A model generated the notes under the pieces. It made no database searches and was not told where the DNA came from. It saw only the letters and a list, made by a program, of their open reading frames with translations. The translations under genes and the position numbers were made by a program. Below, piece after piece: positions 1 through 64,000 of a DNA stretch of 64,000 nucleotides (position 1 is its first letter; every line of letters begins with the position of its first letter). The DNA is from Candidatus Eiseniibacteriota bacterium (GTDB lineage: Bacteria > Eisenbacteria > RBG-16-71-46 > JACRLI01): assembly GCA_025351485.1 (NCBI GenBank), contig JANXVU010000164.1, forward strand, positions 438 through 64,437, read 5' to 3'.

Positions 1-34
1 GTCGCAGAACTTCGGGACGCGGAGCCCCGGCGAC

Positions 35-559
35 ATGATCTTGAGGCCCATCGTCATCGCCGCGGATTCGGTAATCATGGATCTTCCCGCCTGGGTGCGA
101 TCCGACTCCACGCAAGCCCTCGGCTCGCAAAGCTTCACACTCGATGGTTCGGTGGGCGGGACATTCACATTCGGACGCTACAAGCTGGAATTTCCGCCCT
201 ACGCCGTGCGCGGCAACGGCGTAGTCACCATCTCCATACCGGACCCGGCGGTCGTCGGTTGCGACCTGAGCATCAGCCCCGCGAACTTGAACGGTTTCAA
301 CAAACCGGTGCGCCTGACCATCGAGTGCAGCAGGACCAACCTCGCGGACTCGGGCGTGGTGGCGATCCACTCCCTGCCGCCGCTCTCCAATGGCGGCCGC
401 GCGGCTCCGCTCGCCACGCCGGTCCACATCAAGCCGCCAACCGGCGTGTACTGGAGCTCCCCAGCCGGGTGGATGTGGATGGGAGGCGAAGTCGACACCA
501 CCACCTGGGAAATCGCCGCGCCGCTGCAGCACTTTTCAACTTACCGGGCGGGTTGGTAG
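35..559 (+). CDS. Hypothetical protein with ZU5-like beta-sandwich region; may be 5'-truncated by the window edge
   Basis: Frame is open from the window start. 'GGTFTFGRYKLEFPPYAV...FNKPVRLTI...APLQHFSTY' resembles ZU5-like modules. Confidence 0.55.
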   Translation: MILRPIVIAADSVIMDLPAWVRSDSTQALGSQSFTLDGSVGGTFTFGRYKLEFPPYAVRGNGVVTISIPDPAVVGCDLSISPANLNGFNKPVRLTIECSRTNLADSGVVAIHSLPPLSNGGRAAPLATPVHIKPPTGVYWSSPAGWMWMGGEVDTTTWEIAAPLQHFSTYRAGW

Positions 560-687
560 GACCGGCCCCCGCACGGCCTTCAGCAAGTTCGAATCAGGCC
601 CCCACGGGGCGGCGCGCGGGTAGGCGCGCCGCCCCGGATTCGTTTCCGCCGCCGCCTCGCATTCCAATGGCCGCCCGCCGCCCCTCA

Positions 688-696
688 TGGTAACTT
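688..696 (+). promoter_or_regulatory. Extended -10 element (TGgTAACTT) 7 nt before ATG 704; probable leaderless start
   Basis: TG-n-TAACTT at 688-696; no Shine-Dalgarno between it and the ATG. Confidence 0.45.
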
Positions 697-703
697 CACG
701 CGC

Positions 704-1987
704 ATGACCCAGCGCCACGCGCCGCACTTTCCCATCGACACCTACAAGCTTGCCAACGGCCTCACGGTGGTCCTGAGCGAGGACCACGACGCGCCCATCG
801 TGGCCACCAATCTGTGGTACCACGTGGGCGCCAAGGACGAAGAGCCCGGGCGCACCGGCTTTGCGCACCTCTTCGAGCACATGCTGTTCGAGGGCAGCGC
901 GCACGTGGGCGACAAGGCCTACATCTCCGCCATCCAGCGGCTCGGCGGGGACGTGAACGGTTCCACCGGTCCCGACACCACCAACTACTCCGAGACGGTG
1001 CCGTCGGAGTATCTGCCGCTCGCGCTGTGGCTCGAAAGCGACCGCATGGGCTGGCTGCTCCCGGCGATGACCCAGGAAAAACTGGACAACCAGCGCTCGG
1101 TGGTGAAGAACGAGCGCAGCTGGCGCTACGACAACCAGCCCTACGGGCTGTGGCTGGAAAGCTTTCTGGAGCTCTCTTATCCCGAGGGCTTTCCCTACCG
1201 CCACAGCGTGATCGGCTCCATGGAGCACCTGGACCGCGCTTCGCTGGACGACATCGAGCGGTTCTTCAAGACCTACTACACGCCGCGGAACGCGGTACTC
1301 TCGGTGGTGGGGGACTTCGAGCCGGACGAAGCGAAGCGGTGGATCGAGGCCTACTTCGGGGAAATCCCCGGCGGCCCACCCACGCCGCGGGTCCAGGCGC
1401 GCTTTTCGGGGCAGGCCGGCGAAAAGCGCCGGGAGTTCCACGACCCGGTGCAGGCCGCCCGGGTGCTGCTCGGCTACCACGTGCCGGCGATCGGAGATCC
1501 CGAGCACTACGCCGCCTCGGTCCTGACCGACGTGCTGGCCGCCGGCCGCTCCTCGCGCCTGTACATGGAGATGGTGTATCGCCGCCAGATTGCCCAGCAG
1601 GCCTCCAGCTTCGTCTATCCCATGGAACTCACCTCGGCGCTGTTCCTGGACGGCATGGCCAAGCCCGAGGGCGGGCACGAGGAGATCGAGGCCGCGCTGC
1701 TCGTGGAGGTGGAAAAGCTCCAGCAGGAGGCGCCGTCGGACCGCGAGATGGACCGCATCCGCAACCAGATCGCCTCGCACCAGTACCACTCCCTGCAGAC
1801 CGTGAACGGCCGGGCCGACAGCCTGTCCGAAGCGGTCACGCATTTCGGAGATCCGTCCCGGGCGTTCAGCGAAGTCGACCGCTACATCGCGGTGACCGGA
1901 TCCGATGTGCAGCAGGCCGCGCAGAAATTCCTGAAGGCGGACAATCGCACCGTCATCACCTATATCCCCAGCGGGAAGGAAGCCTGA
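704..1987 (+). CDS. M16 (pitrilysin/insulinase) zinc peptidase, catalytic subunit
   Basis: Inverted zinc motif HLFEH in 'RTGFAHLFEHMLF', plus 'VVKNER' and 'YYTPRNAVLSVVGD'. Confidence 0.95.
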   Translation: MTQRHAPHFPIDTYKLANGLTVVLSEDHDAPIVATNLWYHVGAKDEEPGRTGFAHLFEHMLFEGSAHVGDKAYISAIQRLGGDVNGSTGPDTTNYSETVPSEYLPLALWLESDRMGWLLPAMTQEKLDNQRSVVKNERSWRYDNQPYGLWLESFLELSYPEGFPYRHSVIGSMEHLDRASLDDIERFFKTYYTPRNAVLSVVGDFEPDEAKRWIEAYFGEIPGGPPTPRVQARFSGQAGEKRREFHDPVQAARVLLGYHVPAIGDPEHYAASVLTDVLAAGRSSRLYMEMVYRRQIAQQASSFVYPMELTSALFLDGMAKPEGGHEEIEAALLVEVEKLQQEAPSDREMDRIRNQIASHQYHSLQTVNGRADSLSEAVTHFGDPSRAFSEVDRYIAVTGSDVQQAAQKFLKADNRTVITYIPSGKEA

Positions 1988-3366
1988 TGAGCGCGACCCA
2001 GGGGGCCCCGGTGGACCGCACGCGCGAGCCGGCCCCGCTCCAGCCCAAGCCTTTCCGCTTCCCGGCGGTCACCCGGGCCGGCCTCGCGAACGGGCTTCGG
2101 GTGTGCGTCGCCACCCGCAACCAGCTGCCGCTCGTTTCCGCGATGATCGCGTTCGAGTACGGAGGCACCGAGGACCCCGCGGGAGAAGCGGGGCTTGCGG
2201 TGATGACCTCGCGGCTGCTCTCCGAGGGCGCCGGCGCGAGGTCCGCCACGGAACTGGCGGAAGAGGCCGACCAACTGGGCCTGAGCCTGGACCACGCGTC
2301 CGGGTGGGACTCCAGCGCCGTGCGCATGCGCATGTTGCAGCAGAACCTGGATCCGGCCATGGCGCTCATGGCCGACATGACGCTGCGGCCCGGCTTTGCC
2401 GAATCGGAGTTCGAGCGCGAGCGCGACCTGCGAGTGGCCGAGATCCAGAGCGACCTGGACGATCCCCGCAGCATCGTGATCGAGCGCAGCTCGCATTTCG
2501 TGTTCGGTGCGCACCGCTACGGCACCCCGCTGGCGGGCACGGAAGACTCCATCCGATCGCTCACCGCCGCCCGGCTGAAGGAACGGCACGCCCAGATGTA
2601 TCGGCCCGGGATCGCTTACTTGTTGCTGGTGGGCGACATTTCGGCCGACGAGGGCGTGCGGCTGGCGGAACGGCACTTCGGCGACTGGCAGGGCTCGGTG
2701 GCCCCCCGCGGGGCGGTGGCCGCCACGCCGGCGCCGGCCGCCACGCGGATCTACCTGGTGGACAAGCCGGGCTCGGCCCAGAGCGAAATCCGGATCGCCC
2801 AGCCGGGCGTGACCCGCGATGATCCCGACTACTTCAAGCTGCTGGTCCTGAACGCGGTGCTGGGAGAGGCCTTCGGATCGCGGCTCTACTTCAACCTTCG
2901 CGAGAAGAACGGTTTCACCTACGGGGCCGGCTCCAACTTCCAGATGCGCCGCGGGCGCGGGCCGTTCGTGGCCTCGGCCGCCGTGGGCACCGAGGTGACC
3001 GACAAGGCGGTGGTGGAGTTCATGCGCGAGATCCGGGGCATCCGCGAGATCGCGCCCACGGATGCGGAAATGCGCGACGCCAAGGGCTATCTGTCCGGAG
3101 GCCTGGCGGTGGATCTGCAGTCCAACGGCAGCGTGGCCGACCGCATTTCGGAGACCGAGTTGTTCAAGCTCCCGCACGACCACATGGACCACTACCGCGA
3201 CCTGATCCTGGCGGTCACTTCCGAGGAAGTGATCGCCACCGCCATCCGGGCCATCGATCCGGACCACTTGGCCATCACGGTGGTGGGGGACGCGGAAAAG
3301 ATCCGTCCCGGCCTGGAAAAGCTCATGCCGGTGGAGGTGTTCGACGTGGCGGGAAACCCGAAGTAG
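1987..3366 (+). CDS. M16 peptidase, non-catalytic partner subunit
   Basis: ATG overlaps the upstream TGA (TGATG). M16 fold motifs 'LANGLRV' and 'SRLYFNLREKNGFTYG'; no HxxEH. The ORF-track start at 814 is an over-extension. Confidence 0.92.
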   Translation: MSATQGAPVDRTREPAPLQPKPFRFPAVTRAGLANGLRVCVATRNQLPLVSAMIAFEYGGTEDPAGEAGLAVMTSRLLSEGAGARSATELAEEADQLGLSLDHASGWDSSAVRMRMLQQNLDPAMALMADMTLRPGFAESEFERERDLRVAEIQSDLDDPRSIVIERSSHFVFGAHRYGTPLAGTEDSIRSLTAARLKERHAQMYRPGIAYLLLVGDISADEGVRLAERHFGDWQGSVAPRGAVAATPAPAATRIYLVDKPGSAQSEIRIAQPGVTRDDPDYFKLLVLNAVLGEAFGSRLYFNLREKNGFTYGAGSNFQMRRGRGPFVASAAVGTEVTDKAVVEFMREIRGIREIAPTDAEMRDAKGYLSGGLAVDLQSNGSVADRISETELFKLPHDHMDHYRDLILAVTSEEVIATAIRAIDPDHLAITVVGDAEKIRPGLEKLMPVEVFDVAGNPK

Positions 3367-3371
3367 GCTCC

Positions 3372-3422
3372 AAAAAACATGACGCCCGGAGGGACCGTGG
3401 GTCTCTCCGGGCGTTACTGTTT
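3372..3422. terminator. Probable bidirectional intrinsic terminator
   Basis: Hairpin acgcccggagggacc-gtg-ggtctctccgggcgt with an A-tract on the left, lying between convergent genes. Confidence 0.6.
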
Positions 3423-3445
3423 CCGGGCGCCCTGGGCGCCGCGGG

Positions 3446-5548
3446 TCAGTCCAGCTCGCTCGGCAGTTCCACTTCCAGTTCGTCCCCGTTCTTGGCCAGG
3501 CTCGCCAGCTTGCCGTCCCACCGGTGCAGCGTGGCGGACGTCGCGGGGAAGCGCGCCCCGGAGTGCATCAGGCGCGGCGCGGTGTCGCCGTGCACCAGCC
3601 GCAGCCGCTTTTCCAGGTACTGGAGCACCGTGGTCACGAAGGTCGCATGGCTCCAGGTGAGCGGCGAGACCGAGATCGGCGTGTCGTTGTAGGGGTGCAC
3701 CTGCTCGGCCATCACCCCCGAGGGCAGGGCGCGCGCGGCCGCCCACTGCAAGTACTCCAGCGCCCGCTCCAGTTCCGGAAGGTTGGTGGCGCGGGCGATC
3801 TCATACTGGGCCAGCCACAGCGTGCAGATCAGCCACGGGTTGCCGGGCACGTTCTCGATGTCGCGGCTGACCTGGTGGTAATAGTCGTTCTCGTAGCGGG
3901 CCACGCCGCCCACCTTGGTCCGTACCCACAGCTTTTCCCGCACCGCCTTCATGGTGCCTTCCACGCGCGGGTCGCGGGCTCCCAGCGCCTCGAACATGAA
4001 CAGACCGGCGAGGCTCGCGTCCACGGTCATGTCCAGCTTGTAGCCGTCCCCCTCGCGGGTCCCCATGCGGGCGAAGCGCCCCAGTTCCGGGTTGTAGAGA
4101 TGCTTGACCATGGCTTCCCGGATCTCGTCGGCGGCCTGGAAGTAGCGGGCCGAGGCGTCGATTTCGCCAAAGGCGGACGTGAAGTTGCCGGCGGCCTGGA
4201 GCCCCGCGATGACCGCCGCCACGGTGAACGTGTGCACCCCCCAGCGCTCCTCCCACAGGTCGTGCGAAGGGCGGGGCAGGCCCGTGGCAGGGTCGCGGTA
4301 GCGCGCCAGGAAGTCCCCCATGCGCCGCACCACCGGCCGGTACAGGGGCTTGATGAAGTCGATCTCGCGGAAGCGCGCGAAGTGCTTCCACAGGGCCCAC
4401 ACCACCAGGGCGGTCTCGTCCTCCTGGATCGGGAGCGCTTCCCGGCCGTTGCGCAGCCACGGGTGCCACGAGCTCGCGAGCGTGCCGTCGGGGTTGTACT
4501 TGTGCAGCAGGAAGCCGCCGGATTCCAGCACCCGTCCGCAGAAGTTGAAGAACCGCTGTGAAGGCTCGCTATAGCCGGTGCGGATGAGCGCGTCGGCCAC
4601 CAGGGCGCCGTCGCGCGGCCACAGGTACGAGTAGTGGTCGCGCGAATACATCATCACGTCGGAATCGTTGGCCGCCAGGATGGCCCCGTCGTTGTCGGTC
4701 TGGGTGCGGATCACCAGCAGGCTGCGGCGGAACAGCCTCGCGATCTCCGGGGGGATGCCCTCGAAGGTGAACTCTTCCTTCTGCACCCACAGGCGCCAGT
4801 AGGCGTCGGTGCGGGCCAGCAGGCTCTCGGGGGACTTGGCCAGCAGCGCGGCCTGCATGCGCTCGACGTCGTCGTACTTGGTCCCCAGCAACATCCAGTA
4901 ATAGAGCGTGGCGCTGGAGTGGGACGGGACCGTCAGGTGAAACCCGGCCGTGGAGTCCACGGCCCCCTGGGCGATGGGATTGCGTCCCAGTTCGCCGTCC
5001 TCGGCGTCGCGCCAGGTGCCTTCCGCTCCGTTGACCGCCTTGAGCCCGGTGGCAAAGTCCTGCACACCGATGCGCTCGGGCGTCATGCCGCCCATCAGAA
5101 ACCAGCGCTCACCCTTGTAATGAAGGATGGATTGCGTGTTGGGGTCGAAGTAGGCGGTGTCGCCCACGTCGGTGCCGAAGATGTGGAAGTCGTGATGAAA
5201 GAAGACCCGCACGTCGCGCGGGGTGTCCCGCAGGTTGGTCACGGTCAACCGCCGCACGAACGCGTTCATGTGGAAATCCACGACGTCGTGCGACTCGAAG
5301 GAAAGCCCCATGGAGTCGTTGCTGCCGGTCACCTTGGTGGACAGGGTGTCGTCGGCGTAGCGGCGGTCCAGGTTCCAGTCGGGCCCCACCCAGCTGAGGC
5401 GGCCGTCGGCCCAGAAGCCGAAGCGGAAGGGGTGGCCGGCGGTGTGGTTCTCCATGCCCACATGCGGGAAGTACACGTCCCGGATGCGGTAGTCCATGTC
5501 GAATGTGACCAGCATCTGCCCATTTCCGACCGGGATGTCGCGAGGCAT
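3446..5548 (-). CDS. Glycoside hydrolase family 15 (glucoamylase/glucodextranase-like)
   Basis: 'YSYLWPRDG', 'QEDET', 'DLWEE', 'MAEQV', 'SPLTWSHA'. Confidence 0.93.
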   Translation of the reverse strand: MPRDIPVGNGQMLVTFDMDYRIRDVYFPHVGMENHTAGHPFRFGFWADGRLSWVGPDWNLDRRYADDTLSTKVTGSNDSMGLSFESHDVVDFHMNAFVRRLTVTNLRDTPRDVRVFFHHDFHIFGTDVGDTAYFDPNTQSILHYKGERWFLMGGMTPERIGVQDFATGLKAVNGAEGTWRDAEDGELGRNPIAQGAVDSTAGFHLTVPSHSSATLYYWMLLGTKYDDVERMQAALLAKSPESLLARTDAYWRLWVQKEEFTFEGIPPEIARLFRRSLLVIRTQTDNDGAILAANDSDVMMYSRDHYSYLWPRDGALVADALIRTGYSEPSQRFFNFCGRVLESGGFLLHKYNPDGTLASSWHPWLRNGREALPIQEDETALVVWALWKHFARFREIDFIKPLYRPVVRRMGDFLARYRDPATGLPRPSHDLWEERWGVHTFTVAAVIAGLQAAGNFTSAFGEIDASARYFQAADEIREAMVKHLYNPELGRFARMGTREGDGYKLDMTVDASLAGLFMFEALGARDPRVEGTMKAVREKLWVRTKVGGVARYENDYYHQVSRDIENVPGNPWLICTLWLAQYEIARATNLPELERALEYLQWAAARALPSGVMAEQVHPYNDTPISVSPLTWSHATFVTTVLQYLEKRLRLVHGDTAPRLMHSGARFPATSATLHRWDGKLASLAKNGDELEVELPSELD

Positions 5549-5675
5549 GAGGTGTCGTCCTTCGAGAGGTCCTGGTGCGATTCGACCGGCAAGCGCGGGG
5601 CACGGGATCGCCGCGCCCCTTCCCTTGGGAATCGGCGCGGAGAGCGGCCATCTTTATGGGCTTAACGGTCCGATG

Positions 5676-6002
5676 TCATTTGGCAGGGCGCGTTTGGGCG
5701 CGGGCCTCCGCGGCGATCGGAGCGGGCTCGGGAACCATGACCACCGAGTTCTCGCTCCCCCAGGGGTTCGGCACGTATTTCGGCGCATCGTAGTCGTTAT
5801 ACCAGATCCGGCCCACCTTGAACTTGTACTCGTATTCGCCCGGGGCGATCTTCAGCTCCAGCGCGTGGCCGTGGTCGCCCACGCGTATCATCGGATGGGA
5901 CAATTCGTTCCAGTCGTTGAAATCGCCCACCAGGAAGACGTCTTGATCGGTGGGGCGCACGAAGGTGAACCGGACGCGGCCGTTGGGCAGGATCTCGACC
6001 AT
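5676..6002 (-). CDS. Stand-alone glycogen-binding (CBM48/AMPK-CBM, isoamylase early set) protein
   Basis: 'VFLVGDFNDWN...PGEYEYKF...W...NPWGSENSVV'. Start placed at ATG 6002 (MVEILPNG). Confidence 0.85.
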   Translation of the reverse strand: MVEILPNGRVRFTFVRPTDQDVFLVGDFNDWNELSHPMIRVGDHGHALELKIAPGEYEYKFKVGRIWYNDYDAPKYVPNPWGSENSVVMVPEPAPIAAEARAQTRPAK

Positions 6003-6242
6003 GGGAAGCCTCAGGATTCGGGGGCAGGGCTGCATGAGACAAGGCAATATTGGCTCCCGGGGGGCCGGGGCGTCAAGGAGCAAACAGGCCCCGGAGCGCC
6101 CCTTTGGCGGCCGGGTCGGGGACCGAAAATTCCTATGCTAGACTCCGGGCAGGAGCGTGCCGTTAATAAGTGTGGCGGAGCGCCGGGGCTTCCCGCGCTG
6201 CCCCGGATTTTGTCCCAGCCACACATGCCCCGCGGTCGCCCC

Positions 6243-7298
6243 ATGCGCCGCGCCGCTTTCCTGTTTCCCGGAGGTCGCTTGAGCCGGTTTCGCCTTTCAG
6301 GCTGCATCGCCGTGGTTGTCGCGCTCGCCCTTTCGGGCTGCGGTTTTGGCATCACCGGAACCAACGGGGGTGGCGGCAACGGCAAGGGCGGCTGGGTCCA
6401 GCAGACCACGCCCACCCTCAACGACCTGCTCGCGGTGTCCTTCGCCGACACGCTTCACGGCTGGGCCGTGGGCGCGATCACCCTCCTGCACACCAGCGAC
6501 GGCGGAAAGACCTGGATCAACCAGGTGGGCCAGGTCGGCGCGCTCACCCAGTGGAACGGCGCCAGCGCCACCGATTCGTCGCACTGCTGGATCGTGGGCG
6601 GGGACGGGTTCGTGCGCTGGACCGAGAACGGCGGCACCAGCTGGAGCGCGGTGCAGCCCAGCCCCTCCGGCAGCGCCACTTTCAACGCGGTCCAGTTCCT
6701 GGACCACCTGCGCGGCTGGGTATGCGGCCGGAAGAGCAACGGCGTGGGCGTGATCCTGTACACCATCAACGGCGGGCTCTCGTGGTCCGAGGGCAACTAC
6801 ACCGGCTTGAAGGAAGTGCAGGCCATCAGCTTCACCACTCCCAGCACCGGCGTGGCCTGCGGCGTGCTGGGGCAGATCTACTACACCAGCGACGGCGGCC
6901 GCACCTGGACGGCGGGCACTTCTCCCACCACCCAGGCGCTCTTCGCCATCGCTTCGGCGCCGGCGTCCGCCGGGCAGTTCGGCCTCGCCGGCGGCATCGC
7001 GGGCGTGGGCGCGGCACTGGTCACCAGCGACGCGGGTCGCACCTGGACCCGGGGCCAGCCGCTTCCCCTGGGCATGGACGTGCGTGGCGCCTCCATGGTG
7101 GACTTCAATTCCGCCTTCATCGCCGGCTGGAGCAGCCGCGCGGAGATCGCCGCCAGCATCGACGGCGGCCGCACCTGGATCTCCCAGTCGCCCACCTGGT
7201 CGCATCCGCTCAACGCCATCGACATGGTGGACGCCCGGCACGGCTGGGTTGTGGGCGACCTGGGCGCCATCTTCACCACCCGCACCGGCGGCAACTGA
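6243..7298 (+). CDS. Lipoprotein with YCF48/BNR (Asp-box) beta-propeller
   Basis: Lipobox LSGC; repeated T/SxDGGxTW motifs and 'GWxVG' blades. Start uncertain (6243 ATG or 6279 TTG). Confidence 0.85.
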   Translation: MRRAAFLFPGGRLSRFRLSGCIAVVVALALSGCGFGITGTNGGGGNGKGGWVQQTTPTLNDLLAVSFADTLHGWAVGAITLLHTSDGGKTWINQVGQVGALTQWNGASATDSSHCWIVGGDGFVRWTENGGTSWSAVQPSPSGSATFNAVQFLDHLRGWVCGRKSNGVGVILYTINGGLSWSEGNYTGLKEVQAISFTTPSTGVACGVLGQIYYTSDGGRTWTAGTSPTTQALFAIASAPASAGQFGLAGGIAGVGAALVTSDAGRTWTRGQPLPLGMDVRGASMVDFNSAFIAGWSSRAEIAASIDGGRTWISQSPTWSHPLNAIDMVDARHGWVVGDLGAIFTTRTGGN

Positions 7299-7345
7299 CC
7301 CCCACGGACGTGAAAACCAACCCGAATCTGCCCGCACGGATCCAA

Positions 7346-8971
7346 ATGAGCCTTCGAGCGCCCATTCTGGCGGCCGCGGCCGCGGCCGCCCTGGCCCTGC
7401 ACCTTCCGGCGGAGGCCCTCCCCGCACCCATCGAACTGCCCGACGTGGCCGTTCCCATCCCGACGCGCAACCTGAAGGAAGACGCCGCGCTCAGCGGCTT
7501 CATGGACCAGCTGGACTCCCGCTGGCGCGACCTGGAGCTGCGCATGCGCCGCTGCGAGGTCGAGACCTCGCAGCCCGACAGCTGCCAGAGCGACCGCTGG
7601 GCCCAGGAGCTTTCCGAGATGCTGGCCACGCCCGAGTACGTGGACGTGGTCTGGCGCCGGGGCCCCAAGGCCCACGATCCGGCGCTGCGAGAGCGTATGG
7701 AACGCGCGTTCCCGGCCATGCTCACGGCGGTCTTCGACCGCGACCCCTCTTTGCGCCAGCTGCTGGACCCCATCGCCGACACGGTGGCCTCGTTCCGTCC
7801 CGAGGTGGGCGGCATCCTGGTCACGCGCGAGCAGGCCCGCGAGATCATGCGGCGCGACGAGGACCGCGCCCGCCGCCGGGCCGCCTACGAGAGCGGCGCG
7901 CCGCTTTCGCAGAGAATCGCCCCGGATCTGCGCGACCTGATGCGCCGGCGGAACCTGCTGGCGGAGCGCTTCGGGTATCACGACTTCGTGGAGATGAAGC
8001 TGGGGGGCGAGCTCTTGAGCTCGCAGCAGCTGAAGGCCATCGAGGATACCCTGGAGCGCGCCACCCGGGTTCCCTACAGGCGCTTGTGCCAGCGCCTGCG
8101 GAGCCGCCTGGACGTTTTCCAACTGCACCCGTGGGACCTGGCTTACGGGCAGTCGCTGCTGGACGAATCGGCCGACACCACGCTCAAGGGAGGCGACGCC
8201 GGGATCCGGCTGGCCTCGTTTGTCGCGGGGCTCGGGCTCAACCCTGACGCGCTCCCGATCCGGCTGGTGTTCAGCCAGGGAGGCGTGTACCGCACTCGCT
8301 GCGTCCCGGTGGATCCGCCTGCCGACATCCGGATCATCTCCAATCCCAGCGATGGCCTGGACGGCTATATTTCGCTCTTCCACGAGTACGGCCGCGGCAT
8401 GCTGGAAGCGCACCTGCCGGATGCGCGGCCCTCCGTCCGCGCGCTCCCCGAGGTGTGGCGCGAGGCCCAGGGAGCACTGTTCGGAAACTTCACGGTGGAG
8501 CCGGACTGGCTCGCGGGCGGACTCAACCTCTCCGACTCTTCCGCCAGCGCCTACCGGCTCGACTGGGTGGACTCCAGGCTGCTCTCGCTCCGAGGGCTGA
8601 TCATGCTCTCGCGCTTCGAGCGCGAGCTCTACACCCGGCCCAATGCCCAGCCCGACAGCTTGTGGCGCTCCTACACCGAGCGGTATCTTGACGTGGAGGC
8701 GCCCGACGCTTCGCTGTGGGCTTCGGAGACCCCGCTCCTGGTGCAGCCGCTGGGCTATTCGCGCTACCTGGCGAGCGAGGTGATCGCGGCCCAGTTGCTG
8801 GTGGCGGCGCGCAGCCGCTTCGGGCGCGCCGAAGGGGGAGAGCTGGGGCAGTTCCTGGTGGACGAAGTTTACAAGCCGGGAGCGACGCTGCCATGGAACG
8901 AGGTGCTGCTGCGGGCGACCGGATCCACTCTTGACGCCCACTTTCTGGCGCGCGAGCTGGGGGGACAGTGA
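7346..8971 (+). CDS. Secreted M3/M2-like (oligoendopeptidase) protein with degenerate zinc motif
   Basis: Signal peptide; 'RRAAY', 'RRNLLAERFGYHDF', 'LHPWD', 'FERELY'. Zinc motif reads HEYGR instead of HExxH. Confidence 0.75.
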   Translation: MSLRAPILAAAAAAALALHLPAEALPAPIELPDVAVPIPTRNLKEDAALSGFMDQLDSRWRDLELRMRRCEVETSQPDSCQSDRWAQELSEMLATPEYVDVVWRRGPKAHDPALRERMERAFPAMLTAVFDRDPSLRQLLDPIADTVASFRPEVGGILVTREQAREIMRRDEDRARRRAAYESGAPLSQRIAPDLRDLMRRRNLLAERFGYHDFVEMKLGGELLSSQQLKAIEDTLERATRVPYRRLCQRLRSRLDVFQLHPWDLAYGQSLLDESADTTLKGGDAGIRLASFVAGLGLNPDALPIRLVFSQGGVYRTRCVPVDPPADIRIISNPSDGLDGYISLFHEYGRGMLEAHLPDARPSVRALPEVWREAQGALFGNFTVEPDWLAGGLNLSDSSASAYRLDWVDSRLLSLRGLIMLSRFERELYTRPNAQPDSLWRSYTERYLDVEAPDASLWASETPLLVQPLGYSRYLASEVIAAQLLVAARSRFGRAEGGELGQFLVDEVYKPGATLPWNEVLLRATGSTLDAHFLARELGGQ

Positions 8972-9564
8972 GCGGAGACTTCGACGAGGACGAACTGCCG
9001 ATCGTGCCGGATCTGGAAACGGATCCCGACGGCGATCCGGGGCCCGAAGGCGAGGTCGGGCCGCAGATCGTGGTGGTGGACGGCCCCACGGTGATCGAGG
9101 GGGCCGAGCCGCTGCGCGCGCTGTGGACCTCCGACCCCTCGGACGCCGCGCTGCGCCTGGTAAATTTGTTGAGCTGGGCGGTGGGGGATGAGACGGTCGA
9201 GTTCTCGGTCTACTTCGAACCGGCGGTGCAGGCGCGCGCCGCGGAGATCGGCGTGCGCCGCGTGAACTCCCTTCGGTCCGAGGAGGGCCAGACGGTGGCC
9301 GAGGCGGTGATGGACGAGCTTCGGCGCCTGGACGAGGCGGGCCGGGCGGCGCAGACCACCGTGGTCACCTCGGACCTTGAAACCGCGCGCTTTGCCAATG
9401 AACGGGGGATCCGAACCAATCTGGCCGACCTGTTCGCCGCCAGCCTCCTCGGCGGCTCCAGCGCCACCGAAGAAGACGAGTTCATCAAGCCGCCCGGCCT
9501 GAGCCCCAGGGAGGAAGCGGAGTGGGACGCGTTCGTGGCGGAATGGAAGAAGGGTCGCAAGTAG
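8968..9564 (+). CDS. NYN/PIN-like (YacP-like) domain protein
   Basis: 'IVVVDG', 'VVTSD' and a C-terminal 'KPPGLSPREEAEW'; GTG start overlaps the upstream stop. Confidence 0.55.
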   Translation: MSGDFDEDELPIVPDLETDPDGDPGPEGEVGPQIVVVDGPTVIEGAEPLRALWTSDPSDAALRLVNLLSWAVGDETVEFSVYFEPAVQARAAEIGVRRVNSLRSEEGQTVAEAVMDELRRLDEAGRAAQTTVVTSDLETARFANERGIRTNLADLFAASLLGGSSATEEDEFIKPPGLSPREEAEWDAFVAEWKKGRK

Positions 9565-9589
9565 GGGCCGGGACGGCGTTCCGACCGTG

Positions 9590-9630
9590 AAAAAAGACAG
9601 CCGCCCCGCGGGCGGCTGCCTTTTTGTTTT
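9590..9630. terminator. Bidirectional intrinsic terminator
   Basis: A-tract, stem cagccgccc/gggcggctg, T-tract; lies between convergent genes. Confidence 0.8.
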
Positions 9631-9649
9631 GTTACCGGAAAGCCGGCGG

Positions 9650-10507
9650 CTACTTCACCGGCACCTTCACCGGCTCGGTGAGCGTGATCCCGAACTTGTG
9701 GCCTAGGGCCAGCACCACCGGTTCGCCGCGCGAGGACAGGGCCAGGCCTGCGCCCGCCGCGCCGCCGATCACAGCACCCTTCTTGGCGTCGCCCGCAGCG
9801 CTTCCGATCAGGCCGCCGATCAGGGCGCCCGCGCCGGTCTTGACCACGTCGCCCTTGGTGTTGCCGCCGGCTTCGTAGGAGAAGGGTTTGGCCGCGATGT
9901 CCACCTTCGCCCCGGAGTCCAGCTCCAGCTGGTCGAACGCCAGGGCCAGCATCGCCTTGCTCTTTCCGCGGCCGGTGGAGTTCACGCCGGTCACGTGGCC
10001 GTGCACCTTGGCCCCTGCCGGAACTGCGACCGCGCCATCCACCACGATCGCGTTACCGATGGTGGCGGTGAACAGGTCACCTTCCTTGGCCGTTTCGCTG
10101 GACAGTTCGGCATTCAGCGAGGCCACCCCCGCGGTGCCCACCGGCACCGTGGCGTAGCGCGTCACAGGGGCCTTGGGTTCGTGCGTGGCGCCGGAGCCGC
10201 TGCCGGCCGAACCGCCGCCATTGGCATCATGGCCACCCGTGGGCTTGTGCGGCCGGCGTGACTGCCGGGGAGCGCTTCCCGGGCCGAGTTCCTTGCCGGT
10301 GCCCCTTTCGGCGTCCGACACGGTTGCTGCCGTTCCGGCGGCTCCGCCGGCCGGCGCCGCCTGGTTATTCGCGGCCAGTATGGAATCCCGCACCTGCTGG
10401 GCCGTCAGGGAGTCGCCCCCCTTCGTGGACAAGTCCTCCTGCTTCTTTGCGCAGCCGAAGGCCACCAGGCCAACGACAAAAGCCACTGCCACAAAACGAG
10501 TTCCCAT
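9650..10507 (-). CDS. Lipoprotein with low-complexity linker and C-terminal beta domain/glycine zipper
   Basis: Lipobox AFGC; 'LSSETAKEGD.F...VPAGAKVHG' (TrbI/VirB10-like beta region); 'GAGALIGGLIG...GAVIGGAAGAG'. Confidence 0.75.
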   Translation of the reverse strand: MGTRFVAVAFVVGLVAFGCAKKQEDLSTKGGDSLTAQQVRDSILAANNQAAPAGGAAGTAATVSDAERGTGKELGPGSAPRQSRRPHKPTGGHDANGGGSAGSGSGATHEPKAPVTRYATVPVGTAGVASLNAELSSETAKEGDLFTATIGNAIVVDGAVAVPAGAKVHGHVTGVNSTGRGKSKAMLALAFDQLELDSGAKVDIAAKPFSYEAGGNTKGDVVKTGAGALIGGLIGSAAGDAKKGAVIGGAAGAGLALSSRGEPVVLALGHKFGITLTEPVKVPVK

Positions 10508-10769
10508 GAGTCTTTCTCCTCCTGGATCAGGTCCTACAGCCTTAACCCTTCCGGGGCGCTATGGTTCCGCCCCGGGTGGGGGCAGACGGTTAAGGAGTTG
10601 ATCCAACAGATACATAAGTGGTATATTATAGATTCGGTCAGGCCAAGATGGCCGGGGGCCGTGTCCCTACTGTAGCCCCGGGACACGCGGCTGTCACCAT
10701 CCCTTGCGGGGTGCCGTCGGGGCGACTACTCTGTACCCTTGATTTCCCCGGACCTTAAGGAGCCATTCT

Positions 10770-12758
10770 TTGTCGAGCCAGGCGACCAACCCGAACCGCT
10801 TCGAGCTGCCCGAACTGACCGTCCCCGTGGGACTGGGCCTGGCCCTCGTCCTGGCCCTGCTGACCTTCGGGCGGGCCACGTTCCAGGCCTTCCCGTTCGT
10901 CTGGGACGATCGCTCGGCCATCGCGGGCTCCACGGAAATGCAGGGCGGGCAGGTGGCGGCCGTGGCTCGCCAGGCGTTCATGGGCCCGGCCGACCCCGCG
11001 GACCACACCCACGCCTACAGGCCGGTCGCCGCGGTCAGTTTTGCCCTGAACTCGATGCTGACCGGCTACCGTTCGCCGGCCTTCCACGCCGTCAATCTGC
11101 TGCTGCACCTCGTGGCGGTGGCGCTCCTGTTCTTCCTGGCCCGGGCCAGCCTGGAGAGCGTGGCGGGGGCCGCGGCGGCCGCGGCGATGCTGGCATCGCA
11201 TCCCCTGGCCGCCGGCGTGGTGGGCTGGGTCGCCGGGCGGGCCGAGCTGCTGGGGCTGGTGTTTGCCCTAGGCGCCGCGCTGGTCTATCGCCGGAGCACC
11301 TCTTCCGGGCGCGATTCGATCGGGCTCCTCGCAGCGGCCTGGGTCCTGGCGCTTCTTTCCATGTTGTCCCACGAGTCCGGCCTGGCGCTACTCCTGGCGC
11401 TGCCGCTCCTGGACCGGTGGGCCCCGGGATTCCAGCCGGCCAGGGGAATGGGCTCGTTCTTCTCGCGGCAGGGCGGCCTGTGGGCCGCGGCATTCCTGTA
11501 CCTCGCGCTTCGGGTGCATGCCCATCCGGCCGGCCTGGATGCGGGGATCGGGTCCGAGGCCCGGCCGCTCTTCGCCGCCCTGACCATCGGCCGCGCCCTG
11601 TTCTACGACGTGCTGGTGGCGCTGCTTCCCCTGCTCACCACGGTGCTTTCGCCCCTGGTGGTGTCCGGGCCGCGTGGCCTTGAGGTGGTGAACGAGGGCT
11701 CCGGGGCCCTGGGCGCCCTGGCCGTTCCGGCGCTGCTGGTCATGCTGGCGCTCTCCATCGGGGTGCTCATGCGTCACCGCGCCGCGGGTGTCGGGCTGCT
11801 CTGGTTCTGGCTCGCCCTGTTGCCGCTGCTGGACCTGTCCATCGTCACCGCCACCACGCCCGACCGGGCGCTGTACATTCCGCTGGCCGGCCTGTCGATC
11901 GCCTTCGGAGCCCTGGCCATGTGGCTTTTCCGGCGCCTCCCGAGCCCCCGGACCGCGCTGGTCGCGGTGCTGGGGATCCTGCTGGTCCACACCGGCGTGG
12001 GGATCGCGCGCGTGGGGCTCTGGAAAGACGAAGTGTCGCTGCCGCAGACGCTGGCCGCGCGTCACCCGCAGAACTCCACGGCGCTGACCGAACTGGGCGC
12101 CGCCTACGGCCGCTCGGGCAAGACGGAGGAGGCGCTGAAGACCTTCCGCGCCGCGCGAAGCGTGGATTCGCTGGATGCCCGCGCGGCGTGCAACCTGGCG
12201 CTGGCCTATGTGCGCGCCGGCAAGCCCGATTCGGCGATCCTGGTGCTCGGGCCGGCGCTGCGCAACTCTCCCGGCATGCCGGAGCTGCACCTGGCCGCGG
12301 CCGAGGCGCTGCTGGCCAAGGGCGAAGTGGCCGAGGCGATGTCCTCGTACGCCGACGTGCTGGACCACGACACCACCAACGTCACGGCCCACATGGGCAT
12401 GGCCCAGATCTACTACGGCCAGCACCAGCTGCCGGAGGCGGTCATCGAACTGCAGCGCGCCCTGGAGTTCGCCCCAAGGGACCCGCGCATCCACAACAAC
12501 CTGGGGCTCGTCTACTTCGTTGCCCGCAGGTTCGACGAGGCCGACAAGGAGTTTCGCCGGGCGATCCAGCTCGACGGCTCGGTGTCCCAGTTCTACTACA
12601 ACCTGGCCCGCCTCAAGTACCAGCAGGGCCAGTACGCCGAGGCGATGCCGCCGGTGCAGAAGCTCATGGAATTGCTTCCCGGCAACCCGGGGCCGCGCGC
12701 GCTGCGGGACACCATCCAGGCGCGGCTTTCACGCGGGGCCCCCCGCCAGGACCGGTAG
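10770..12758 (+). CDS. TMTC-like multi-TM GT-C glycosyltransferase with C-terminal TPR repeats
   Basis: 'FVWDD', 'YRPV', 'FHAVNLLLH', 'GRAELL', 'DRALYIP', many TM segments, TPR tail. Confidence 0.8.
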   Translation: MSSQATNPNRFELPELTVPVGLGLALVLALLTFGRATFQAFPFVWDDRSAIAGSTEMQGGQVAAVARQAFMGPADPADHTHAYRPVAAVSFALNSMLTGYRSPAFHAVNLLLHLVAVALLFFLARASLESVAGAAAAAAMLASHPLAAGVVGWVAGRAELLGLVFALGAALVYRRSTSSGRDSIGLLAAAWVLALLSMLSHESGLALLLALPLLDRWAPGFQPARGMGSFFSRQGGLWAAAFLYLALRVHAHPAGLDAGIGSEARPLFAALTIGRALFYDVLVALLPLLTTVLSPLVVSGPRGLEVVNEGSGALGALAVPALLVMLALSIGVLMRHRAAGVGLLWFWLALLPLLDLSIVTATTPDRALYIPLAGLSIAFGALAMWLFRRLPSPRTALVAVLGILLVHTGVGIARVGLWKDEVSLPQTLAARHPQNSTALTELGAAYGRSGKTEEALKTFRAARSVDSLDARAACNLALAYVRAGKPDSAILVLGPALRNSPGMPELHLAAAEALLAKGEVAEAMSSYADVLDHDTTNVTAHMGMAQIYYGQHQLPEAVIELQRALEFAPRDPRIHNNLGLVYFVARRFDEADKEFRRAIQLDGSVSQFYYNLARLKYQQGQYAEAMPPVQKLMELLPGNPGPRALRDTIQARLSRGAPRQDR

Positions 12759-12779
12759 CTTCCGGCCCGGAAACATGAC

Positions 12780-14750
12780 ATGCGACTGACCGTTCCCTTC
12801 GACATGGCCCGGCGCCGCCGGCTGGTGGAGCGCGATCGCACCCGCGATGCCGTGGCCACGCGCGCGTTCCGGGTGCTGGGGTGGCTCATCCTGTCCGCGG
12901 CCACCCTGTGGCTGTACCTGCCGTCTGTCCGCGGCGAACTGGTGTGGGACGACCTCGCCCGCATCGGCGTGCCGTCGGCCTCCGGGCACGCGCCATGGTT
13001 TCGCGACGTGCTGCCCCGCGACCTGGGATTGGGCGCCGGCCCTGAACGGTACCGTCCGCTCACGCAGCTCTCGCTGCGGGCCGACCTGAAGCGCGCCGCA
13101 GGAGATTCCGCCGCGTTCCACTGGACGTCCATCCTGCTGCACCTGTTCAACGTGTTGCTGGTCAATATGCTGGCGCGCCGTCTCCGGCTGACGCGCGGCG
13201 CCTCATGGTTTGCCGCGCTGCTCTTCGCGGTCTATCCGCTCGGTACACTGGCCGTGGGCCACGTCGGTGGCCGGGAGGAAGTTCTGGCGCTCACCTTCCT
13301 GTTGATGGCCTTCCTGCTGCACGCGTCCCGCCGGTGGATCTACGAGCCGGTCGCGGTACTGATGTTCACGCTGGCGCTGCTGGCCCGGCCGGCGGCGGCC
13401 GGCGGCGGCCTGGTGATGATCGCCTGGGAGCTCAAGCGCGGCCGGCCGCTTCGCGAGGCCCTGGCCCGGCTGGCCCCCTACGCGGTGGTTGGGGCGGTGG
13501 TGCTGTTCGCTGTCCGCCGCCACTTCGGGACGCTGGGATTCATGTCGGGAATGGAAGGGGATCCGCGGGCGCTCTTGCGCACCGTGCCGGTCGCGTTCTA
13601 CCGGCTGTTCCAGGTGATGCTCCGTCCCTATGCCGTGTCGGAGCCCTCGGTGCTCAACTTCCGCGGCGAAAACCTCGTGCCCTGGGTGGCGGCCTCCTGG
13701 GAGCCGCGCCTGCTGGCCGGTCTCGCGTTCACCCTGGCCTACGGGGCCGCCGTTTGGCTCACCGTGCGCGGCCGCGGCCGCGCGCTGGTCCCCATGGTGG
13801 CGCTGCCGGTGCTGTGGCTGCCGCTGGACAGCATTTTCTTCGGGCGCGCGTTCGACCTGACCCACAACTTGTACGCGCCTTCGGTGGCGTTCGTGCTGCT
13901 CATGGCCCTGATGGTGGAGCGCGCCGGTTTCGAGGGCCGGGCCGGTGGAGTGCGGCGCGCGCTGGTGGCGGCGGCGGCCGCCCTGGTGGCGCTCTCGTTC
14001 GTGGTGGCCACGCAGGCGAGGCTGGGAGTGTGGCACGACGAGGGCACCGTCTATCTGGAGGCGATGAACCGGTATCCTTCCGTGGCCGCCTATCATGCCG
14101 GTTACGGAACCTGGCTGGCCCGCAAGGGAGACGATCTTCCCGCGGTGGACGAGCTTCGCCGGGCGGTGGAGATGGACCCCACCCTGGCCGCGGCGCACTA
14201 CAACCTTGGTCTTCTCCATGCTTCCCTGGCGCGCGACGGCGAGGCCGCCTCCTCGTTCGAGCGCGCCGCCGCTCTGGATCCCAGGGACCCGGACGCGCTC
14301 CTGGGCCTGGCCCGCGCCTGCCTGCGGCTCGACCGGCCGGCCGAGGCGCTGGCCTCCGCGCAGCGGGCGGTGGCCCTGGACGGGTCACGCGCCGACCTGC
14401 ACGAGGCCCTGGGAATGGCGCGGATGGAACGGGGCGACCTGAGCGAGGCCGAATTGGAAGTCGAGCGCGCGATCCAATTGGAGCCGCGGGGAGCCCGCCA
14501 TCATGCGGCCCTGGCGGCGGTACTGCGGCGCGCCCGCCGGCTGGAAGAATCCCTGGTGGTGGCCACCAACGCGGTGCGCCTGGACGGCCGGAGCCCCGAG
14601 GCGGCGCTGGAGCGCGCCCGCACGCTGGACGCCCTTGGCCGACGGGGGGAAGCCCTGGAAGACCTGAACCGCTACCAGGCGCTGGTGCAGTACCCGGATC
14701 CTGCCGCGCTTCGTCTGCTGGAATCCCTCAAGCAGAAGCTGGGCCGCTAG
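12780..14750 (+). CDS. Second TMTC-like multi-TM GT-C protein with TPR repeats
   Basis: 'LVWDD', 'YRPL', 'FHWTSILLH', 'GREEVL', 'NLYAP', TPR tail. Confidence 0.78.
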   Translation: MRLTVPFDMARRRRLVERDRTRDAVATRAFRVLGWLILSAATLWLYLPSVRGELVWDDLARIGVPSASGHAPWFRDVLPRDLGLGAGPERYRPLTQLSLRADLKRAAGDSAAFHWTSILLHLFNVLLVNMLARRLRLTRGASWFAALLFAVYPLGTLAVGHVGGREEVLALTFLLMAFLLHASRRWIYEPVAVLMFTLALLARPAAAGGGLVMIAWELKRGRPLREALARLAPYAVVGAVVLFAVRRHFGTLGFMSGMEGDPRALLRTVPVAFYRLFQVMLRPYAVSEPSVLNFRGENLVPWVAASWEPRLLAGLAFTLAYGAAVWLTVRGRGRALVPMVALPVLWLPLDSIFFGRAFDLTHNLYAPSVAFVLLMALMVERAGFEGRAGGVRRALVAAAAALVALSFVVATQARLGVWHDEGTVYLEAMNRYPSVAAYHAGYGTWLARKGDDLPAVDELRRAVEMDPTLAAAHYNLGLLHASLARDGEAASSFERAAALDPRDPDALLGLARACLRLDRPAEALASAQRAVALDGSRADLHEALGMARMERGDLSEAELEVERAIQLEPRGARHHAALAAVLRRARRLEESLVVATNAVRLDGRSPEAALERARTLDALGRRGEALEDLNRYQALVQYPDPAALRLLESLKQKLGR

Positions 14751-14950
14751 AATCCCCCGCCCGCCGACACCTGCCTCGGAATAATTCGGCGGGTCGCATT
14801 TTATTGACTTTTGGAACCCGCTCCACTAGCCTCTACAGCCACGCTGGACGGAACTCCAAATGCGCCCACGTCCGTCCCGCGCTCTCCCATCGAAGTCGGC
14901 ACCCCGTTCCTCATCCGAGCATCCGTGCACCCTCACCGGAGGAGTCCCCT

Positions 14951-17900
14951 ATGACCTTGAAACAGTTGGGTGCGGTTTGTCTCATCGCCGGCGCCTCGCT
15001 CTGCGCGCTGCTATCCGCGGCGCTGGCCGGTCCCCGCACCGATAACCGCCACCCCGTGGGCTGGGAGCGCATGCACCGCCCGGTCCGCGCCCAGCGCGCT
15101 CAGCTGGACCCCTACGGGACCGTCCAGATTCCCAAGGACATCCAGTCCTACTTTGACGGCGGCGCCGCGCCCGATGACCAGGTGGACAATCCAGAAGGCG
15201 ACGGGCACGCTCCGCAGATCCTTCCGAACAACGGCCCCCGCCCGCAGCGCTCCGAACTGGTGGGCAGCAACGTGCGGGTAAACAACACCGCCGGCGACCC
15301 GGCGGGCATTTGCAACTCCGAGACCCACATGGCCGCCCTGGGAAACTACATGGTGGCCGGCTGGAACGACGGCCTGAACTTTGGCACGCCTCCCGGCAAC
15401 TCCGGCTACTCCTACTCGGTCGACGGCGGGCTCTCGTGGATTGACGGCGGCGTGCCGCCCAACACCGGCTACCCGACCGGCCGCTACGAGGGCGATCCTG
15501 TCCTGGCGGTGGATAACGCCGGCAATTTCTACTACGCGAACCTGTTCACGCCCGACGGTTCCCAGTCCGGGCTCTCGGTCAACCACGGCAAGTTCGCCGG
15601 CTTTGTCTTCACCTGGGACCCGCCGGTGGTGCCGGTGCAGACGGCCACCGACTTCCTGGACAAGGAATGGATCGCGGTCGACCCGGTGAACGGGAACATC
15701 TACATGAGCTACACACGCTTCCTGGGCGCGGGCGGAGACCAGGTCGAGTTCACGTACTCCACCAACCAGGGCGCCACCTGGAGCGTTCCCCAGGTGCTCA
15801 CCAACCCGGCGCTCATCGGCATCCAGGGCTCGCGCCCGGTGGTGGACGCCGCGCACGGGGTGCACGTGATCTACTACGCCGAAGACAACTTCACCTTCGT
15901 GGACGGGCAGCGCATGCGCTCCTCCAGCGACATGGGCGTGACCTTCGGAGCCGAGGCCGTGGTGGCCGCGCCGATCTACACCAACTACGGCTCGGGCCCC
16001 CCGGGATACAACCGGACCAACTGCAACGGATTCGCGTCCGTCGCCGTGGACCGCTCCGGCGGCCCGCGCAACGGCAACCTGTACGCCACCTGGGCCGAGG
16101 CCGTCGACTTCTACGATGACAACCTGGGCGGCAACGGCGTGGTCAACGAGGTCGAGAACAACGGCACGCCGGCCACCGCCAACCCCTTCACCCTGGGCAA
16201 CAACCTGCTGGGATCCCTGGCCAGCACCGCCGACCAGGACTGGTTCAAGTTCAACGCGGTCGCGGGCCAGACCGTGGAATTCTACATGGCCCCCAACGGC
16301 AGCGCCGAGGAAGGCTTCCTGCGACTGTTCGCCTTTGGCGGCGCCACCGCGCAGCGCGTGGCGGTGAGCCACTTCTCGGGCGGCCAGGCGGTGATCGTCT
16401 ACACCATCCCCACCAGCGGCACGTACTTCCTGCGGGCGCTGAACTTCGACGGCGTGGCGACCCACGTGGGCGCCTACGTGGTCTACACCGGGCTGCACTT
16501 GCCGGTGGTGGCCGACGTGGCGCGGGACTGCCGCGACGTGATGCTCACCTCTTCCAGCGACGGCGGCGCGACTTGGACGCCGCGCACCGTGGTGAACGAC
16601 GATGCGGCGCTGTTCGACAACTCCTTCCCGGAAGTGGCAGTGGACGGCATCGGCAAGGTGCACGTGGACTGGTATGACCACCGCAACGACCCCGGGTCGG
16701 GCATCCTGACTGACATGTACTACTCCCGCTCGCAGGACGGCGGCGCCACGTTCCCGGCCTCGGTGCGGATCAACGACGGCCCGTCGCTCAACTGGAGCAA
16801 CGTCAGCAGCAATCTGCAGCCGAACATGGGCGACTACAGCGCGCTGGTCGCGGACGGGATGAACGTGTACGGCAACTTCGCGGACGGGCGGCAGGGGAGC
16901 CCGGACTCGTGGTTCGTCCCGATCTCGGGCGGCTTCACGGTGCAGTGCCCGACGGCTGTGGGCGCGCGCTGCCCGGGCGACACGGTCAGTTACACCTACC
17001 ACGTGTGCAGCAACGACCCGTTCCCGGCGTACCTGATTTTCAGCTACACCAACTCGGCGGGGTCCGATTGCGCGCGGACTGACAGCGCGCTGATCAACCC
17101 GGGCGAGTGCCGGGACATCAGCTTCAGCTGCGTGATTCCGCGCTGCACCAAGGACAACGAGATCGTGTTCGCCGCCGCCTACAGCCTGTCCAACTGCCGC
17201 GACCAGGTGGTCCGCTGTTCGCTGACCCAGCCGGTCAATCACAACCAGCTGTACACCTTCGGCAATTGCGCCCAGGGCAGGATCGCCCAGCCCGGGGAGA
17301 GCGTCGCTCTGAACTGGAACTTCTGCGTGCAAGGCGTGCTGGTCTGCCCGGACTCGCTGTTCTGCGACCTGTTTGACTCGCAGGGCTGGCTCTTTTCGGG
17401 ACCGCAACACCAGGAGGGCCCGCTGGCCCTCGGGTGCGTGGGTGCCGGTGGACAGATCGACGTTCCGGCGAACTGCGCGCCGGGCGACTCCACGATCGTC
17501 TACTTCATCTGCCACAACACGTGCGGCGACATCGTGGACACGTGCGCGACGGTCATCAAGTGCCAGCCGATCACTCCGGTGCGGATGACCAACATCGACA
17601 TCGAGGCCGGCCACCGGTTCATCGAGGTGAAGTGGACCGCGTTCATCGAGGGCGCCTCGTCGTTCCGGGTGTCCCGCTCCGCGACCCGCGCGGGCAGCTA
17701 CGCGCAGATCGGATCGGACATCGACGGCGGCAGGGGCAGCGACTTCTCGCTGCGCGACGAGTCGGTGCGCCCGGCCACCGAGTACTGGTACAAGGTCGGA
17801 TACAACACGAGCGGCAACTGGACCTGGTCGCAGCCGATCCGGGTGAAGACCCCGGCGGCGGTGTTCTCGTTCAGCGCGGCCCGTCCCAACCCGACCCGCG

Positions 17901-18136
17901 GCGCCACACGCCTCGATTACGAAATCGAGCGCACCGGCACGGCCAGGCTGGAAATCTACAACCTGAACGGACAGCGCATCCGGACCCTGCTGGACGGCCC
18001 GGCGGAAGCCGGAACCGGATCGGTCACCTGGGATGGACGCACCGCCTCGGGCGACCGCGCTCCGGCGGGCGCGTACTTCGCGCGCCTCAGCTCGGCGGGC
18101 AAGGTGGCGAACCAGCGGATCATGCTGCTCCGATAG
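14951..18136 (+). CDS. Large secreted protein: BNR/sialidase-like propeller, inserted PPC domain, Cys-rich Ig-like units, C-terminal FlgD-Ig domain
   Basis: GGAGG RBS before ATG 14951; signal peptide; SxDGG boxes, 'DKEWIAVD', 'GDY'; PPC-like 'EVENNGT...DQDWFKF'; C-terminal 'PNP...IYNLNGQRIRTL...WDG...GAYFARL'. Confidence 0.85.
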   Translation: MTLKQLGAVCLIAGASLCALLSAALAGPRTDNRHPVGWERMHRPVRAQRAQLDPYGTVQIPKDIQSYFDGGAAPDDQVDNPEGDGHAPQILPNNGPRPQRSELVGSNVRVNNTAGDPAGICNSETHMAALGNYMVAGWNDGLNFGTPPGNSGYSYSVDGGLSWIDGGVPPNTGYPTGRYEGDPVLAVDNAGNFYYANLFTPDGSQSGLSVNHGKFAGFVFTWDPPVVPVQTATDFLDKEWIAVDPVNGNIYMSYTRFLGAGGDQVEFTYSTNQGATWSVPQVLTNPALIGIQGSRPVVDAAHGVHVIYYAEDNFTFVDGQRMRSSSDMGVTFGAEAVVAAPIYTNYGSGPPGYNRTNCNGFASVAVDRSGGPRNGNLYATWAEAVDFYDDNLGGNGVVNEVENNGTPATANPFTLGNNLLGSLASTADQDWFKFNAVAGQTVEFYMAPNGSAEEGFLRLFAFGGATAQRVAVSHFSGGQAVIVYTIPTSGTYFLRALNFDGVATHVGAYVVYTGLHLPVVADVARDCRDVMLTSSSDGGATWTPRTVVNDDAALFDNSFPEVAVDGIGKVHVDWYDHRNDPGSGILTDMYYSRSQDGGATFPASVRINDGPSLNWSNVSSNLQPNMGDYSALVADGMNVYGNFADGRQGSPDSWFVPISGGFTVQCPTAVGARCPGDTVSYTYHVCSNDPFPAYLIFSYTNSAGSDCARTDSALINPGECRDISFSCVIPRCTKDNEIVFAAAYSLSNCRDQVVRCSLTQPVNHNQLYTFGNCAQGRIAQPGESVALNWNFCVQGVLVCPDSLFCDLFDSQGWLFSGPQHQEGPLALGCVGAGGQIDVPANCAPGDSTIVYFICHNTCGDIVDTCATVIKCQPITPVRMTNIDIEAGHRFIEVKWTAFIEGASSFRVSRSATRAGSYAQIGSDIDGGRGSDFSLRDESVRPATEYWYKVGYNTSGNWTWSQPIRVKTPAAVFSFSAARPNPTRGATRLDYEIERTGTARLEIYNLNGQRIRTLLDGPAEAGTGSVTWDGRTASGDRAPAGAYFARLSSAGKVANQRIMLLR

Positions 18137-18185
18137 TCCCATCAAGGTGAGGGGCGGGATGTTCCGCCCCTCAAGTGCCTCAAGT

Positions 18186-18220
18186 GAAAGGCCCCGGGGC
18201 TTGACTCCGGGGCCTTTCTT
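18186..18220 (+). terminator. Intrinsic terminator
   Basis: gaaaggccccgg...ccggggcctttc followed by tt. Confidence 0.75.
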
Positions 18221-18270
18221 GTTGAACTTGGTGGATCAGGATGGAGATTCACCCCGGGACGAGGGACGCC

Positions 18271-18876
18271 ATGTTTCAGAAAGATCTGCTGATTTACGCC
18301 GTGCACCTGCTGTTCTGGGGTTCCAGCGGCATCGGCCGGCTCTTCATCCGATCGCCGAAAGGCGCCGAGGCCGGGGCCGCTGCGCCGGCCCCGGAGGCGA
18401 AAGAGGAGCGCTCCGCGCCCCATTCCCGGCTGCTGCTCGTCTTTCACTCGGTGGCGTTCGGCGCGATGTACCTCGGCGTGGGCCAGTTCGCGATCCCGGG
18501 GCGCGTGCCGGCCTGGTTTCCGGGCCAGCGAATCGCGGGGACGGTGATCATCCTGGCGGGCGGTGCGATCATGGCGTGGGCCATGGCCACGTTTCAGTCG
18601 TGGCGGTTCCGCGCCAAGCTGGAGCAAGGGCATAAACTGGCCACCGGCGGCCCGTTCCGGCTCTTCCGGCATCCGATCTACCTGGCCCTGGATCTGCTGG
18701 CGCTGGGCACGGCGGTGTGGATCCCGTCCGCGGCCTGCTGGATCGGGTTCGTGCTGATGGTGATTGGAAGCGATCTCAGGGCGCGCGCGGAAGAGTCGTT
18801 GCTCCGGGAGACTTTTGGGCAGGTCTACCTGGACTACTGCGCGCGCACCCGGCGTTTCATCCCGGGAGTGTACTGA
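18271..18876 (+). CDS. Isoprenylcysteine carboxyl methyltransferase (ICMT/PEMT) family membrane protein
   Basis: 'HKLATGGPFRLFRHPIY', 'EESLL..FG..Y.DY..RTRRFIP'. Alternative start at 18241. Confidence 0.88.
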   Translation: MFQKDLLIYAVHLLFWGSSGIGRLFIRSPKGAEAGAAAPAPEAKEERSAPHSRLLLVFHSVAFGAMYLGVGQFAIPGRVPAWFPGQRIAGTVIILAGGAIMAWAMATFQSWRFRAKLEQGHKLATGGPFRLFRHPIYLALDLLALGTAVWIPSAACWIGFVLMVIGSDLRARAEESLLRETFGQVYLDYCARTRRFIPGVY

Positions 18877-18895
18877 TCGGGTGGATGGCGCCGGA

Positions 18896-20413
18896 TCACT
18901 TCCACGGCGGGTCCACTACCTGGTAGACCACCAGGTGGTCGCCGCCGCCGGTGGTGTTGTGGTGTTCGGACCGGTGGACCTCCCGGAGCCACGGCCGGCT
19001 CGAAATCGCGGGATACCATTCCGGAAAGAAGATGCAGTAGTCCGGGCGGGCCTCGGCCAGGAATTCCAGGATGACTTCCTCCCGCCCCGGCGCAGGCTGC
19101 ACCCGCCGGCTCCGCAGATGCAGTTCCACCAGCCTTGAAGAGATCAAACCTTCGGTGTCGATGCAGTAGCGCCCGCCCAGGTAGGTGATGGCGCCCACGT
19201 CGTTGGTGGCCACCCGCGCCCCGGATGGCAGGTGAGCGCGGACCCAGTCGCCGGTCTCCACCTGCAGCGACAAGATGGTGTCCACGTCGGCCAGGTAGAT
19301 GTCGTGCGCCAGTACGAAGCCCCGCAACCCGCCCGGCAGCAGCGCCAGGGCCAGGGAAGCCCCGGCGACTGCGCGCGCCGAAGCGCCGCGCAGCCGCGTC
19401 ACGATCCACTCCGCCGCCCCCATCGCCAGCAGGAACTGGAACGGGATCAGCGGAATGCTGTACCGGGACATGCTGAAGTGCCGCGGGTAGAGCGCCATGG
19501 AATAGATCCAGAACGCCACCGGCCACCATGCCACGACTCCCGCGCGCTCGCGCGCGTGCCGCCACATCCAGGCCACGAGCCCCGGCACCAGGAGGACAGC
19601 CATGATCGCGTTGTCCTGCCACGCCCACGCCAGCATCCGCGGGAGATACCGGGACCGCTCCTGCCCCAGGATCCCATCCAGGGCCGGAAGCAGGCTCTTG
19701 GCGTAAAAGGTGTTGGGCAGCGGCCGGCCGGTGGTGGCCAGACAGAAGAGGGCGTAGGGAATCAGGAGCGCGATCAGCGTGGCCGCGTAGGCCAGGGCGT
19801 CGGTCCCCGCGCCGTGCCTGTTCGCGGCCGGGCGGGAGCGAAGGACTTCCATCGAGCCCACGATCGCGGCCAGGATCAGCATCTCCGGACGGGCTGCCAC
19901 GGCAAGCCCCGCGACCGCTCCCAGCAAGATCCCGCGGCGCCATCCCCGCCATTCCGCCATCTGGGCGCGCACCAGCAGCAGCGAAAGCGCGGCGGCCAGG
20001 CACGTCTCCATGCCCGAGAGCCCCGCCCACACCATTCGTCCGCATGCGGCCGTGCAGGTTCCCGCGAAGATCGCCGGCAACAGGGGCAGGCCCGCCGCGA
20101 GGCCGACCTCGAAGGTGAGCACGGCCGCGGCCGACATGGAAGCCATTCCCAGTCCGAGCGCCAGCCACTCGGCGCGCACGCCCAGGGTGTTGCCGAGCGC
20201 CAGCAGCAGCACCCAAAGCGGACTGGTCGCGCCAGGCGAGGGCTCCCCCGGGTTGAACGAAAAGCCCGCCCCGTGCGCCAGGTTCCGCGCGTACTGGAAG
20301 TGGATATACGGGTCGTCCATCGGAAAGCCCGGCCGCCCAAAGCCGGCCAGCTCATCCCGCAGGAACCACGCCGCCAGGGCCGCGGCCAGCACGGCGATGC
20401 CGGCCCGCGCCAC
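18896..20413 (-). CDS. GT-C fold membrane glycosyltransferase (ArnT/AftB-like)
   Basis: 'DDPYIHFQYARNLA.G.GFSFNPGE...TSPLW', 'SGMET', 'RPE', 'PNTFYAK'. Confidence 0.75.
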   Translation of the reverse strand: MARAGIAVLAAALAAWFLRDELAGFGRPGFPMDDPYIHFQYARNLAHGAGFSFNPGEPSPGATSPLWVLLLALGNTLGVRAEWLALGLGMASMSAAAVLTFEVGLAAGLPLLPAIFAGTCTAACGRMVWAGLSGMETCLAAALSLLLVRAQMAEWRGWRRGILLGAVAGLAVAARPEMLILAAIVGSMEVLRSRPAANRHGAGTDALAYAATLIALLIPYALFCLATTGRPLPNTFYAKSLLPALDGILGQERSRYLPRMLAWAWQDNAIMAVLLVPGLVAWMWRHARERAGVVAWWPVAFWIYSMALYPRHFSMSRYSIPLIPFQFLLAMGAAEWIVTRLRGASARAVAGASLALALLPGGLRGFVLAHDIYLADVDTILSLQVETGDWVRAHLPSGARVATNDVGAITYLGGRYCIDTEGLISSRLVELHLRSRRVQPAPGREEVILEFLAEARPDYCIFFPEWYPAISSRPWLREVHRSEHHNTTGGGDHLVVYQVVDPPWK

Positions 20414-20729
20414 GAGGCGCGGAAGCGGTCTCTTGAACGCTGGGGCGCCCGCGGCGGGGACGGATGTGGGTGCGGCGGCCAGTGCCAGGAATCCTCCTTG
20501 TGAAATTCGATCCCCGCCATCATAGCGGACCCGGCCAAGGGGTAAAGAGCGGGCTGAACGTGGATCGGGATTGTCGCCGACAACGAAGGTTCACCCGTCG
20601 CCCCGCGCCCGCGGCGGCGCCGCGGCCTGCAAGTCCGCATGCTCTTGGGGTCGCGGGCGATTCCGCGGGCTGGCCCACTCCTTGCCATTCTTCTCCATTG
20701 CCCCACGCGCTCCTCCCCGGTGTCCCAAG

Positions 20730-21722
20730 ATGCGCGCAATCCCGCTGTTCATTCTTTTCGCGTGGCTTGTTCCCGCTCCCGTGCAAGCGGAGGGCGCGGC
20801 GGACTTCTTGTTGATGGGCTTCGGCGCCCGCTCTTTCGCGCTGGGCGACGGCATGCTCGCCTCCGAGCAGGACGCGTCCGCCATCTACTGGAATCCAGCC
20901 CTCCTGGCCCGCGCCGGGTGGCGCTCGGCCGAGGCGATGCACGCGGAGAGCTTCGCGGGCGCCGAAGGCTACGACGCCTTCGCCATCGCGGTGCCGGTGG
21001 GCACCGGCGGGGAGGCGGTCTCGCTCGGATTGCTCCGCCTGGCGGTGGACCACATCCCCGACACGGGCAATTTCAGATTTGACGACAACGGAGCGGACGG
21101 GCTCCCCGGCACGCACGATTCCGGCGAGGGCAATGGCCGGTGGGATCCGGGCGAGCCGGTGACGGCGGATCCCTCCGCGGTGCGCTGGCGCTCCGACGTG
21201 GAGTGGGCGCTGCTGGCCGGTTACGCCCGCCCGCTGGGCGCCCGCGGGGCCGTGGGGGTGTGCGCCAAGCTGGTCCGGCAGAGCCTGGCGGGCCAGGGCG
21301 CCTCGGGCCTGGGATTCGACGTGGGCGCCCACTGGGCCGGCCCCGCGGGGCTCGAGTTCGCCGCCCGGGCACGGGACCTCACCAGCACCCGCATTTCCTG
21401 GGACACCGGTGCGCGCGAAAGAATCGGTCCCAGCCTGGGACTCGCCGCGGGCCGGGAGATGCCGGCGGGTCCGCAGGCCCATCTGAAAGTTTCGCTGGAG
21501 GGATCTCTGGGCCGCTGGGACCTGGCCGGCGGTCGCTCCGAGTGGCACGCAGGGCTGGAGTACGCGTGGCGAGAACTGATCTTTCTGCGCGCCGGCTCCT
21601 CCAGCGGAGATGCCGGATTCGGAGCCGGCCTTGGCCTGCGCGGATTCCGCGTGGACTACGCCACCCGTCCTTTTCATCCACTCGGGGCGAGCCACCGGCT
21701 TTCGGCGCTCGCCCGCTGGTAA
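20730..21722 (+). CDS. PorV/PorQ-family outer-membrane beta-barrel
   Basis: Signal peptide; 'FLLMGFGARSFALG...DASAIYWNPALL', 'GLEY...LRAG...GAGL...VDYA...LGASHRLS'. Confidence 0.8.
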   Translation: MRAIPLFILFAWLVPAPVQAEGAADFLLMGFGARSFALGDGMLASEQDASAIYWNPALLARAGWRSAEAMHAESFAGAEGYDAFAIAVPVGTGGEAVSLGLLRLAVDHIPDTGNFRFDDNGADGLPGTHDSGEGNGRWDPGEPVTADPSAVRWRSDVEWALLAGYARPLGARGAVGVCAKLVRQSLAGQGASGLGFDVGAHWAGPAGLEFAARARDLTSTRISWDTGARERIGPSLGLAAGREMPAGPQAHLKVSLEGSLGRWDLAGGRSEWHAGLEYAWRELIFLRAGSSSGDAGFGAGLGLRGFRVDYATRPFHPLGASHRLSALARW

Positions 21723-21732
21723 GGGGGAAATC

Positions 21733-23433
21733 ATGAACGTACGCAGGATCTGCGCGATCATCCTGGTGGGCCTGGCTTGGGTGCGGGGCGCCTTCGCGCT
21801 TCCAGCCAGCATCTCGGCGGGCACCGGTCCCGGAACACCCGGGGCGCTGGTCGCCACGCGCGACGATGGCGGCAGGATCGGGCTATGGGACTCGAAGGGA
21901 GCGTCCGTGCCGGGGTGGCCCGTCGCGGCGTCCGGCGCCTGGCCGGTTGGAACTCCGCGGCTCCAGGACCTCGACGGCGATGGCCGGCCGGAGGTGGTGT
22001 GCCTGATGAAGTCCGCGGACGGAAGCCGGACCCTGCGCGCCTGGCGCCTCGACGGGCTCACCCTGGCCGGATACGCGCCCATGCAGGCGCCCGCGGACAT
22101 GGACGACACCCCGCAATCCGGGGACATCGAGCGGCGCGGTGGGCCCGACTGGGTGTGGCCCACCCGGTCCGGCGAGGTGGCGGCATCGATGGTGGGGGAT
22201 CCGATGCATCCGCGCCCTGGATTCCCGGTCTCGGTGGGCGGAAGTGGTCGGCTGCGCCTGCGCCTCGCCGACGTGGATGGCGATGGCGTGCCGGAGGTGC
22301 TGGGAGGGGTGGAAGCAGGCGCAGCCGGCCGGTGGTTCGTCCTTGGCGCGCTCGGCGGCGATCCCACCGCGTTCGTGCAGGGCTCCAGTTTCCCGGTCAC
22401 CTCGCCCCCAGCGCCCGCGCAACTGGTCCCCGGGGGCACTCCGGAACTGCTGGTGAGCATGCGCGGCCGCCTCGAGGCCCGCGCCTCGGATGGGCTGCGC
22501 GGGTACAACATGCTGCCCGGATGGCCGGTGAATGCGGGGCCCGTCTCGGGCGGCGCGCTCAGCCTGCTCATCGATCCACAACGGCGGGTCCTGGCGAGTT
22601 CTCCCGAAGGGCGGCTGGCGGTCTATTCGTCCGAAGGCGAACTGCTGCGGGACTGGCCCGGGGAAGCGTGCCTGGGCTCGGCGGTGTCCCAGGCGGAAGC
22701 GGACACGCTCGGGGGTGTGGTCGCGCACCCGGGGGGATGCCTGCTGCGGATGGAATCGGATGCGGGAAACGACTCGACCGGCCGCCCCAGGCTTTTCACC
22801 CGGGTGCTCGGCGATCGGCACCACGGAGTGGGAACCCCGGCGCCGGTCGGGTTGCTCCCGTCTTCCAGGCTGCGGATCTGGATCAACGGCCGGGAGGCCT
22901 CCGGAAGCTCCTCGCTCACGGTGTCGGGCGGACGACTCCGATTTCACGCGGCGCTCGACGACCCGGTGGTTGCCGGCCGGCCCGAGATGGAGATGCGGGT
23001 GATGCGTGGCACGACTGCGCTCGGAAGCTGCCGGGGCCGCGACGCCATGGATCTCACGCTGGAGCTCCAGGGCGGCGACTACCTGGCCGTGGCCACGGCG
23101 CGCTCCGACACGCTGGCCCACGCGGCCTTCCGGGTGGAATCCGAGCTCACCCTGGAGAACCTGTGGTTCTACCCGAGCCCCATGCGGGAGCGCGGCGACA
23201 TCCTGATGGACCTGGGCCAGGACGCCCAGGTGCGCGCCGAAATCTACACCGTGGCCGGGCGGCGCGTGCGCGCGCTGGAGGCCGCGCTGCCGGCCGGGCA
23301 CGCGCAGCTTTCCTGGGATGGGCGCGACGGCCTCGGTGCGCCCGTCTCCAACGGCGTCTATTTCGTGCGGGTCCAGGCCCGATCAGGCAACCGGAACGTG
23401 GAATCCATGACCAGGCTGATTCGTCTCAACTGA
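21733..23433 (+). CDS. Secreted FG-GAP/VCBS-repeat protein with C-terminal FlgD-Ig domain
   Basis: 'DLDGDGRPEVV', 'DVDGDGVPEV', repeated 'PGWPV/PGFPV', C-terminal 'IYTVAGRRVR...WDG...NGVYFVR'. Confidence 0.75.
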   Translation: MNVRRICAIILVGLAWVRGAFALPASISAGTGPGTPGALVATRDDGGRIGLWDSKGASVPGWPVAASGAWPVGTPRLQDLDGDGRPEVVCLMKSADGSRTLRAWRLDGLTLAGYAPMQAPADMDDTPQSGDIERRGGPDWVWPTRSGEVAASMVGDPMHPRPGFPVSVGGSGRLRLRLADVDGDGVPEVLGGVEAGAAGRWFVLGALGGDPTAFVQGSSFPVTSPPAPAQLVPGGTPELLVSMRGRLEARASDGLRGYNMLPGWPVNAGPVSGGALSLLIDPQRRVLASSPEGRLAVYSSEGELLRDWPGEACLGSAVSQAEADTLGGVVAHPGGCLLRMESDAGNDSTGRPRLFTRVLGDRHHGVGTPAPVGLLPSSRLRIWINGREASGSSSLTVSGGRLRFHAALDDPVVAGRPEMEMRVMRGTTALGSCRGRDAMDLTLELQGGDYLAVATARSDTLAHAAFRVESELTLENLWFYPSPMRERGDILMDLGQDAQVRAEIYTVAGRRVRALEAALPAGHAQLSWDGRDGLGAPVSNGVYFVRVQARSGNRNVESMTRLIRLN

Positions 23434-23451
23434 CGGTGGGAGGGGGGAACG

Positions 23452-26400
23452 ATGGGTGGTGGTTGGGTGAAAGGCGTGGTCGCCCTGGCGGCGGCCGCGG
23501 CGCTGGTGGCCACGGCGCGCGCGGAAGAACCGGGCGAGATGCGGGACGTCCGCGGATTCGACCTGGCCGGAGACACGCAGACGATCGGCCCGGGGGAGAC
23601 CGTCGGACTGTTCCAGGGGAGCCCCTCCTACCGGCAACTCCTGTTGCGGTGGCCGGAGCCGGAAGGGCAGGAACTGGCGCTGACGCTGGAGTACTCGGGC
23701 GCGGTGGAGCACCGGCGGTTCGACTTTCGTTCCACTTCGGGCTACGTGAACGCCCCCGGCGTTTTCGGGGAATGGAGCCTGTGCCTGGACGGCCACGCCG
23801 TGTGGACCGGCAACCTGGCGCCCTATCTGTTCAACGGCGAGCTCCCGGGAGTGCCGCACCGCGACTCGAGCGGGCAGCCCGTGGACGGCTGCTGGCGCAC
23901 CTGCGGATTCGGCGTGTGCGACCTGGCCTACTCCTCGGGAGGCTCCAGCGGCGACGTGGAGTTGCTGGGTTCCGGCGGGGCCCTGGTCCAGTTCGGCTAC
24001 CCCGGGAACAATCCCGCCGCAGGAAATCCGTGCATGCTGCCGAACGACCCTTCGCTCTCCTGGCGGGCCCAGCTCGCTCCGCCGGCCGGCAGCGGCCGGT
24101 CGCTCACGGTGAAGAAGCCCGACGGTTCCACCTGGCGCTTCGACGAAGTTCCGCTCACCCTCTACTGGCCGGGCTACCTCTACAACGTGAGCCAGGGTCC
24201 GCGCGCCTTCCGCCTGGCCTACGCCTCCAGCCTGAGCGGGGCCTTCGAGGCGCACATAAACTACGAGTACGCCGATTCGCTCCCCGGCCGGTGCGGCGGA
24301 CTGCATCCCACCGCCATCCGCATCACCGACCAGGTAGGCCGGTCCATGGAGATACGCGTGGACCAGCCTTCCGCGGGCGGATCCTGCGAGGTGACGGTGC
24401 TCTCCAGCACTTCGCCCGCGGCGCAGTGGCTGGAGTTCACCGAACGGAGTTACGCGGACCCGGCTTTCCACGTCCGGCGCAGCTATCTGTTCGACCTCGA
24501 CTCGTGGACCGATCGCGCGGGCCGCGTGACCCGCTTCCGGTACGAAAACGACGACCGGCAGGAGGCTTTCTCCAACAACTGTTCCGACACGCTGCTGATC
24601 CGGGCGCGCCGGCTGGCGGAGGTGGACTATCCGACCGGGGGTAGCTCCAGCTATCTCTACGCTCCGCTTCCCGCCACACGCCCCGCCTGTCCGGATCCCA
24701 GGTACCGTTACCAGGATTCCGCATGGCGCTCCATGGGCCGGACGCCCGCCCTGCACCCCATGACCCGGCGGGTGGAGGTCCGGGAAAGCGGCGGCGCGGC
24801 CCCGGTGCAAACGGTGGATTTTGCGTACTGGTGGAACTCCTCTCCGGCCGTGGGAGACCCGCTGGAATCGGAGGGCTATCGCTACCATACGTTAGTGTCC
24901 CTGGACCGCTCGGGCCCACCGATTCCCCGGCCGCTCCGCCCGCTCTCGATTGCTTCGGCGCAGGGAGTGTCGGTGGACTACGAGTTCATCAAGATCCCGC
25001 ACCAGCCGCAGACGCATGGGGGGCCATCCTACAACCGATGGGCGCCGCGGGAGCTCACCGCCTCCCTCACGCTTGCCTCGGGGGAGACCCACACGCTGCT
25101 GTGTGCCTATGACGCCGTGGCATCGGGGTCTGGATATGCGGGCACGCTGCTGCCGGTCTCGCGAACCTGCCGCGTGACCTCGGTGCTTGGAACGGCGGAG
25201 TACACCACCAGCGTTGGTCACGACAGCCTCGCGCGCGTGACGTTCTTCACCGATCCCTCCGGCGCGCGCCACCAGCTGGACTATGACGAGGATCCGTCGC
25301 TCCACTCACCCTGGGCGGCGAGCGGGCACTATTCCGTGCGGTTGCTTGCGCGGGAGCGGACGTATTCGGCCTCGACGGGGGCGCTTCTCGCCGAGGACTG
25401 GAGCGATCGGGAGCCGCTGCTGGGAAGGGTCATGGCCAGCCACCGGCGCCTGGATCCCGCTCGCGTGGCCACCACCACCTACGCCTACGATCCGGAGATT
25501 CCCTGGAGGGTGGTCCGGGCCGACGGCCCTGCCGGTGAGACCGCGGAGTTCAGCTACGGAGCGGAGCTCATCCCCAACACGCTCGGCTGGGCGGGATCAC
25601 CCGGCGAGGAGGTCCCGGCGCGCATCACGCTGCGCCCGTCCGCGCAGGGCGCCCGGGTGTTCTTCCAGGGGTTCGACGGGGAGGGCCGCCTGCTGCGCAC
25701 CGCCGATGGATCCGGCCACATGACCTCCCGCGGCTACGACGGGGACGGCCGCCCGCGCACGCTGGCCTTTCCCGGGGATGTCATGACCGGCCCGCCGCCC
25801 CCCGAAGGGAAGTTCCAGCCGCAGCTTCCGCCCTACGATCTCACGCCCTGGCCGTCCGGAGTGCGCACGTACTACGACGCTCCGGGCAATTCCTCGGTGC
25901 GGTCCACGTTCTACTCGGCGATGTCGGACAGCCTGCCCACGCAGTCGCTGCGGGACGGGCTGGGGCGGCTCCGCCTGCGCCGGTTCGTGGGAGGGCCGCA
26001 GGGCGCGCCCGAGAGTTTCGAGTACGACGCCTTCGGGCGCCTGTCCGTGGCCCACGATCCGGCGGGGGGCGAATGGAGCTACTCCCACGACGAACTGGGC
26101 CGCCTGACCGCGATGGGGGACGCCGGCGGGAACTCGAACCAGTTCGATTTTCATACCGTCCCTGACCTCGGCGCCTGGGGGGTCGTGCTTGATCCGGCGA
26201 TTCCTCGCGGATACCTGGAGGCGCGGATCGCCCACATGGCCGGCGGGGCGGGCGCCATCCGGGCCGTGGATGCGGCCGGCCGCCTGCGGGTGACGGCGGT
26301 GCTGCCTTTCGGATCCAACGTCCCGGTGGGCATGCAGTCCTTCGAGTACGACGAGACCGGCAATCTCACTGCGCTGCATGCCGCCGAGGGCCTCACCACC

Positions 26401-28653
26401 CGGGCGGACTACGACATGGCGGGGCATCTGCGGCACTCCCGCGGGGCCGATGGCGGTGGGCGCGCCTGGATCTACGATCTTGCGGGCCGGCCGGTTTTTG
26501 CCCAGGACGAGAACGGCGTGGGCCGCGGAAGCTGGACCTACTTTCGGTACGACGCCACGGGGAGGCTCCTGGAGGAGGGCAACGCGAGCGCATCCTCCGA
26601 GCCCCAGCTGCAGGCCCTGGCGGACGCGGGGCAGCTGCCTTCGGGAGCCTCCTGGCAGTTCCGGTACACGTACGATTCGTCCGCGGACCCGAACGGTGAG
26701 GGGGCGCTGACCCGGGTAGAGACCCGCCTCGCCGGCGCCTCCATCGACGCCGTGGATCTCCAGCACGATGCTCGCGGACGGGTCATCCGGAAGGATATGT
26801 CGTTTGCCGGGCTGGCCCGAGCGCTCATCGTGAGGTACGCCTACGACCGGCAGGGCCGCCGGACGGCGGTCACCTATCCCGATGGCCGCGCCGCGAACTT
26901 CACCTACGACCGCTCGCTCGGGGGCATCGCGGGAATATCGATCGGATCGCTTTCCATGGTGGCGGTGACCTCCGATGGGGCCGGGCGCCCATCGCAGGTT
27001 CGAAACGGCGCGGTGAGCGAGTCGCGCCAGTACGGGCCACGCGGGGAGCTCGTTGGCCTGGACGCGCGGATTGGCGGGCTCGTGCGCTTCGGCGAATGGC
27101 TCCAGCAGGATACGGACGGCCGCCTGGCGCATCGATCCACCCTCACGGACAGCCGCTGGGACATCTCTCGCGACGACGCCTCGCGTATCTCCGGGGTGCG
27201 CTTCGCCGACGAAGGCGGCGCGCCCTCCCTGGAGTACCGCTACACCGCCGGGGGAGACCTGGATTCCGTTGCATCGGACCTGGTGGGGCACCGCGCCACG
27301 TGGAGCGCCCACCGCCTGCTGGAGTGGTCCCGCGCCCCGCTCGGGCGCGACGTGTTCTTCTATGATCCTCACGGAAACCTGGCTCGCCGGATCCGGCTGC
27401 TGGGCACCGACACGCTGGGCACGCTGGACCTGCGCTGGTCCTCGCGGAACGAACTGCTCGCGGTAACCGGTTGCGCGGACGGCCGCTGTGATTCGGCCAC
27501 CTACGCCTGCGACGCCTGGGGAGGCCGCAGCCGGAAGACCTGCGCGGGTTCGCGAACACTTCTGGTGCGGGACGAGTCCGGGGACCTGCTCGCGGAGATC
27601 GACTCCGCCGGCAACACCGTGCGCGATTACGTGCGCGCCCGGGGCCGGCTCTACGGGTTTATCCGCCAGGACGGTTCCTACACCGCCTGCGTGCAGGACG
27701 CGCTGGGATCGGTTCGGCTCGGGGTGGATGCGGACGGGGCGGTGCGATTCAGGCAGGACTATCTGCCCTACGGAGAGCTCAGCCACGCCGAGTATGCGGA
27801 ACGGCCATCGGTGGGCTATCTGGGCGCGGAGCAGGACGCGGAGACCGGATTCTGCTACTTCAAGAACAGGCTCTACGATCCAGGGACCGCGCGGTTTCTA
27901 TCGCCCGACCCGCTGCGCTCGGCGGGCCTTCCCGAATATGCCTACGCGCTGGGGGATCCGCTCACCTTCGTGGACGCGGACGGTCTGGCGCCCGACGGGA
28001 TCGATTCCGAGATCAAGCCGTCGTTCTCCCTGCCGGAACTCATCGTTCGGGCCCACGGAATGTCCGGGGAAGGGATGGCCCGATGGGTGATGCTGCGCCT
28101 TGCGCGCTCGGTGCGGAGCGGGGACGACTTTTCGGATCCCGGCCGGTCGCGCGAGCCATCGGAGCTCCGTCCGCCCGGTCCGGTTCGCGAGATCGCGCGC
28201 GATCTCGGAGGCGGGATCGAGTCGGCGGTGCACGCGCTCCGCCGCGCGGGCCTTCCCACCTCGGGGCTGGCCCGGGCGCCGGGGATCTCCGCGCTCACCG
28301 GGGCCGCCGGATCCGCGCTGCGGCATGCGCTCATCGCCCACGAGTTGATCGCGCTCGCCAAGGTCGCTCCGGCCATCGACCGCCTGCAGGGCCTCACCCC
28401 GGCGCAGCGGGATGCCCTGCGGCTCAAGGCCGGCGTGGTGCTGCTCTCCGAGCTCACGCTGGACTCGTTCACGCTGCTGGCGCTGGCGCTCGCCCCGGCA
28501 GGCGCGCACCACGCCGAAACGGTCGGTGGCCTGTTGGAGGGAAGAGGCGCCGTCTCCGACTACGCCGACCGGTTGCTGGAGGGAATCGTGCCCGGCTACG
28601 ACGACGTCTCGGTACTCGGCGACCTGGTCGAGGATGCCGGAGAGGAGCCCTGA
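23452..28653 (+). CDS. Secreted Rhs/YD-repeat protein with Rhs-associated core and 222-aa C-terminal tip
   Basis: Signal peptide (ending ATARA); many YDxxGR repeats; core 'YFKNRLYDPGTARFLSPDP...YAYALGDPLTFVDADG'. Confidence 0.88.
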   Translation: MGGGWVKGVVALAAAAALVATARAEEPGEMRDVRGFDLAGDTQTIGPGETVGLFQGSPSYRQLLLRWPEPEGQELALTLEYSGAVEHRRFDFRSTSGYVNAPGVFGEWSLCLDGHAVWTGNLAPYLFNGELPGVPHRDSSGQPVDGCWRTCGFGVCDLAYSSGGSSGDVELLGSGGALVQFGYPGNNPAAGNPCMLPNDPSLSWRAQLAPPAGSGRSLTVKKPDGSTWRFDEVPLTLYWPGYLYNVSQGPRAFRLAYASSLSGAFEAHINYEYADSLPGRCGGLHPTAIRITDQVGRSMEIRVDQPSAGGSCEVTVLSSTSPAAQWLEFTERSYADPAFHVRRSYLFDLDSWTDRAGRVTRFRYENDDRQEAFSNNCSDTLLIRARRLAEVDYPTGGSSSYLYAPLPATRPACPDPRYRYQDSAWRSMGRTPALHPMTRRVEVRESGGAAPVQTVDFAYWWNSSPAVGDPLESEGYRYHTLVSLDRSGPPIPRPLRPLSIASAQGVSVDYEFIKIPHQPQTHGGPSYNRWAPRELTASLTLASGETHTLLCAYDAVASGSGYAGTLLPVSRTCRVTSVLGTAEYTTSVGHDSLARVTFFTDPSGARHQLDYDEDPSLHSPWAASGHYSVRLLARERTYSASTGALLAEDWSDREPLLGRVMASHRRLDPARVATTTYAYDPEIPWRVVRADGPAGETAEFSYGAELIPNTLGWAGSPGEEVPARITLRPSAQGARVFFQGFDGEGRLLRTADGSGHMTSRGYDGDGRPRTLAFPGDVMTGPPPPEGKFQPQLPPYDLTPWPSGVRTYYDAPGNSSVRSTFYSAMSDSLPTQSLRDGLGRLRLRRFVGGPQGAPESFEYDAFGRLSVAHDPAGGEWSYSHDELGRLTAMGDAGGNSNQFDFHTVPDLGAWGVVLDPAIPRGYLEARIAHMAGGAGAIRAVDAAGRLRVTAVLPFGSNVPVGMQSFEYDETGNLTALHAAEGLTTRADYDMAGHLRHSRGADGGGRAWIYDLAGRPVFAQDENGVGRGSWTYFRYDATGRLLEEGNASASSEPQLQALADAGQLPSGASWQFRYTYDSSADPNGEGALTRVETRLAGASIDAVDLQHDARGRVIRKDMSFAGLARALIVRYAYDRQGRRTAVTYPDGRAANFTYDRSLGGIAGISIGSLSMVAVTSDGAGRPSQVRNGAVSESRQYGPRGELVGLDARIGGLVRFGEWLQQDTDGRLAHRSTLTDSRWDISRDDASRISGVRFADEGGAPSLEYRYTAGGDLDSVASDLVGHRATWSAHRLLEWSRAPLGRDVFFYDPHGNLARRIRLLGTDTLGTLDLRWSSRNELLAVTGCADGRCDSATYACDAWGGRSRKTCAGSRTLLVRDESGDLLAEIDSAGNTVRDYVRARGRLYGFIRQDGSYTACVQDALGSVRLGVDADGAVRFRQDYLPYGELSHAEYAERPSVGYLGAEQDAETGFCYFKNRLYDPGTARFLSPDPLRSAGLPEYAYALGDPLTFVDADGLAPDGIDSEIKPSFSLPELIVRAHGMSGEGMARWVMLRLARSVRSGDDFSDPGRSREPSELRPPGPVREIARDLGGGIESAVHALRRAGLPTSGLARAPGISALTGAAGSALRHALIAHELIALAKVAPAIDRLQGLTPAQRDALRLKAGVVLLSELTLDSFTLLALALAPAGAHHAETVGGLLEGRGAVSDYADRLLEGIVPGYDDVSVLGDLVEDAGEEP

Positions 28654-28730
28654 CCGCGGCGGGCGCGCGCCGCCCCGCGCGCCCGCCCTTGCTGGACTTT
28701 GCCCAAAGCCTCTGTTACCCTCCGCGTTCC

Positions 28731-29408
28731 ATGGCACCCGCACCATCACCCTTCGAGGCAGAGCCGGAAAACCGGGGGATTCTCTCGGCGATCCGCCGCA
28801 TTTTCCTCCAGGGGCTGGTCATCACCATCCCGCTGGTCATCACCCTTTGGATCTTCAAGCTCTTCCTTGGAACGCTGGACGGCTACCTCGATCCGGTGTT
28901 CCGCCGCTACCTGGGGCGCCATATCTACGGCCTCGGGGTGATCTCGTCCATCATCACCGTTTTCCTGATCGGGCTGGTCACTCGCAATCTGGTGGGGCGC
29001 ATGATCCTCACCGGCGTGGAGAGCCTGCTGCTGACGATCCCGGTGGTGAAGAACGTCTACTACGCGGCCAAGGAGCTCATGGACGCCTTCTCGGGCGCCA
29101 ATCGCTCCCGGATCTTCCGGGAGGTGCTCCTGGTGGAGTACCCGCGGCTCGGCATGTACTCGGTGGGATTCGTCACCAACCGGGTGCAGTTCCTGGCCGG
29201 CCAGCGCGGGGACGAACAGCTCGTGAACGTGTACATTCCGCACCCGCCCAACCCGACCTCCGGGATGCTGGTGCTGCTCCCGATCGACCAGGTCCACGCC
29301 CTGGACATCACCGTCGAAGAAGGGCTGAAGCTTGTCCTTTCGGGAGGCATCGTGTCCCCGGGAACGCTCAAGGCCCGGGTTTCCGGGACGGCGCCGCCCC
29401 TCCCCTGA
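28731..29408 (+). CDS. DUF502 membrane protein
   Basis: 'FLQGL..TIP', 'IPVVKNVY', 'VEYPR.G.Y.VGFVT', 'PNPTSG', 'VLSGG'. Confidence 0.88.
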   Translation: MAPAPSPFEAEPENRGILSAIRRIFLQGLVITIPLVITLWIFKLFLGTLDGYLDPVFRRYLGRHIYGLGVISSIITVFLIGLVTRNLVGRMILTGVESLLLTIPVVKNVYYAAKELMDAFSGANRSRIFREVLLVEYPRLGMYSVGFVTNRVQFLAGQRGDEQLVNVYIPHPPNPTSGMLVLLPIDQVHALDITVEEGLKLVLSGGIVSPGTLKARVSGTAPPLP

Positions 29409-29529
29409 GAGCTTGATTTATTCATCGTGACCGTCTAAAATCAGGCCTCCCCCAGTCTCCCTCGGTCAAGCTGGGAAGTTGTTGTTTGGCCCCGCCCGGT
29501 TGGCCGAAAATGCTCCGGAGGAATCGAGC

Positions 29530-30453
29530 ATGAAGGTCTCGCTTCTGGTTCTTGCACTGCTTCTTGCCATCACGCCGGTTTCCGGGGCCGCCGTCACCAC
29601 CGTCCAGATCGTGGACGCCGGGGGCGGCACTTTTGCGTTTTCTCCCCAGGTGGTGTACGTGGCCCTCGGGGACACCGTGAAGTGGGTCAACACCACCGCG
29701 GCCATCCACACCACCACCAGCGGCATCGCTCCGACCGCGGACGGAACCTGGGACTCCGGGATCATCGGGCTCGGGGGGACGTTCCAGTTCCAGTTCACTT
29801 CGTCGGGCTCCTATCGTTACTTCTGCGGGGTGCACACCACCATGGCGGGCGTGGTGCGGGTGACGCGCGCGGTGGTGACCATCCAGGGATTCGCGTTTCA
29901 CCCGGCCAGCCTGACCATGGTTCAGGGCGACACCGTCATTTTCAAGATGCAGGACTCCTTTACCACTCACACCACCACCAGCGGGACCCCCTTCCCGGGC
30001 CCGGGCCCGGATGGGTTGTGGGATAGCGGCTTCCTGGGAACGGGGGGCCAGTTCGTGCTGACCACGGGCTCCATTCCCGTCGGCCAGCATCCCTTCTTCT
30101 GCCAGGTCCACAATTCGATGAAGGGGACCCTCACCTTGATCGCGCCGGTCACCGGGGTCGGCCGTGGGGCCATTCCTCCGATCCGGCTGCTGGCGGCCCG
30201 GCCCAACCCGGCGCGCCACCAGGTGGAGCTGGCATTCGAGCTTCCGGTCGCGCGGACTGTTCGGCTGGCGCTCGCTGACGCCTCCGGCCGTTCGGTCCGG
30301 ACGCTGCTGGAAGGGCCACAGGGCGCGGGACGCCATTCGGTCCGGTGGGACGGCCGCTCGGCTTCCGGCCGGTTGATGCCTGCGGGCGTGTACTTCTACC
30401 GGCTGGATGCGGGCGACTTCCACTCCACCCGGCGGTTCACCTGGGTGAGGTAG
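29530..30453 (+). CDS. Secreted tandem cupredoxin (plastocyanin/azurin-like) protein with FlgD-Ig C-terminal domain
   Basis: Two repeats, each with 'HTTTSG' and C-x2-H-x2-M (CGVHTTM, CQVHNSM); C-terminal 'PNP...WDG...GVYFYRL'. Confidence 0.85.
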   Translation: MKVSLLVLALLLAITPVSGAAVTTVQIVDAGGGTFAFSPQVVYVALGDTVKWVNTTAAIHTTTSGIAPTADGTWDSGIIGLGGTFQFQFTSSGSYRYFCGVHTTMAGVVRVTRAVVTIQGFAFHPASLTMVQGDTVIFKMQDSFTTHTTTSGTPFPGPGPDGLWDSGFLGTGGQFVLTTGSIPVGQHPFFCQVHNSMKGTLTLIAPVTGVGRGAIPPIRLLAARPNPARHQVELAFELPVARTVRLALADASGRSVRTLLEGPQGAGRHSVRWDGRSASGRLMPAGVYFYRLDAGDFHSTRRFTWVR

Positions 30454-30474
30454 AGCGCCCGCGGCACTGAAGTC

Positions 30475-30509
30475 GAAGGGCCCGTGCCTGTCGGCGCGGG
30501 CCCTTCTTC
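30475..30509 (+). terminator. Intrinsic terminator
   Basis: gaagggcccgtgcc-tgtc-ggcgcgggcccttc-ttc. Confidence 0.65.
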
Positions 30510-30536
30510 ATGCTAGGATGAAGGCATGGAGGGAAA

Positions 30537-31661
30537 ATGAGCGTCACGCGATCCAGGGGCCTCTCCTTGCTGGGAGCGGCCCTGGTACTATCGGTGCTCC
30601 ACCCGGCTCCACCCCGCGCCGGAACCATCCTGGCCGGCAATGGCTCGCCCGCGGGCCTGACCATCCAGTCCGCCCTGGACCGGGCGCATGCCGGGGACAC
30701 CGTGCTGGTGCTGCCCGGAACCTACAAAGGCCACCTGGCCATTTCCACAGGCGTAACCATGCGCAGCCGGGACGGCGCAGATTCCACGCGCCTGGTCGGC
30801 GACGGCCTGCGCGGGATCTTGCAGGCGGTGGGGTGCGACAGTTCGACCCGGGTGGAAGGCTTCACCTTCACCGAGGGCCGCGGCACCAAGCTGGCGCAGC
30901 TTCGGTTCGAGGGCGGGGGCGGCATCCTGGCCTTCCGTTCCGCGCTGCGCGTGCGCGACAACATCTTCTTCGCCAACCGGCTGGACGTGGGCAGCGGCGT
31001 GGGCGGAGGGATCGCGCTCTTTGACAGCCCCGCGCTCCTCGAGCGCAACGTGTTCGACTCCAATTCGGCCAACCAGGGCGGGGCCTTGTACGCCCGGGGC
31101 TGCAGCCTGCTGGTGGTGCGCGGGAACCACGCCGTGCACAACAACGCGGACGGGGACGGTGGGGCGTTCATGTTCGACCTGAACACCGTGGGCCTGGTGG
31201 AGTTCAACGTGCTGGAGCGCAACCAGGCATCCTGGGGCGGGGGAATGGAAATCGGCCCGGTCACCCGCATGGGAGTCGTGAACAACACCGTGGTCGCGAA
31301 CTTCTCCCGGCAGTGGGGCGGGGGGATCTTCATCGTGGACTGCCGCCCGCTGGTGATCCGCAACCTGGTGGCGGAAAACCGTTCCGAGTTCAAGGGCGGG
31401 GGAATCGCGGGCGGGCGTTCCGCGTTTCCGGACTTGAGATGCAACCTGGGCTGGCACAACACTCCCAGCAGTTTCTTCTTCGGCGAGGATTCGGTGGATG
31501 TCCCGGGCATCGCGAGCCAGGTGGAAGTGGATCCGGGCTTCTGCAACTACCTTACGGGCAACTTTCATCCAACGCCGGGCGGCCCCGCCGACACCGAACC
31601 TTGCGGCCTCATCGGCGCGCTCGAAGCGGATTGTCCGAAGCTTGAGAAGATCCTGCGCTGA
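30537..31661 (+). CDS. Secreted right-handed parallel beta-helix protein
   Basis: 'TIQSALD.A..GDTVLVLPGTY' and repeated N.A..GG motifs. Confidence 0.85.
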   Translation: MSVTRSRGLSLLGAALVLSVLHPAPPRAGTILAGNGSPAGLTIQSALDRAHAGDTVLVLPGTYKGHLAISTGVTMRSRDGADSTRLVGDGLRGILQAVGCDSSTRVEGFTFTEGRGTKLAQLRFEGGGGILAFRSALRVRDNIFFANRLDVGSGVGGGIALFDSPALLERNVFDSNSANQGGALYARGCSLLVVRGNHAVHNNADGDGGAFMFDLNTVGLVEFNVLERNQASWGGGMEIGPVTRMGVVNNTVVANFSRQWGGGIFIVDCRPLVIRNLVAENRSEFKGGGIAGGRSAFPDLRCNLGWHNTPSSFFFGEDSVDVPGIASQVEVDPGFCNYLTGNFHPTPGGPADTEPCGLIGALEADCPKLEKILR

Positions 31662-31791
31662 TACCGCGCGCCGATTGTGCGCACATCAAGTTGTGGAAAA
31701 CTTCCATGCCATTCCCTATGTGCGAAAGTTTTCTGGTCCGCATGCACGTTTTTCATTGAAGCCGTTTCGACTGCGGTGCAATACTGCTCTT

Positions 31792-31951
31792 CGCTGATTA
31801 CGAGTTTGGGAGTCGTTCTGGATTTTCATTGAGGGAGATTCAGGACGCGCCCTCGGTGGCGGGCCGCGGCAAGGATGCCGCACCGCCACCCTCGTCTTCG
31901 GTTCCGCCAAAAAAAAGGCCAGCCCGCGCAAGCGAGCTGGCCTTCGTGTTT
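31792..31951 (+). ncRNA. Candidate small RNA (GGA-rich, structured); unverified
   Basis: TTGAAG-N18-(TGc)AATACT promoter-like sequence upstream; five GGA motifs; a long hairpin; ends at a terminator; no convincing CDS. Confidence 0.3.
31909..31951. terminator. Bidirectional intrinsic terminator
   Basis: A8 tract, stem aaggccagc/gctggcctt, then cgtgttt; lies downstream of trxA. Confidence 0.75.
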
Positions 31952-31981
31952 GTCGCAACTCCGCGCGCGGCGGATCCGTAC

Positions 31982-32308
31982 TTAGCCGAGGTGCGGGGTC
32001 AGCCTGTTGACCAGGTCCTGCTTGCGCATGTTGCCGACCATCTGCTCCACCACCTTGCCGCCCTTGAACACCAGCAACGTCGGAATGCTGCGCACCATGA
32101 AGTGGGTGGCGGTGGCCGGATTGTCGTCCACGTTCACCTTGACCACCTTGAGGGTGCTGGCGTTTTCGCGCGCCACTTCGTCGACGGTCGGCCCAAGGGC
32201 GCGGCACGGACCGCACCACTCGGCCCAGAAATCCACCAGGACCGGGGTGGAGGACTGGAGAACTTCCTTTTCAAACGTGGCGTCCGTGACTTCCTGGGCG
32301 CTGGACAT
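31982..32308 (-). CDS. trxA: Thioredoxin
   Basis: 'VLVDFWAEWCGPC' and 'VRSIPTL'; AGGAG RBS before ATG 32308. Confidence 0.96.
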   Translation of the reverse strand: MSSAQEVTDATFEKEVLQSSTPVLVDFWAEWCGPCRALGPTVDEVARENASTLKVVKVNVDDNPATATHFMVRSIPTLLVFKGGKVVEQMVGNMRKQDLVNRLTPHLG

Positions 32309-32489
32309 GCTCAAATGCTCCTTTCGGGTGCCAAAACGGTGCATCGCGGCCGGGGGGCCGGACTCGTATCTGAATCATGAGATGCGGCGGACCCTGCATG
32401 CGATTCGCACTGGACGTTGCCATGTCACTCAATCCCCTGTCAATACGGGGGTTTACAGGGCCGGGCCACTGGCTTAGCCTCAGGAATCC

Positions 32490-33764
32490 ATGACCCCGAA
32501 AATCCGACGCCTTACAGTCCGCCGCGCGCGGCCGACCGACGTGCCCAACCTGGCGCGTATCTCCCATGACGCGTTCCCGGGGGCCGACCTCACCTTGGCC
32601 GAGCGGGAAGTCTTCATGAGCAAGTCAACCCTGCCCTGGAACACCCGGGCGGTGGTGGAGGTGGACGGCGTCCACGCCGGCCAGGCCACTGCCATCCCGT
32701 TCAGGATGTGGATGGCGGGCGCCGAGTTCCCGATGGGCGGCGTGGCCGGCGTGGCCGTGGCTCCCGAATCCCGCCGGGCGGGCGTGGCCCGCGCGCTCAT
32801 GACCGAAATGCTGCGGATGATGCGCGGCCGGGGCGACGTGGTGTCCCTGCTCTATCCCTTCCGGCACAGCTTTTACCGCTCCTACGGCTATGGCCTGATC
32901 GGCGAGCGCCAGCTGTTCGACGTGGCCCCGGCGGTGCTGCCCCGCTACGACGGGCCCGAAAGTGTCCGGGCCCTGAAGCGCGAGGAGTACGCCCTGGCCA
33001 TGGAGTGCTACGAACGGGTCATGAAGCGTTCCACCTGCTGGCTCGAGCGCAACGACCGCATGTGGGATGCGCTGTGGAAGCACGACGAAACCCGGGTGTT
33101 TGCGGTCATCCGTCCGGGCGAACCGGGCCGCATCGCCGGCTGCTTTCTGGCCGAGTACCGGGACCGCTACGGCCGTCCCGCGATGGACGTGATGGACTAC
33201 GCGATGGAGGACGAGGGCGCCATGCGCGCCATGCTCGACATGCTCCACTCGCAGCGCGACCAGGTCTCCCAGGTGCGCATCTTCGCGGCCCCCGACGAGT
33301 ACTTCGCGCAGCGCCTGGTGGAGCCCGAGCGTCCCGCGCGCGAGAACATCCTTCCGCCCATGTATTCCCTGGCGGGGACCCTGGGCTACGGCTACATGGG
33401 CCGGGTGCTGGACCTGGTGAAGTCGCTCAAGCTGCGTCCGTTCCATCCGGTCGAGCCGCTGGAGGCCCGCATCACCCTGCGCGATTCGTCGCTGCAGGGC
33501 GGCATCGCCCGCGCCACGCTGTCCCTGGGCCCGGGCGGTGGCCGCGCGCTCAAGACCGCCACCCCGTTGCGCTCGCGCTCGGGCGGCCCCGGCTCGATTT
33601 CCATCGATATCCCCGTGGATCTGTTCAGCCAGTGTTTTTTCGGCTACCTGCCGTGGACGGTGGCCGCCCGCGACGAACGCATGAAGGTGCGCGGAGAAGA
33701 ATCCCTCCCCGCCCTGGACCGGGCGTTCCGCGTGGCGCTTCCGTCCATGCGCGATTTCTTCTAA
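32490..33764 (+). CDS. Eis-family GNAT acetyltransferase
   Basis: 'GGVAGVAVAPESRRAGVARALM', 'SLLYPF..FY..YGY'; Eis-like length. Confidence 0.88.
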   Translation: MTPKIRRLTVRRARPTDVPNLARISHDAFPGADLTLAEREVFMSKSTLPWNTRAVVEVDGVHAGQATAIPFRMWMAGAEFPMGGVAGVAVAPESRRAGVARALMTEMLRMMRGRGDVVSLLYPFRHSFYRSYGYGLIGERQLFDVAPAVLPRYDGPESVRALKREEYALAMECYERVMKRSTCWLERNDRMWDALWKHDETRVFAVIRPGEPGRIAGCFLAEYRDRYGRPAMDVMDYAMEDEGAMRAMLDMLHSQRDQVSQVRIFAAPDEYFAQRLVEPERPARENILPPMYSLAGTLGYGYMGRVLDLVKSLKLRPFHPVEPLEARITLRDSSLQGGIARATLSLGPGGGRALKTATPLRSRSGGPGSISIDIPVDLFSQCFFGYLPWTVAARDERMKVRGEESLPALDRAFRVALPSMRDFF

Positions 33765-33780
33765 TCAGGAAGGGCCACGC

Positions 33781-34521
33781 ATGATCGAAGCCAAGGGCCT
33801 CACCAAGCAGTACGAGGACAAGAAGAAGGGGCCGTTCCGGGCCGCCGACAACATCAGCTTCACGGCCCGCAAAGGGCAGGTGTTCGGATTGCTGGGCCGC
33901 AACGGGGCCGGCAAGACCACCACGCTGCGGATGCTGTCCACCATCCTCATGCCCACCGAAGGCACAGCCGTCCTGAACGGGTTCGACATCCTGGAAAACG
34001 CGGCGGACGTGCGGCGCAGCATCGGCTTCCATACCAGCGACACCAAGCTGTACGACCGGCTCACCGGGCGCGAGGCGCTGGAGTTCTACGGGCGCCTCCA
34101 AGGCATGACCGAGGCCGACGTGCGCGCGCGGGTGCAGGAGCTGGCGGCCGAGTTCAAGCTGGTCGAGTTCATCGACAACCGCATCGCGAAGCTCTCGGGG
34201 GGCCAGAAGCAGCGCATCTCACTGGCGCGCGTGGTGGTGCACCGGCCGCCCATCCTGATCCTGGACGAGCCCACCGTGGGCCTGGACATCATGGCCGCGC
34301 GCGAGGTGATGCTGTTCGTCCAGCGCTCGCGCGCCTCGGGCCACTGCGTGGTGCTTTCGACCCACATCATGGCCGAGGTGGAAAAGCTGTGCGACGAGGT
34401 GGCGATCATCGAAAAGGGCCGGGTGATCGAGTCCGGCACCCTGGGCGCCATCAAGGAACGCCACAAGGAAAACGAGATCGAGGAAGTCTTCTTCAAGCTG
34501 GTCGGGGAGGGCGTGCAGTGA
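33781..34521 (+). CDS. ABC transporter ATP-binding protein, NatA-like
   Basis: Walker A GRNGAGKT, signature LSGGQ, Walker B ILILDE. Confidence 0.93.
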   Translation: MIEAKGLTKQYEDKKKGPFRAADNISFTARKGQVFGLLGRNGAGKTTTLRMLSTILMPTEGTAVLNGFDILENAADVRRSIGFHTSDTKLYDRLTGREALEFYGRLQGMTEADVRARVQELAAEFKLVEFIDNRIAKLSGGQKQRISLARVVVHRPPILILDEPTVGLDIMAAREVMLFVQRSRASGHCVVLSTHIMAEVEKLCDEVAIIEKGRVIESGTLGAIKERHKENEIEEVFFKLVGEGVQ

Positions 34522-35708
34522 AAAACGTGGGCGTGGTCTACGGCAAGGAAATGAAGGACGCGCTGCGCGATCCCCGCACGCTGCTCCTGATGATCATCTT
34601 CCCGCTCATCATCAACCCGGTGATGATTCTGTTCATCGGAAAGATGTCCAAGAGCGAGGAGCAGCAGATCAAGAGCACCCGCGTGGTGGTGGCGCTCCAG
34701 CGCGGGGCGGAGCTCTCGGACCTGCGCGCGGTGCTGTCTTCCGAGCCCAACCTGGAAGTGATTGAGTCCGCCAACCCCGAGGCCGACGTGAATTCCAAGC
34801 GCGCCACCGCGGGCATCCAGGTTCCCGCGGGCGCCTCGGAATTGCTGCGGCAGGGCAAGGCGGTCAAGCTCATCGTGGTCTTCGACGGCACGCGCGAGAT
34901 CAGCCGCCATGCGCGCGACCTGAGCGAGGAGGGGATTAAGAAGTTTGGCGAAAAGACTACGTCCAAGGCGCTCACCGACCGGGGCCAACCGGCGGACCTG
35001 GCCCGGCTGGTCACCGCCGAGCGCAAGGACGCGGCCTCCGCTTCGCGGCAGGCGGGCTATCTGCTGGGGGTGTTCCTGCCCTACATCCTGACCATCGGCG
35101 TGGCCAACGGCGTGACCTCCACGGCCATCGACGTGACCAGTGGCGAGAAGGACCGCAGCACCCTGGAGACCGTCCTGGTCAGCTCCGCGGGGAGGTCCGA
35201 CATCCTTGTCGGAAAACTCCTGGCGGTGGTCACCACCGGGTTCGTGGCGGTGCTCTCGAGCGCGCTCAGCATGGCGCTCATGTTCCTGGGCGGGGGCATG
35301 CTCTTCGGGGCCGAAGCCAAGGGCGTGAGCATGAGCGTTTCTCCGGGCGCCCTCACCGGCGTGGTGCTGCTCTCGATCCCCCTGGCGGTGCTCTTTTCGG
35401 CGGTCCTCATGGCCCTCGGGTGCTTCGCCAAGAGCGCCAAGGAGGGCCAGACCCAGGCGGTGTACGTGCAGATGGTGCTGATCTTCGCGGGCATCTCCAC
35501 GCTGGTGAAGCAGACCGAGCCCACCGCGCAGAGCTTCATGGTGCCGGTCCTGGGAACGGCGCTGGCGCAGCGCGAGCTGCTGATGGGCGAGTTCCACCCT
35601 CAACACCTGATCATGGCGGTGCTATGCTCCAGCGTGCTGGCCGTGGTCGCGATCTTCGTGGCCGTGCGGCTCTTCGGCAACGAACAGGTGATGTTCCGCT
35701 CCAAATAG
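34518..35708 (+). CDS. ABC-2 permease, NatB-like
   Basis: GTG overlaps the upstream TGA; 'KEMKDALRD.RTL', 'AID.TSGEKDR.TLE'. Confidence 0.9.
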   Translation: MKNVGVVYGKEMKDALRDPRTLLLMIIFPLIINPVMILFIGKMSKSEEQQIKSTRVVVALQRGAELSDLRAVLSSEPNLEVIESANPEADVNSKRATAGIQVPAGASELLRQGKAVKLIVVFDGTREISRHARDLSEEGIKKFGEKTTSKALTDRGQPADLARLVTAERKDAASASRQAGYLLGVFLPYILTIGVANGVTSTAIDVTSGEKDRSTLETVLVSSAGRSDILVGKLLAVVTTGFVAVLSSALSMALMFLGGGMLFGAEAKGVSMSVSPGALTGVVLLSIPLAVLFSAVLMALGCFAKSAKEGQTQAVYVQMVLIFAGISTLVKQTEPTAQSFMVPVLGTALAQRELLMGEFHPQHLIMAVLCSSVLAVVAIFVAVRLFGNEQVMFRSK

Positions 35709-35718
35709 CGAGGACTTG

Positions 35719-36933
35719 ATGCGCAACGATCTCGAACGGCTCATGGAACAGCGGGGCCTGGACGGCATGGCCGTGCTGGGCTCCTCCCTGCGGTCCGCCG
35801 CCCTCCGCTACCTGGTGAACGGCGCGGACCTGGGGGACTCGTGGTTCCTGGCCGGCCGGGGGCGCAAGCGCCACCTGGTCCACAATCCCATGGAGCGGGA
35901 TTCCGCCGCCGGGGCAGGCGTGGAGATGTCCACCCCGGCGGACAACGACTTTCCGGCGCTGGCGGACCGCTCCGACTCCATCCAGCACGCTTGGGGCCGC
36001 ATGCTCGGGGAGCGCCTGAAAAAGATGGGTATCTCGGGGAGCCTCGCGCTTTACGGAGTGGCCGACGTGGGGCTGGCCCTGGAAGTCCGGCGCACCCTGG
36101 AAGACGAGTACGGGCACAAGGTGGTGGGAGACATGCGGCTTCCGCTCACCGACGAGCTTCGCTACACCAAGGACATGCACGAGATCGAAATACTGAAAGG
36201 CCTCTCGAAGATCACCTGCGAGGTGATGGGCCGGCTGCGCGACCACCTGGCCTCGCTCAAGCCCTCGGGAGGCAAGCTGGCCGGTCCGGACGGCTCCGCG
36301 GCCCGGATCGGCGACCTGCGGCGCATCGTCCGCATGGGCTTCGCCGAGCACGGGCTGATCCAGCCGCATGGATCGATCATCGCCCAGGGCCGCGACGCGG
36401 GCGTGCCGCACAACCACGGCAACGATGCCGAGGAAATCCGCCCCGGCGCGCCCATCGTGGTGGACATCTTTCCCCAGGACACGGCCAGCGGCTACTACTA
36501 CGACATGACCCGCACCTTCTGCGTGGGCCCGGCGCCCCAGGATCTGCGAGAACTCTTCGTCACGGTGCACGACGCGCACCTGGCGGCTCTCGACACCTTC
36601 ACCCTCGGATCGCTGGCGCGCGACTACCAGCACGCCGTGTGCGACTTTTTCGAATCCCGCGGGCACGCCACCCTTCGCAAGGACGACCGGGCGGAGGAGG
36701 GCTACGTGCACTCCCTGGGCCACGGGCTGGGCTTGGACCTGCACGAGCGGCCCCGGTTCAGCGCCTCGCCCATGAACACCGACGCGCTCCTGCCCGGCAC
36801 GGTCTTCACCGTGGAGCCGGGGCTTTACTACCCGTCGCGGGGCCTCGGGGTGCGCCTGGAAGATGTGGTGGTCGCGCACGGCGACGGCACCTTCGAGAAC
36901 CTCACGGACTTCCCGCTGACCCTCGAAGTCTGA
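35719..36933 (+). CDS. M24 Xaa-Pro aminopeptidase family protein
   Basis: 'DMTRT', 'HSLGHGLGLDLHE', 'TVEPGLY', 'GVRLED'. Confidence 0.92.
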   Translation: MRNDLERLMEQRGLDGMAVLGSSLRSAALRYLVNGADLGDSWFLAGRGRKRHLVHNPMERDSAAGAGVEMSTPADNDFPALADRSDSIQHAWGRMLGERLKKMGISGSLALYGVADVGLALEVRRTLEDEYGHKVVGDMRLPLTDELRYTKDMHEIEILKGLSKITCEVMGRLRDHLASLKPSGGKLAGPDGSAARIGDLRRIVRMGFAEHGLIQPHGSIIAQGRDAGVPHNHGNDAEEIRPGAPIVVDIFPQDTASGYYYDMTRTFCVGPAPQDLRELFVTVHDAHLAALDTFTLGSLARDYQHAVCDFFESRGHATLRKDDRAEEGYVHSLGHGLGLDLHERPRFSASPMNTDALLPGTVFTVEPGLYYPSRGLGVRLEDVVVAHGDGTFENLTDFPLTLEV

Positions 36934-36944
36934 TCGCGAGCCTC

Positions 36945-38087
36945 ATGACACGAACTTTCCACGACACCCGGTCGGCCAAGCGGCGCGAGCGCGCCGTGCT
37001 GGTGGGCTTCGAGACCAAGCGCCTGGTGGACCCGGGGGCCTCGCTCCGCGAACTGGCCCTGCTGGCCGACACCGCCGGCGCCGACGTGCGGGCCACCATG
37101 CGCCAGACGCGCGGACGGCCCAGCGCCTCCACCTTCCTCAGCAAGGGCAAGGTCGAGGAGGCCACCGCGCTGCTCCAGAAGGTGGAAGGTGACCTGCTGA
37201 TCTTCGACGACGACCTGAGCCCGGCCCAGGTGCGTAATCTTGAAAAAGCCACCGACGCCAAGGTGGTGGACCGCAGCGAGCTGATCCTGGCGATCTTTGC
37301 CCGGCGCGCCCGAACCCGCGAGAGCCGGGTGCAGGTGGAGCTCGCGCAACTCGAATACTCCCTGCCGCGTCTCATCGGCATGTGGAAGCACCTGGAGCGG
37401 CTGGGCGGCGGCATCGGCACCCGCGGTCCCGGAGAAACCCAGCTGGAAAGCGACCGCCGCGCGGTGCGCTCGCGCATCACCGCCCTGAAGCGGCAACTGG
37501 TCAAGGTGGAGGAAGAGCGCAACGTGCAGCGCAAGAAGCGCGAAGGCACCTACCGGGTGGCCATCGTGGGCTACACCAACGCCGGCAAGTCCACCCTGAT
37601 GAACGCGCTCACCGCCTCGGACGTGTTTACCGAGAACCGCCTGTTCGCCACGGTGGACTCCACCACCCGGCGCCTCAAGGTGGACCACCTGGAACATCCC
37701 ATCCTGGTCACCGACACCGTGGGGTTCATCCGCAAGCTGCCCCACCACCTGGTGGCCTCGTTCCGCTCCACGCTGACCGAAGTGGTGGAAGCCAACCTGC
37801 TCTACCACGTGGCGGACGGCACCGATCCGGCGCTCCCGGAGCAACTGTCGGCGGTGGAGTCGGTGCTCTCGGAGCTGGGCGCCGAGCACAGCCCCCGCAT
37901 CCTGCTGCTGAACAAGGTGGACGCGCTCACGGACGAGCAGGCCGGGGAACTCCAGGGGCGCTACCCCGAGGCGATCCTGATCTCGGCGCGCACCGGCCTG
38001 GGCCTGAAGAAGGTCAAGCAGCGGACCCTGGAGTCCCGGGAAGAGCGCACCGGACGGGCGCCCGCGACCACTGCTTCCGGGAATTAG
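36945..38087 (+). CDS. hflX: Ribosome-associated GTPase HflX
   Basis: 'GIGTRGPGETQLE', 'GYTNAGKS', 'LFAT', 'DTVGFI', 'NKVD'. Confidence 0.96.
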   Translation: MTRTFHDTRSAKRRERAVLVGFETKRLVDPGASLRELALLADTAGADVRATMRQTRGRPSASTFLSKGKVEEATALLQKVEGDLLIFDDDLSPAQVRNLEKATDAKVVDRSELILAIFARRARTRESRVQVELAQLEYSLPRLIGMWKHLERLGGGIGTRGPGETQLESDRRAVRSRITALKRQLVKVEEERNVQRKKREGTYRVAIVGYTNAGKSTLMNALTASDVFTENRLFATVDSTTRRLKVDHLEHPILVTDTVGFIRKLPHHLVASFRSTLTEVVEANLLYHVADGTDPALPEQLSAVESVLSELGAEHSPRILLLNKVDALTDEQAGELQGRYPEAILISARTGLGLKKVKQRTLESREERTGRAPATTASGN

Positions 38088-38088
38088 C

Positions 38089-39114
38089 TTGAGATCGGCA
38101 CGCCTCGCACTCACCTTGCTGCTGGTCGCCGGCGCATCGCGCGCCCAGGCCTCCCCGGCGCACCCGCAGCCCGAGCCTGCCGCTGCGGCGCGGGCGCACG
38201 CGGATTCCACGGCCGAGGCCGCCCGCGACTCGCTGCGCGGCAAGCCGCTCCTGGTGGCTCCCATGGACCCGACCTTCCACGAGCCGTTGATCTCCTTGAA
38301 GATCAACGGTGAGGGGCCGTTCCGATTCCGCGTGGACACTTCCTGGCCGCACTCGGTAATTTCCTCGGAGATCGCTTCCAGCCTCCGCCTGCATCCCGAC
38401 GGCGAGGTCCGCCTGCGCCTTCCGGCCGGGGGAGTGGAGGACCACGAGGCCTACCTCGCCTCCAACGTGACCGCCGGCGAGGCGCGGATCCCCGCGCTGC
38501 GCATCGCCGGCATGGACCCCGCCGGGATCCAGGCGTGGAGCCGCAGCGACTACGACGGCGTGCTGGGCTACGATTTCGTGAAGCAGTTCGTGTTCGAGGT
38601 GGACTACCGCGTGAACCTGACCGCGATCTACGATCCGACAGCATTCGTGCCACCCGACTCAGGCTATCCGCTCCAGGCCGGCGCGGATGTGCCCGCGGTG
38701 CAGGCGATCTACGACGGAAAGCATCCCGCCTGGTTCGTCGTGGGCACCGGCCTGCGCAAGGTGCTGTTCCTGCGCCACCGGTTCGTGGAGAGCCGGCGGT
38801 TGTGGCGCGGCGGCGATCCCACCGAGGAAACACAGTTCTGGACGCCCGCCGGCACACGGCGCGCGAGGGTGTTCCGCCACCGCCGGCTCAGCTTCGGCGA
38901 CCGGGCGCTGGAGGTGGGAACCGTGTTGGGCTCCATGGCCGAGGAGGAGCAGGGAGGCGACGCTCCCACCTTCGACGGCGAGCTCAGCGCGCTGGCTTTC
39001 CAGAACGAGGGGCTCCGGCTGACCTTCGACGGGCCACGCGGCCGCCTCTACATCGAGCAGCCCTTCGGCGGCAAGTCCGTGTTTGAAATGATGGAAGACG
39101 ACTCGCCGCACTAG
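38089..39114 (+). CDS. Secreted retropepsin-like aspartyl-protease-fold protein, degenerate
   Basis: 'INGEGPFRFRVDTS', 'DGVLGYDF'; second lobe reads 'FVVGTG'. Confidence 0.7.
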   Translation: MRSARLALTLLLVAGASRAQASPAHPQPEPAAAARAHADSTAEAARDSLRGKPLLVAPMDPTFHEPLISLKINGEGPFRFRVDTSWPHSVISSEIASSLRLHPDGEVRLRLPAGGVEDHEAYLASNVTAGEARIPALRIAGMDPAGIQAWSRSDYDGVLGYDFVKQFVFEVDYRVNLTAIYDPTAFVPPDSGYPLQAGADVPAVQAIYDGKHPAWFVVGTGLRKVLFLRHRFVESRRLWRGGDPTEETQFWTPAGTRRARVFRHRRLSFGDRALEVGTVLGSMAEEEQGGDAPTFDGELSALAFQNEGLRLTFDGPRGRLYIEQPFGGKSVFEMMEDDSPH

Positions 39115-39154
39115 CGCCTTCATCCCATCCCGCCCCATCCCACGGAGGGCCTGT

Positions 39155-41017
39155 ATGTACCGAATCCGCTACCGCGCCCTGGCCCTGCTGGCGGGAGCGC
39201 TGCTCGCGCTTTCCCTGGCGCCTCGCGCCTCGGCGCAGGCACCCGACCTGAAAGAAGTCCTGCGCCGGCACGCCGAGGCGCTGGGCGGGCTCGAAAAGAT
39301 CCGCGCCCTCAAGTGCCTCCGGGGCGAATCCGCCGTGCACGCGGGGGGCCTCGAGGGGCGATCGCTGAACTACTCCGAATTCCCGCGCCGGCTCCGGCAG
39401 GACCTGGACCTCAAGATCGTGAAGCTGACCGAAGTGCTCGACGATACCATCGCCTGGCAGCGCGATCCCAACGGACAACTCAAGAAGTTGGACGTGGAAG
39501 AGCGCAAACAACTGGTCTCCGAAAGCTGCTTCGGCTCCCTGGCCTACCTCACCGCGCCCGATTCCCTGGTGCACGTCTCGCTCTCTTCCGACCCCTCCGA
39601 CAGCGCCCAGTACGTGACCTTGCAGGTGGAGCCCCGCAGCGGGGTGAAGATCCGGCTGGCGATCTCGCCCGCCAATTGGCTGGTGGCCAAGATGATGATG
39701 ACGGTCGTTACCGGCGAAGTGTCCATCTACCTGGACGACTATCGCCCGGTCGGCGGCGTGATGACGGCTTTCCACACCGCGCAGGTGATCTCCGGGGACG
39801 CGGCGCACGCCATCACCACCGACATACTTCGGGCCGATGCGGTGGAGTCCCTGCCCGACACGCTGTGGCGCTACCCGCTGGATGCGGCGCGGGACTGGTC
39901 CCTGCCCGCCGGCCGCACCAGCCTGGCGGTCCCGATCGAGGTACACGAGCACCACGTGATCCTGAAGGCCCGCGTCAACGGCCGGGGTCCGTTCAACTTC
40001 GTGCTCGACACCGGGGCGGGCGCCACTACGCTGGACAAGGCCTTCGCCATCCAACTGGGGCTCAAGTCCCAGGGCCAGCTCGGAGTGCAGGGCGTGGGCG
40101 GCTCCACCGACTTCGGGTTCGTCCAGGTGGATTCCTTCGATGTCGGGGGCGCGGTGATGCGCGGACAGCGCGCGGTGACCGTGGACCTCTCGGCGATCCG
40201 CGAGGCGATCGGCTCGGACTTCGCCGGGATCCTGGGCTACGACTTCATTTCGCGCTTCGTGGTGACCGTGGATTATGCCGGCGGCACTCTGGGTCTGTCC
40301 GATCCCGCCGCATTCGCGGCGCCGCCCGGGACCCGGGAACTTTCGATCCAGCTGATGCAGAACGTCCCCATCGTGGAAGCCGCCTTCAACGACGGGCCGG
40401 CCGGCCGGTTCATGCTGGACACCGGCAACAACGGCAGCCTGCTGCTGCACGGCGCGTTCGTGCGCGCCCACGACCTGGTGAACAGGGCGCCGAAGAAAAT
40501 CGAGGGCCAGATGCGAGGGGCGGGAGGCCTGGAGGCCAACTACGTCACGCGCGCCGACAGCCTTTCCCTGGGCGGCTTCACCGTGAGCCGGCCGATCGCG
40601 GAGCTCTCCACTTCGGAGGCCGGGATCACCGGCGGGGCCGGGGACATCGCCGGGAACATCGGCGGTCGGATACTGGAGAAGTTCACGCTCACACTGGACT
40701 ACGCCCGTCGCAGGATTTGCCTGTCGCCGAACGCGCACTTCGCGGACGAAATGATCTACGACCGGCTGGGCTGGGTGCTGGAGCGCAGGAACGGTTCGCT
40801 GACCGTCAGTGACGTCCGCCCCGGTTCTCCCGCCGAGCAGGCCGGGGTGGCTGTCGAAGACCTGGTCATGGAGATCGAGGGGAAGGATCTCTCCGGTTTG
40901 AAACCCGCCGAGGTCCGCGAGTACTCACAGCGGCCTGAAAATTCGGTGCTCCACCTCAAGCTCAAGCGAAAGAACAGGTTCGTAACCATGGAGGTCAAGC
41001 TCCAGGACATGATCTAG
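39155..41017 (+). CDS. Secreted two-lobed aspartyl protease with C-terminal PDZ domain
   Basis: 'VLDTGA...GILGYDF' and 'MLDTGN...GNIG'; PDZ-like 'GSPAEQAGV..EDLVMEIEG'. Confidence 0.88.
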   Translation: MYRIRYRALALLAGALLALSLAPRASAQAPDLKEVLRRHAEALGGLEKIRALKCLRGESAVHAGGLEGRSLNYSEFPRRLRQDLDLKIVKLTEVLDDTIAWQRDPNGQLKKLDVEERKQLVSESCFGSLAYLTAPDSLVHVSLSSDPSDSAQYVTLQVEPRSGVKIRLAISPANWLVAKMMMTVVTGEVSIYLDDYRPVGGVMTAFHTAQVISGDAAHAITTDILRADAVESLPDTLWRYPLDAARDWSLPAGRTSLAVPIEVHEHHVILKARVNGRGPFNFVLDTGAGATTLDKAFAIQLGLKSQGQLGVQGVGGSTDFGFVQVDSFDVGGAVMRGQRAVTVDLSAIREAIGSDFAGILGYDFISRFVVTVDYAGGTLGLSDPAAFAAPPGTRELSIQLMQNVPIVEAAFNDGPAGRFMLDTGNNGSLLLHGAFVRAHDLVNRAPKKIEGQMRGAGGLEANYVTRADSLSLGGFTVSRPIAELSTSEAGITGGAGDIAGNIGGRILEKFTLTLDYARRRICLSPNAHFADEMIYDRLGWVLERRNGSLTVSDVRPGSPAEQAGVAVEDLVMEIEGKDLSGLKPAEVREYSQRPENSVLHLKLKRKNRFVTMEVKLQDMI

Positions 41018-41083
41018 GCCTTGTCCGGAGCATTCCGGGTGGCGCCGGTTTCTTCCGCGCTGGCGGCGCGCGGCGCGAAACGC

Positions 41084-41089
41084 TATAAT
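41084..41089 (+). promoter_or_regulatory. -10 hexamer for the GS III gene
   Basis: Perfect TATAAT in a GC-rich intergenic region about 110 nt upstream of the ATG. Confidence 0.5.
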
Positions 41090-41197
41090 CAACCATGAAT
41101 CGAGGTTCCGCGCGGGCGAGGCTCGCCGCGGGATTTCCAGGTTCCACATAGATCCCGCCAGGCCCAGGCTTGTCGTGGTCCACCCAAAGGAGAACCC

Positions 41198-43378
41198 ATG
41201 AGCTCCCCTCGTGAAGCGGCGCAGCTTGCCGTGCAGAGCCGCCAGCCCCGCACCTTCGATGTTCCGCGCCAGCCCGACGGGCACCGCGCGCCGGTCAGCA
41301 GCTACTTCGGCCGGCACGTGCTCGACCTTCTCAAGCTGAAAGAGCGCCTTCCGCGCGAGAGCTACCAGGCGCTGCTGTCCACGGTGCGCCACGGCAAGCC
41401 GCTGCCGAGAGAAGTCGCCGAATCCGTTGCCTCGGTGGCGCGGGAGTGGGCCACGTCCCACGGCGCCACGCACTTCACGCACTGGTTCCAGCCCATGACC
41501 GGGCTCACCGCCGAAAAGCACGACGGCTTCATCGACCTCAACGTGCAGATCCCGGGCGAGCTGCGCGTGCTGGAGCGTTTTTCCGGCTCCCAGCTATCGC
41601 AGGGCGAGCCGGACGCCAGCTCCTTCCCTTCGGGCGGAATGCGCTCCACCTTCGAGGCGCGCGGCTACACCGCCTGGGACCCGACCTCGCCGATGTTCCT
41701 GGTGGAGAGCGCCAACGGCCGCACGCTGTGCATCCCGTCGGTCTACATCAGCTACCACGGCCAGAGCCTGGACCACAAGACGCCGCTGCTCCGCTCGCTG
41801 GACGCGCTGAGCCGCCAGGCGGTCGCCTTCCTGAAGCTGCTGGGCGACGTGGACGTGCACTCGGTCTCGGCCACCCTGGGCTGCGAGCAGGAATACTTCC
41901 TGGTGGACCGCGACCACTTCGCGCTGCGTCCCGACCTGGTGCTGTGCGAGCGCACGCTGCTGGGGGCGGCTTCCCCGCGCGGCCAGCAGTTCGAGGACCA
42001 CTACTTCGGTTCCATTCCGCCGCGCGCGCTGGCCTTCATGGAAGAACTGGAGTTCGAGTTGCAGCGCCTGGGCGTGCCGGTCAAGACGCGCCACAACGAG
42101 GTCGCGCCCATGCAGTTCGAGATGGCGCCGATCTTTGAAGACGTGAACATGGCCAACGACCACAACGTGCTGGCCATGGACGTGGCCCGCAAGGTGGCGC
42201 TGCGGCACCACCTGGTGTGCCTGTTCCACGAAAAGCCCTTCGCGCGCCTGAACGGCAGCGGCAAGCACTGCAACTGGAGCATGGTCACCGACCGCGGCGA
42301 TAACCTGTTGGAACCCGGCCACACCCCGCACCAGAACCTCCGCTTCCTGGCCTTCCTGGCCGCGTGCCTGAAAGCCGTGCACGAGCACGCGGTGGCGCTG
42401 CGCTACTCCATCGCCAACGCCAACAACGACCTGCGCCTGGGCGCCAACGAGGCCCCGCCGGCGATCCTGAGCGTGTTCGTGGGCGACCTGATGACCGATA
42501 TCATCGAGAAGATCATCTCGGGCAAGCCCGGCAAGGATCCCGACCACTTCGTGCTGGAGATGGGCGTCTCCAAGCTGCCCATGCTGGCGCGCGACAACAC
42601 CGACCGCAACCGCACCTCGCCGTTCGCCTTCACCGGGAACAAGTTCGAGTACCGCGCCGTGGGCAGTTCGGCCAACTGCGCCGGCCCGGTGACCATGCTG
42701 AACGCGGCCATCGCAGACGTGCTGGGCAAGATGACCGCCCGGCTCAAGGCGAAGATCGACGCGGGCGAGGGCCGCGACGCCGCGGTGCTGTCGCTGCTCA
42801 AGGAAGTGTTCTCCGAGACCGCCCCGATCCGTTTCGAAGGCAACGGCTACAGCGACGAGTGGAAGGCCGAGGCGAAGAAGCGGGGGCTCCCAAACACGCC
42901 GGTGGCGCCCACCGCCATCGAGGCCATGCGCGATCCGAAGCAGAGCGGATTCCTGCTCGAGCTCGGGATCCTGTCCGAGATGGAGCTCTCGAGCCGGTTC
43001 AACGTGGAGATCGAGCGCTACATCAAGCAGGTGACGCTGGAGGCCAGCACCATGGTGGAGCTCCTGACCACCTTCGTGGTCCCGGCGGCCGAACGGCAAC
43101 TGGTCGCGAGCGCCGGGGCCAAGGGCGCGCTGCTCAAGAAGCGCGCGGACGCGGTGGCCACGGGGCTCGAAAGCGTGCTGGGAGCGGCGCACAAGCTGGA
43201 AGCGCTGCTCGAGGAGCTGGACGGAGTGCACGACGAGTCGGTGCGCGCCGCGCGGCTGGCCGCGGAGCTGCGCCCGATCATGGACCACGCCCGAGACGCC
43301 GCCGACGGCCTGGAGAAGATCCTGGACGACGGCCTGTGGCCCATGCCCAAGTACCGCGAGATGCTGTTCATCCGCTGA
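41198..43378 (+). CDS. glnA: Glutamine synthetase type III
   Basis: 'HFTHWFQPMTG.TAEKHD', 'EPDASSFPSGG.R.TFEARGYTAWD', 'DRNRTSPFAFTGNKFE', 'WPMPKYREMLF'. Confidence 0.96.
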   Translation: MSSPREAAQLAVQSRQPRTFDVPRQPDGHRAPVSSYFGRHVLDLLKLKERLPRESYQALLSTVRHGKPLPREVAESVASVAREWATSHGATHFTHWFQPMTGLTAEKHDGFIDLNVQIPGELRVLERFSGSQLSQGEPDASSFPSGGMRSTFEARGYTAWDPTSPMFLVESANGRTLCIPSVYISYHGQSLDHKTPLLRSLDALSRQAVAFLKLLGDVDVHSVSATLGCEQEYFLVDRDHFALRPDLVLCERTLLGAASPRGQQFEDHYFGSIPPRALAFMEELEFELQRLGVPVKTRHNEVAPMQFEMAPIFEDVNMANDHNVLAMDVARKVALRHHLVCLFHEKPFARLNGSGKHCNWSMVTDRGDNLLEPGHTPHQNLRFLAFLAACLKAVHEHAVALRYSIANANNDLRLGANEAPPAILSVFVGDLMTDIIEKIISGKPGKDPDHFVLEMGVSKLPMLARDNTDRNRTSPFAFTGNKFEYRAVGSSANCAGPVTMLNAAIADVLGKMTARLKAKIDAGEGRDAAVLSLLKEVFSETAPIRFEGNGYSDEWKAEAKKRGLPNTPVAPTAIEAMRDPKQSGFLLELGILSEMELSSRFNVEIERYIKQVTLEASTMVELLTTFVVPAAERQLVASAGAKGALLKKRADAVATGLESVLGAAHKLEALLEELDGVHDESVRAARLAAELRPIMDHARDAADGLEKILDDGLWPMPKYREMLFIR

Positions 43379-43418
43379 GCAATCCGGCGCGGGGAGGAAT
43401 GCCCTCCCCGCGCCCGCC

Positions 43419-43448
43419 TTGCCGCTTTCCCGGCCCATCTGCTATTCT
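43419..43448 (+). promoter_or_regulatory. Sigma70-like promoter upstream of efp
   Basis: TTGCCG-N18-TATTCT with an extended TG, directly after a 12-bp hairpin (43386-43414). Confidence 0.55.
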
Positions 43449-43599
43449 TTGGTCGTTCGGATGATCCCGCCCTGGCGGGACCCCGCCGCAGACTTATCTC
43501 GCCCGCCGTGGTGTCCGTACAAGTCCTTATTGAATATCAACTTAGTACGTGACCCGGCCGCTGTGCCGCACACTTCACGCTCACAGGAGGTTTGTTTCC

Positions 43600-44166
43600 A
43601 TGCCCATTCCGGCCACTCAGATCAAGGTCGGCATGACCATTCTGTACAACAGCCAGCCCCACAAGGTGCTCCAGGTGGTGCACGTCACCCCGGGGAACTG
43701 GCGCGGCATGGTGCAGACCAAGATGGTCAACATCCAGACCGGATCCAGCGCGGAACACCGCTTCCGCTCGGAAGACAAGGTGGACAAGGCCGAGATGGAA
43801 ACGCACCCGATGCGTTACCTCTACAAGGCCGGCGCCGAGTACATGTTCATGAACATGGAATCCTACGAGCAGGTGAGCATGACCGACGAGATGCTCGGGG
43901 AAGCCCGGGACTATCTGATCGAGAACATGGACATCACCGTGGATTACTTCGAGGGTAAGGCCGTGGGCGTGGAGCTGCCCATTTCGGTGACGCTGCAGAT
44001 CGTGGAGTGCGACCCGCCGCTCAAGGGCGCCACCGCCAGCGGCAGCCCCAAGCCCGCCAAGCTCGAGACCGGCGTGGTGGTCAAGGTGCCCCAGCACATG
44101 AACGTGGGCGACAAGGTGATGGTGGACACCCGCGAGGGCACCTTCATCGGGCGCGCGGACTCCTAG
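43600..44166 (+). CDS. efp: Elongation factor P
   Basis: AGGAGG RBS; 'HVTPGNWRG', 'YLY', 'FMNMESYEQ', 'KPAKLETG..V.VP...GD...VDTR.G'. Confidence 0.96.
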   Translation: MPIPATQIKVGMTILYNSQPHKVLQVVHVTPGNWRGMVQTKMVNIQTGSSAEHRFRSEDKVDKAEMETHPMRYLYKAGAEYMFMNMESYEQVSMTDEMLGEARDYLIENMDITVDYFEGKAVGVELPISVTLQIVECDPPLKGATASGSPKPAKLETGVVVKVPQHMNVGDKVMVDTREGTFIGRADS

Positions 44167-44229
44167 CGCGGAGCGCGGCTCCCGGGTGCGCGGATTCCCC
44201 CCAGGTGCCCGTTCGAACCCAAAATATCC

Positions 44230-44261
44230 AGGGCCGGCCCGCGATCGCGGACCGGCCCTTC
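44230..44261. repeat. Palindromic element, copy 1 (terminator/REP-like)
   Basis: agggccggcccgcgatcgcggaccggcccttc; 29/32 identical to 45780-45811. Confidence 0.7.
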
Positions 44262-44282
44262 CTTCATCCCGGATCGTCGCAT

Positions 44283-45008
44283 CTAATTTGAGGGATGCCG
44301 CTCCAGCTTCTGCTCCAGCTTCTTTCGCCTCCCACCGTTTCTCATGCCCTGCCAGGTGAGGAGCGGCCCATAGCTGAAATAGAGCCAGCCCGAAAAGCCG
44401 ATCAATTTCTCCGGACACAGCGCGGCCCACGCCACCGACAGAAGCGGAACGGCCGCCATGGCCAGGTTCTGCCCGATCTCCGCGCGGGTGTCGTGGAGCT
44501 CGATCTCGTTCAGTTCGAGGCCGCCCTGCTCGCTCCACGCATGCCGGTACAGGAACACGAAGATCACGAACACGGCCGCCGCACCCAGCCCGTAGAGCTC
44601 GAACAGCGCCCGGGCATCCGGGACGGTCAGCTCGAAGTGCCCGCCACCCGAGAGCATGTTCGACCAGATGAACTTCAGCGGATAAGCTTAGAACAGCACC
44701 ACGAACAGCAGCGCCGAATTCAGCCACTTGGTGGGGCCGTCCTGGAGCCCATAGCGGCGGAAGTACTCGCAGTGCTTGAACCACACCTGCAGGATGAAGA
44801 AGAAGCACACCGCGAATCCCGGAAACCCGCGGATGGTGCGCGTGAGTTCGGGGAAGGTTCGGGGCACTTCCAGGGACACCATGAGGAGTGTCAGGGTGAA
44901 CGCGAACACTGCGTCGCTGAAGCCCTCCAGCCGGGTCACCTCGAGCCCCCGGGGACGGAAGCCCTTGTCCAGGCCGGTGTGGCGGTGATGAATGTACTCG
45001 CGGATCAT
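44283..45008 (-). pseudogene. TMEM175/DUF1211 potassium-channel-family gene interrupted by an in-frame TAA
   Basis: 'RLEGFSDAVFAF'. The two ORFs share one frame and read LFVVLF*AYPLKF across TAA at 44690-44688. Confidence 0.8.
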
Positions 45009-45121
45009 GCGGCTTCCTCCCTCTTCGCCCGGCCGGGGCGCCGGAAGCGATGCCGCAGGATATCAGAACCAAACCTTCGCCCACCGGTGATTTGCGGCCC
45101 GCTCCGTGCTATCCTGCCGCC

Positions 45122-45742
45122 ATGAAACTCGCGGACATGCTCCTCCAGGCGGCGCAGGTGAGCGGGCGCGTGAGCGCGCTGATCGTGTTTGACGTGCTCG
45201 CGGTCTTCCTTGCCGTGCACGCGGGTCGGGGGCTTTCCAGGCGCGGGACTGCCGTGCACGCAAACCCACGTTCGCTTGCAGGCGCCGCGCTCACGATGGT
45301 GCTCGCGCTGTTCGTTGCCGGCTGTGTGTGGTGGCGCCTCGGCAGCATCCCGGTCGCCGGACCGCTGGTGGTGGCGCTCATCGGCCTTTGCAGCATCCTG
45401 GGCTCGGTGATGTGCTTCATGGCGCTCTCGTTCATCGTGTGGGGCTTTCTGGCGCTGGGCCCGTCCGGGCATGTGCTGGCGCGGGTGGACCGCGGGGCGA
45501 AGCTGGTCACCACGGGTCCGTATCTGCTGGTGCGGCACCCGGTCTATTTTGGAATCGGCCTGCTGTTCCTGGGTGCGGCCCTGGCGGTGGCTTCGTGGTG
45601 GGCGCTGGTGGGGGCGGTGGCGTGGTGGCCGTTGGCGCTGCACCGCGCGCGGCTGGAGGACGAGCTGCTGCGGCGGGCGTTCGGCGCGGAGTTCGAGGAG
45701 TATGCGCGGCGGGTGCCGGGGGTGGTGCCGGGATTCAAGTAG
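45122..45742 (+). CDS. ICMT/PEMT-family methyltransferase
   Basis: 'LVTTGPYLLVRHPVY', 'EDELL...FG.EFEEY.RRVP'; TGcTATCCT lies 6 nt before the ATG. Confidence 0.85.
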   Translation: MKLADMLLQAAQVSGRVSALIVFDVLAVFLAVHAGRGLSRRGTAVHANPRSLAGAALTMVLALFVAGCVWWRLGSIPVAGPLVVALIGLCSILGSVMCFMALSFIVWGFLALGPSGHVLARVDRGAKLVTTGPYLLVRHPVYFGIGLLFLGAALAVASWWALVGAVAWWPLALHRARLEDELLRRAFGAEFEEYARRVPGVVPGFK

Positions 45743-45779
45743 GCGATCCGGTTGTCCATTCCAGATCCAGGAAATTGAA

Positions 45780-45811
45780 AGGGCCGGTCCGCCATCGCGA
45801 ACCGGCCCTTC
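45780..45811. repeat. Palindromic element, copy 2 (also a bidirectional terminator)
   Basis: agggccggtccgccatcgcgaaccggcccttc, flanked by gaaa and ttcatttt. Confidence 0.7.
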
Positions 45812-45841
45812 TTCATTTTCTCAATCCCGTTGTTGCAGAAA

Positions 45842-46632
45842 CTACCGCTTTACGTTCCGCGCGATCGCCAGTCCCGCCAGGCCCAGCGCCATGAAGCCAA
45901 GGGTGCGCGGCTCGGGCACCGGGCCCGCCGTGCCTTCGAGGGAAAAAGCCCCGTTGAACGGGCCCTGGTGGGTGATGTCCGTGCCCACCCGCAGCCAGTC
46001 CGGGGAAAGCGCTTCGTTGCGGATCCAGGTCTGCAGGTCGGGAACGAACGGCGTACCGTCCGCGCCGATCGGCTTGGGCGCCGACAGCCAGTAGAATTCG
46101 CCGTTCTGGGTGTCCACTTCGACCTGCGGCACAAAGAAGTAGTGGTCTGAGTCCAGATCGAGCGGGGCGCTGAACGTGAGGTCGAATTCCACCTCGGTGC
46201 CGCGCATGGCCCCCTCGCCGCCCGTGAACTGGTTCGGGATGGGGTTGATTCCGTTCAGCACGCTGTTGTTCGTGGTGAAGAGCGAGGCCAGGGTCTTGGT
46301 CGAGAAAGTCATGTTCGCGTCTGCGGACTGGCGAGAGGCAAAGACCACGTCCGAGGGCGAGTTCACTCGGGTCGGCACGTTTCCCGTGGGCGGGTTGTTC
46401 GAGTCCCCGGGGAACACCCGGTAGATCTCGACTCCCACGTTGAGGATGTCGGAGACGGTCGCGTTTCCGGAGAGAATCCCGGTGAAGGTCGCGTGCTGGA
46501 TGCTGGTGGAACTCGTCAGGACGAAGTCGTCCGCGGCTTCGATCTCCATCTTACCGTTGGAGCCGGCCCGGTCACGCAGATCAGAGCCAACCCCGCGATG
46601 AGGGTCGGGATGGTTCGGCTGGAGCGGAACAC
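45842..46632 (-). pseudogene. PEP-CTERM protein gene with signal peptide out of frame (frameshift or deletion)
   Basis: C-terminus 'VPEPRTLGFMALGLAGLAIARNVKR'. AGGAGG plus GTG at 46632 gives the signal-like MFRSSRTIPTLIAGLALICVTGPA, 83 nt upstream of and out of frame with ORF 46549-45842. Confidence 0.7.
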
Positions 46633-46815
46633 GGGAGCCCTCCTGGGTGCGGATGGATGTGGCCGATCGCCGTGCCCGTCCGCAGTCGCCCCGGTGGCGG
46701 CCGCTTGGGTGGCAGTGGACTCAGGAATGCTTTGTGAATTATACGCCCGCGGATCGCCCTGTCAACGCGCGGGGCAAGGCGCCAAAAATTTCCTGCCCAT
46801 CCGTTCACTTTTTTC

Positions 46816-46844
46816 TTGCCTACTGCACGCCTGTGCAGTAGGCT
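46816..46844 (+). promoter_or_regulatory. lexA promoter containing a putative SOS box TGCAC-GCCT-GTGCA
   Basis: TTGCCT-N17-TAGGCT; a perfect 11-bp inverted repeat (46818-46828/46833-46843) covers the spacer. Confidence 0.8.
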
Positions 46845-46940
46845 TCTTTCCAGAGGCGTTGGACGCGCCCTTGATCCATCTCTGGCCCCGGACGGCCGGG
46901 CATTCTGCGGCCCGGCACCCGGGAGTTTGAAAGAGGAACC

Positions 46941-47570
46941 ATGCTCACAGATCGGGAAAAGGAAATCCTGGGTCTCATCACCCGGCTTACGGAAGAGCGC
47001 GGTTTTCCGCCCACCCTGCGTGAAATCGGAGAGGCCGCGGGGATCAGTTCCACCAACGGCGTCCGCTACTTCCTGGACCGGCTGGAGGCCAAGGGACGGA
47101 TCCGGCGGGGCGACGGGCTTTCTCGGGCGATCGAGCTCATCGATGGGCCGGCGCGGCCATCGGCCACCATCCGGCTGCCCGAGCCCGTGGCCGTGCCCCT
47201 GATCGGGCGGGTCGCGGCGGGTTACCCGGTGCTCTCGGATGAAAACATCGAAGAGCACATCATGGTGGATCCGAGCCTGGCCACCCCGGGGCGCACATTC
47301 GCCCTGCGGGTGCGCGGTGAAAGCATGAAAGACGCCGGCATCCTCGAGGGCGACATGGTGGTGGTGCGGGAGCAGAAAGAGGCCCGCTCGGGAGAGATCG
47401 TGGTGGCCATCGTCAACGGCGAAGCCACGGTCAAGACCTACCGGGTCAAGCGCAACGGCTCCGTGATCCTGGAGCCGGCCAACCCGGACTTCGAGCCCAT
47501 CGAGATTTCCGAAGAGGCGCCGCTGGAAATCCGGGGCAAGGTGATTGCGGTGCTGCGAAAGGTGGGGTGA
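46941..47570 (+). CDS. lexA: SOS repressor LexA
   Basis: 'GFPPTLREIG', Ala-Gly cleavage site in 'GRVAAG', catalytic 'GESM' Ser and 'ATVK' Lys. Confidence 0.96.
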   Translation: MLTDREKEILGLITRLTEERGFPPTLREIGEAAGISSTNGVRYFLDRLEAKGRIRRGDGLSRAIELIDGPARPSATIRLPEPVAVPLIGRVAAGYPVLSDENIEEHIMVDPSLATPGRTFALRVRGESMKDAGILEGDMVVVREQKEARSGEIVVAIVNGEATVKTYRVKRNGSVILEPANPDFEPIEISEEAPLEIRGKVIAVLRKVG

Positions 47571-47935
47571 TGAGCCAGTCCGAACATGACCAGCGAGTGG
47601 ATTACGTGGAGTTTCCGGCCACGGACATCCCTGCCACCAAGCGCTTCTACAACGCCGTGTTCGGCTGGAAGTTCGACGACTATGGCCCCGATTACATCGG
47701 CTTTCACGACGGGCGCCTGGGGGGCGGGTTCTACAAGGCGCCGCATGCCGGCCCGGGCGGGGCGCTGGTGGTGATCTACGCCGCAGACATGGAGGCGACC
47801 CAGGCGCGCGTGGTTCAGGCGGGCGGCAAGATCCTGCGCCCGACGTTTGATTTTCCAGGCGGCCGCAGGTTTCATTTTTCAGACCCGAGCGGAAACGAGC
47901 TCTCTGTCTGGTCGGAGCAGGTCGGTCACAGTTAG
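47570..47935 (+). CDS. VOC/glyoxalase-bleomycin resistance family protein
   Basis: 'DYVEFPATD...FY..VFGWKF.DYGPDY', 'FPGGRRFHF.DPSGNEL'; start overlaps the lexA stop. Confidence 0.9.
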   Translation: MSQSEHDQRVDYVEFPATDIPATKRFYNAVFGWKFDDYGPDYIGFHDGRLGGGFYKAPHAGPGGALVVIYAADMEATQARVVQAGGKILRPTFDFPGGRRFHFSDPSGNELSVWSEQVGHS

Positions 47936-48021
47936 CGGTTCACCGTTCACCCCCTGAAAACCCGTGCGGGTCGATCGGACTGCCTTCGGGCTCGTCCCAT
48001 TGGATTCGTGTTCCCCTCAAC

Positions 48022-48035
48022 TGCACATATGTGCA
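48022..48035 (+). promoter_or_regulatory. Second putative SOS box TGCAC-ATAT-GTGCA
   Basis: Perfect palindrome abutting the AGGAG RBS (48036-48040) of the next gene. Confidence 0.75.
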
Positions 48036-48047
48036 AGGAGTTCCAAT

Positions 48048-48404
48048 ATGTCCGCTCCTATGAGTCATGAGATCGCCACCGAAGCCGGCAGCCGATCCCT
48101 GGGACCGATCCCCCTGGATCGACTGCACCTGGTCGCCCTCGAGCCGGTGGGACACAAGCCGGTGCTGAGCGGCGACGTGGCCGCGGAACTCACCCGCGCG
48201 TTCATGGAAATCGCCGCGCACTCCGGGTACCGGGTCATGTCGGTCTCCATCCTTCCGGATCACGTGAACCTGGTCGTGGAGCTCGGCGGGCTGCACCGCG
48301 CGGAATCGGTCACGCGCGAGCTGCGCGGGCTTTCCAGCCTGCGCCTGATGCAGAGCTTTCCCTCGCTCCGTCTCAAGCTGCGCGCCAACCACCTCTGGAT
48401 CTAG
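48048..48404 (+). CDS. IS200/IS605 TnpA (Y1 HUH)-derived protein lacking catalytic residues
   Basis: 'ILPDHVNLVV...ELRGLSSLRLMQSFPSL...HLW' parallels TnpA 'MPDHVHLL...LKG.SS...FP.L...LW'. HUH reads HVN and the ORF stops before the catalytic Tyr. Confidence 0.7.
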   Translation: MSAPMSHEIATEAGSRSLGPIPLDRLHLVALEPVGHKPVLSGDVAAELTRAFMEIAAHSGYRVMSVSILPDHVNLVVELGGLHRAESVTRELRGLSSLRLMQSFPSLRLKLRANHLWI

Positions 48405-48457
48405 CCCGCCCGCGCGCGGCACTCGAAACATCCAATGGAAATGGGCGGGAGACGGAG

Positions 48458-48712
48458 ATGATCCAGGCTGTCCACGAGCCCATCGAAGTCATCACGGTTT
48501 TCTCCGAAGGCCATGCCCGGCCGCTGCGCTTCAAGTGGCGCAAGCGCGTGGTCAAGGTCGCCAAGGTGACCGGCGAATGGGTTCGCAACGAAGGAGATTC
48601 GCGGGTCCACTACTACTCGGTGCTCGGTGAAACCTCGGACTACTTCGAGATCGCCTACGACGCCCGCAAGGTGCTGTGGACCCTGATGAAAGTCTGGCTG
48701 GATGGAGCGTGA
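48458..48712 (+). CDS. DUF6504-like small protein
   Basis: 'PIEVI..F..G...PLRFKW.....V.....W...G......V......FEI.YD.....W.L'; GGAG RBS. Confidence 0.7.
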   Translation: MIQAVHEPIEVITVFSEGHARPLRFKWRKRVVKVAKVTGEWVRNEGDSRVHYYSVLGETSDYFEIAYDARKVLWTLMKVWLDGA

Positions 48713-48866
48713 GGATGGGATCGAGGGGAGCCACGGCGGAAGTCCCGCCGCCTTATTTCACACCTCACGTTTCCGTCTGAGCCAGTTTCGGGATTGAAGC
48801 CCCGGCGCGGACCGCTTCTGCGCCACGCGCCACCTCCCGCGCCGGGGCCAACTCGTGGGGAGGATC

Positions 48867-50150
48867 ATGGGGTTCTCGCCCTCCCGGGGAGAGGCGCGCC
48901 ATGGGAAGGAGCCGGGCGCGACCCGGATCATATTCCACGTGGACATGGACGCATTCTTCGCCTCGGTGGAGCAATTGTTCAACCCGCACCTGCGCGGGAA
49001 ACCGGTGCTGGTATGCGGCGATCCGGACGGACGCAGCGTGGTGGCGACCGCCTCGTACGAGGCGCGCCCCTACGGCATCCGCTGCGGCATGCCGGTGCGG
49101 GAGGCGCGGCGCCTGTGCCCCCACGCCACGTGCGTGGAAGGAGATCCGGGCAAGTACATCCACATCTCGCTGCAGGTGTTGGACCTGCTCAAGACGTTCA
49201 GCCCTTCGGTGGAGCCGTTTAGCATCGACGAGGCGTTCGTGGAAGTCACCGAACAGATCGAGAAGCGCAGCGAGATGCTGAATCTGGCCAATCGGATCCA
49301 GCGCCGGGTGCGGGCCACCGTGGGGGTGACCGCTTCCATCGGGATCGGACCCAACAAGTTCGTGGCCAAGATGGCCTCCGGGGTGCACAAGCCCGAGGGC
49401 ATGACCTGCTTTTCCACCGCGGACTTCGTCCGGCACTTTGGGCCGCAGCCGGTCGGGGAACTGTGGGGGATTGGAAAAGCCACCTCCGAAATCCTGGGAT
49501 CCCTGGGGCTTCGAACGGTGAATCAACTGGCTGCGGCGCCCCGGGAACTTCTGGCGGGAACCTTCGGTATCGTAGGACCGGGGCTTAAGCTGGTCGCCCA
49601 GGGGTTGGACGAGACCCCGGTGGTTCCGTATCACCAGGCGCCGGATGCCAAGTCCATCGGGCACGAACACACGCTGGAACAGGACGAGTCCGATCCCGAG
49701 ATCCTCGCCGGGCACATGCTGCGCCTCAGCGACATGGTCGCGCGGCGGGCGCGGCTGGACAGCTTCGCCGGCAAGGTGATCTCGCTCAAGCTCCGGAGCT
49801 CGGATTTCCAGACCTTCCAGGCACAGCAGGGGCTGGGGCATCCCACCAGCGATGGCCTGGAGATCTACCGGGTGGCCCGGAGCCTGTTCGAGCGACTTAA
49901 AGATGGCCCCGCGGGAGATTTCCACCGGGGCCGTGTGCAAAAGAGGAAAACTGCCGCTGGACCGATTCGGGCGTTCCGGCTTCTTGGGATATCCCTGGGG
50001 GGACTGGTCCGCCTCGCGCCCGATCCGCAGCGGCTCTTATTTCCGGAAGAGCAGCGCTATCGCGATATGATGTCCGCAGTGGACCGCCTTCGCGGACGCC
50101 TAGGCGAGGGGATCCTCGTGCGGGCCGGCACCATGATTCTCGAACACTGA
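48867..50150 (+). CDS. dinB: Y-family DNA polymerase IV
   Basis: 'HVDMDAFFASVEQ', 'ASYEAR.YG', 'SIDEAF', 'LWGIG', C-terminal clamp-binding-like QRLLF. Alternative start at 48855. Confidence 0.94.
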   Translation: MGFSPSRGEARHGKEPGATRIIFHVDMDAFFASVEQLFNPHLRGKPVLVCGDPDGRSVVATASYEARPYGIRCGMPVREARRLCPHATCVEGDPGKYIHISLQVLDLLKTFSPSVEPFSIDEAFVEVTEQIEKRSEMLNLANRIQRRVRATVGVTASIGIGPNKFVAKMASGVHKPEGMTCFSTADFVRHFGPQPVGELWGIGKATSEILGSLGLRTVNQLAAAPRELLAGTFGIVGPGLKLVAQGLDETPVVPYHQAPDAKSIGHEHTLEQDESDPEILAGHMLRLSDMVARRARLDSFAGKVISLKLRSSDFQTFQAQQGLGHPTSDGLEIYRVARSLFERLKDGPAGDFHRGRVQKRKTAAGPIRAFRLLGISLGGLVRLAPDPQRLLFPEEQRYRDMMSAVDRLRGRLGEGILVRAGTMILEH

Positions 50151-50179
50151 GTCGATCGAGCCACAACTCCGGAGGTCGC

Positions 50180-50668
50180 ATGGCCAGTAAGTTCCGACCC
50201 GGCGCCGTGGGCGCCATGATGGACGAATACGAGCGCGCCGCAGCGGAGCTCAAGGACCTGGTCCACGGCCTGACCGACGAGCAGTACGCGGCGCTCGCCG
50301 ACCCCGACACCAAGGACGAGGATTGCCGAACCATCCAGACCATCATGCGCCACGTGGTGGGGGCGGGTTACGGCTACGCCAACTACCTGCGGGGCCACTT
50401 CGGGGATCCCCAGGTGACGCACGACAACGTGCTCGCTTCCCGTGAAGACTGCCTGCGGCGCTTCGACGAGATGATGGCCTTCACCGTGCGCACCCTTGAA
50501 AACCGCTGGCAGCTCCCGGACAAGGAAATCGACGGCGCCCAGATCCACGTTCGCTGGGGTCCCGTGTTCAATATCGAGCAGCTCATGGAGCACGCCATCG
50601 TCCACCTGCTCCGGCACCGCCGCCAGATCGAAAAGCTGCTGCTGCGCATGAGCGGGGAACCCGTCTAA
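50180..50668 (+). CDS. DinB/YfiT-like metal-binding four-helix protein (not the polymerase)
   Basis: 'TI..IMRHV' and 'EHAIVHLLRHRRQI' His cluster. Confidence 0.82.
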   Translation: MASKFRPGAVGAMMDEYERAAAELKDLVHGLTDEQYAALADPDTKDEDCRTIQTIMRHVVGAGYGYANYLRGHFGDPQVTHDNVLASREDCLRRFDEMMAFTVRTLENRWQLPDKEIDGAQIHVRWGPVFNIEQLMEHAIVHLLRHRRQIEKLLLRMSGEPV

Positions 50669-50746
50669 ACGCAGAGAACCCCCCCAGAGGAGATCATCCG
50701 GCCGCCCGGCTTAGGATTCGGACAGCCACAGCCCCGGACCACCCCC

Positions 50747-51535
50747 ATGGGCGAAATTCTAGTTGGAACATCGGGCTACTCGTTTCCGGACTGGATCGGG
50801 CCCTTCTATCCCCCCGAACTCCCGCGGGCGGACCACCTGGCGTTCTACGCCCGCCACTTCAAAGTGGTCGAGGTGAACACCAGCTATTACCGGATTCCAG
50901 CCCCCGGGACCCTGGCCCGAATGGCCAGCCGAACTCCCCCGGACTTCAGGTTCATCCTCAAGCTGCATATGGACATGACTCACAAGGAATCCCGGGAGCC
51001 GGCCCTGTACCGGGAGTTCCAGGAAGCCCTCGAGCCCCTCCGGGAGTCCGGCAAGTTCCATGGCCTGCTGGCCCAGTTTCCGTGGGCATTCCGGGTGAGC
51101 CGGGACTCGGTCCGGCACCTTGCATTCCTCAGGGCTTCCTTTCCCGGAGATTCGCTCCACGTGGAGTTCCGGCGGGCCGAGTGGAACCGGCCCGATTGCT
51201 TCGACTTCTTGGAAGGGCGCGGAATCGGCTATTGTTGTGTGGATGAGCCCTCCCTGCCGGGGCTGATGCCGCCGCACACGGCCGTGACCACCCCGGTCGG
51301 GTACGCGCGGTTTCACGGTCGGAATTCCACCAACTGGTGGGGGCGTGGAGAAGGCGACCGCTACGACTACAACTACAGCCGGAAGGAATTGAGCGAGTGG
51401 CTGGAAAAATTGAAGTCCATGGCCGAAAAGGCGCGAACGACCTATGTGTTCTTCAACAACTGCCACGCCGGGCATGCGGCGGCCAACGCCATGCTCATGA
51501 AGGAACTGCTGGCCCGGGAAGGGCTTCCATTTTGA
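50747..51535 (+). CDS. DUF72 protein
   Basis: 'VGTSGYS..W.G.FYP', 'VEVNTSYY', 'QFP', 'VEFR', 'RFHGR', 'FFNN'. Confidence 0.92.
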   Translation: MGEILVGTSGYSFPDWIGPFYPPELPRADHLAFYARHFKVVEVNTSYYRIPAPGTLARMASRTPPDFRFILKLHMDMTHKESREPALYREFQEALEPLRESGKFHGLLAQFPWAFRVSRDSVRHLAFLRASFPGDSLHVEFRRAEWNRPDCFDFLEGRGIGYCCVDEPSLPGLMPPHTAVTTPVGYARFHGRNSTNWWGRGEGDRYDYNYSRKELSEWLEKLKSMAEKARTTYVFFNNCHAGHAAANAMLMKELLAREGLPF

Positions 51536-52758
51536 AGGTGGTCCGCGTGGCGGTGGCTCTTGCGGCCATGCTGTGCCCCCGCGCCGGCCTCGCGCAGCAG
51601 GCGGCGGCCACTTCGACGGCGCAGGTGGCTCATTCCGCGCGGGTGAAGCCGGCTGCCCCGGCCCCGGCGTCCGCAGCTGCCGCCAAGATGCCGGAACCGG
51701 CCCCGGCCGTGATCACCCTGCCCAAGCCACTGGAAGACTCGCTTTCCACCGAACTGTCCGAGATCCTGGCCTCTTTCATTCGCAAATCCGAACCGGGCTG
51801 GCCGCTCCAGGACCACCCGGAAGAGTACGCGCGTTGCGTGGCGGTGCTCGCGCGGCTCTTCACCGTGGCAGGGGACACCCTGCTGGACGACGCCGGGGCT
51901 CAAAACTATTTCATCGACCGCAGCCTGTCGAACCTTCGCTACCCGACCAGTCCCCGGGGGCAATTCCCCCGCACGGTGAGTTTTTCCAACCCGCGCCGGG
52001 CCGAGGAATGGGTTACCTATCTGGCGATCCGCAAACAGTCGGGCGGGATCGGCTTCCAACGTTTGGGCGAAGACGCGCCGTGTTGCTGGCGCGCGAGCGC
52101 CATCCAGACATGGGAGGAAGATGGCCGCGACCGGCTCATCGCCACCCTGATGCGCCAGGATTCCACCGGCGCCCATCAGCGGATCCAGTTCTTCACCCGC
52201 GAAGGGGACCGTTACAACCTTACCCGCACGGTCGGTAGCGAGGCCTACGGCGGCCGCTACATCCCGACTCTTCTGAACAAGGTGGAAAAGACGCCGCTGC
52301 TCAACATCATCTACCTGCAAACATCGAACCTGTTCGCAAATTTCCCGGCGGAGCAGATCGTGAAGCTGCGCGGCTTCTACCGGGTGCGCGGGGATTCCAT
52401 CGAACTCATCCGCGACCAGTTCGGGGATTCCTACTTCGGGGCCCCGACCTGGGCCATGGAGTGCATGGCGCGCGGGCGCACCGACTGGGGCAAGCTCTGG
52501 ACCGAGAACGAAGACGTGCTGCACCGCCTGGCGGCTCTTCCGTGGGACAAGGCGCGTTCCGGATGGATCATGGAAAAGTTCTCCACCCGCCACGACACGC
52601 TCACCTGCTCGCACCCGTCCGTCGGCCGCATCACCCTCTATTCCGTCCGCTCCAACGGGCTGGACCGGGTGAAGGACTTCAAGCTGGAACCGCTGGAAGC
52701 TGATACGGCGGCGACTACCCCGAAGCTGCCGGCATCCGGGAAGGATCACGGGCGTTGA
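51532..52758 (+). CDS. Secreted hypothetical protein
   Basis: TTG overlaps the DUF72 stop; signal peptide MKVVRVAVALAAMLCPRAGLA; Ala/Pro linker; no family recognised. Confidence 0.7.
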   Translation: MKVVRVAVALAAMLCPRAGLAQQAAATSTAQVAHSARVKPAAPAPASAAAAKMPEPAPAVITLPKPLEDSLSTELSEILASFIRKSEPGWPLQDHPEEYARCVAVLARLFTVAGDTLLDDAGAQNYFIDRSLSNLRYPTSPRGQFPRTVSFSNPRRAEEWVTYLAIRKQSGGIGFQRLGEDAPCCWRASAIQTWEEDGRDRLIATLMRQDSTGAHQRIQFFTREGDRYNLTRTVGSEAYGGRYIPTLLNKVEKTPLLNIIYLQTSNLFANFPAEQIVKLRGFYRVRGDSIELIRDQFGDSYFGAPTWAMECMARGRTDWGKLWTENEDVLHRLAALPWDKARSGWIMEKFSTRHDTLTCSHPSVGRITLYSVRSNGLDRVKDFKLEPLEADTAATTPKLPASGKDHGR

Positions 52759-53930
52759 GCCCGGACTCCCCGAAGCTGCCGGATGACCGTCCCCTGCCCG
52801 GCGGGGGGGGGGCTCCTCCTCCCCATGGCCCCAACCGCTGGGTCCTGGTCGGAGCGCTGGTCATGTTCCTGCTGGCCGGAGTCATCCTGGCCATGGTGGT
52901 TTCGCGCCTCGGGTGCGCGCGCAAGAACGACATTCACCCCAGCTCGACCTTCGTGCCGGGGTCGGTCTCTCCGGATTCCATCGGGGCGTGGGTGGAGCAG
53001 GCCGATTCCATCATGGGCCTGGACGCCCAGACCGACTCGACGCGCTCCGGCCGGGCGTTCGACCTGTGGGCGCGCGCGCTGGCCGCCAGCCTGCGCACGG
53101 CCGGGGACACGCTCCCGGGGGCGGAGGAAGCCCGGCGCACCATGGACTCCCTGCAGATTCGCGGCGAGGCGGAGCGCGCCGTTGGGAATGCGGGCGGCCT
53201 GGGCGTGAGCCTGCGTCCCCACGCGGCCAGCCGCACGCGCCGGACGTACTTCCTGTATTCCGATCGGGGCCGTGTCGGCTACCTGCCGGTGGGGCTGGAA
53301 AACGTGGACCAGCTCCACTACGCGGCCTGGCGCGCCGGAACAGACCTGTTCCTCTCGGCGGTGGGCATGCGGCCGTTCGCGGGCGGAAGCCGCCTGGCGC
53401 TCACCTTCCTGAAATCGGCCGGCCCCGGCGGATGGGTCCCGTGGGACTCGCTTCCGCCCCTGGACAGCCTGGGCACGCCGGGTTCGACGCCGTCCTTCGA
53501 GCAGCCGTCCGACGGCCCGCCGCTCCTGGTGTTCCGGTTCATGCGCGCCGGCAGCCCGTTCGAGGAGTGCCCCACCTGCCCACACCGCTGGTACGACCGG
53601 GTGTGGCGCCCGGAAGGGGCGACGCTGCGGTTCATGGGCGAGCAGATCGAGGACACGCCCTACGCGGCCATGGTTTCGTTCGTGGAGGCGCTCGCGCGCG
53701 GCGACAACGACAATCTCTCGGTGCTCTCGGTCACTCCGGGCGCGGTGGAGAACGCCCGGGCGCTGCCGATTGAAAACAGCATCCCCGGAGGGTGGCAACT
53801 GGATCCGGGACAGCAGATGCAGGACAGCGTGCTGACCGTCTCGCGTCGGGGCGCCGGGAAGTATGTGTTCCGGCTCCGCTACGACTCGGCGCGCTGGAAG
53901 GTGGATTCGGTCTATCCGCAGGCTCCCTGA
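52755..53930 (+). CDS. Membrane-anchored hypothetical protein
   Basis: One N-terminal TM segment; 'FEECPTCPH' motif; start overlaps the upstream stop. Confidence 0.7.
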   Translation: MSPDSPKLPDDRPLPGGGGAPPPHGPNRWVLVGALVMFLLAGVILAMVVSRLGCARKNDIHPSSTFVPGSVSPDSIGAWVEQADSIMGLDAQTDSTRSGRAFDLWARALAASLRTAGDTLPGAEEARRTMDSLQIRGEAERAVGNAGGLGVSLRPHAASRTRRTYFLYSDRGRVGYLPVGLENVDQLHYAAWRAGTDLFLSAVGMRPFAGGSRLALTFLKSAGPGGWVPWDSLPPLDSLGTPGSTPSFEQPSDGPPLLVFRFMRAGSPFEECPTCPHRWYDRVWRPEGATLRFMGEQIEDTPYAAMVSFVEALARGDNDNLSVLSVTPGAVENARALPIENSIPGGWQLDPGQQMQDSVLTVSRRGAGKYVFRLRYDSARWKVDSVYPQAP

Positions 53931-53945
53931 CCCAACCGAGGCCTC

Positions 53946-56405
53946 ATGAACACCCCTCCCAAGAGCGGACACCTGGAATCGGGCTCGTGGCAGGAACCGC
54001 CCGCAAATCTCTTCGCGGAATTCGGCCTGGCCGGCGCCACCCGTTATCCCAAGGATGACACCGGCCGCCGACGGGCGCTCCCGGCCACCGACTTCGACCG
54101 CTTCCTGGGGGAGTTCACCGGGCGCCGCGACTACGGCGGCCAGGTGGTGCACGTGGAGCGCATCCCGGCCCGCGATGCCCGGCACGCCCGTCCAGCCAAG
54201 CCGCTGCCCGAACCGCTGCGCGCCGCGCTGGCCGCCTCCGGCATCCACGAGTTGTACCTGCACCAGGCACGCGCGATCGACCTCGCGCGCGACGGCCGCA
54301 GCTTCGTGGTGGTGAGCGGCACGGCCTCCGGCAAGACCCTGTGCTACAACCTGCCGGTGGCCGAGCGGCTCCTGGGCGAACCGGACGCGCACGCGTTCTA
54401 TCTGTTTCCCACCAAGGCCCTGGCCCAGGACCAGCTCAAGAGCCTGCGGCGCCTGGCCGACGCGTCCCCGGAATTGAAAGACCTGATCCGCGCCGGCACC
54501 TACGACGGCGACACCACGCCGCACGCGCGCCGGAAGATGCGGGAAGAAGGCAACATCATCCTCACCAACCCGGACATGCTCCACCAGGGCATCCTGCCCT
54601 ACCACGCGCGCTGGTCGCGGTTCTTTTCCACGCTTCGCTACGTGGTGGTGGACGAGATCCACACCTACCGGGGCATCTTTGGATCTCACGTGGCGCACGT
54701 GCTGCGGCGGCTCCGCCGGGTGGCGCGCCACTACGGCGCCGATCCCATCTTCATCGCCTCCAGCGCCACCATCCGCAATCCCTCCGAGCTGGCCGAAGGC
54801 CTGTTCGGGATGCCGGCGGAGCTGGTGGACCAGGACGGCTCGCCGCGCGGGCCGCGCCACTTCGTGTTCTGGAACCCGCCCTACATGGACACCGCCCGCA
54901 TGGAGCGGCGGAGCTCCAACGTGGAGGCGCAGGAGCTCTTCACCGCGCTGGTCCGGCGCGGAGTTCAGAGCATCGTGTTCACCCGCGCCCGGGTGACCGC
55001 CGAGATCATCTATCGCTACGCGCGGGAGGCCCTGGAGCGGGAGCGGGGCGGGCTGGCCGCGGCCGTGAGCGCCTACCGGGGAGGTTACCTGCCCGAGGAG
55101 CGGCGCGAGATCGAGCGGCGGCTCTTTTCCGGCGAGCTCATGGGAGTGGTGAGCACCAACGCGCTGGAGCTGGGGATCGACGTGGGCAGCCTGGACGCGT
55201 CCATCCTGGTGGGTTTTCCGACCACCATTGCCTCGGCCTGGCAGCAGGCGGGGCGCGCGGGGCGCGGGCACGAGCCCTCGCTGGCGGTGCTGGTGGGCTA
55301 CAACGATCCCATCGACCAGTACCTGATGCGCCACCCGGACTTCTTCTTTTCCGCCTCGCCCGAGGCCGCGGTGATCGACCCGGAAAACCCGCACATCCTG
55401 GCCGCGCACATCGCCTGCGCCGCCTACGAGCTGCCCATCCGGGCGGAGGACACCGAGTGGTTCGGCGAACTCACGCCGCAGGTCACCGCCATCCTGGCCG
55501 AGGAAGGGCAGCTCAAGGAACTGGATGGCCTGCACTACTGGTCCAGCACCGAATTTCCGGCCGCGAGGGCGCCGCTGCGGACCATCTCCGACGACACCTT
55601 CACCATCGTGGACGTGGAGCACGAGAACCGGGTGCTGGCCACCGTGGACGCCATCAGCGCCCCGGAGCTGGTCTATCCCGAGGCCATCTACCTGCACGAG
55701 GGCGACACCTGGTACGTCCGGCAGTTGGACCTGGAGCAGAAGGTCGCGTACGTCGAGCGCAAGACCGTGGACTACTACACCAACGCGGTGCTCGACTCCA
55801 ATCTGCGCATGACCCGGCGCGTCGAGCAGCGGGAGTTCAGCCCGGAGGAGTCGGTCCACTTCGGGGAAGCCACCGTCTCGTGGTGCACCGTGGGCTTCAA
55901 GAAGATCAAGTTCCACTCGCTCGATTCCATCGGCTACAAGGCGCTGGACCTGCCGCGCCTGAAGCTGGACACGCAGGCCATGTGGTTCCGGCCCGGCGAG
56001 CGGGCGTGGAAGGAAGTGATCTTCCAGGGGCGAAACCCGGTGGAGGGGCTCTCGGGGCTGCGCAATCTGCTGATCACCATCGTGCCGCTGTTGTCCATGT
56101 GCGACCGCTCGGACATCGGCGGCATCCTGGACTCCAGCAACTTCGGCTCGCCGCATATGTTCCTGTACGACCGCTATCCCGGTGGGCTGGGTTTCGTGGA
56201 GCAGGGCTACCGCCGCTTCGAGGAGGCCCTCGGGGCCGCGCGCGCGCTGCTGGAGGAGTGCGAGTGCGAGAGCGGATGTCCGGCCTGCGTGGGGCTGCCG
56301 GTGCTGCGCCCGCCGCAGCAGCAGGACCCGGACGTGATGGGCGGATGGCCGATTCCCGACAAGGCCGTCACGCGCATGCTGTTGCAGGCGATCCTTGGCG
56401 GATGA
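53946..56405 (+). CDS. SF2 DEAD/DEAH helicase with DUF1998 (MrfA/YprA/Hrq1-like)
   Basis: 'GTASGKT', 'DEIH', 'TNPDMLH', 'LELGIDVG', 'QQAGRAGR', C-terminal 'CECESGCPAC'. Confidence 0.93.
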   Translation: MNTPPKSGHLESGSWQEPPANLFAEFGLAGATRYPKDDTGRRRALPATDFDRFLGEFTGRRDYGGQVVHVERIPARDARHARPAKPLPEPLRAALAASGIHELYLHQARAIDLARDGRSFVVVSGTASGKTLCYNLPVAERLLGEPDAHAFYLFPTKALAQDQLKSLRRLADASPELKDLIRAGTYDGDTTPHARRKMREEGNIILTNPDMLHQGILPYHARWSRFFSTLRYVVVDEIHTYRGIFGSHVAHVLRRLRRVARHYGADPIFIASSATIRNPSELAEGLFGMPAELVDQDGSPRGPRHFVFWNPPYMDTARMERRSSNVEAQELFTALVRRGVQSIVFTRARVTAEIIYRYAREALERERGGLAAAVSAYRGGYLPEERREIERRLFSGELMGVVSTNALELGIDVGSLDASILVGFPTTIASAWQQAGRAGRGHEPSLAVLVGYNDPIDQYLMRHPDFFFSASPEAAVIDPENPHILAAHIACAAYELPIRAEDTEWFGELTPQVTAILAEEGQLKELDGLHYWSSTEFPAARAPLRTISDDTFTIVDVEHENRVLATVDAISAPELVYPEAIYLHEGDTWYVRQLDLEQKVAYVERKTVDYYTNAVLDSNLRMTRRVEQREFSPEESVHFGEATVSWCTVGFKKIKFHSLDSIGYKALDLPRLKLDTQAMWFRPGERAWKEVIFQGRNPVEGLSGLRNLLITIVPLLSMCDRSDIGGILDSSNFGSPHMFLYDRYPGGLGFVEQGYRRFEEALGAARALLEECECESGCPACVGLPVLRPPQQQDPDVMGGWPIPDKAVTRMLLQAILGG

Positions 56406-57249
56406 ACCCCTCAAGCGCAAACTCAGCGCGCTGAAGCGCGCCGGCACGCCGTCCGCCGCGCGCAAGCGGGCCAAGGCCGCCGGGGCCCGCGCCGGGGAAG
56501 AAGGGGTCACTCGCGAGCCGCTGGGCGTGGAGGCCTACCTCGCGGGCGCGGAGCTGCAGACGGCGCACGGCCGGATGTTCGTCCACCAGCGCACCCGCTC
56601 CGAGATGGACAAGGGCACGGCGAGGTTCCTGCGCCGGCTGGCCAAGCTCCAGGAAAGTTCCCTCAAGCTGGACTGCCACGAGCAAATTGCCCAACTGCTC
56701 ACCGAAGGCCTCCACAAGGCGCTGTTCCTGGACCTGGAAACGACCGGGCTTTCCCAGTCGCCGGTGTTCCTCACCGGGGTGATGTACGCGGGCCGCACCG
56801 ACTGGACGCTCCAGCAGTACTTCGCGCGCAACTACGCCGAGGAAAAGGCGCTGGTGCGCACCTCTCTGGATCTGCTGGACGAGCGGCCCAACCTGGTCAC
56901 GTTCAACGGGCGCACCTTCGACTGGCCGTTCCTGAAGGTGCGGGCCGCCTACCACAAGCTGAAGCTCCCGCGGGAGCCCTTCCACGTGGACCTGTTGCAC
57001 CATTCGCGTCGCCACTGGCGCGGAGCGTTCGAAAACTGCAAACTGCAGACACTGGAGTGGAAGGTGGTGGGGCGGCGCCGGGTAGGGGACGTGGGCGGGG
57101 CCGAGATCCCGGAGCGCTATCACCGCTTCGTCAAGGACGGCGATCCCTGGCCGCTGGCACCGGTCTTCCACCACAACCTGCTGGACCTTGTCACCATGGG
57201 CGACCTCCTGGTGGAAATCCTGGAACGCGAGATCGGGGAAGAGGCCTGA
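56395..57249 (+). CDS. RNase H-like 3'-5' exonuclease (MrfB/YprB-like)
   Basis: 'FLDLETTGLS', 'TFNGRTFD', 'HVDLLH', 'HNLLD'. Confidence 0.9.
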   Translation: MADEPLKRKLSALKRAGTPSAARKRAKAAGARAGEEGVTREPLGVEAYLAGAELQTAHGRMFVHQRTRSEMDKGTARFLRRLAKLQESSLKLDCHEQIAQLLTEGLHKALFLDLETTGLSQSPVFLTGVMYAGRTDWTLQQYFARNYAEEKALVRTSLDLLDERPNLVTFNGRTFDWPFLKVRAAYHKLKLPREPFHVDLLHHSRRHWRGAFENCKLQTLEWKVVGRRRVGDVGGAEIPERYHRFVKDGDPWPLAPVFHHNLLDLVTMGDLLVEILEREIGEEA

Positions 57250-57897
57250 ATGCCGGACGGCCAGCTGAACCTGGAAGAGCTGCTGGCCGACCTGGGCTTT
57301 GACTCCCCCGGGGCGCACCAGGCGGCTCTGGCGCTGCTCCGCGAGGAAGGCCTGGTCAGCAGCCGTCCCAAGACGTTCATTTCCCGGGACAAGAAGCCCC
57401 GGGTTCGCGAGATGCTCCAATCCCGCTTCCTGGCCCACTGCGCCGACGCCGAGTGTTCCCGCCTGGGCCGGGAGCGCGCCCGCTCTTCCGGGCTGGCCCC
57501 GGTGCTGGCCGGCCGCCGGGCCGCCTGCCAGATCTGCCAGGGGGCCAACAACCGGCGCGCGTTCGCGCGGGCCCGGCAGGCGTGCGTGGAGCACGGGATC
57601 ACCCAGTGGCTCATCGTGGGCGGAAGTCCCAACCTGCGAAGCGACCTGGCGGCCTACCTGGCCGAGGCCCCGGAGCTGCGGATCGACGTGGACGAGGGCC
57701 GCTCCGGGGACTCCAAGTCCGACCGGGCCCGGGCCCGCCGCGTCCAGGCCATCGCGATTCTTTCCAGAAGCGAGATCAACCACAAGCACACGGCGGTGTA
57801 TACTGGTGAATTCAAGGAGAAGGTGATTCTCATTCCCGCCCGCGGTCTCGAGGCGCTCTTCGAGGGCATGGAGCGGCACGCAAGGGGCGCCCGTTGA
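57250..57897 (+). CDS. Hypothetical protein with four Cys and a DUF2325-like C-terminal region
   Basis: 'CADAEC...CQIC'; 'IVGG...SEINHKHT'. Confidence 0.6.
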   Translation: MPDGQLNLEELLADLGFDSPGAHQAALALLREEGLVSSRPKTFISRDKKPRVREMLQSRFLAHCADAECSRLGRERARSSGLAPVLAGRRAACQICQGANNRRAFARARQACVEHGITQWLIVGGSPNLRSDLAAYLAEAPELRIDVDEGRSGDSKSDRARARRVQAIAILSRSEINHKHTAVYTGEFKEKVILIPARGLEALFEGMERHARGAR

Positions 57898-58262
57898 AAC
57901 TGAGACTCCTGTTCACCCTGGCCGTCGTCCTGTTGATGGCCGTCGCTTCCATGGCATCCGCCCGCGACGCGGGCTTCCGGGACTCCCGGCACCTGCACCA
58001 GCACTATCTCAAGCACGGGTCCGAATTCGGGCGCATCAGCGAGCAGCAGTACCTGGAGCTGGCCGTGGCGCTCCGCGACGCCCGGGTGGGCGGGGACATC
58101 CAGGAAATGCGCCGCCCGGATGGCCGGCTGTGCCGATTCGACCGGCGTTCGGGAGCTTTCATCGCCTTTGACGGCAATCGCACGATCCGAACGTTTTTCA
58201 AGCCGCGAGACGGCGAACGCTACTTCCACCGGCAGTCCCGGCGGGGCGATGACCAGCCCTAG
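57894..58262 (+). CDS. Small secreted protein resembling polymorphic-toxin RNase-type tip domains
   Basis: Signal peptide; 'HYLKHGSEFG..S..QY...A' and 'F......IRTFFKP..G..YF.RQ'. Confidence 0.65.
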   Translation: MKLRLLFTLAVVLLMAVASMASARDAGFRDSRHLHQHYLKHGSEFGRISEQQYLELAVALRDARVGGDIQEMRRPDGRLCRFDRRSGAFIAFDGNRTIRTFFKPRDGERYFHRQSRRGDDQP

Positions 58263-58281
58263 GGACAACGAAAGAGGCACC

Positions 58282-58707
58282 ATGGGCGCGAACGATGCTG
58301 TGAAGAACTACCTGGAAGGGCGCGGCTGCGATTTCGAGACCGTGGACGGCGGGCTCCCAGGGCTCGTCGCGGACTGGGAAGGCGTGGTCGAGGACATGGC
58401 CGAGGAAGGCTACGGGTTCGGCCTGGACGACCTCCTGAACGACATGGACGCCCGGGACATACTGGAGGGCGCTCTACTGGCGGCCGGAGTGGAAGCCGGA
58501 GCCGCCCGCGCCGCCACCCAGCTGGCCGACGACGAGTTCAAGTCGCTGAGCGTCCCCACCGACAAGTGCCTATGGGGCGAGTCCATCGCCAAGAAGAACG
58601 GCTGGACGCACAAGAAGCAGTGGTGGTACTTCCGCGTGCCGGCCAAGCGCAACGAGGACCTGGACGAGGACCTGGAGAGCGCCGGCATCAAGGCGATGAA
58701 GAGCTAG
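58282..58707 (+). CDS. Acidic cytoplasmic hypothetical protein
   Basis: GAGG RBS; Asp/Glu-rich; 'WWYFRVP'. Confidence 0.7.
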   Translation: MGANDAVKNYLEGRGCDFETVDGGLPGLVADWEGVVEDMAEEGYGFGLDDLLNDMDARDILEGALLAAGVEAGAARAATQLADDEFKSLSVPTDKCLWGESIAKKNGWTHKKQWWYFRVPAKRNEDLDEDLESAGIKAMKS

Positions 58708-59566
58708 CCTTGACCCGGTTGGCCTGCCACACCCCCAGCACCACCAGGAGGGCTCCCAGCAGGTAGTCCGCGCCCAGCGGTTCGTGCAGGTAGAGCCATC
58801 CCCAGAACAGCGCCAGGGGAGGCGTGACCAGTGAGATGGTGGAGGCCTTGGTGGCCTCCCAGTGGCGGAAGAGCCGGAACACCAGCACGAACGCCACCGC
58901 CGAGCCGAACACCGCCAGGTAGAGCAGGGAGAAGATCCCCCCGGGCGTGATCGCCCGGACCGGGTGCCTCTCCAGCAGCAGCGCCGGGAGCATCATCATC
59001 GCCCCGGCAAAGAGATGGGCCCAGCCCAGCCCGGTGAATTGCGGGCCGTGCCGCCCCAGCTTCTTGATGAACACCGCCATGTACCCCTGCACGAAGGCCG
59101 CGCCCACGATCGCCAGCGCTCCGCTCAGCGCTGCGTGCCCGTGAAGTTGCGAGCGGCACACCAGCACCACTCCGCCGACCCCCAGGAGCATCCCCACCAA
59201 CTGCGCGGGGCGGAAACGCTCCCGGGCCAGCAGGAAGTGCGCGAACCCCACGGCGAACAGCGGCTGCAGGGAGAACAGCACCGCGGTGAGCCCGCTCGGA
59301 AGGCGACTCTCCCCCAGGTAGATGCAGGCATAGGGCAGGGCCAGTGTTCCAAAGCCGAGGATCCCTGCCAGGCACCATTCCTTGCGGTCGGGCGGCGTGA
59401 GCGGCTCACCGGTAAACCGGGCGGCCACGAGCAACACCGGCCCGGCGATCAGGAACCGTACCGCCAGAAAGGTGAGCGGGGAAAAGCACTCCAGGCCGGT
59501 CTTGATGAACAGCCAGGTGGTGCTCCAGATGAGGCAGCAACCGATGTAGGCGAGCAGGTTGGTCAT
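58688..59566 (-). CDS. EamA/DMT family transporter
   Basis: 'LIWSTTW', about 10 TM segments, 'YLAVFGS..AF'. Confidence 0.92.
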   Translation of the reverse strand: MTNLLAYIGCCLIWSTTWLFIKTGLECFSPLTFLAVRFLIAGPVLLVAARFTGEPLTPPDRKEWCLAGILGFGTLALPYACIYLGESRLPSGLTAVLFSLQPLFAVGFAHFLLARERFRPAQLVGMLLGVGGVVLVCRSQLHGHAALSGALAIVGAAFVQGYMAVFIKKLGRHGPQFTGLGWAHLFAGAMMMLPALLLERHPVRAITPGGIFSLLYLAVFGSAVAFVLVFRLFRHWEATKASTISLVTPPLALFWGWLYLHEPLGADYLLGALLVVLGVWQANRVKASSSSP

Positions 59567-59588
59567 GGGACTCCGGGCCCGAAACAGG

Positions 59589-59619
59589 AAGGGGGCGGCC
59601 CCATCGGAGCCGCCCCCTT
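59589..59619 (-). terminator. Hairpin, probable terminator
   Basis: aagggggcggc/gccgccccctt stem downstream of the cytochrome gene. Confidence 0.55.
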
Positions 59620-59633
59620 GATCCAATCGGCGG

Positions 59634-60449
59634 CTACTTGACCGTGATCGTCACCATCTTGGCGAACTGGATGCGGCCCGATTCCGCGCCGCCTCCGCCC
59701 AGCGGGAACTTGCGGCCGTCGGGGGTCTGCACCGTGCCGAGCGGCGTGGACTTTTCCGTGCCGTACAGGAACGCCGCGGACACCGTGTATTCGCCGGGGG
59801 CGGTGGGGGCCTTGAGCGAGTACTCGACCTTGCAGTCGGCGTAGGTTCCCGCGACCGGATCGCTGTGCACATCGTAGATGTTCACGTAGTTGATGCCCTT
59901 CGGCAGTCCGGCGGCGCGTGCGTCGGTCCACTTGGTCTGGGCCTTGCCGTCCATCCCGGTGACCTCGGGGGCCTTGGTGATCACGAAGCCTTCGGTCTGG
60001 ATCGGGCCCGACTGGTTGCGGTAGTCGTTGTCGGTGAGCATCACGCCCACCACCGGGCCACCCCCGCCGTGGGTCTTCACCGTGACCGTCATGGCGGCGC
60101 CCGGCTTGACCGTGGTGGAAGAGAGGGTGAGCGTCACCGTGGAATTCTTGTCCACGGCTTTGATGGCGTCCACGAGCTTGCCGCGGTCCGCTTCGCTCAG
60201 CTTGCCGTAGGACTCCTCGCCCTTGAGGATGCCGGGGTAGTGCTTCTTCTCCGGCGTCTGCGAAGCCTGCGCGGCGGCCGGCATTTCCCGAAGCTGCTCG
60301 GCGCTGGTCGAGGAGTGGCAGCGCGCGCAGTAGGGCGCGGCGTTGGTTACGCTGGACGGAGTGCCGCCGGGGTAGGCGGACAGATAGCCGGTGAGCCCCA
60401 GGGCTCCGGCCGCGGCGAGCCCGGCGGCAAGAAGAAGCGAACGATTCAT
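59634..60449 (-). CDS. Secreted monoheme c-type cytochrome-like protein with beta-rich C-terminal domain
   Basis: Signal peptide; a single CARCH motif. Confidence 0.7.
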   Translation of the reverse strand: MNRSLLLAAGLAAAGALGLTGYLSAYPGGTPSSVTNAAPYCARCHSSTSAEQLREMPAAAQASQTPEKKHYPGILKGEESYGKLSEADRGKLVDAIKAVDKNSTVTLTLSSTTVKPGAAMTVTVKTHGGGGPVVGVMLTDNDYRNQSGPIQTEGFVITKAPEVTGMDGKAQTKWTDARAAGLPKGINYVNIYDVHSDPVAGTYADCKVEYSLKAPTAPGEYTVSAAFLYGTEKSTPLGTVQTPDGRKFPLGGGGAESGRIQFAKMVTITVK

Positions 60450-60498
60450 CAGGGTGACTCCTCTCGAGACGTGGATGATGGGAGAAACAGTTTCAAAT

Positions 60499-61068
60499 CT
60501 AGTCGGAACCTTCGCTCCCGGCGGGGCCGCCCGGGTGGCATTTCACGCACTGGGCCTGGACCACGGCCGGATTCATGAAGATCCGCTCGCGCGGCCCTGC
60601 CGAGTGCACCGTGTGACAGTCCACGCAGCGCGTCGGGATCGAGCGGTGCTCGGCGAGGTCGTGAAAGCGGCCGCTGTCCGTGTGTAAACCGTGTCCGAGA
60701 CGTCCGTGGCACTTGGTGCAGGCGGTGTTCTCCAGCTTCACCCTCATGGAGTCGGGCTCGTGCCGGTCGCCCAAGACCCACCGCGCCGCATCGTAGGCGG
60801 AGTAGGCGGTCACCGTGGTCCAGCCTGCCACGCCCTCTCCGCTGTGACAGGTGAAGCATCGCTCGGGATGGGCCGCGTGCCTGGCGCGGAAATGCCCTCC
60901 GGCCAGGGTGCCCGGGGTGGGGGCAATCGTCCTGCGATAGAGGTCTTCGTGCAGGTGGCACGAGATGCAAAACCGGTTGTCGTTGTCCTTGTGCTTCACA
61001 AAGGCTACCGAGCCGCCGGCCAGCAGGATGGCGGCCGCGAGGGCCCCGCCCAGGATGCGTTTTTGCAT
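60499..61068 (-). CDS. Membrane-anchored pentaheme c-type cytochrome (NapC/NirT-like)
   Basis: N-terminal TM segment; CISCH, CFTCH, CTKCH, CVDCH, CVKCH. Confidence 0.85.
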   Translation of the reverse strand: MQKRILGGALAAAILLAGGSVAFVKHKDNDNRFCISCHLHEDLYRRTIAPTPGTLAGGHFRARHAAHPERCFTCHSGEGVAGWTTVTAYSAYDAARWVLGDRHEPDSMRVKLENTACTKCHGRLGHGLHTDSGRFHDLAEHRSIPTRCVDCHTVHSAGPRERIFMNPAVVQAQCVKCHPGGPAGSEGSD

Positions 61069-61193
61069 GAAGCGGGAAGCGTGTCAGATTGCCGCCCGGG
61101 GCACAAGCGGGAATAGGGCCGGGCTTTCCGGCGTCCGCCCCCGGGCGGGCCGTGGGTGCCGCGGGGCGCAACCAGCGGGGCCCCGGCCAAGGT

Positions 61194-61223
61194 TTGACAC
61201 ACCGGAGGGGGGATTCCTATAGT
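61194..61223 (+). promoter_or_regulatory. Strong sigma70 promoter of the tol-pal operon; leaderless geometry
   Basis: TTGACA-N18-TATAGT, 7 nt before ATG 61231. Confidence 0.75.
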
Positions 61224-61230
61224 GTTGAGC

Positions 61231-61941
61231 ATGGATATCTCCCGGCCGCGATTGGATTTCCGCGGAAGTCTCTTCTTTTCGGCGCTGCTCCACGCCTCTC
61301 TGCTGGCGGTTTTCGTTCTCACCCGCCCGCAGGTGATCGAAGTGGCCATGCCCGGCAACATCCCGATCGCCCTGGAGTCCGGGCCGGCCGGGCCTGTCGC
61401 CACGGCGGCGCCGGCGGCGGTGGCGCCTGCGGTCAAGCCGGCACCCCGGGAGATCAAGAAGGACGAGGTGGCCGAAGCCCACAAGAAGAAGAAAGAGCCG
61501 CCCAAGGCGGTGCCGAAAAAACCCGAGCCGACCAGGCCCGTGCCTCCGAGCCAGACTCCGCCTTCCGCCTCCACCAGTACTTCGCCGGCCCCCGCGCCCG
61601 GGGGTGCCCCCGGCGCGGGCGAGGCCCGGATCGGCACCGCGGGCACGCCCGGGACCTCCGGGGACACCCGCCTGGGCTATTACCTGCTGGCCGTTCGCAA
61701 CAAGATCGGCAGCAACTGGAGTCCCCCGGGAGTGGACCGGCGCACCAAGGCCTCGGTTTTTTTCAAGGTGGATCGCCGCGGAGCCGTGACGGAGATCCAG
61801 TTGGAGCAGTCTTCCGGCTCGCCGGTCTTCGACCAATTGGCCATCCGCGCGGTCAAGAACGCCGCGCCGCTGCCTCCGCTACCCGACTTTTTCACGCAGC
61901 CCGAACTGGGAGTTCATTTTGATTTCGAACAGTCTCACTAG
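61231..61941 (+). CDS. tolA: TolA/TonB-family energy transducer
   Basis: TM segment with 'SALLH', Pro/Lys-rich linker, TonB-C-like 'SSG..VFD..A.RAV..AAPLPPLP'; lies upstream of tolB. Confidence 0.8.
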   Translation: MDISRPRLDFRGSLFFSALLHASLLAVFVLTRPQVIEVAMPGNIPIALESGPAGPVATAAPAAVAPAVKPAPREIKKDEVAEAHKKKKEPPKAVPKKPEPTRPVPPSQTPPSASTSTSPAPAPGGAPGAGEARIGTAGTPGTSGDTRLGYYLLAVRNKIGSNWSPPGVDRRTKASVFFKVDRRGAVTEIQLEQSSGSPVFDQLAIRAVKNAAPLPPLPDFFTQPELGVHFDFEQSH

Positions 61942-63220
61942 AATCACCGTCGTCATCATGGTCGTGGCCGCGGCCGCCGCGCTGATCCTCCGTGCCTCCG
62001 TGCCACGCAAGGCCGAGGCCCGCAGCACCGAGGTGCGCATCGGCCTCAAGCGCGGCCTCAAGCGCGATCCGATTCCACTGCGCCTGGACGACTGGACCTC
62101 CGCCGGAGACATGGCCGGGGCGGCCAGCGCGACCACCACCGGAAAGCCGGTCCTGGAAAACGACCTCACCATCAGCGGACTGTTCGGGGTCACTACCGGG
62201 AGCTCGGTGAGCGACAGCACCGCCGTGGCCGGCCTCTCGGGCTACGAGTTGGCCGTGGAGGTGCACGCCACCGGCCGGGACGAAGACCTGAACGTGCGGG
62301 TGTACAGCCTGCCCGGCCGCAGCGTGGTGTGGCAGAAGACCTACCGGGCCACCGACACCATCCTGCGCCGGGTGGTGCACGAGATCTCCGACGACGTGGT
62401 GTTCCAGCTCGCCGGGGAGACGGGGATCGCCCAGTCGCAGATCGCCTACTCCCTGGAGCTCGGGCGGGCCCGGGAGATTTTCATCGCCGACTACGACGGC
62501 TTCAATCCCCGCCAGGCCACCCGGGACCGGAACCTGGACTTTTCGCCGTCGCTCAGCTCGGACGGGCGCTGGCTGGTGTACTCCTCGCTCCGCCGCCAGA
62601 CCTACGCGATCGTACTCCAGGACATCTCGACCGGGCGCGAGCGGGTGCTGTTCGAGGGCCCGGGCAGCGCTCTTTCGCCGGCCTTTTCGCCAGACGGCGA
62701 ATCGGTGGCTTTTGCCACCAGCCGCGACGGGAACCACGAAATCTACACCGTGAAGCGCGACGGAACCGGCCTGGCCCGGCTGACCCGGAGCGAGGCGATC
62801 GACGTGCAGCCCAGCTGGTCGCCCGACGGCCGCCAGATCGCGTTCTGCTCGGACCGGACCGGAACCGCCGGTATCTACGTGATGGGCTCGGATGGGACCG
62901 ATACCCGCCGGATCAGCCGGGACCGAAACCGCTGCGAAGCCCCGTCGTGGTCCCCCAAGGGGGTGCTGCTGGCCTACATGGCCCGGGTCAGCGGGACCTA
63001 CGACACACGAATCGCTGACGTGGCGACCGGAAACGATTACAATCTGACCCAGGGGAACGGCAGCGACGAAAGCCCCCACTGGGCCGCCAACGGCCGTCAC
63101 CTGGTCGTGGTGGCCCATCGCGGCGGCGAGACGGGCCTGTTCATCTTGAATTCGGAATCCGGCGAGACGTTCCACCTGCCCATCCGTGGCAACGTCGAAA
63201 CGCCGACCTGGTATCGTTGA
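61919..63220 (+). CDS. tolB: Tol-Pal beta-propeller protein TolB
   Basis: PD40 repeats (P.FSPDG, PSWSPDG); 'VHEISDDVV..L.GE.GIA.SQIAY'. Start uncertain (61919 or 61958). Confidence 0.9.
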   Translation: MISNSLTRITVVIMVVAAAAALILRASVPRKAEARSTEVRIGLKRGLKRDPIPLRLDDWTSAGDMAGAASATTTGKPVLENDLTISGLFGVTTGSSVSDSTAVAGLSGYELAVEVHATGRDEDLNVRVYSLPGRSVVWQKTYRATDTILRRVVHEISDDVVFQLAGETGIAQSQIAYSLELGRAREIFIADYDGFNPRQATRDRNLDFSPSLSSDGRWLVYSSLRRQTYAIVLQDISTGRERVLFEGPGSALSPAFSPDGESVAFATSRDGNHEIYTVKRDGTGLARLTRSEAIDVQPSWSPDGRQIAFCSDRTGTAGIYVMGSDGTDTRRISRDRNRCEAPSWSPKGVLLAYMARVSGTYDTRIADVATGNDYNLTQGNGSDESPHWAANGRHLVVVAHRGGETGLFILNSESGETFHLPIRGNVETPTWYR

Positions 63221-63260
63221 TCCTTAGTCCCACCCAACAGCCTACATGGAGGTTCGCATC

Positions 63261-63806
63261 ATGACTCGCTCCCTCAAGCTCTCCCTGATCTTCGCCCTGG
63301 CCGCGGGCCTCGCGGTTGCCGGTTGCGCCCGCAAGGGCAACGACAATCTCGTCAACACCAACCCGACGGATAAGAGCAAGACCGGCGCGGACGCCACGCC
63401 AACCCCGGTCACGAACGATCCGAACTCGCCCACCACCAGCACCGAGAAGGCCGGCGACGGCAAGCTCTACACCTACCAGGATGTCCGTTTCGCCTACGAC
63501 GACGCCAGCCTGGACGCCGAGGCCAAGACCGTCCTGAAGGACATCGGGGACCACCTGGTCACTTCCGCGAAGTCCCGCGTGATCATCGAAGGTCACTGCG
63601 ACGAGCGCGGCTCGGTGGAATACAACCAGGCCCTGGGCGAGCGCCGCGCCAACAGCGTGAAGGAGTACCTCACCAGCTACGGCGTTACGGACGACAGCCG
63701 CATGCGCACCATCAGCTACGGCAACCAGCGCCCCATCGACCCGGGCCACGACGAAACCGCCTGGGCCAAGAATCGCCGCGCGCACTTCGTGGTGCCCAAC
63801 CCGTGA
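63261..63806 (+). CDS. pal: Peptidoglycan-associated lipoprotein
   Basis: GGAGG RBS; lipobox VAGC; '[19 protein letters not shown]', 'NRRA.F'. Confidence 0.95.
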
Positions 63807-64000
63807 GGGGCCGCTCGCTCGCCGCACCGTTCCTGGGCTGCGCGCTCGTGGTCACCGGTTGCGCCAGCGGCAAGATGGGGGAAGCGATCGACCGGGTGGA
63901 TCTGCGCACCGTGTCCATCGACTCCCTGCAGCGGATCCAGCGCAAGGACCTGCTGGACCTGCGCAAGGACTACGAGGACCAGAGCAAGTTCCTGCGCTCC
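63803..64000 (+). CDS. Probable CpoB/YbgF lipoprotein, 5' part (runs off the window)
   Basis: GTG overlaps the pal stop; [20 protein letters not shown] lipobox followed by a coiled-coil-like stretch; expected synteny after pal. Confidence 0.65.

Follow-up and report, generated by a model that had tools for sequence, protein, structure and literature searches.

A truncated, tyrosine-less TnpA-like gene beside lexA belongs to a family restricted to a single order of Candidatus Eisenbacteria

The Y1-like open reading frame (ORF) described here is a functional gene of a TnpA-like family that occurs in only one order of Candidatus Eisenbacteria. It is located downstream of lexA in the window, which is the whole 64,000-nt stretch of DNA analysed and whose source organism is known solely from metagenome bins. 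The residues required for cutting have been lost, yet the gene is found in single copy beside lexA throughout the order, and it thus looks like a transposase that was recruited into the SOS response. Very probably, the gene is domesticated, SOS-controlled and non-cleaving. As the best explanation of the whole we propose a domesticated TnpA-like SOS gene whose product is a damage-induced, non-cleaving binder, a reading to which we assign a probability of roughly 60%.

Results

The Y1-like gene starts with ATG 48048 and terminates with TAG at 48402-48404, and its product, which ends in HLWI, is composed of a variable N-terminal stretch of ~25 amino acids followed by a core of approximately residues 25-118 (Table 1). 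The original prediction, made from the sequence alone, had recognised a Y1 transposase pattern in this ORF and had proposed a profile search and a structure prediction as checks; both resulted in strong fold matches. Pfam Y1_Tnp (PF01797) matched with 38.6 bits (cut-off 23) over profile positions 15-97 of 121, and NCBIfam transpos_IS200 scored 45.2 bits, under its cut-off of 55. A phmmer search against the PDB matched the protein to ISDra2 TnpA (E 4.3e-9) in an alignment that stops at ...LW and pairs pdHvNlvv with pdHvHlll of the transposase. Using the AF2 model (pLDDT 91.3, pTM 0.80, with pLDDT 95-98 at residues 21-118), Foldseek retrieved 2xma as the top match with an E of 1.8e-8, a TM of 0.75 and an rmsd of 1.1 Å over 93 columns, and the 29 best matches (E ≤ 0.001) were all IS200/IS605 TnpA chains.

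In an alignment via a full-length relative, the nucleophilic Y132 of ISDra2 TnpA falls ~20 residues past the end of the Y1-like protein, so that strand β4 and the Tyr helix have been removed by truncation. In TnpA, β4 and the C-terminal helix complete the sheet and reach the active site of the partner. The coordinates, the H-V-N motif and the HLWI end before the catalytic Tyr had been predicted correctly, in agreement with the sequence and the ISDra2 alignment, and the AGGAG ribosome-binding site (RBS) with a perfect palindrome abutting it was likewise found in the sequence. Absence of a frameshift and of an adjacent tnpB, both claimed before, also held, as the gap from the stop codon to the next gene measures only 53 nt and thus conceals no frameshifted C-terminus, and the neighbouring genes carry no tnpB domains in Pfam. 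An inverted-repeat scan revealed nothing notable flanking the gene, whose base composition (GC 0.67, GC3 0.85) resembles that of the neighbouring genes. Homodimer prediction with two copies of the protein (score 0.02, mark 0.42) is neutral on binding; a pI > 8 in 15 of 17 members of the Y1-like family is a weak pointer to DNA binding.

Table 1. Features of the window around the Y1-like gene
Feature	Position	Strand	Evidence and remarks
Predicted LexA operator 1, TGCACGCCTGTGCA	46824..46837	.	Centre of a 26-nt perfect palindrome (46818-46843); ~100 nt upstream of lexA
lexA, 209 aa	46941..47570	+	Pfam LexA_DNA_bind 63.1 bits, Peptidase_S24 115 bits
Glyoxalase/bleomycin-resistance-type (VOC) gene	47567..47935	+	Pfam Glyoxalase 52.1 bits; overlaps the lexA stop codon
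Predicted LexA operator 2, TGCACATATGTGCA (TGCAC-ATAT-GTGCA)	48022..48035	.	Perfect palindrome abutting the RBS of the Y1-like gene
RBS, AGGAG	48036..48040	+	7 nt before ATG, directly after the palindrome
Tyr-less truncated TnpA-like (Y1/HUH-fold) gene, 118 aa	48048..48404	+	Pfam, phmmer, AF2, Foldseek, dN/dS
Degenerate HUH motif, H-V-N (CAC-GTG-AAC)	48261..48269	+	Sequence read, alignment to ISDra2 TnpA
DUF6504 gene, 84 aa	48458..48712	+	Pfam PF20114 27.3 bits (cut-off 24.2)
Terminator-like GC hairpin with T-rich tail, between DUF6504 and dinB	48734..48750	+	Consensus scan
Y-family DNA polymerase gene (DinB/Pol IV type)	48867..50150	+	IMS 164.6 bits, IMS_C 78.7 bits

The claim that a DUF6504-like gene and Pol IV follow the Y1-like gene was borne out by Pfam and NCBIfam scores above the cut-offs, the NCBIfam Pol IV profile PRK02406 reaching 277.9 bits (cut-off 256) with the dinB product. 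Its translation contains DMDAFFASVE and SIDEAF, which we take to be the catalytic motifs of the polymerase. The ATG at 48867 is preceded by GGGAGGATC, and the longest ORF runs from GTG 48855. The Y1-like gene, DUF6504 and dinB are probably co-transcribed, as the intervals between them showed neither a box nor a promoter-like site. The consensus scan that detected the terminator-like hairpin returned 4 sites with 2.5 expected, and an Rfam search of region 46000-51000 gave no match at E ≤ 1. Four DNA sequencing runs from a single study contain the stretch and are its possible source, seven further runs contain small portions of it, and no RNA run containing it was listed. A VOC gene between lexA and the Y1-like gene is found only in the genome of the window and is not there in loci L002 and L003; a VOC homologue lies 3′ of the Y1-like gene in L022 and L083.

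Y1-like genes comprise three families: f1, the truncated type of the window; f2, full length and HUH-less; and f3, the largest, which is full length with HUH kept. Relatives were detected in 59 of 61 related genomes and, in a phylum-wide sample, in 2/2 genomes of f1, 9/9 of f2 and 79/87 of f3, all at E ≤ 6e-33. Orthologues, whose absence the original prediction had envisaged as a possible outcome, are thus widespread in the order, the gene being present in single copy in about 90 of its 98 sampled genomes. For 15 other families, 3 of 103 genomes matched, all weakly and generically (E 6e-15 to 2e-7), and the genome of the window (3.44 Mb, 98.6% complete) contains one PF01797 match. A word-index search for truncated-type genes yielded 4 proteins, and a full-library phmmer search yielded 77 matches with only 2 at E ≤ 1e-10; one of these, P0006, is a repeat protein matching the low-complexity N-terminus and was rejected as spurious. 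A metagenome scan contributed one real truncated-type locus (L111, with Y1 DNA identical to that of L003) and one weak match, and scanning genome contigs with the f1 alignment revealed no more truncated-type genes.

Directly upstream of the Y1-like gene and on the same strand, lexA was found in 20/20 loci and in 81/81 further loci, two sets that share genomes and represent 59 distinct proteins. The f3 gene stands with lexA alone, with a conserved hairpin plus T-run and a separate operator between the two, and DUF6504-dinB is located in separate boxed operons elsewhere; in one genus, dinB follows lexA-Y1 without an intervening DUF6504. The synteny expected with DUF6504-dinB is therefore variable, and it is the adjacency to lexA that is maintained. 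The constant partner of the Y1-like gene is lexA, not DUF6504-dinB. As linkage to dinB is not universal, a role specific to translesion synthesis is weakened, and we consider it unlikely that the protein specifically serves DinB/ImuB-C.

The catalytic Tyr is present in no family member. In the Y132 column, Arg was found in 58/58 f3 sequences and Arg or Lys in 5/5 f2 sequences, and the Gln position of Y---Q is variable in full-length relatives. HUH is retained in f3 as H-V-H (first His in 57/58, second His in 58/58), f2 has R-V-H, Q-I-R or Q-V-R at this position, and other f1 members have R-L-D or R-V-D. The f2 and f3 reading frames are intact (140-170 aa), and the full-length relatives keep the whole β-α-β-β-α-α-β-α layout. 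The tail of full-length f3 proteins is conserved and disordered, ending in [WFL]-A-x-A-S (AS in 55/58, AG in 3/58).

Seven other f1-type sequences were available, namely four in one alignment, P0001, P0005 (130 aa, matched to residue 129) and L111. All seven, at 53-99% identity, end in the same stop region (..LW[IDE]) and have neither a frameshift nor an internal stop, which confirms that the truncation is conserved; L002 has four extra residues past the common f1 stop. Conservation of HVN was confirmed only in part, as loss of HUH is common to all six sequences read (P0005 not being among these) and HVN itself is found in two, the other four having R-[VL]-D. Judged by sequence, the f1 form of the window is the most reduced member of the family, with the HUH site, β4 and the C-terminal helix gone.

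Of 59 loci that encode distinct proteins, 58 have a TGCAC-N4-GT[G/T]CA-type box ≤ 90 nt upstream of the Y1-like start, and the remaining locus has a box with a one-base variant. In the 58 distinct f3 sequences the box is among the most conserved intergenic blocks before the gene; loci L002 and L003 carry CAAGGAG at the place equivalent to the RBS. Upstream of lexA in the relatives, the box is strict in 14/16 loci with upstream sequence and varies at the fourth base (TGCNC) in 2/16, and it sits between TTGAC -35 and TATGGT-like -10 elements, the promoter elements being judged by eye. The box was further found ~40-50 nt upstream of 8/8 separate DUF6504-polymerase operons examined and, with one mismatch, upstream of recA. 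By count the box is without significance, the window containing 2 matches (≤ 1 mismatch) with 2.2 expected and the genome 4 perfect boxes, reckoned near the chance number; what makes the palindrome significant is where it lies and that relatives conserve it. The other two perfect boxes, on contigs C46 and C77, fall inside genes and were taken as chance.

A promoter scan detected no convincing sigma-70-like site on the + strand near either box of the window, and operator 2 may act solely as a roadblock for transcripts begun at the lexA promoter. With a conserved operator common to it and the lexA promoter, the Y1-like gene looks like a member of the LexA regulon. The predicted LexA operator of Eisenbacteria obtained here is TGCAC-N4-GTGCA; the published LexA box of Fibrobacter succinogenes reportedly reads TGCNC-N4-GTGCA.

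Values of ω have to be read bearing in mind that NG86 dS is unreliable at a GC3 of ~0.85; for the 94-codon core of f1 they amounted to 0.29, 0.46 and 0.49 (Z for dS > dN 3.3, 2.5 and 2.0), below 1 as anticipated, and for the N-terminal tail to ~0.8, which is almost neutral. The median for f3 was 0.30 (1533 pairs), and close f2 pairs gave 0.05-0.16. In the same genome pairs as used for f1, ω was 0.21-0.29 for lexA, 0.21-0.33 for dinB and 0.12-0.15 for DUF6504, values lower than those of the f1 Y1-like core and arguing for relaxed constraint in f1. In favour of a single origin, a tree with f1, f2 and f3 united had a log-likelihood 48.6 above that of the quick tree without this constraint (p-AU 0.909). 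On the other hand, f1 sits on a long branch, and the unconstrained tree left it apart from f2 and f3. Orthology of f1 with f2 and f3 rests mainly on synteny.

Discussion

DUF6504 is probably a standalone ImuB-C domain, as its size (84 aa), context and conserved C-terminal Trp fit the available text of PMC3765255. Operons of standalone ImuB-C and PolY/DinB, often with lexA, are in print (PMC3765255, PMC6511836; available text of both), and lexA-imuB-C-polY of the Geobacter sulfurreducens type is exactly the arrangement found in sister orders of the same class, where 4 of 8 lexA loci in 5 genomes are lexA-DUF6504-dinB without a Y1 gene. Therefore, the Y1 gene entered an SOS operon of known type and was retained there. 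In comparison with that operon, a Y1-derived gene and a second predicted LexA operator stand between lexA and imuB-C here. The original prediction of a translesion module that differs from imuABC and umuDC has to be corrected, since DUF6504-dinB probably corresponds to the published ImuB-C-PolY pair and occurs without Y1 in the sister orders; the part that stands is the conserved non-catalytic TnpA derivative with a LexA-type operator. In the available text of PMC3765255 and PMC6511836 the word "transposase" occurs 0 times in each, and a search by title or abstract found no literature on a LexA-linked dead TnpA. For DUF6504 itself, no paper was found by name, no solved structural relative was found, no fused DUF6504/ImuB form was found among longer proteins, and an Atlas search retrieved only other small DUF6504 clusters. 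Among 14 control genomes PF20114 also matched in Caulobacter.

IS200/IS605 TnpA (ISDra2 2xma, 2xm3; IS608) has the same fold as the Y1-like protein and is recognisable as its sequence family. The differences are that the catalytic Tyr is absent here (Arg in full-length forms, the region deleted in the form of the window), that only one of the three families retains HUH, and that the gene is single-copy, lacks tnpB and recognised IS ends, and is fixed beside lexA with a predicted LexA operator. RAYT (TnpA-REP) proteins, which act on REP repeats, are likewise single-copy, vertically inherited Y1 derivatives kept by the host. However, NCBIfam REP_Tyr_transpos scored 19.1 bits (cut-off 80) with the protein of the window, in which HUH and Tyr are absent, and 4er8 matched the fold much less well (E 9.6e-3, TM 0.55). 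In the available text of PMC6006769, HuH and Y motifs are common to all Y1 proteins classified there, and RAYTs retain HUH and Tyr in a Y---NP context. One source annotates the relative P0002 as "RayT".

An IS200-type tnpA landed between lexA and imuB-C(DUF6504)-dinB of an ancestral SOS operon and lost its nucleophilic Tyr. The Tyr-less gene was then inherited in single copy directly 3′ of lexA with a predicted LexA operator of its own, and the f1 lineage further lost the HUH metal site, β4 and the C-terminal helix. Upon DNA damage, cleavage of LexA would de-repress the gene. In real transposases the TnpA core grips ssDNA hairpins and fork-like DNA, and the Y1-like product, with this core kept, might bind ssDNA hairpin or fork structures without cutting. 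Structure-specific DNA binding as the job of the protein is suggested tentatively by the modelled fold. Once bound, the protein might mark ssDNA exposed by damage, protect it, or assist in positioning other SOS proteins. One can go further and imagine a LexA-induced, dead Y1/HUH protein which recognises ssDNA hairpins or stalled forks and feeds back on LexA or directs translesion polymerases, a possible scheme of which we are less sure; among its targets could be the palindromes of SOS operators or the terminator hairpin of lexA, when single-stranded.

If this is true, no Tyr-less Y1 family precedes this one, and the protein is an SOS factor, present across the order, that had not been known before. 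Domesticated Y1 transposases are already known (RAYTs) but with the chemistry kept, whereas all members of the new family are without the nucleophile and two of its lineages also without the metal site, yet the gene was held beside lexA under a predicted SOS operator order-wide. The insertion into the lexA-imuB-C-dinB operon was absorbed rather than purged. The family offers a clean natural example of a transposase fold re-used non-catalytically and a putative new SOS protein from a candidate phylum with an unstudied damage response. The HUH+Arg full-length, HUH-less full-length and truncated-core forms would map the parts of TnpA needed for the new job, a natural reduction series that shows the experimenter which constructs to compare.

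Adjacency to lexA, the sole universal feature of the family (20/20 and 81/81 loci), would be expected if the protein bound LexA or the LexA-operator complex and tuned repression or self-cleavage. Consistent with such a partnership, one genome contains duplicates of the whole lexA-Y1 pair, the extra copies each coming with both boxes, and the conserved disordered [WFL]-A-x-A-S tail of full-length forms resembles a docking peptide. This tail is, however, missing in f1 and f2, though both retain the link to lexA, and in f3 the hairpin with T-run and a separate operator divide the two genes, which are thus not simply co-translated. To our knowledge, LexA binding has no precedent in anything with the TnpA fold, which counts against this account. 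Other small proteins encoded beside an SOS repressor do act in this way: in the available text of the two reports, phage GIL01 gp7 strengthens LexA binding and blocks LexA cleavage (PMC4551915), and Acinetobacter DdrR assists UmuDAb (PMC11332147). The two are possible analogues of the Y1-like protein, with an unrelated fold. We regard a LexA partner as quite unlikely, although it fares best among the alternatives to a non-cleaving DNA binder.

For f1, an unlikely alternative is a relic, in which function was lost with HUH, β4 and the helix and the ORF persists mainly because its operator, its RBS and its being translated help DUF6504-dinB downstream to be expressed. This is the most degraded form, its ω is the highest of the operon, its N-terminal tail is near-neutral, and it is in front of the Y1-like gene that the three-gene unit has its operator and RBS. 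Nevertheless, a mere leader is difficult to reconcile with the common stop position in 7/7 other f1-type sequences without frameshift or internal stop, with dS > dN in the core (Z 2.0-3.3) and with a confident AF2 model of the stump (pLDDT 95-98 at residues 21-118), and the relic is given even less weight than the LexA partner.

If produced in the course of the SOS response, a dead TnpA might also occupy the end hairpins of IS200/IS605 elements or poison TnpA dimers, thereby blocking ssDNA transposition while ssDNA is abundant. TnpA hairpin recognition is, however, element-specific, and f1 is without the parts that form the active site of the TnpA dimer. More than one Y1 match was found in only 3 of 90 matching in-order genomes (G033, G039, G043), the extras of G043 belong to the Y1-like family, and canonical HUH+Tyr genes were seen only twice (L125 and L126). 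This scarcity agrees with such a block, but it also leaves hardly any resident IS200/IS605 to restrain, so that selection over order-level divergence is hard to explain. Though IS200/IS605 elements transpose via ssDNA and irradiation triggers ISDra2 (available text of PMC2806898), we consider a transposon decoy improbable.

Finally, an ordinary decaying IS200 remnant or spurious ORF, for which the shortness of the ORF and the missing HUH and Tyr might speak and which the original prediction had weighed together with intact relatives at scattered loci, is hardly credible, as it is contradicted by distribution, synteny, operator and selection: the gene is single-copy order-wide and syntenic with lexA at every locus seen, its genome holds a single PF01797 match, operator and RBS are conserved, selection is purifying, and the frames of the other families are intact at 140-170 aa.

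The Y1 Gene Product Retains the TnpA Fold

The original prediction had described a 118-aa ORF derived from an IS200 TnpA, with an altered HUH motif and an end ahead of the catalytic tyrosine; on re-reading the sequence all its coordinates proved correct and the observation was confirmed. The features of the region and its flanking genes are compiled below.

Features of the lexA-Y1 region and flanking genes in the window
Feature	Position	Strand	Remarks
ORF facing the sigma-70 site	45842-46549	-	product end …PEPRTLGFMALGLAGLAIARNVKR
Perfect sigma-70 consensus	46765-46738	-	TTGACA, 16 nt, TATAAT; directed away from lexA
26-nt perfect palindrome	46824-46837 (whole 46818-46843)		centre TGCACGCCTGTGCA; ahead of lexA
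lexA	46941-47570	+	
Glyoxalase/VOC (bleomycin-resistance-type) gene	47567-47935	+	overlaps lexA stop codon
Second perfect palindrome	48022-48035		TGCACATATGTGCA; AGGAG immediately after, ATG of Y1 gene 7 nt further
Y1 gene	48048-48404	+	118 aa
DUF6504 gene	48458-48712	+	84 aa; 53-nt gap after Y1 gene
Terminator-like GC hairpin	48734-48750		weak; T-rich tail; between DUF6504 and dinB
Y-family polymerase, Pol IV type (dinB)	48855/48867-50150	+	
DinB/YfiT-family gene (PF05163/PF12867)	50180-50668	+	29-nt gap after polymerase
DUF72 gene	50747-51535	+	78-nt gap after DinB/YfiT gene

The Y1 gene product matched the Pfam profile Y1_Tnp with 38.6 bits (cut-off 23), the match being confined to positions 15-97 of the 121 in the profile. 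A phmmer search of PDB sequences matched it to ISDra2 TnpA (E 4.3e-9), pairing PDHVNLVV of the window protein with PDHVHLLL of the transposase and stopping at the last query residues, ...LW. The ISDra2 nucleophile Y132 (PDB entry 2xo6 is titled as the Y132F mutant) is located on a helix ~20 residues past the end of the window protein, as judged by alignment via a full-length relative. Since the match ends ~20 residues before Y132, neither strand beta4 nor the Tyr helix is present at all in the window protein. The AlphaFold2 model (82-row alignment) reached a pLDDT of 91.3, with residues 21-118 at 95-98, and Foldseek ranked ISDra2 TnpA chains best (E 1.8e-8, TM 0.75, rmsd 1.1 A, 93 columns), followed by other IS200/IS605 transposases. 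The structure 4er8 of a RAYT, a domesticated REP-associated Y1 transposase, was a much weaker match (E 9.6e-3). The Y1 fold was thus recovered by both the profile search and the structure prediction.

Distribution and Reduction of the Y1 Family

Exactly one match to PF01797 was detected in the 3.44-Mb genome (98.6% complete), and the base composition of the Y1 gene resembles that of its neighbours. Orthologs were found as expected: 59 of 61 related genomes carry a match, nearly always a single one. In a phylum sample of 201 genomes searched with a family profile, the three families of the order, f1 (to which the window belongs), f2 and f3 (the largest), were matched in 2/2, 9/9 and 79/87 genomes, respectively (E <= 6e-33), and 15 other families gave weak matches in 3 of 103 genomes (E 6e-15 to 2e-7); the unpublished genome G003 contributes one match to both the 61-relative and the 201-genome tallies and enters no other result. 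Two of the rare extra matches within the order represent transposase genes of the ordinary type, which possess both the HUH motif and Tyr (…KRYIEN; …TAYVRDQ); in contrast to the Y1 family, neither adjoins lexA. Single copy per genome, host-like composition and order-wide presence led us to reject an ordinary IS remnant.

The families represent three grades of reduction.

Sequence characteristics of the Y1 family members
Family	Length (aa)	HUH motif	Tyr position	C-terminus
f3	mostly 152-158 (range 140-170)	H-x-H retained; first His 57/58, second 58/58	Arg in 58/58; invariant His five residues further on	disordered tail closing in [WFL]-A-x-A-S; AS 55/58, AG 3
f2	151-158	R-V-H, Q-I-R or Q-V-R	Arg or Lys	beta4 and a helix retained, tail motif absent
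f1	117-158	H-V-N or R-[LV]-D	deleted	..LW[IDE]

A Tyr at the catalytic position was absent from every f1, f2 and f3 member examined, in agreement with the non-cutting protein originally predicted from sequence. The f1 ending is common to all seven other f1-type sequences seen (53-99% identity), one of which adds four residues. An f3 protein was modelled with a pLDDT of 88.9 and matched ISDra2 TnpA (E 1.4e-10, target-normalised TM 0.80). To judge from its sequence, a site still holding phosphate and metal is suggested in f3, where the HUH motif is intact and an invariant Arg replaces the Tyr. Since the HUH/Arg site has been lost in f2 and f1, the shared function cannot depend on it.

Substitution patterns, calculated by NG86 and rough at a GC3 of ~0.85, point to constraint, with dN/dS below 1 in all three families. 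The 94-codon core of f1 yielded omega values of 0.29, 0.46 and 0.49 in three pairs (Z for dS > dN 3.3, 2.5 and 2.0), and ~0.8 was obtained for the N-terminal tail. For the same genome pairs omega was 0.21-0.29 for lexA, 0.21-0.33 for dinB and 0.12-0.15 for DUF6504, so the Y1 gene is constrained, yet least so in the operon. The f3 median was 0.30 (1533 pairs with usable dS), and close f2 pairs gave 0.05-0.16.

A quick maximum likelihood tree was calculated from 105 Y1 proteins, using every third distinct f3 protein and omitting protein P0006 and rows outside 100-200 aa. In this tree f1 is monophyletic (SH-aLRT 99) and has a long stem; f2 and f3 together are monophyletic as well (99), and the free search did not join the two clades. 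Because the tree with all three families constrained together had a log-likelihood 48.6 higher than the free tree (p-AU 0.909), a single origin is the best tree found, not a proven one.

lexA Is the Constant Neighbour

The DUF6504-dinB pair, originally taken as the partner, had to give way to lexA as the constant neighbour. Each of the 20 loci first analyzed has lexA directly 5′ of the Y1 gene and in the same orientation, and so do 81 of 81 further loci, with the lexA start 589-778 nt ahead of the Y1 start in the latter; these sets overlap in genomes and comprise 59 distinct proteins, so that the loci are not independent. The order lexA-Y1-DUF6504-dinB is found in f1 and part of f2 (at L004 the Y1 ORF overlaps the DUF6504 start by ~16 nt). 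One f2 genus (loci L011-L014) shows lexA-Y1-dinB without DUF6504 in between, and only a distant DUF6504 paralogue is present elsewhere. In none of the 81 f3 loci was DUF6504 or dinB detected in the stretch of up to 3.5 kb that follows Y1; at L007, the one f3 locus with listed ORFs, the next gene is unrelated and lies on the other strand. The f3 genomes carry DUF6504-polymerase pairs at other sites: four of the five sampled have two paralogous pairs and the fifth has one (L102-L109). One of the paralogous polymerases is ~45% and the other ~32% identical to the window dinB.

In five genomes of sister orders, DUF6504-dinB directly follows lexA at four of eight lexA loci and dinB does so at one. 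At one more, lexA is followed by a Y-family homologue and then by a polymerase-like gene which, from a reading of its N-terminal sequence and not from a search, looks like a DnaE2-type polymerase. In the simplest history, the order's ancestor would have received a tnpA insertion between lexA and DUF6504, and the polymerase cassette would have parted from lexA-Y1 later, in f3. Two extra versions of the complete lexA-Y1 unit, both LexA boxes included, are present in genome G043 and have partly decayed (L123, G043:C6:31500-37500; L124, G043:C7:1-5500); lexA is broken over several frames in these pairs and one of the two Y1 copies is frameshifted.

A LexA-Type Operator Precedes the Y1 Gene

From its sequence, the palindrome is predicted to be the LexA operator of the phylum. 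As its count in the window and in the genome is at chance level, the argument rests on position and conservation. Upstream of lexA, TTGAC and a TATGGT-like hexamer flank the box; 14 of 16 loci conform strictly and two have TGCNC variants. Of 59 distinct loci, 58 have a box of the type TGCAC-N4-GT[T/G]CA ahead of the Y1 gene and the remaining one reads GGCAC, so that the LexA-boxed arrangement first proposed holds. The separate f3 DUF6504-polymerase pairs possess their own box ~40-50 nt upstream in 8/8 cases examined. Upstream of recA in the window's genome (L113, G000:C126), the one-mismatch box TGCCCATATGTTCA was found ~190 nt from the gene and ~10 nt 5′ of a TTGAC hexamer. TGCNC-N4-GTGCA is reportedly the LexA box of Fibrobacter succinogenes.

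In the window, the gap that separates the Y1 gene from DUF6504 contains no box or promoter-like site; therefore Y1, DUF6504 and probably dinB would share control at 48022. The hairpin between DUF6504 and dinB could attenuate polymerase output relative to both small genes. Alignment of 58 distinct f3 intergenic sequences shows conservation of a T-run hairpin (GGGAGC…GCTCCCGTTTTT), of the box and of the Shine-Dalgarno region. The hairpin, located between lexA and the Y1 box ~25-75 nt before the Y1 start (e.g., L007 and L009), reads as the lexA terminator. It is also reminiscent of the hairpin/terminator at the left end of IS200, and might be a remnant of the original insertion or else a target for binding.

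Proposed Role and Relation to Known Systems

Our analyses show a conserved single-copy TnpA-fold protein without nucleophile, fixed beside lexA behind a conserved LexA-type operator; single copy, fixed position and constraint agree with the domestication originally proposed. The Y1 protein would be induced by DNA damage, and its TnpA core would act as a non-cleaving binder of single-stranded hairpins or fork-like structures. Genuine TnpAs bind subterminal hairpins, and most members of the Y1 family are basic (pI above 8 in 15/17). For TnpAs, an affinity for fork-like DNA and the beta-clamp has been described as well (PMC6006769, in the sections covered).

With lexA as constant neighbour, the protein might instead act as a co-factor of LexA, which we consider unlikely. 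For f1, with its gene ahead of DUF6504-dinB and its core under constraint, persistence as a relic that serves the expression of downstream genes appears rather improbable. A decoy against IS200/IS605 transposition is very improbable.

Modules of a standalone C-terminal domain of ImuB (ImuB-C) with PolY/DinB, often with lexA and including a lexA-imuB-C-polY operon of Geobacter, are described in the covered parts of PMC3765255 and PMC6511836. By context and description the DUF6504-dinB half found here appears to correspond to that module, and we infer that DUF6504 is ImuB-C. DUF6504-dinB would thus be an ImuABC-related module already in the literature, and not the new translesion module initially envisaged. 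The same parts of both papers make no mention of a transposase. The Y1 superfamily survey PMC6006769, in the sections covered, regards HuH and Y motifs as common to all members and mentions neither LexA nor SOS. No description of a LexA-linked dead TnpA was found in the literature searched. What appears to be new is the recruitment of a domesticated, putatively catalytically dead Y1 transposase to the SOS regulon; the polymerase cassette was probably already known.

Flanking Genes

Because it overlaps the lexA stop codon, the VOC gene is probably co-transcribed with lexA, and it may be a further SOS-linked gene of the order. At L022 and L083, both of them f3 loci, a VOC homologue closely follows the Y1 gene. 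The DinB/YfiT-family gene, unrelated to Pol IV notwithstanding the shared name, and the DUF72 gene lie on the same strand as the polymerase and may extend the damage-response operon. On the other side of lexA, the minus-strand sigma-70 consensus faces an ORF whose product ends in …PEPRTLGFMALGLAGLAIARNVKR, which we take to be a PEP-CTERM-like sorting tail.
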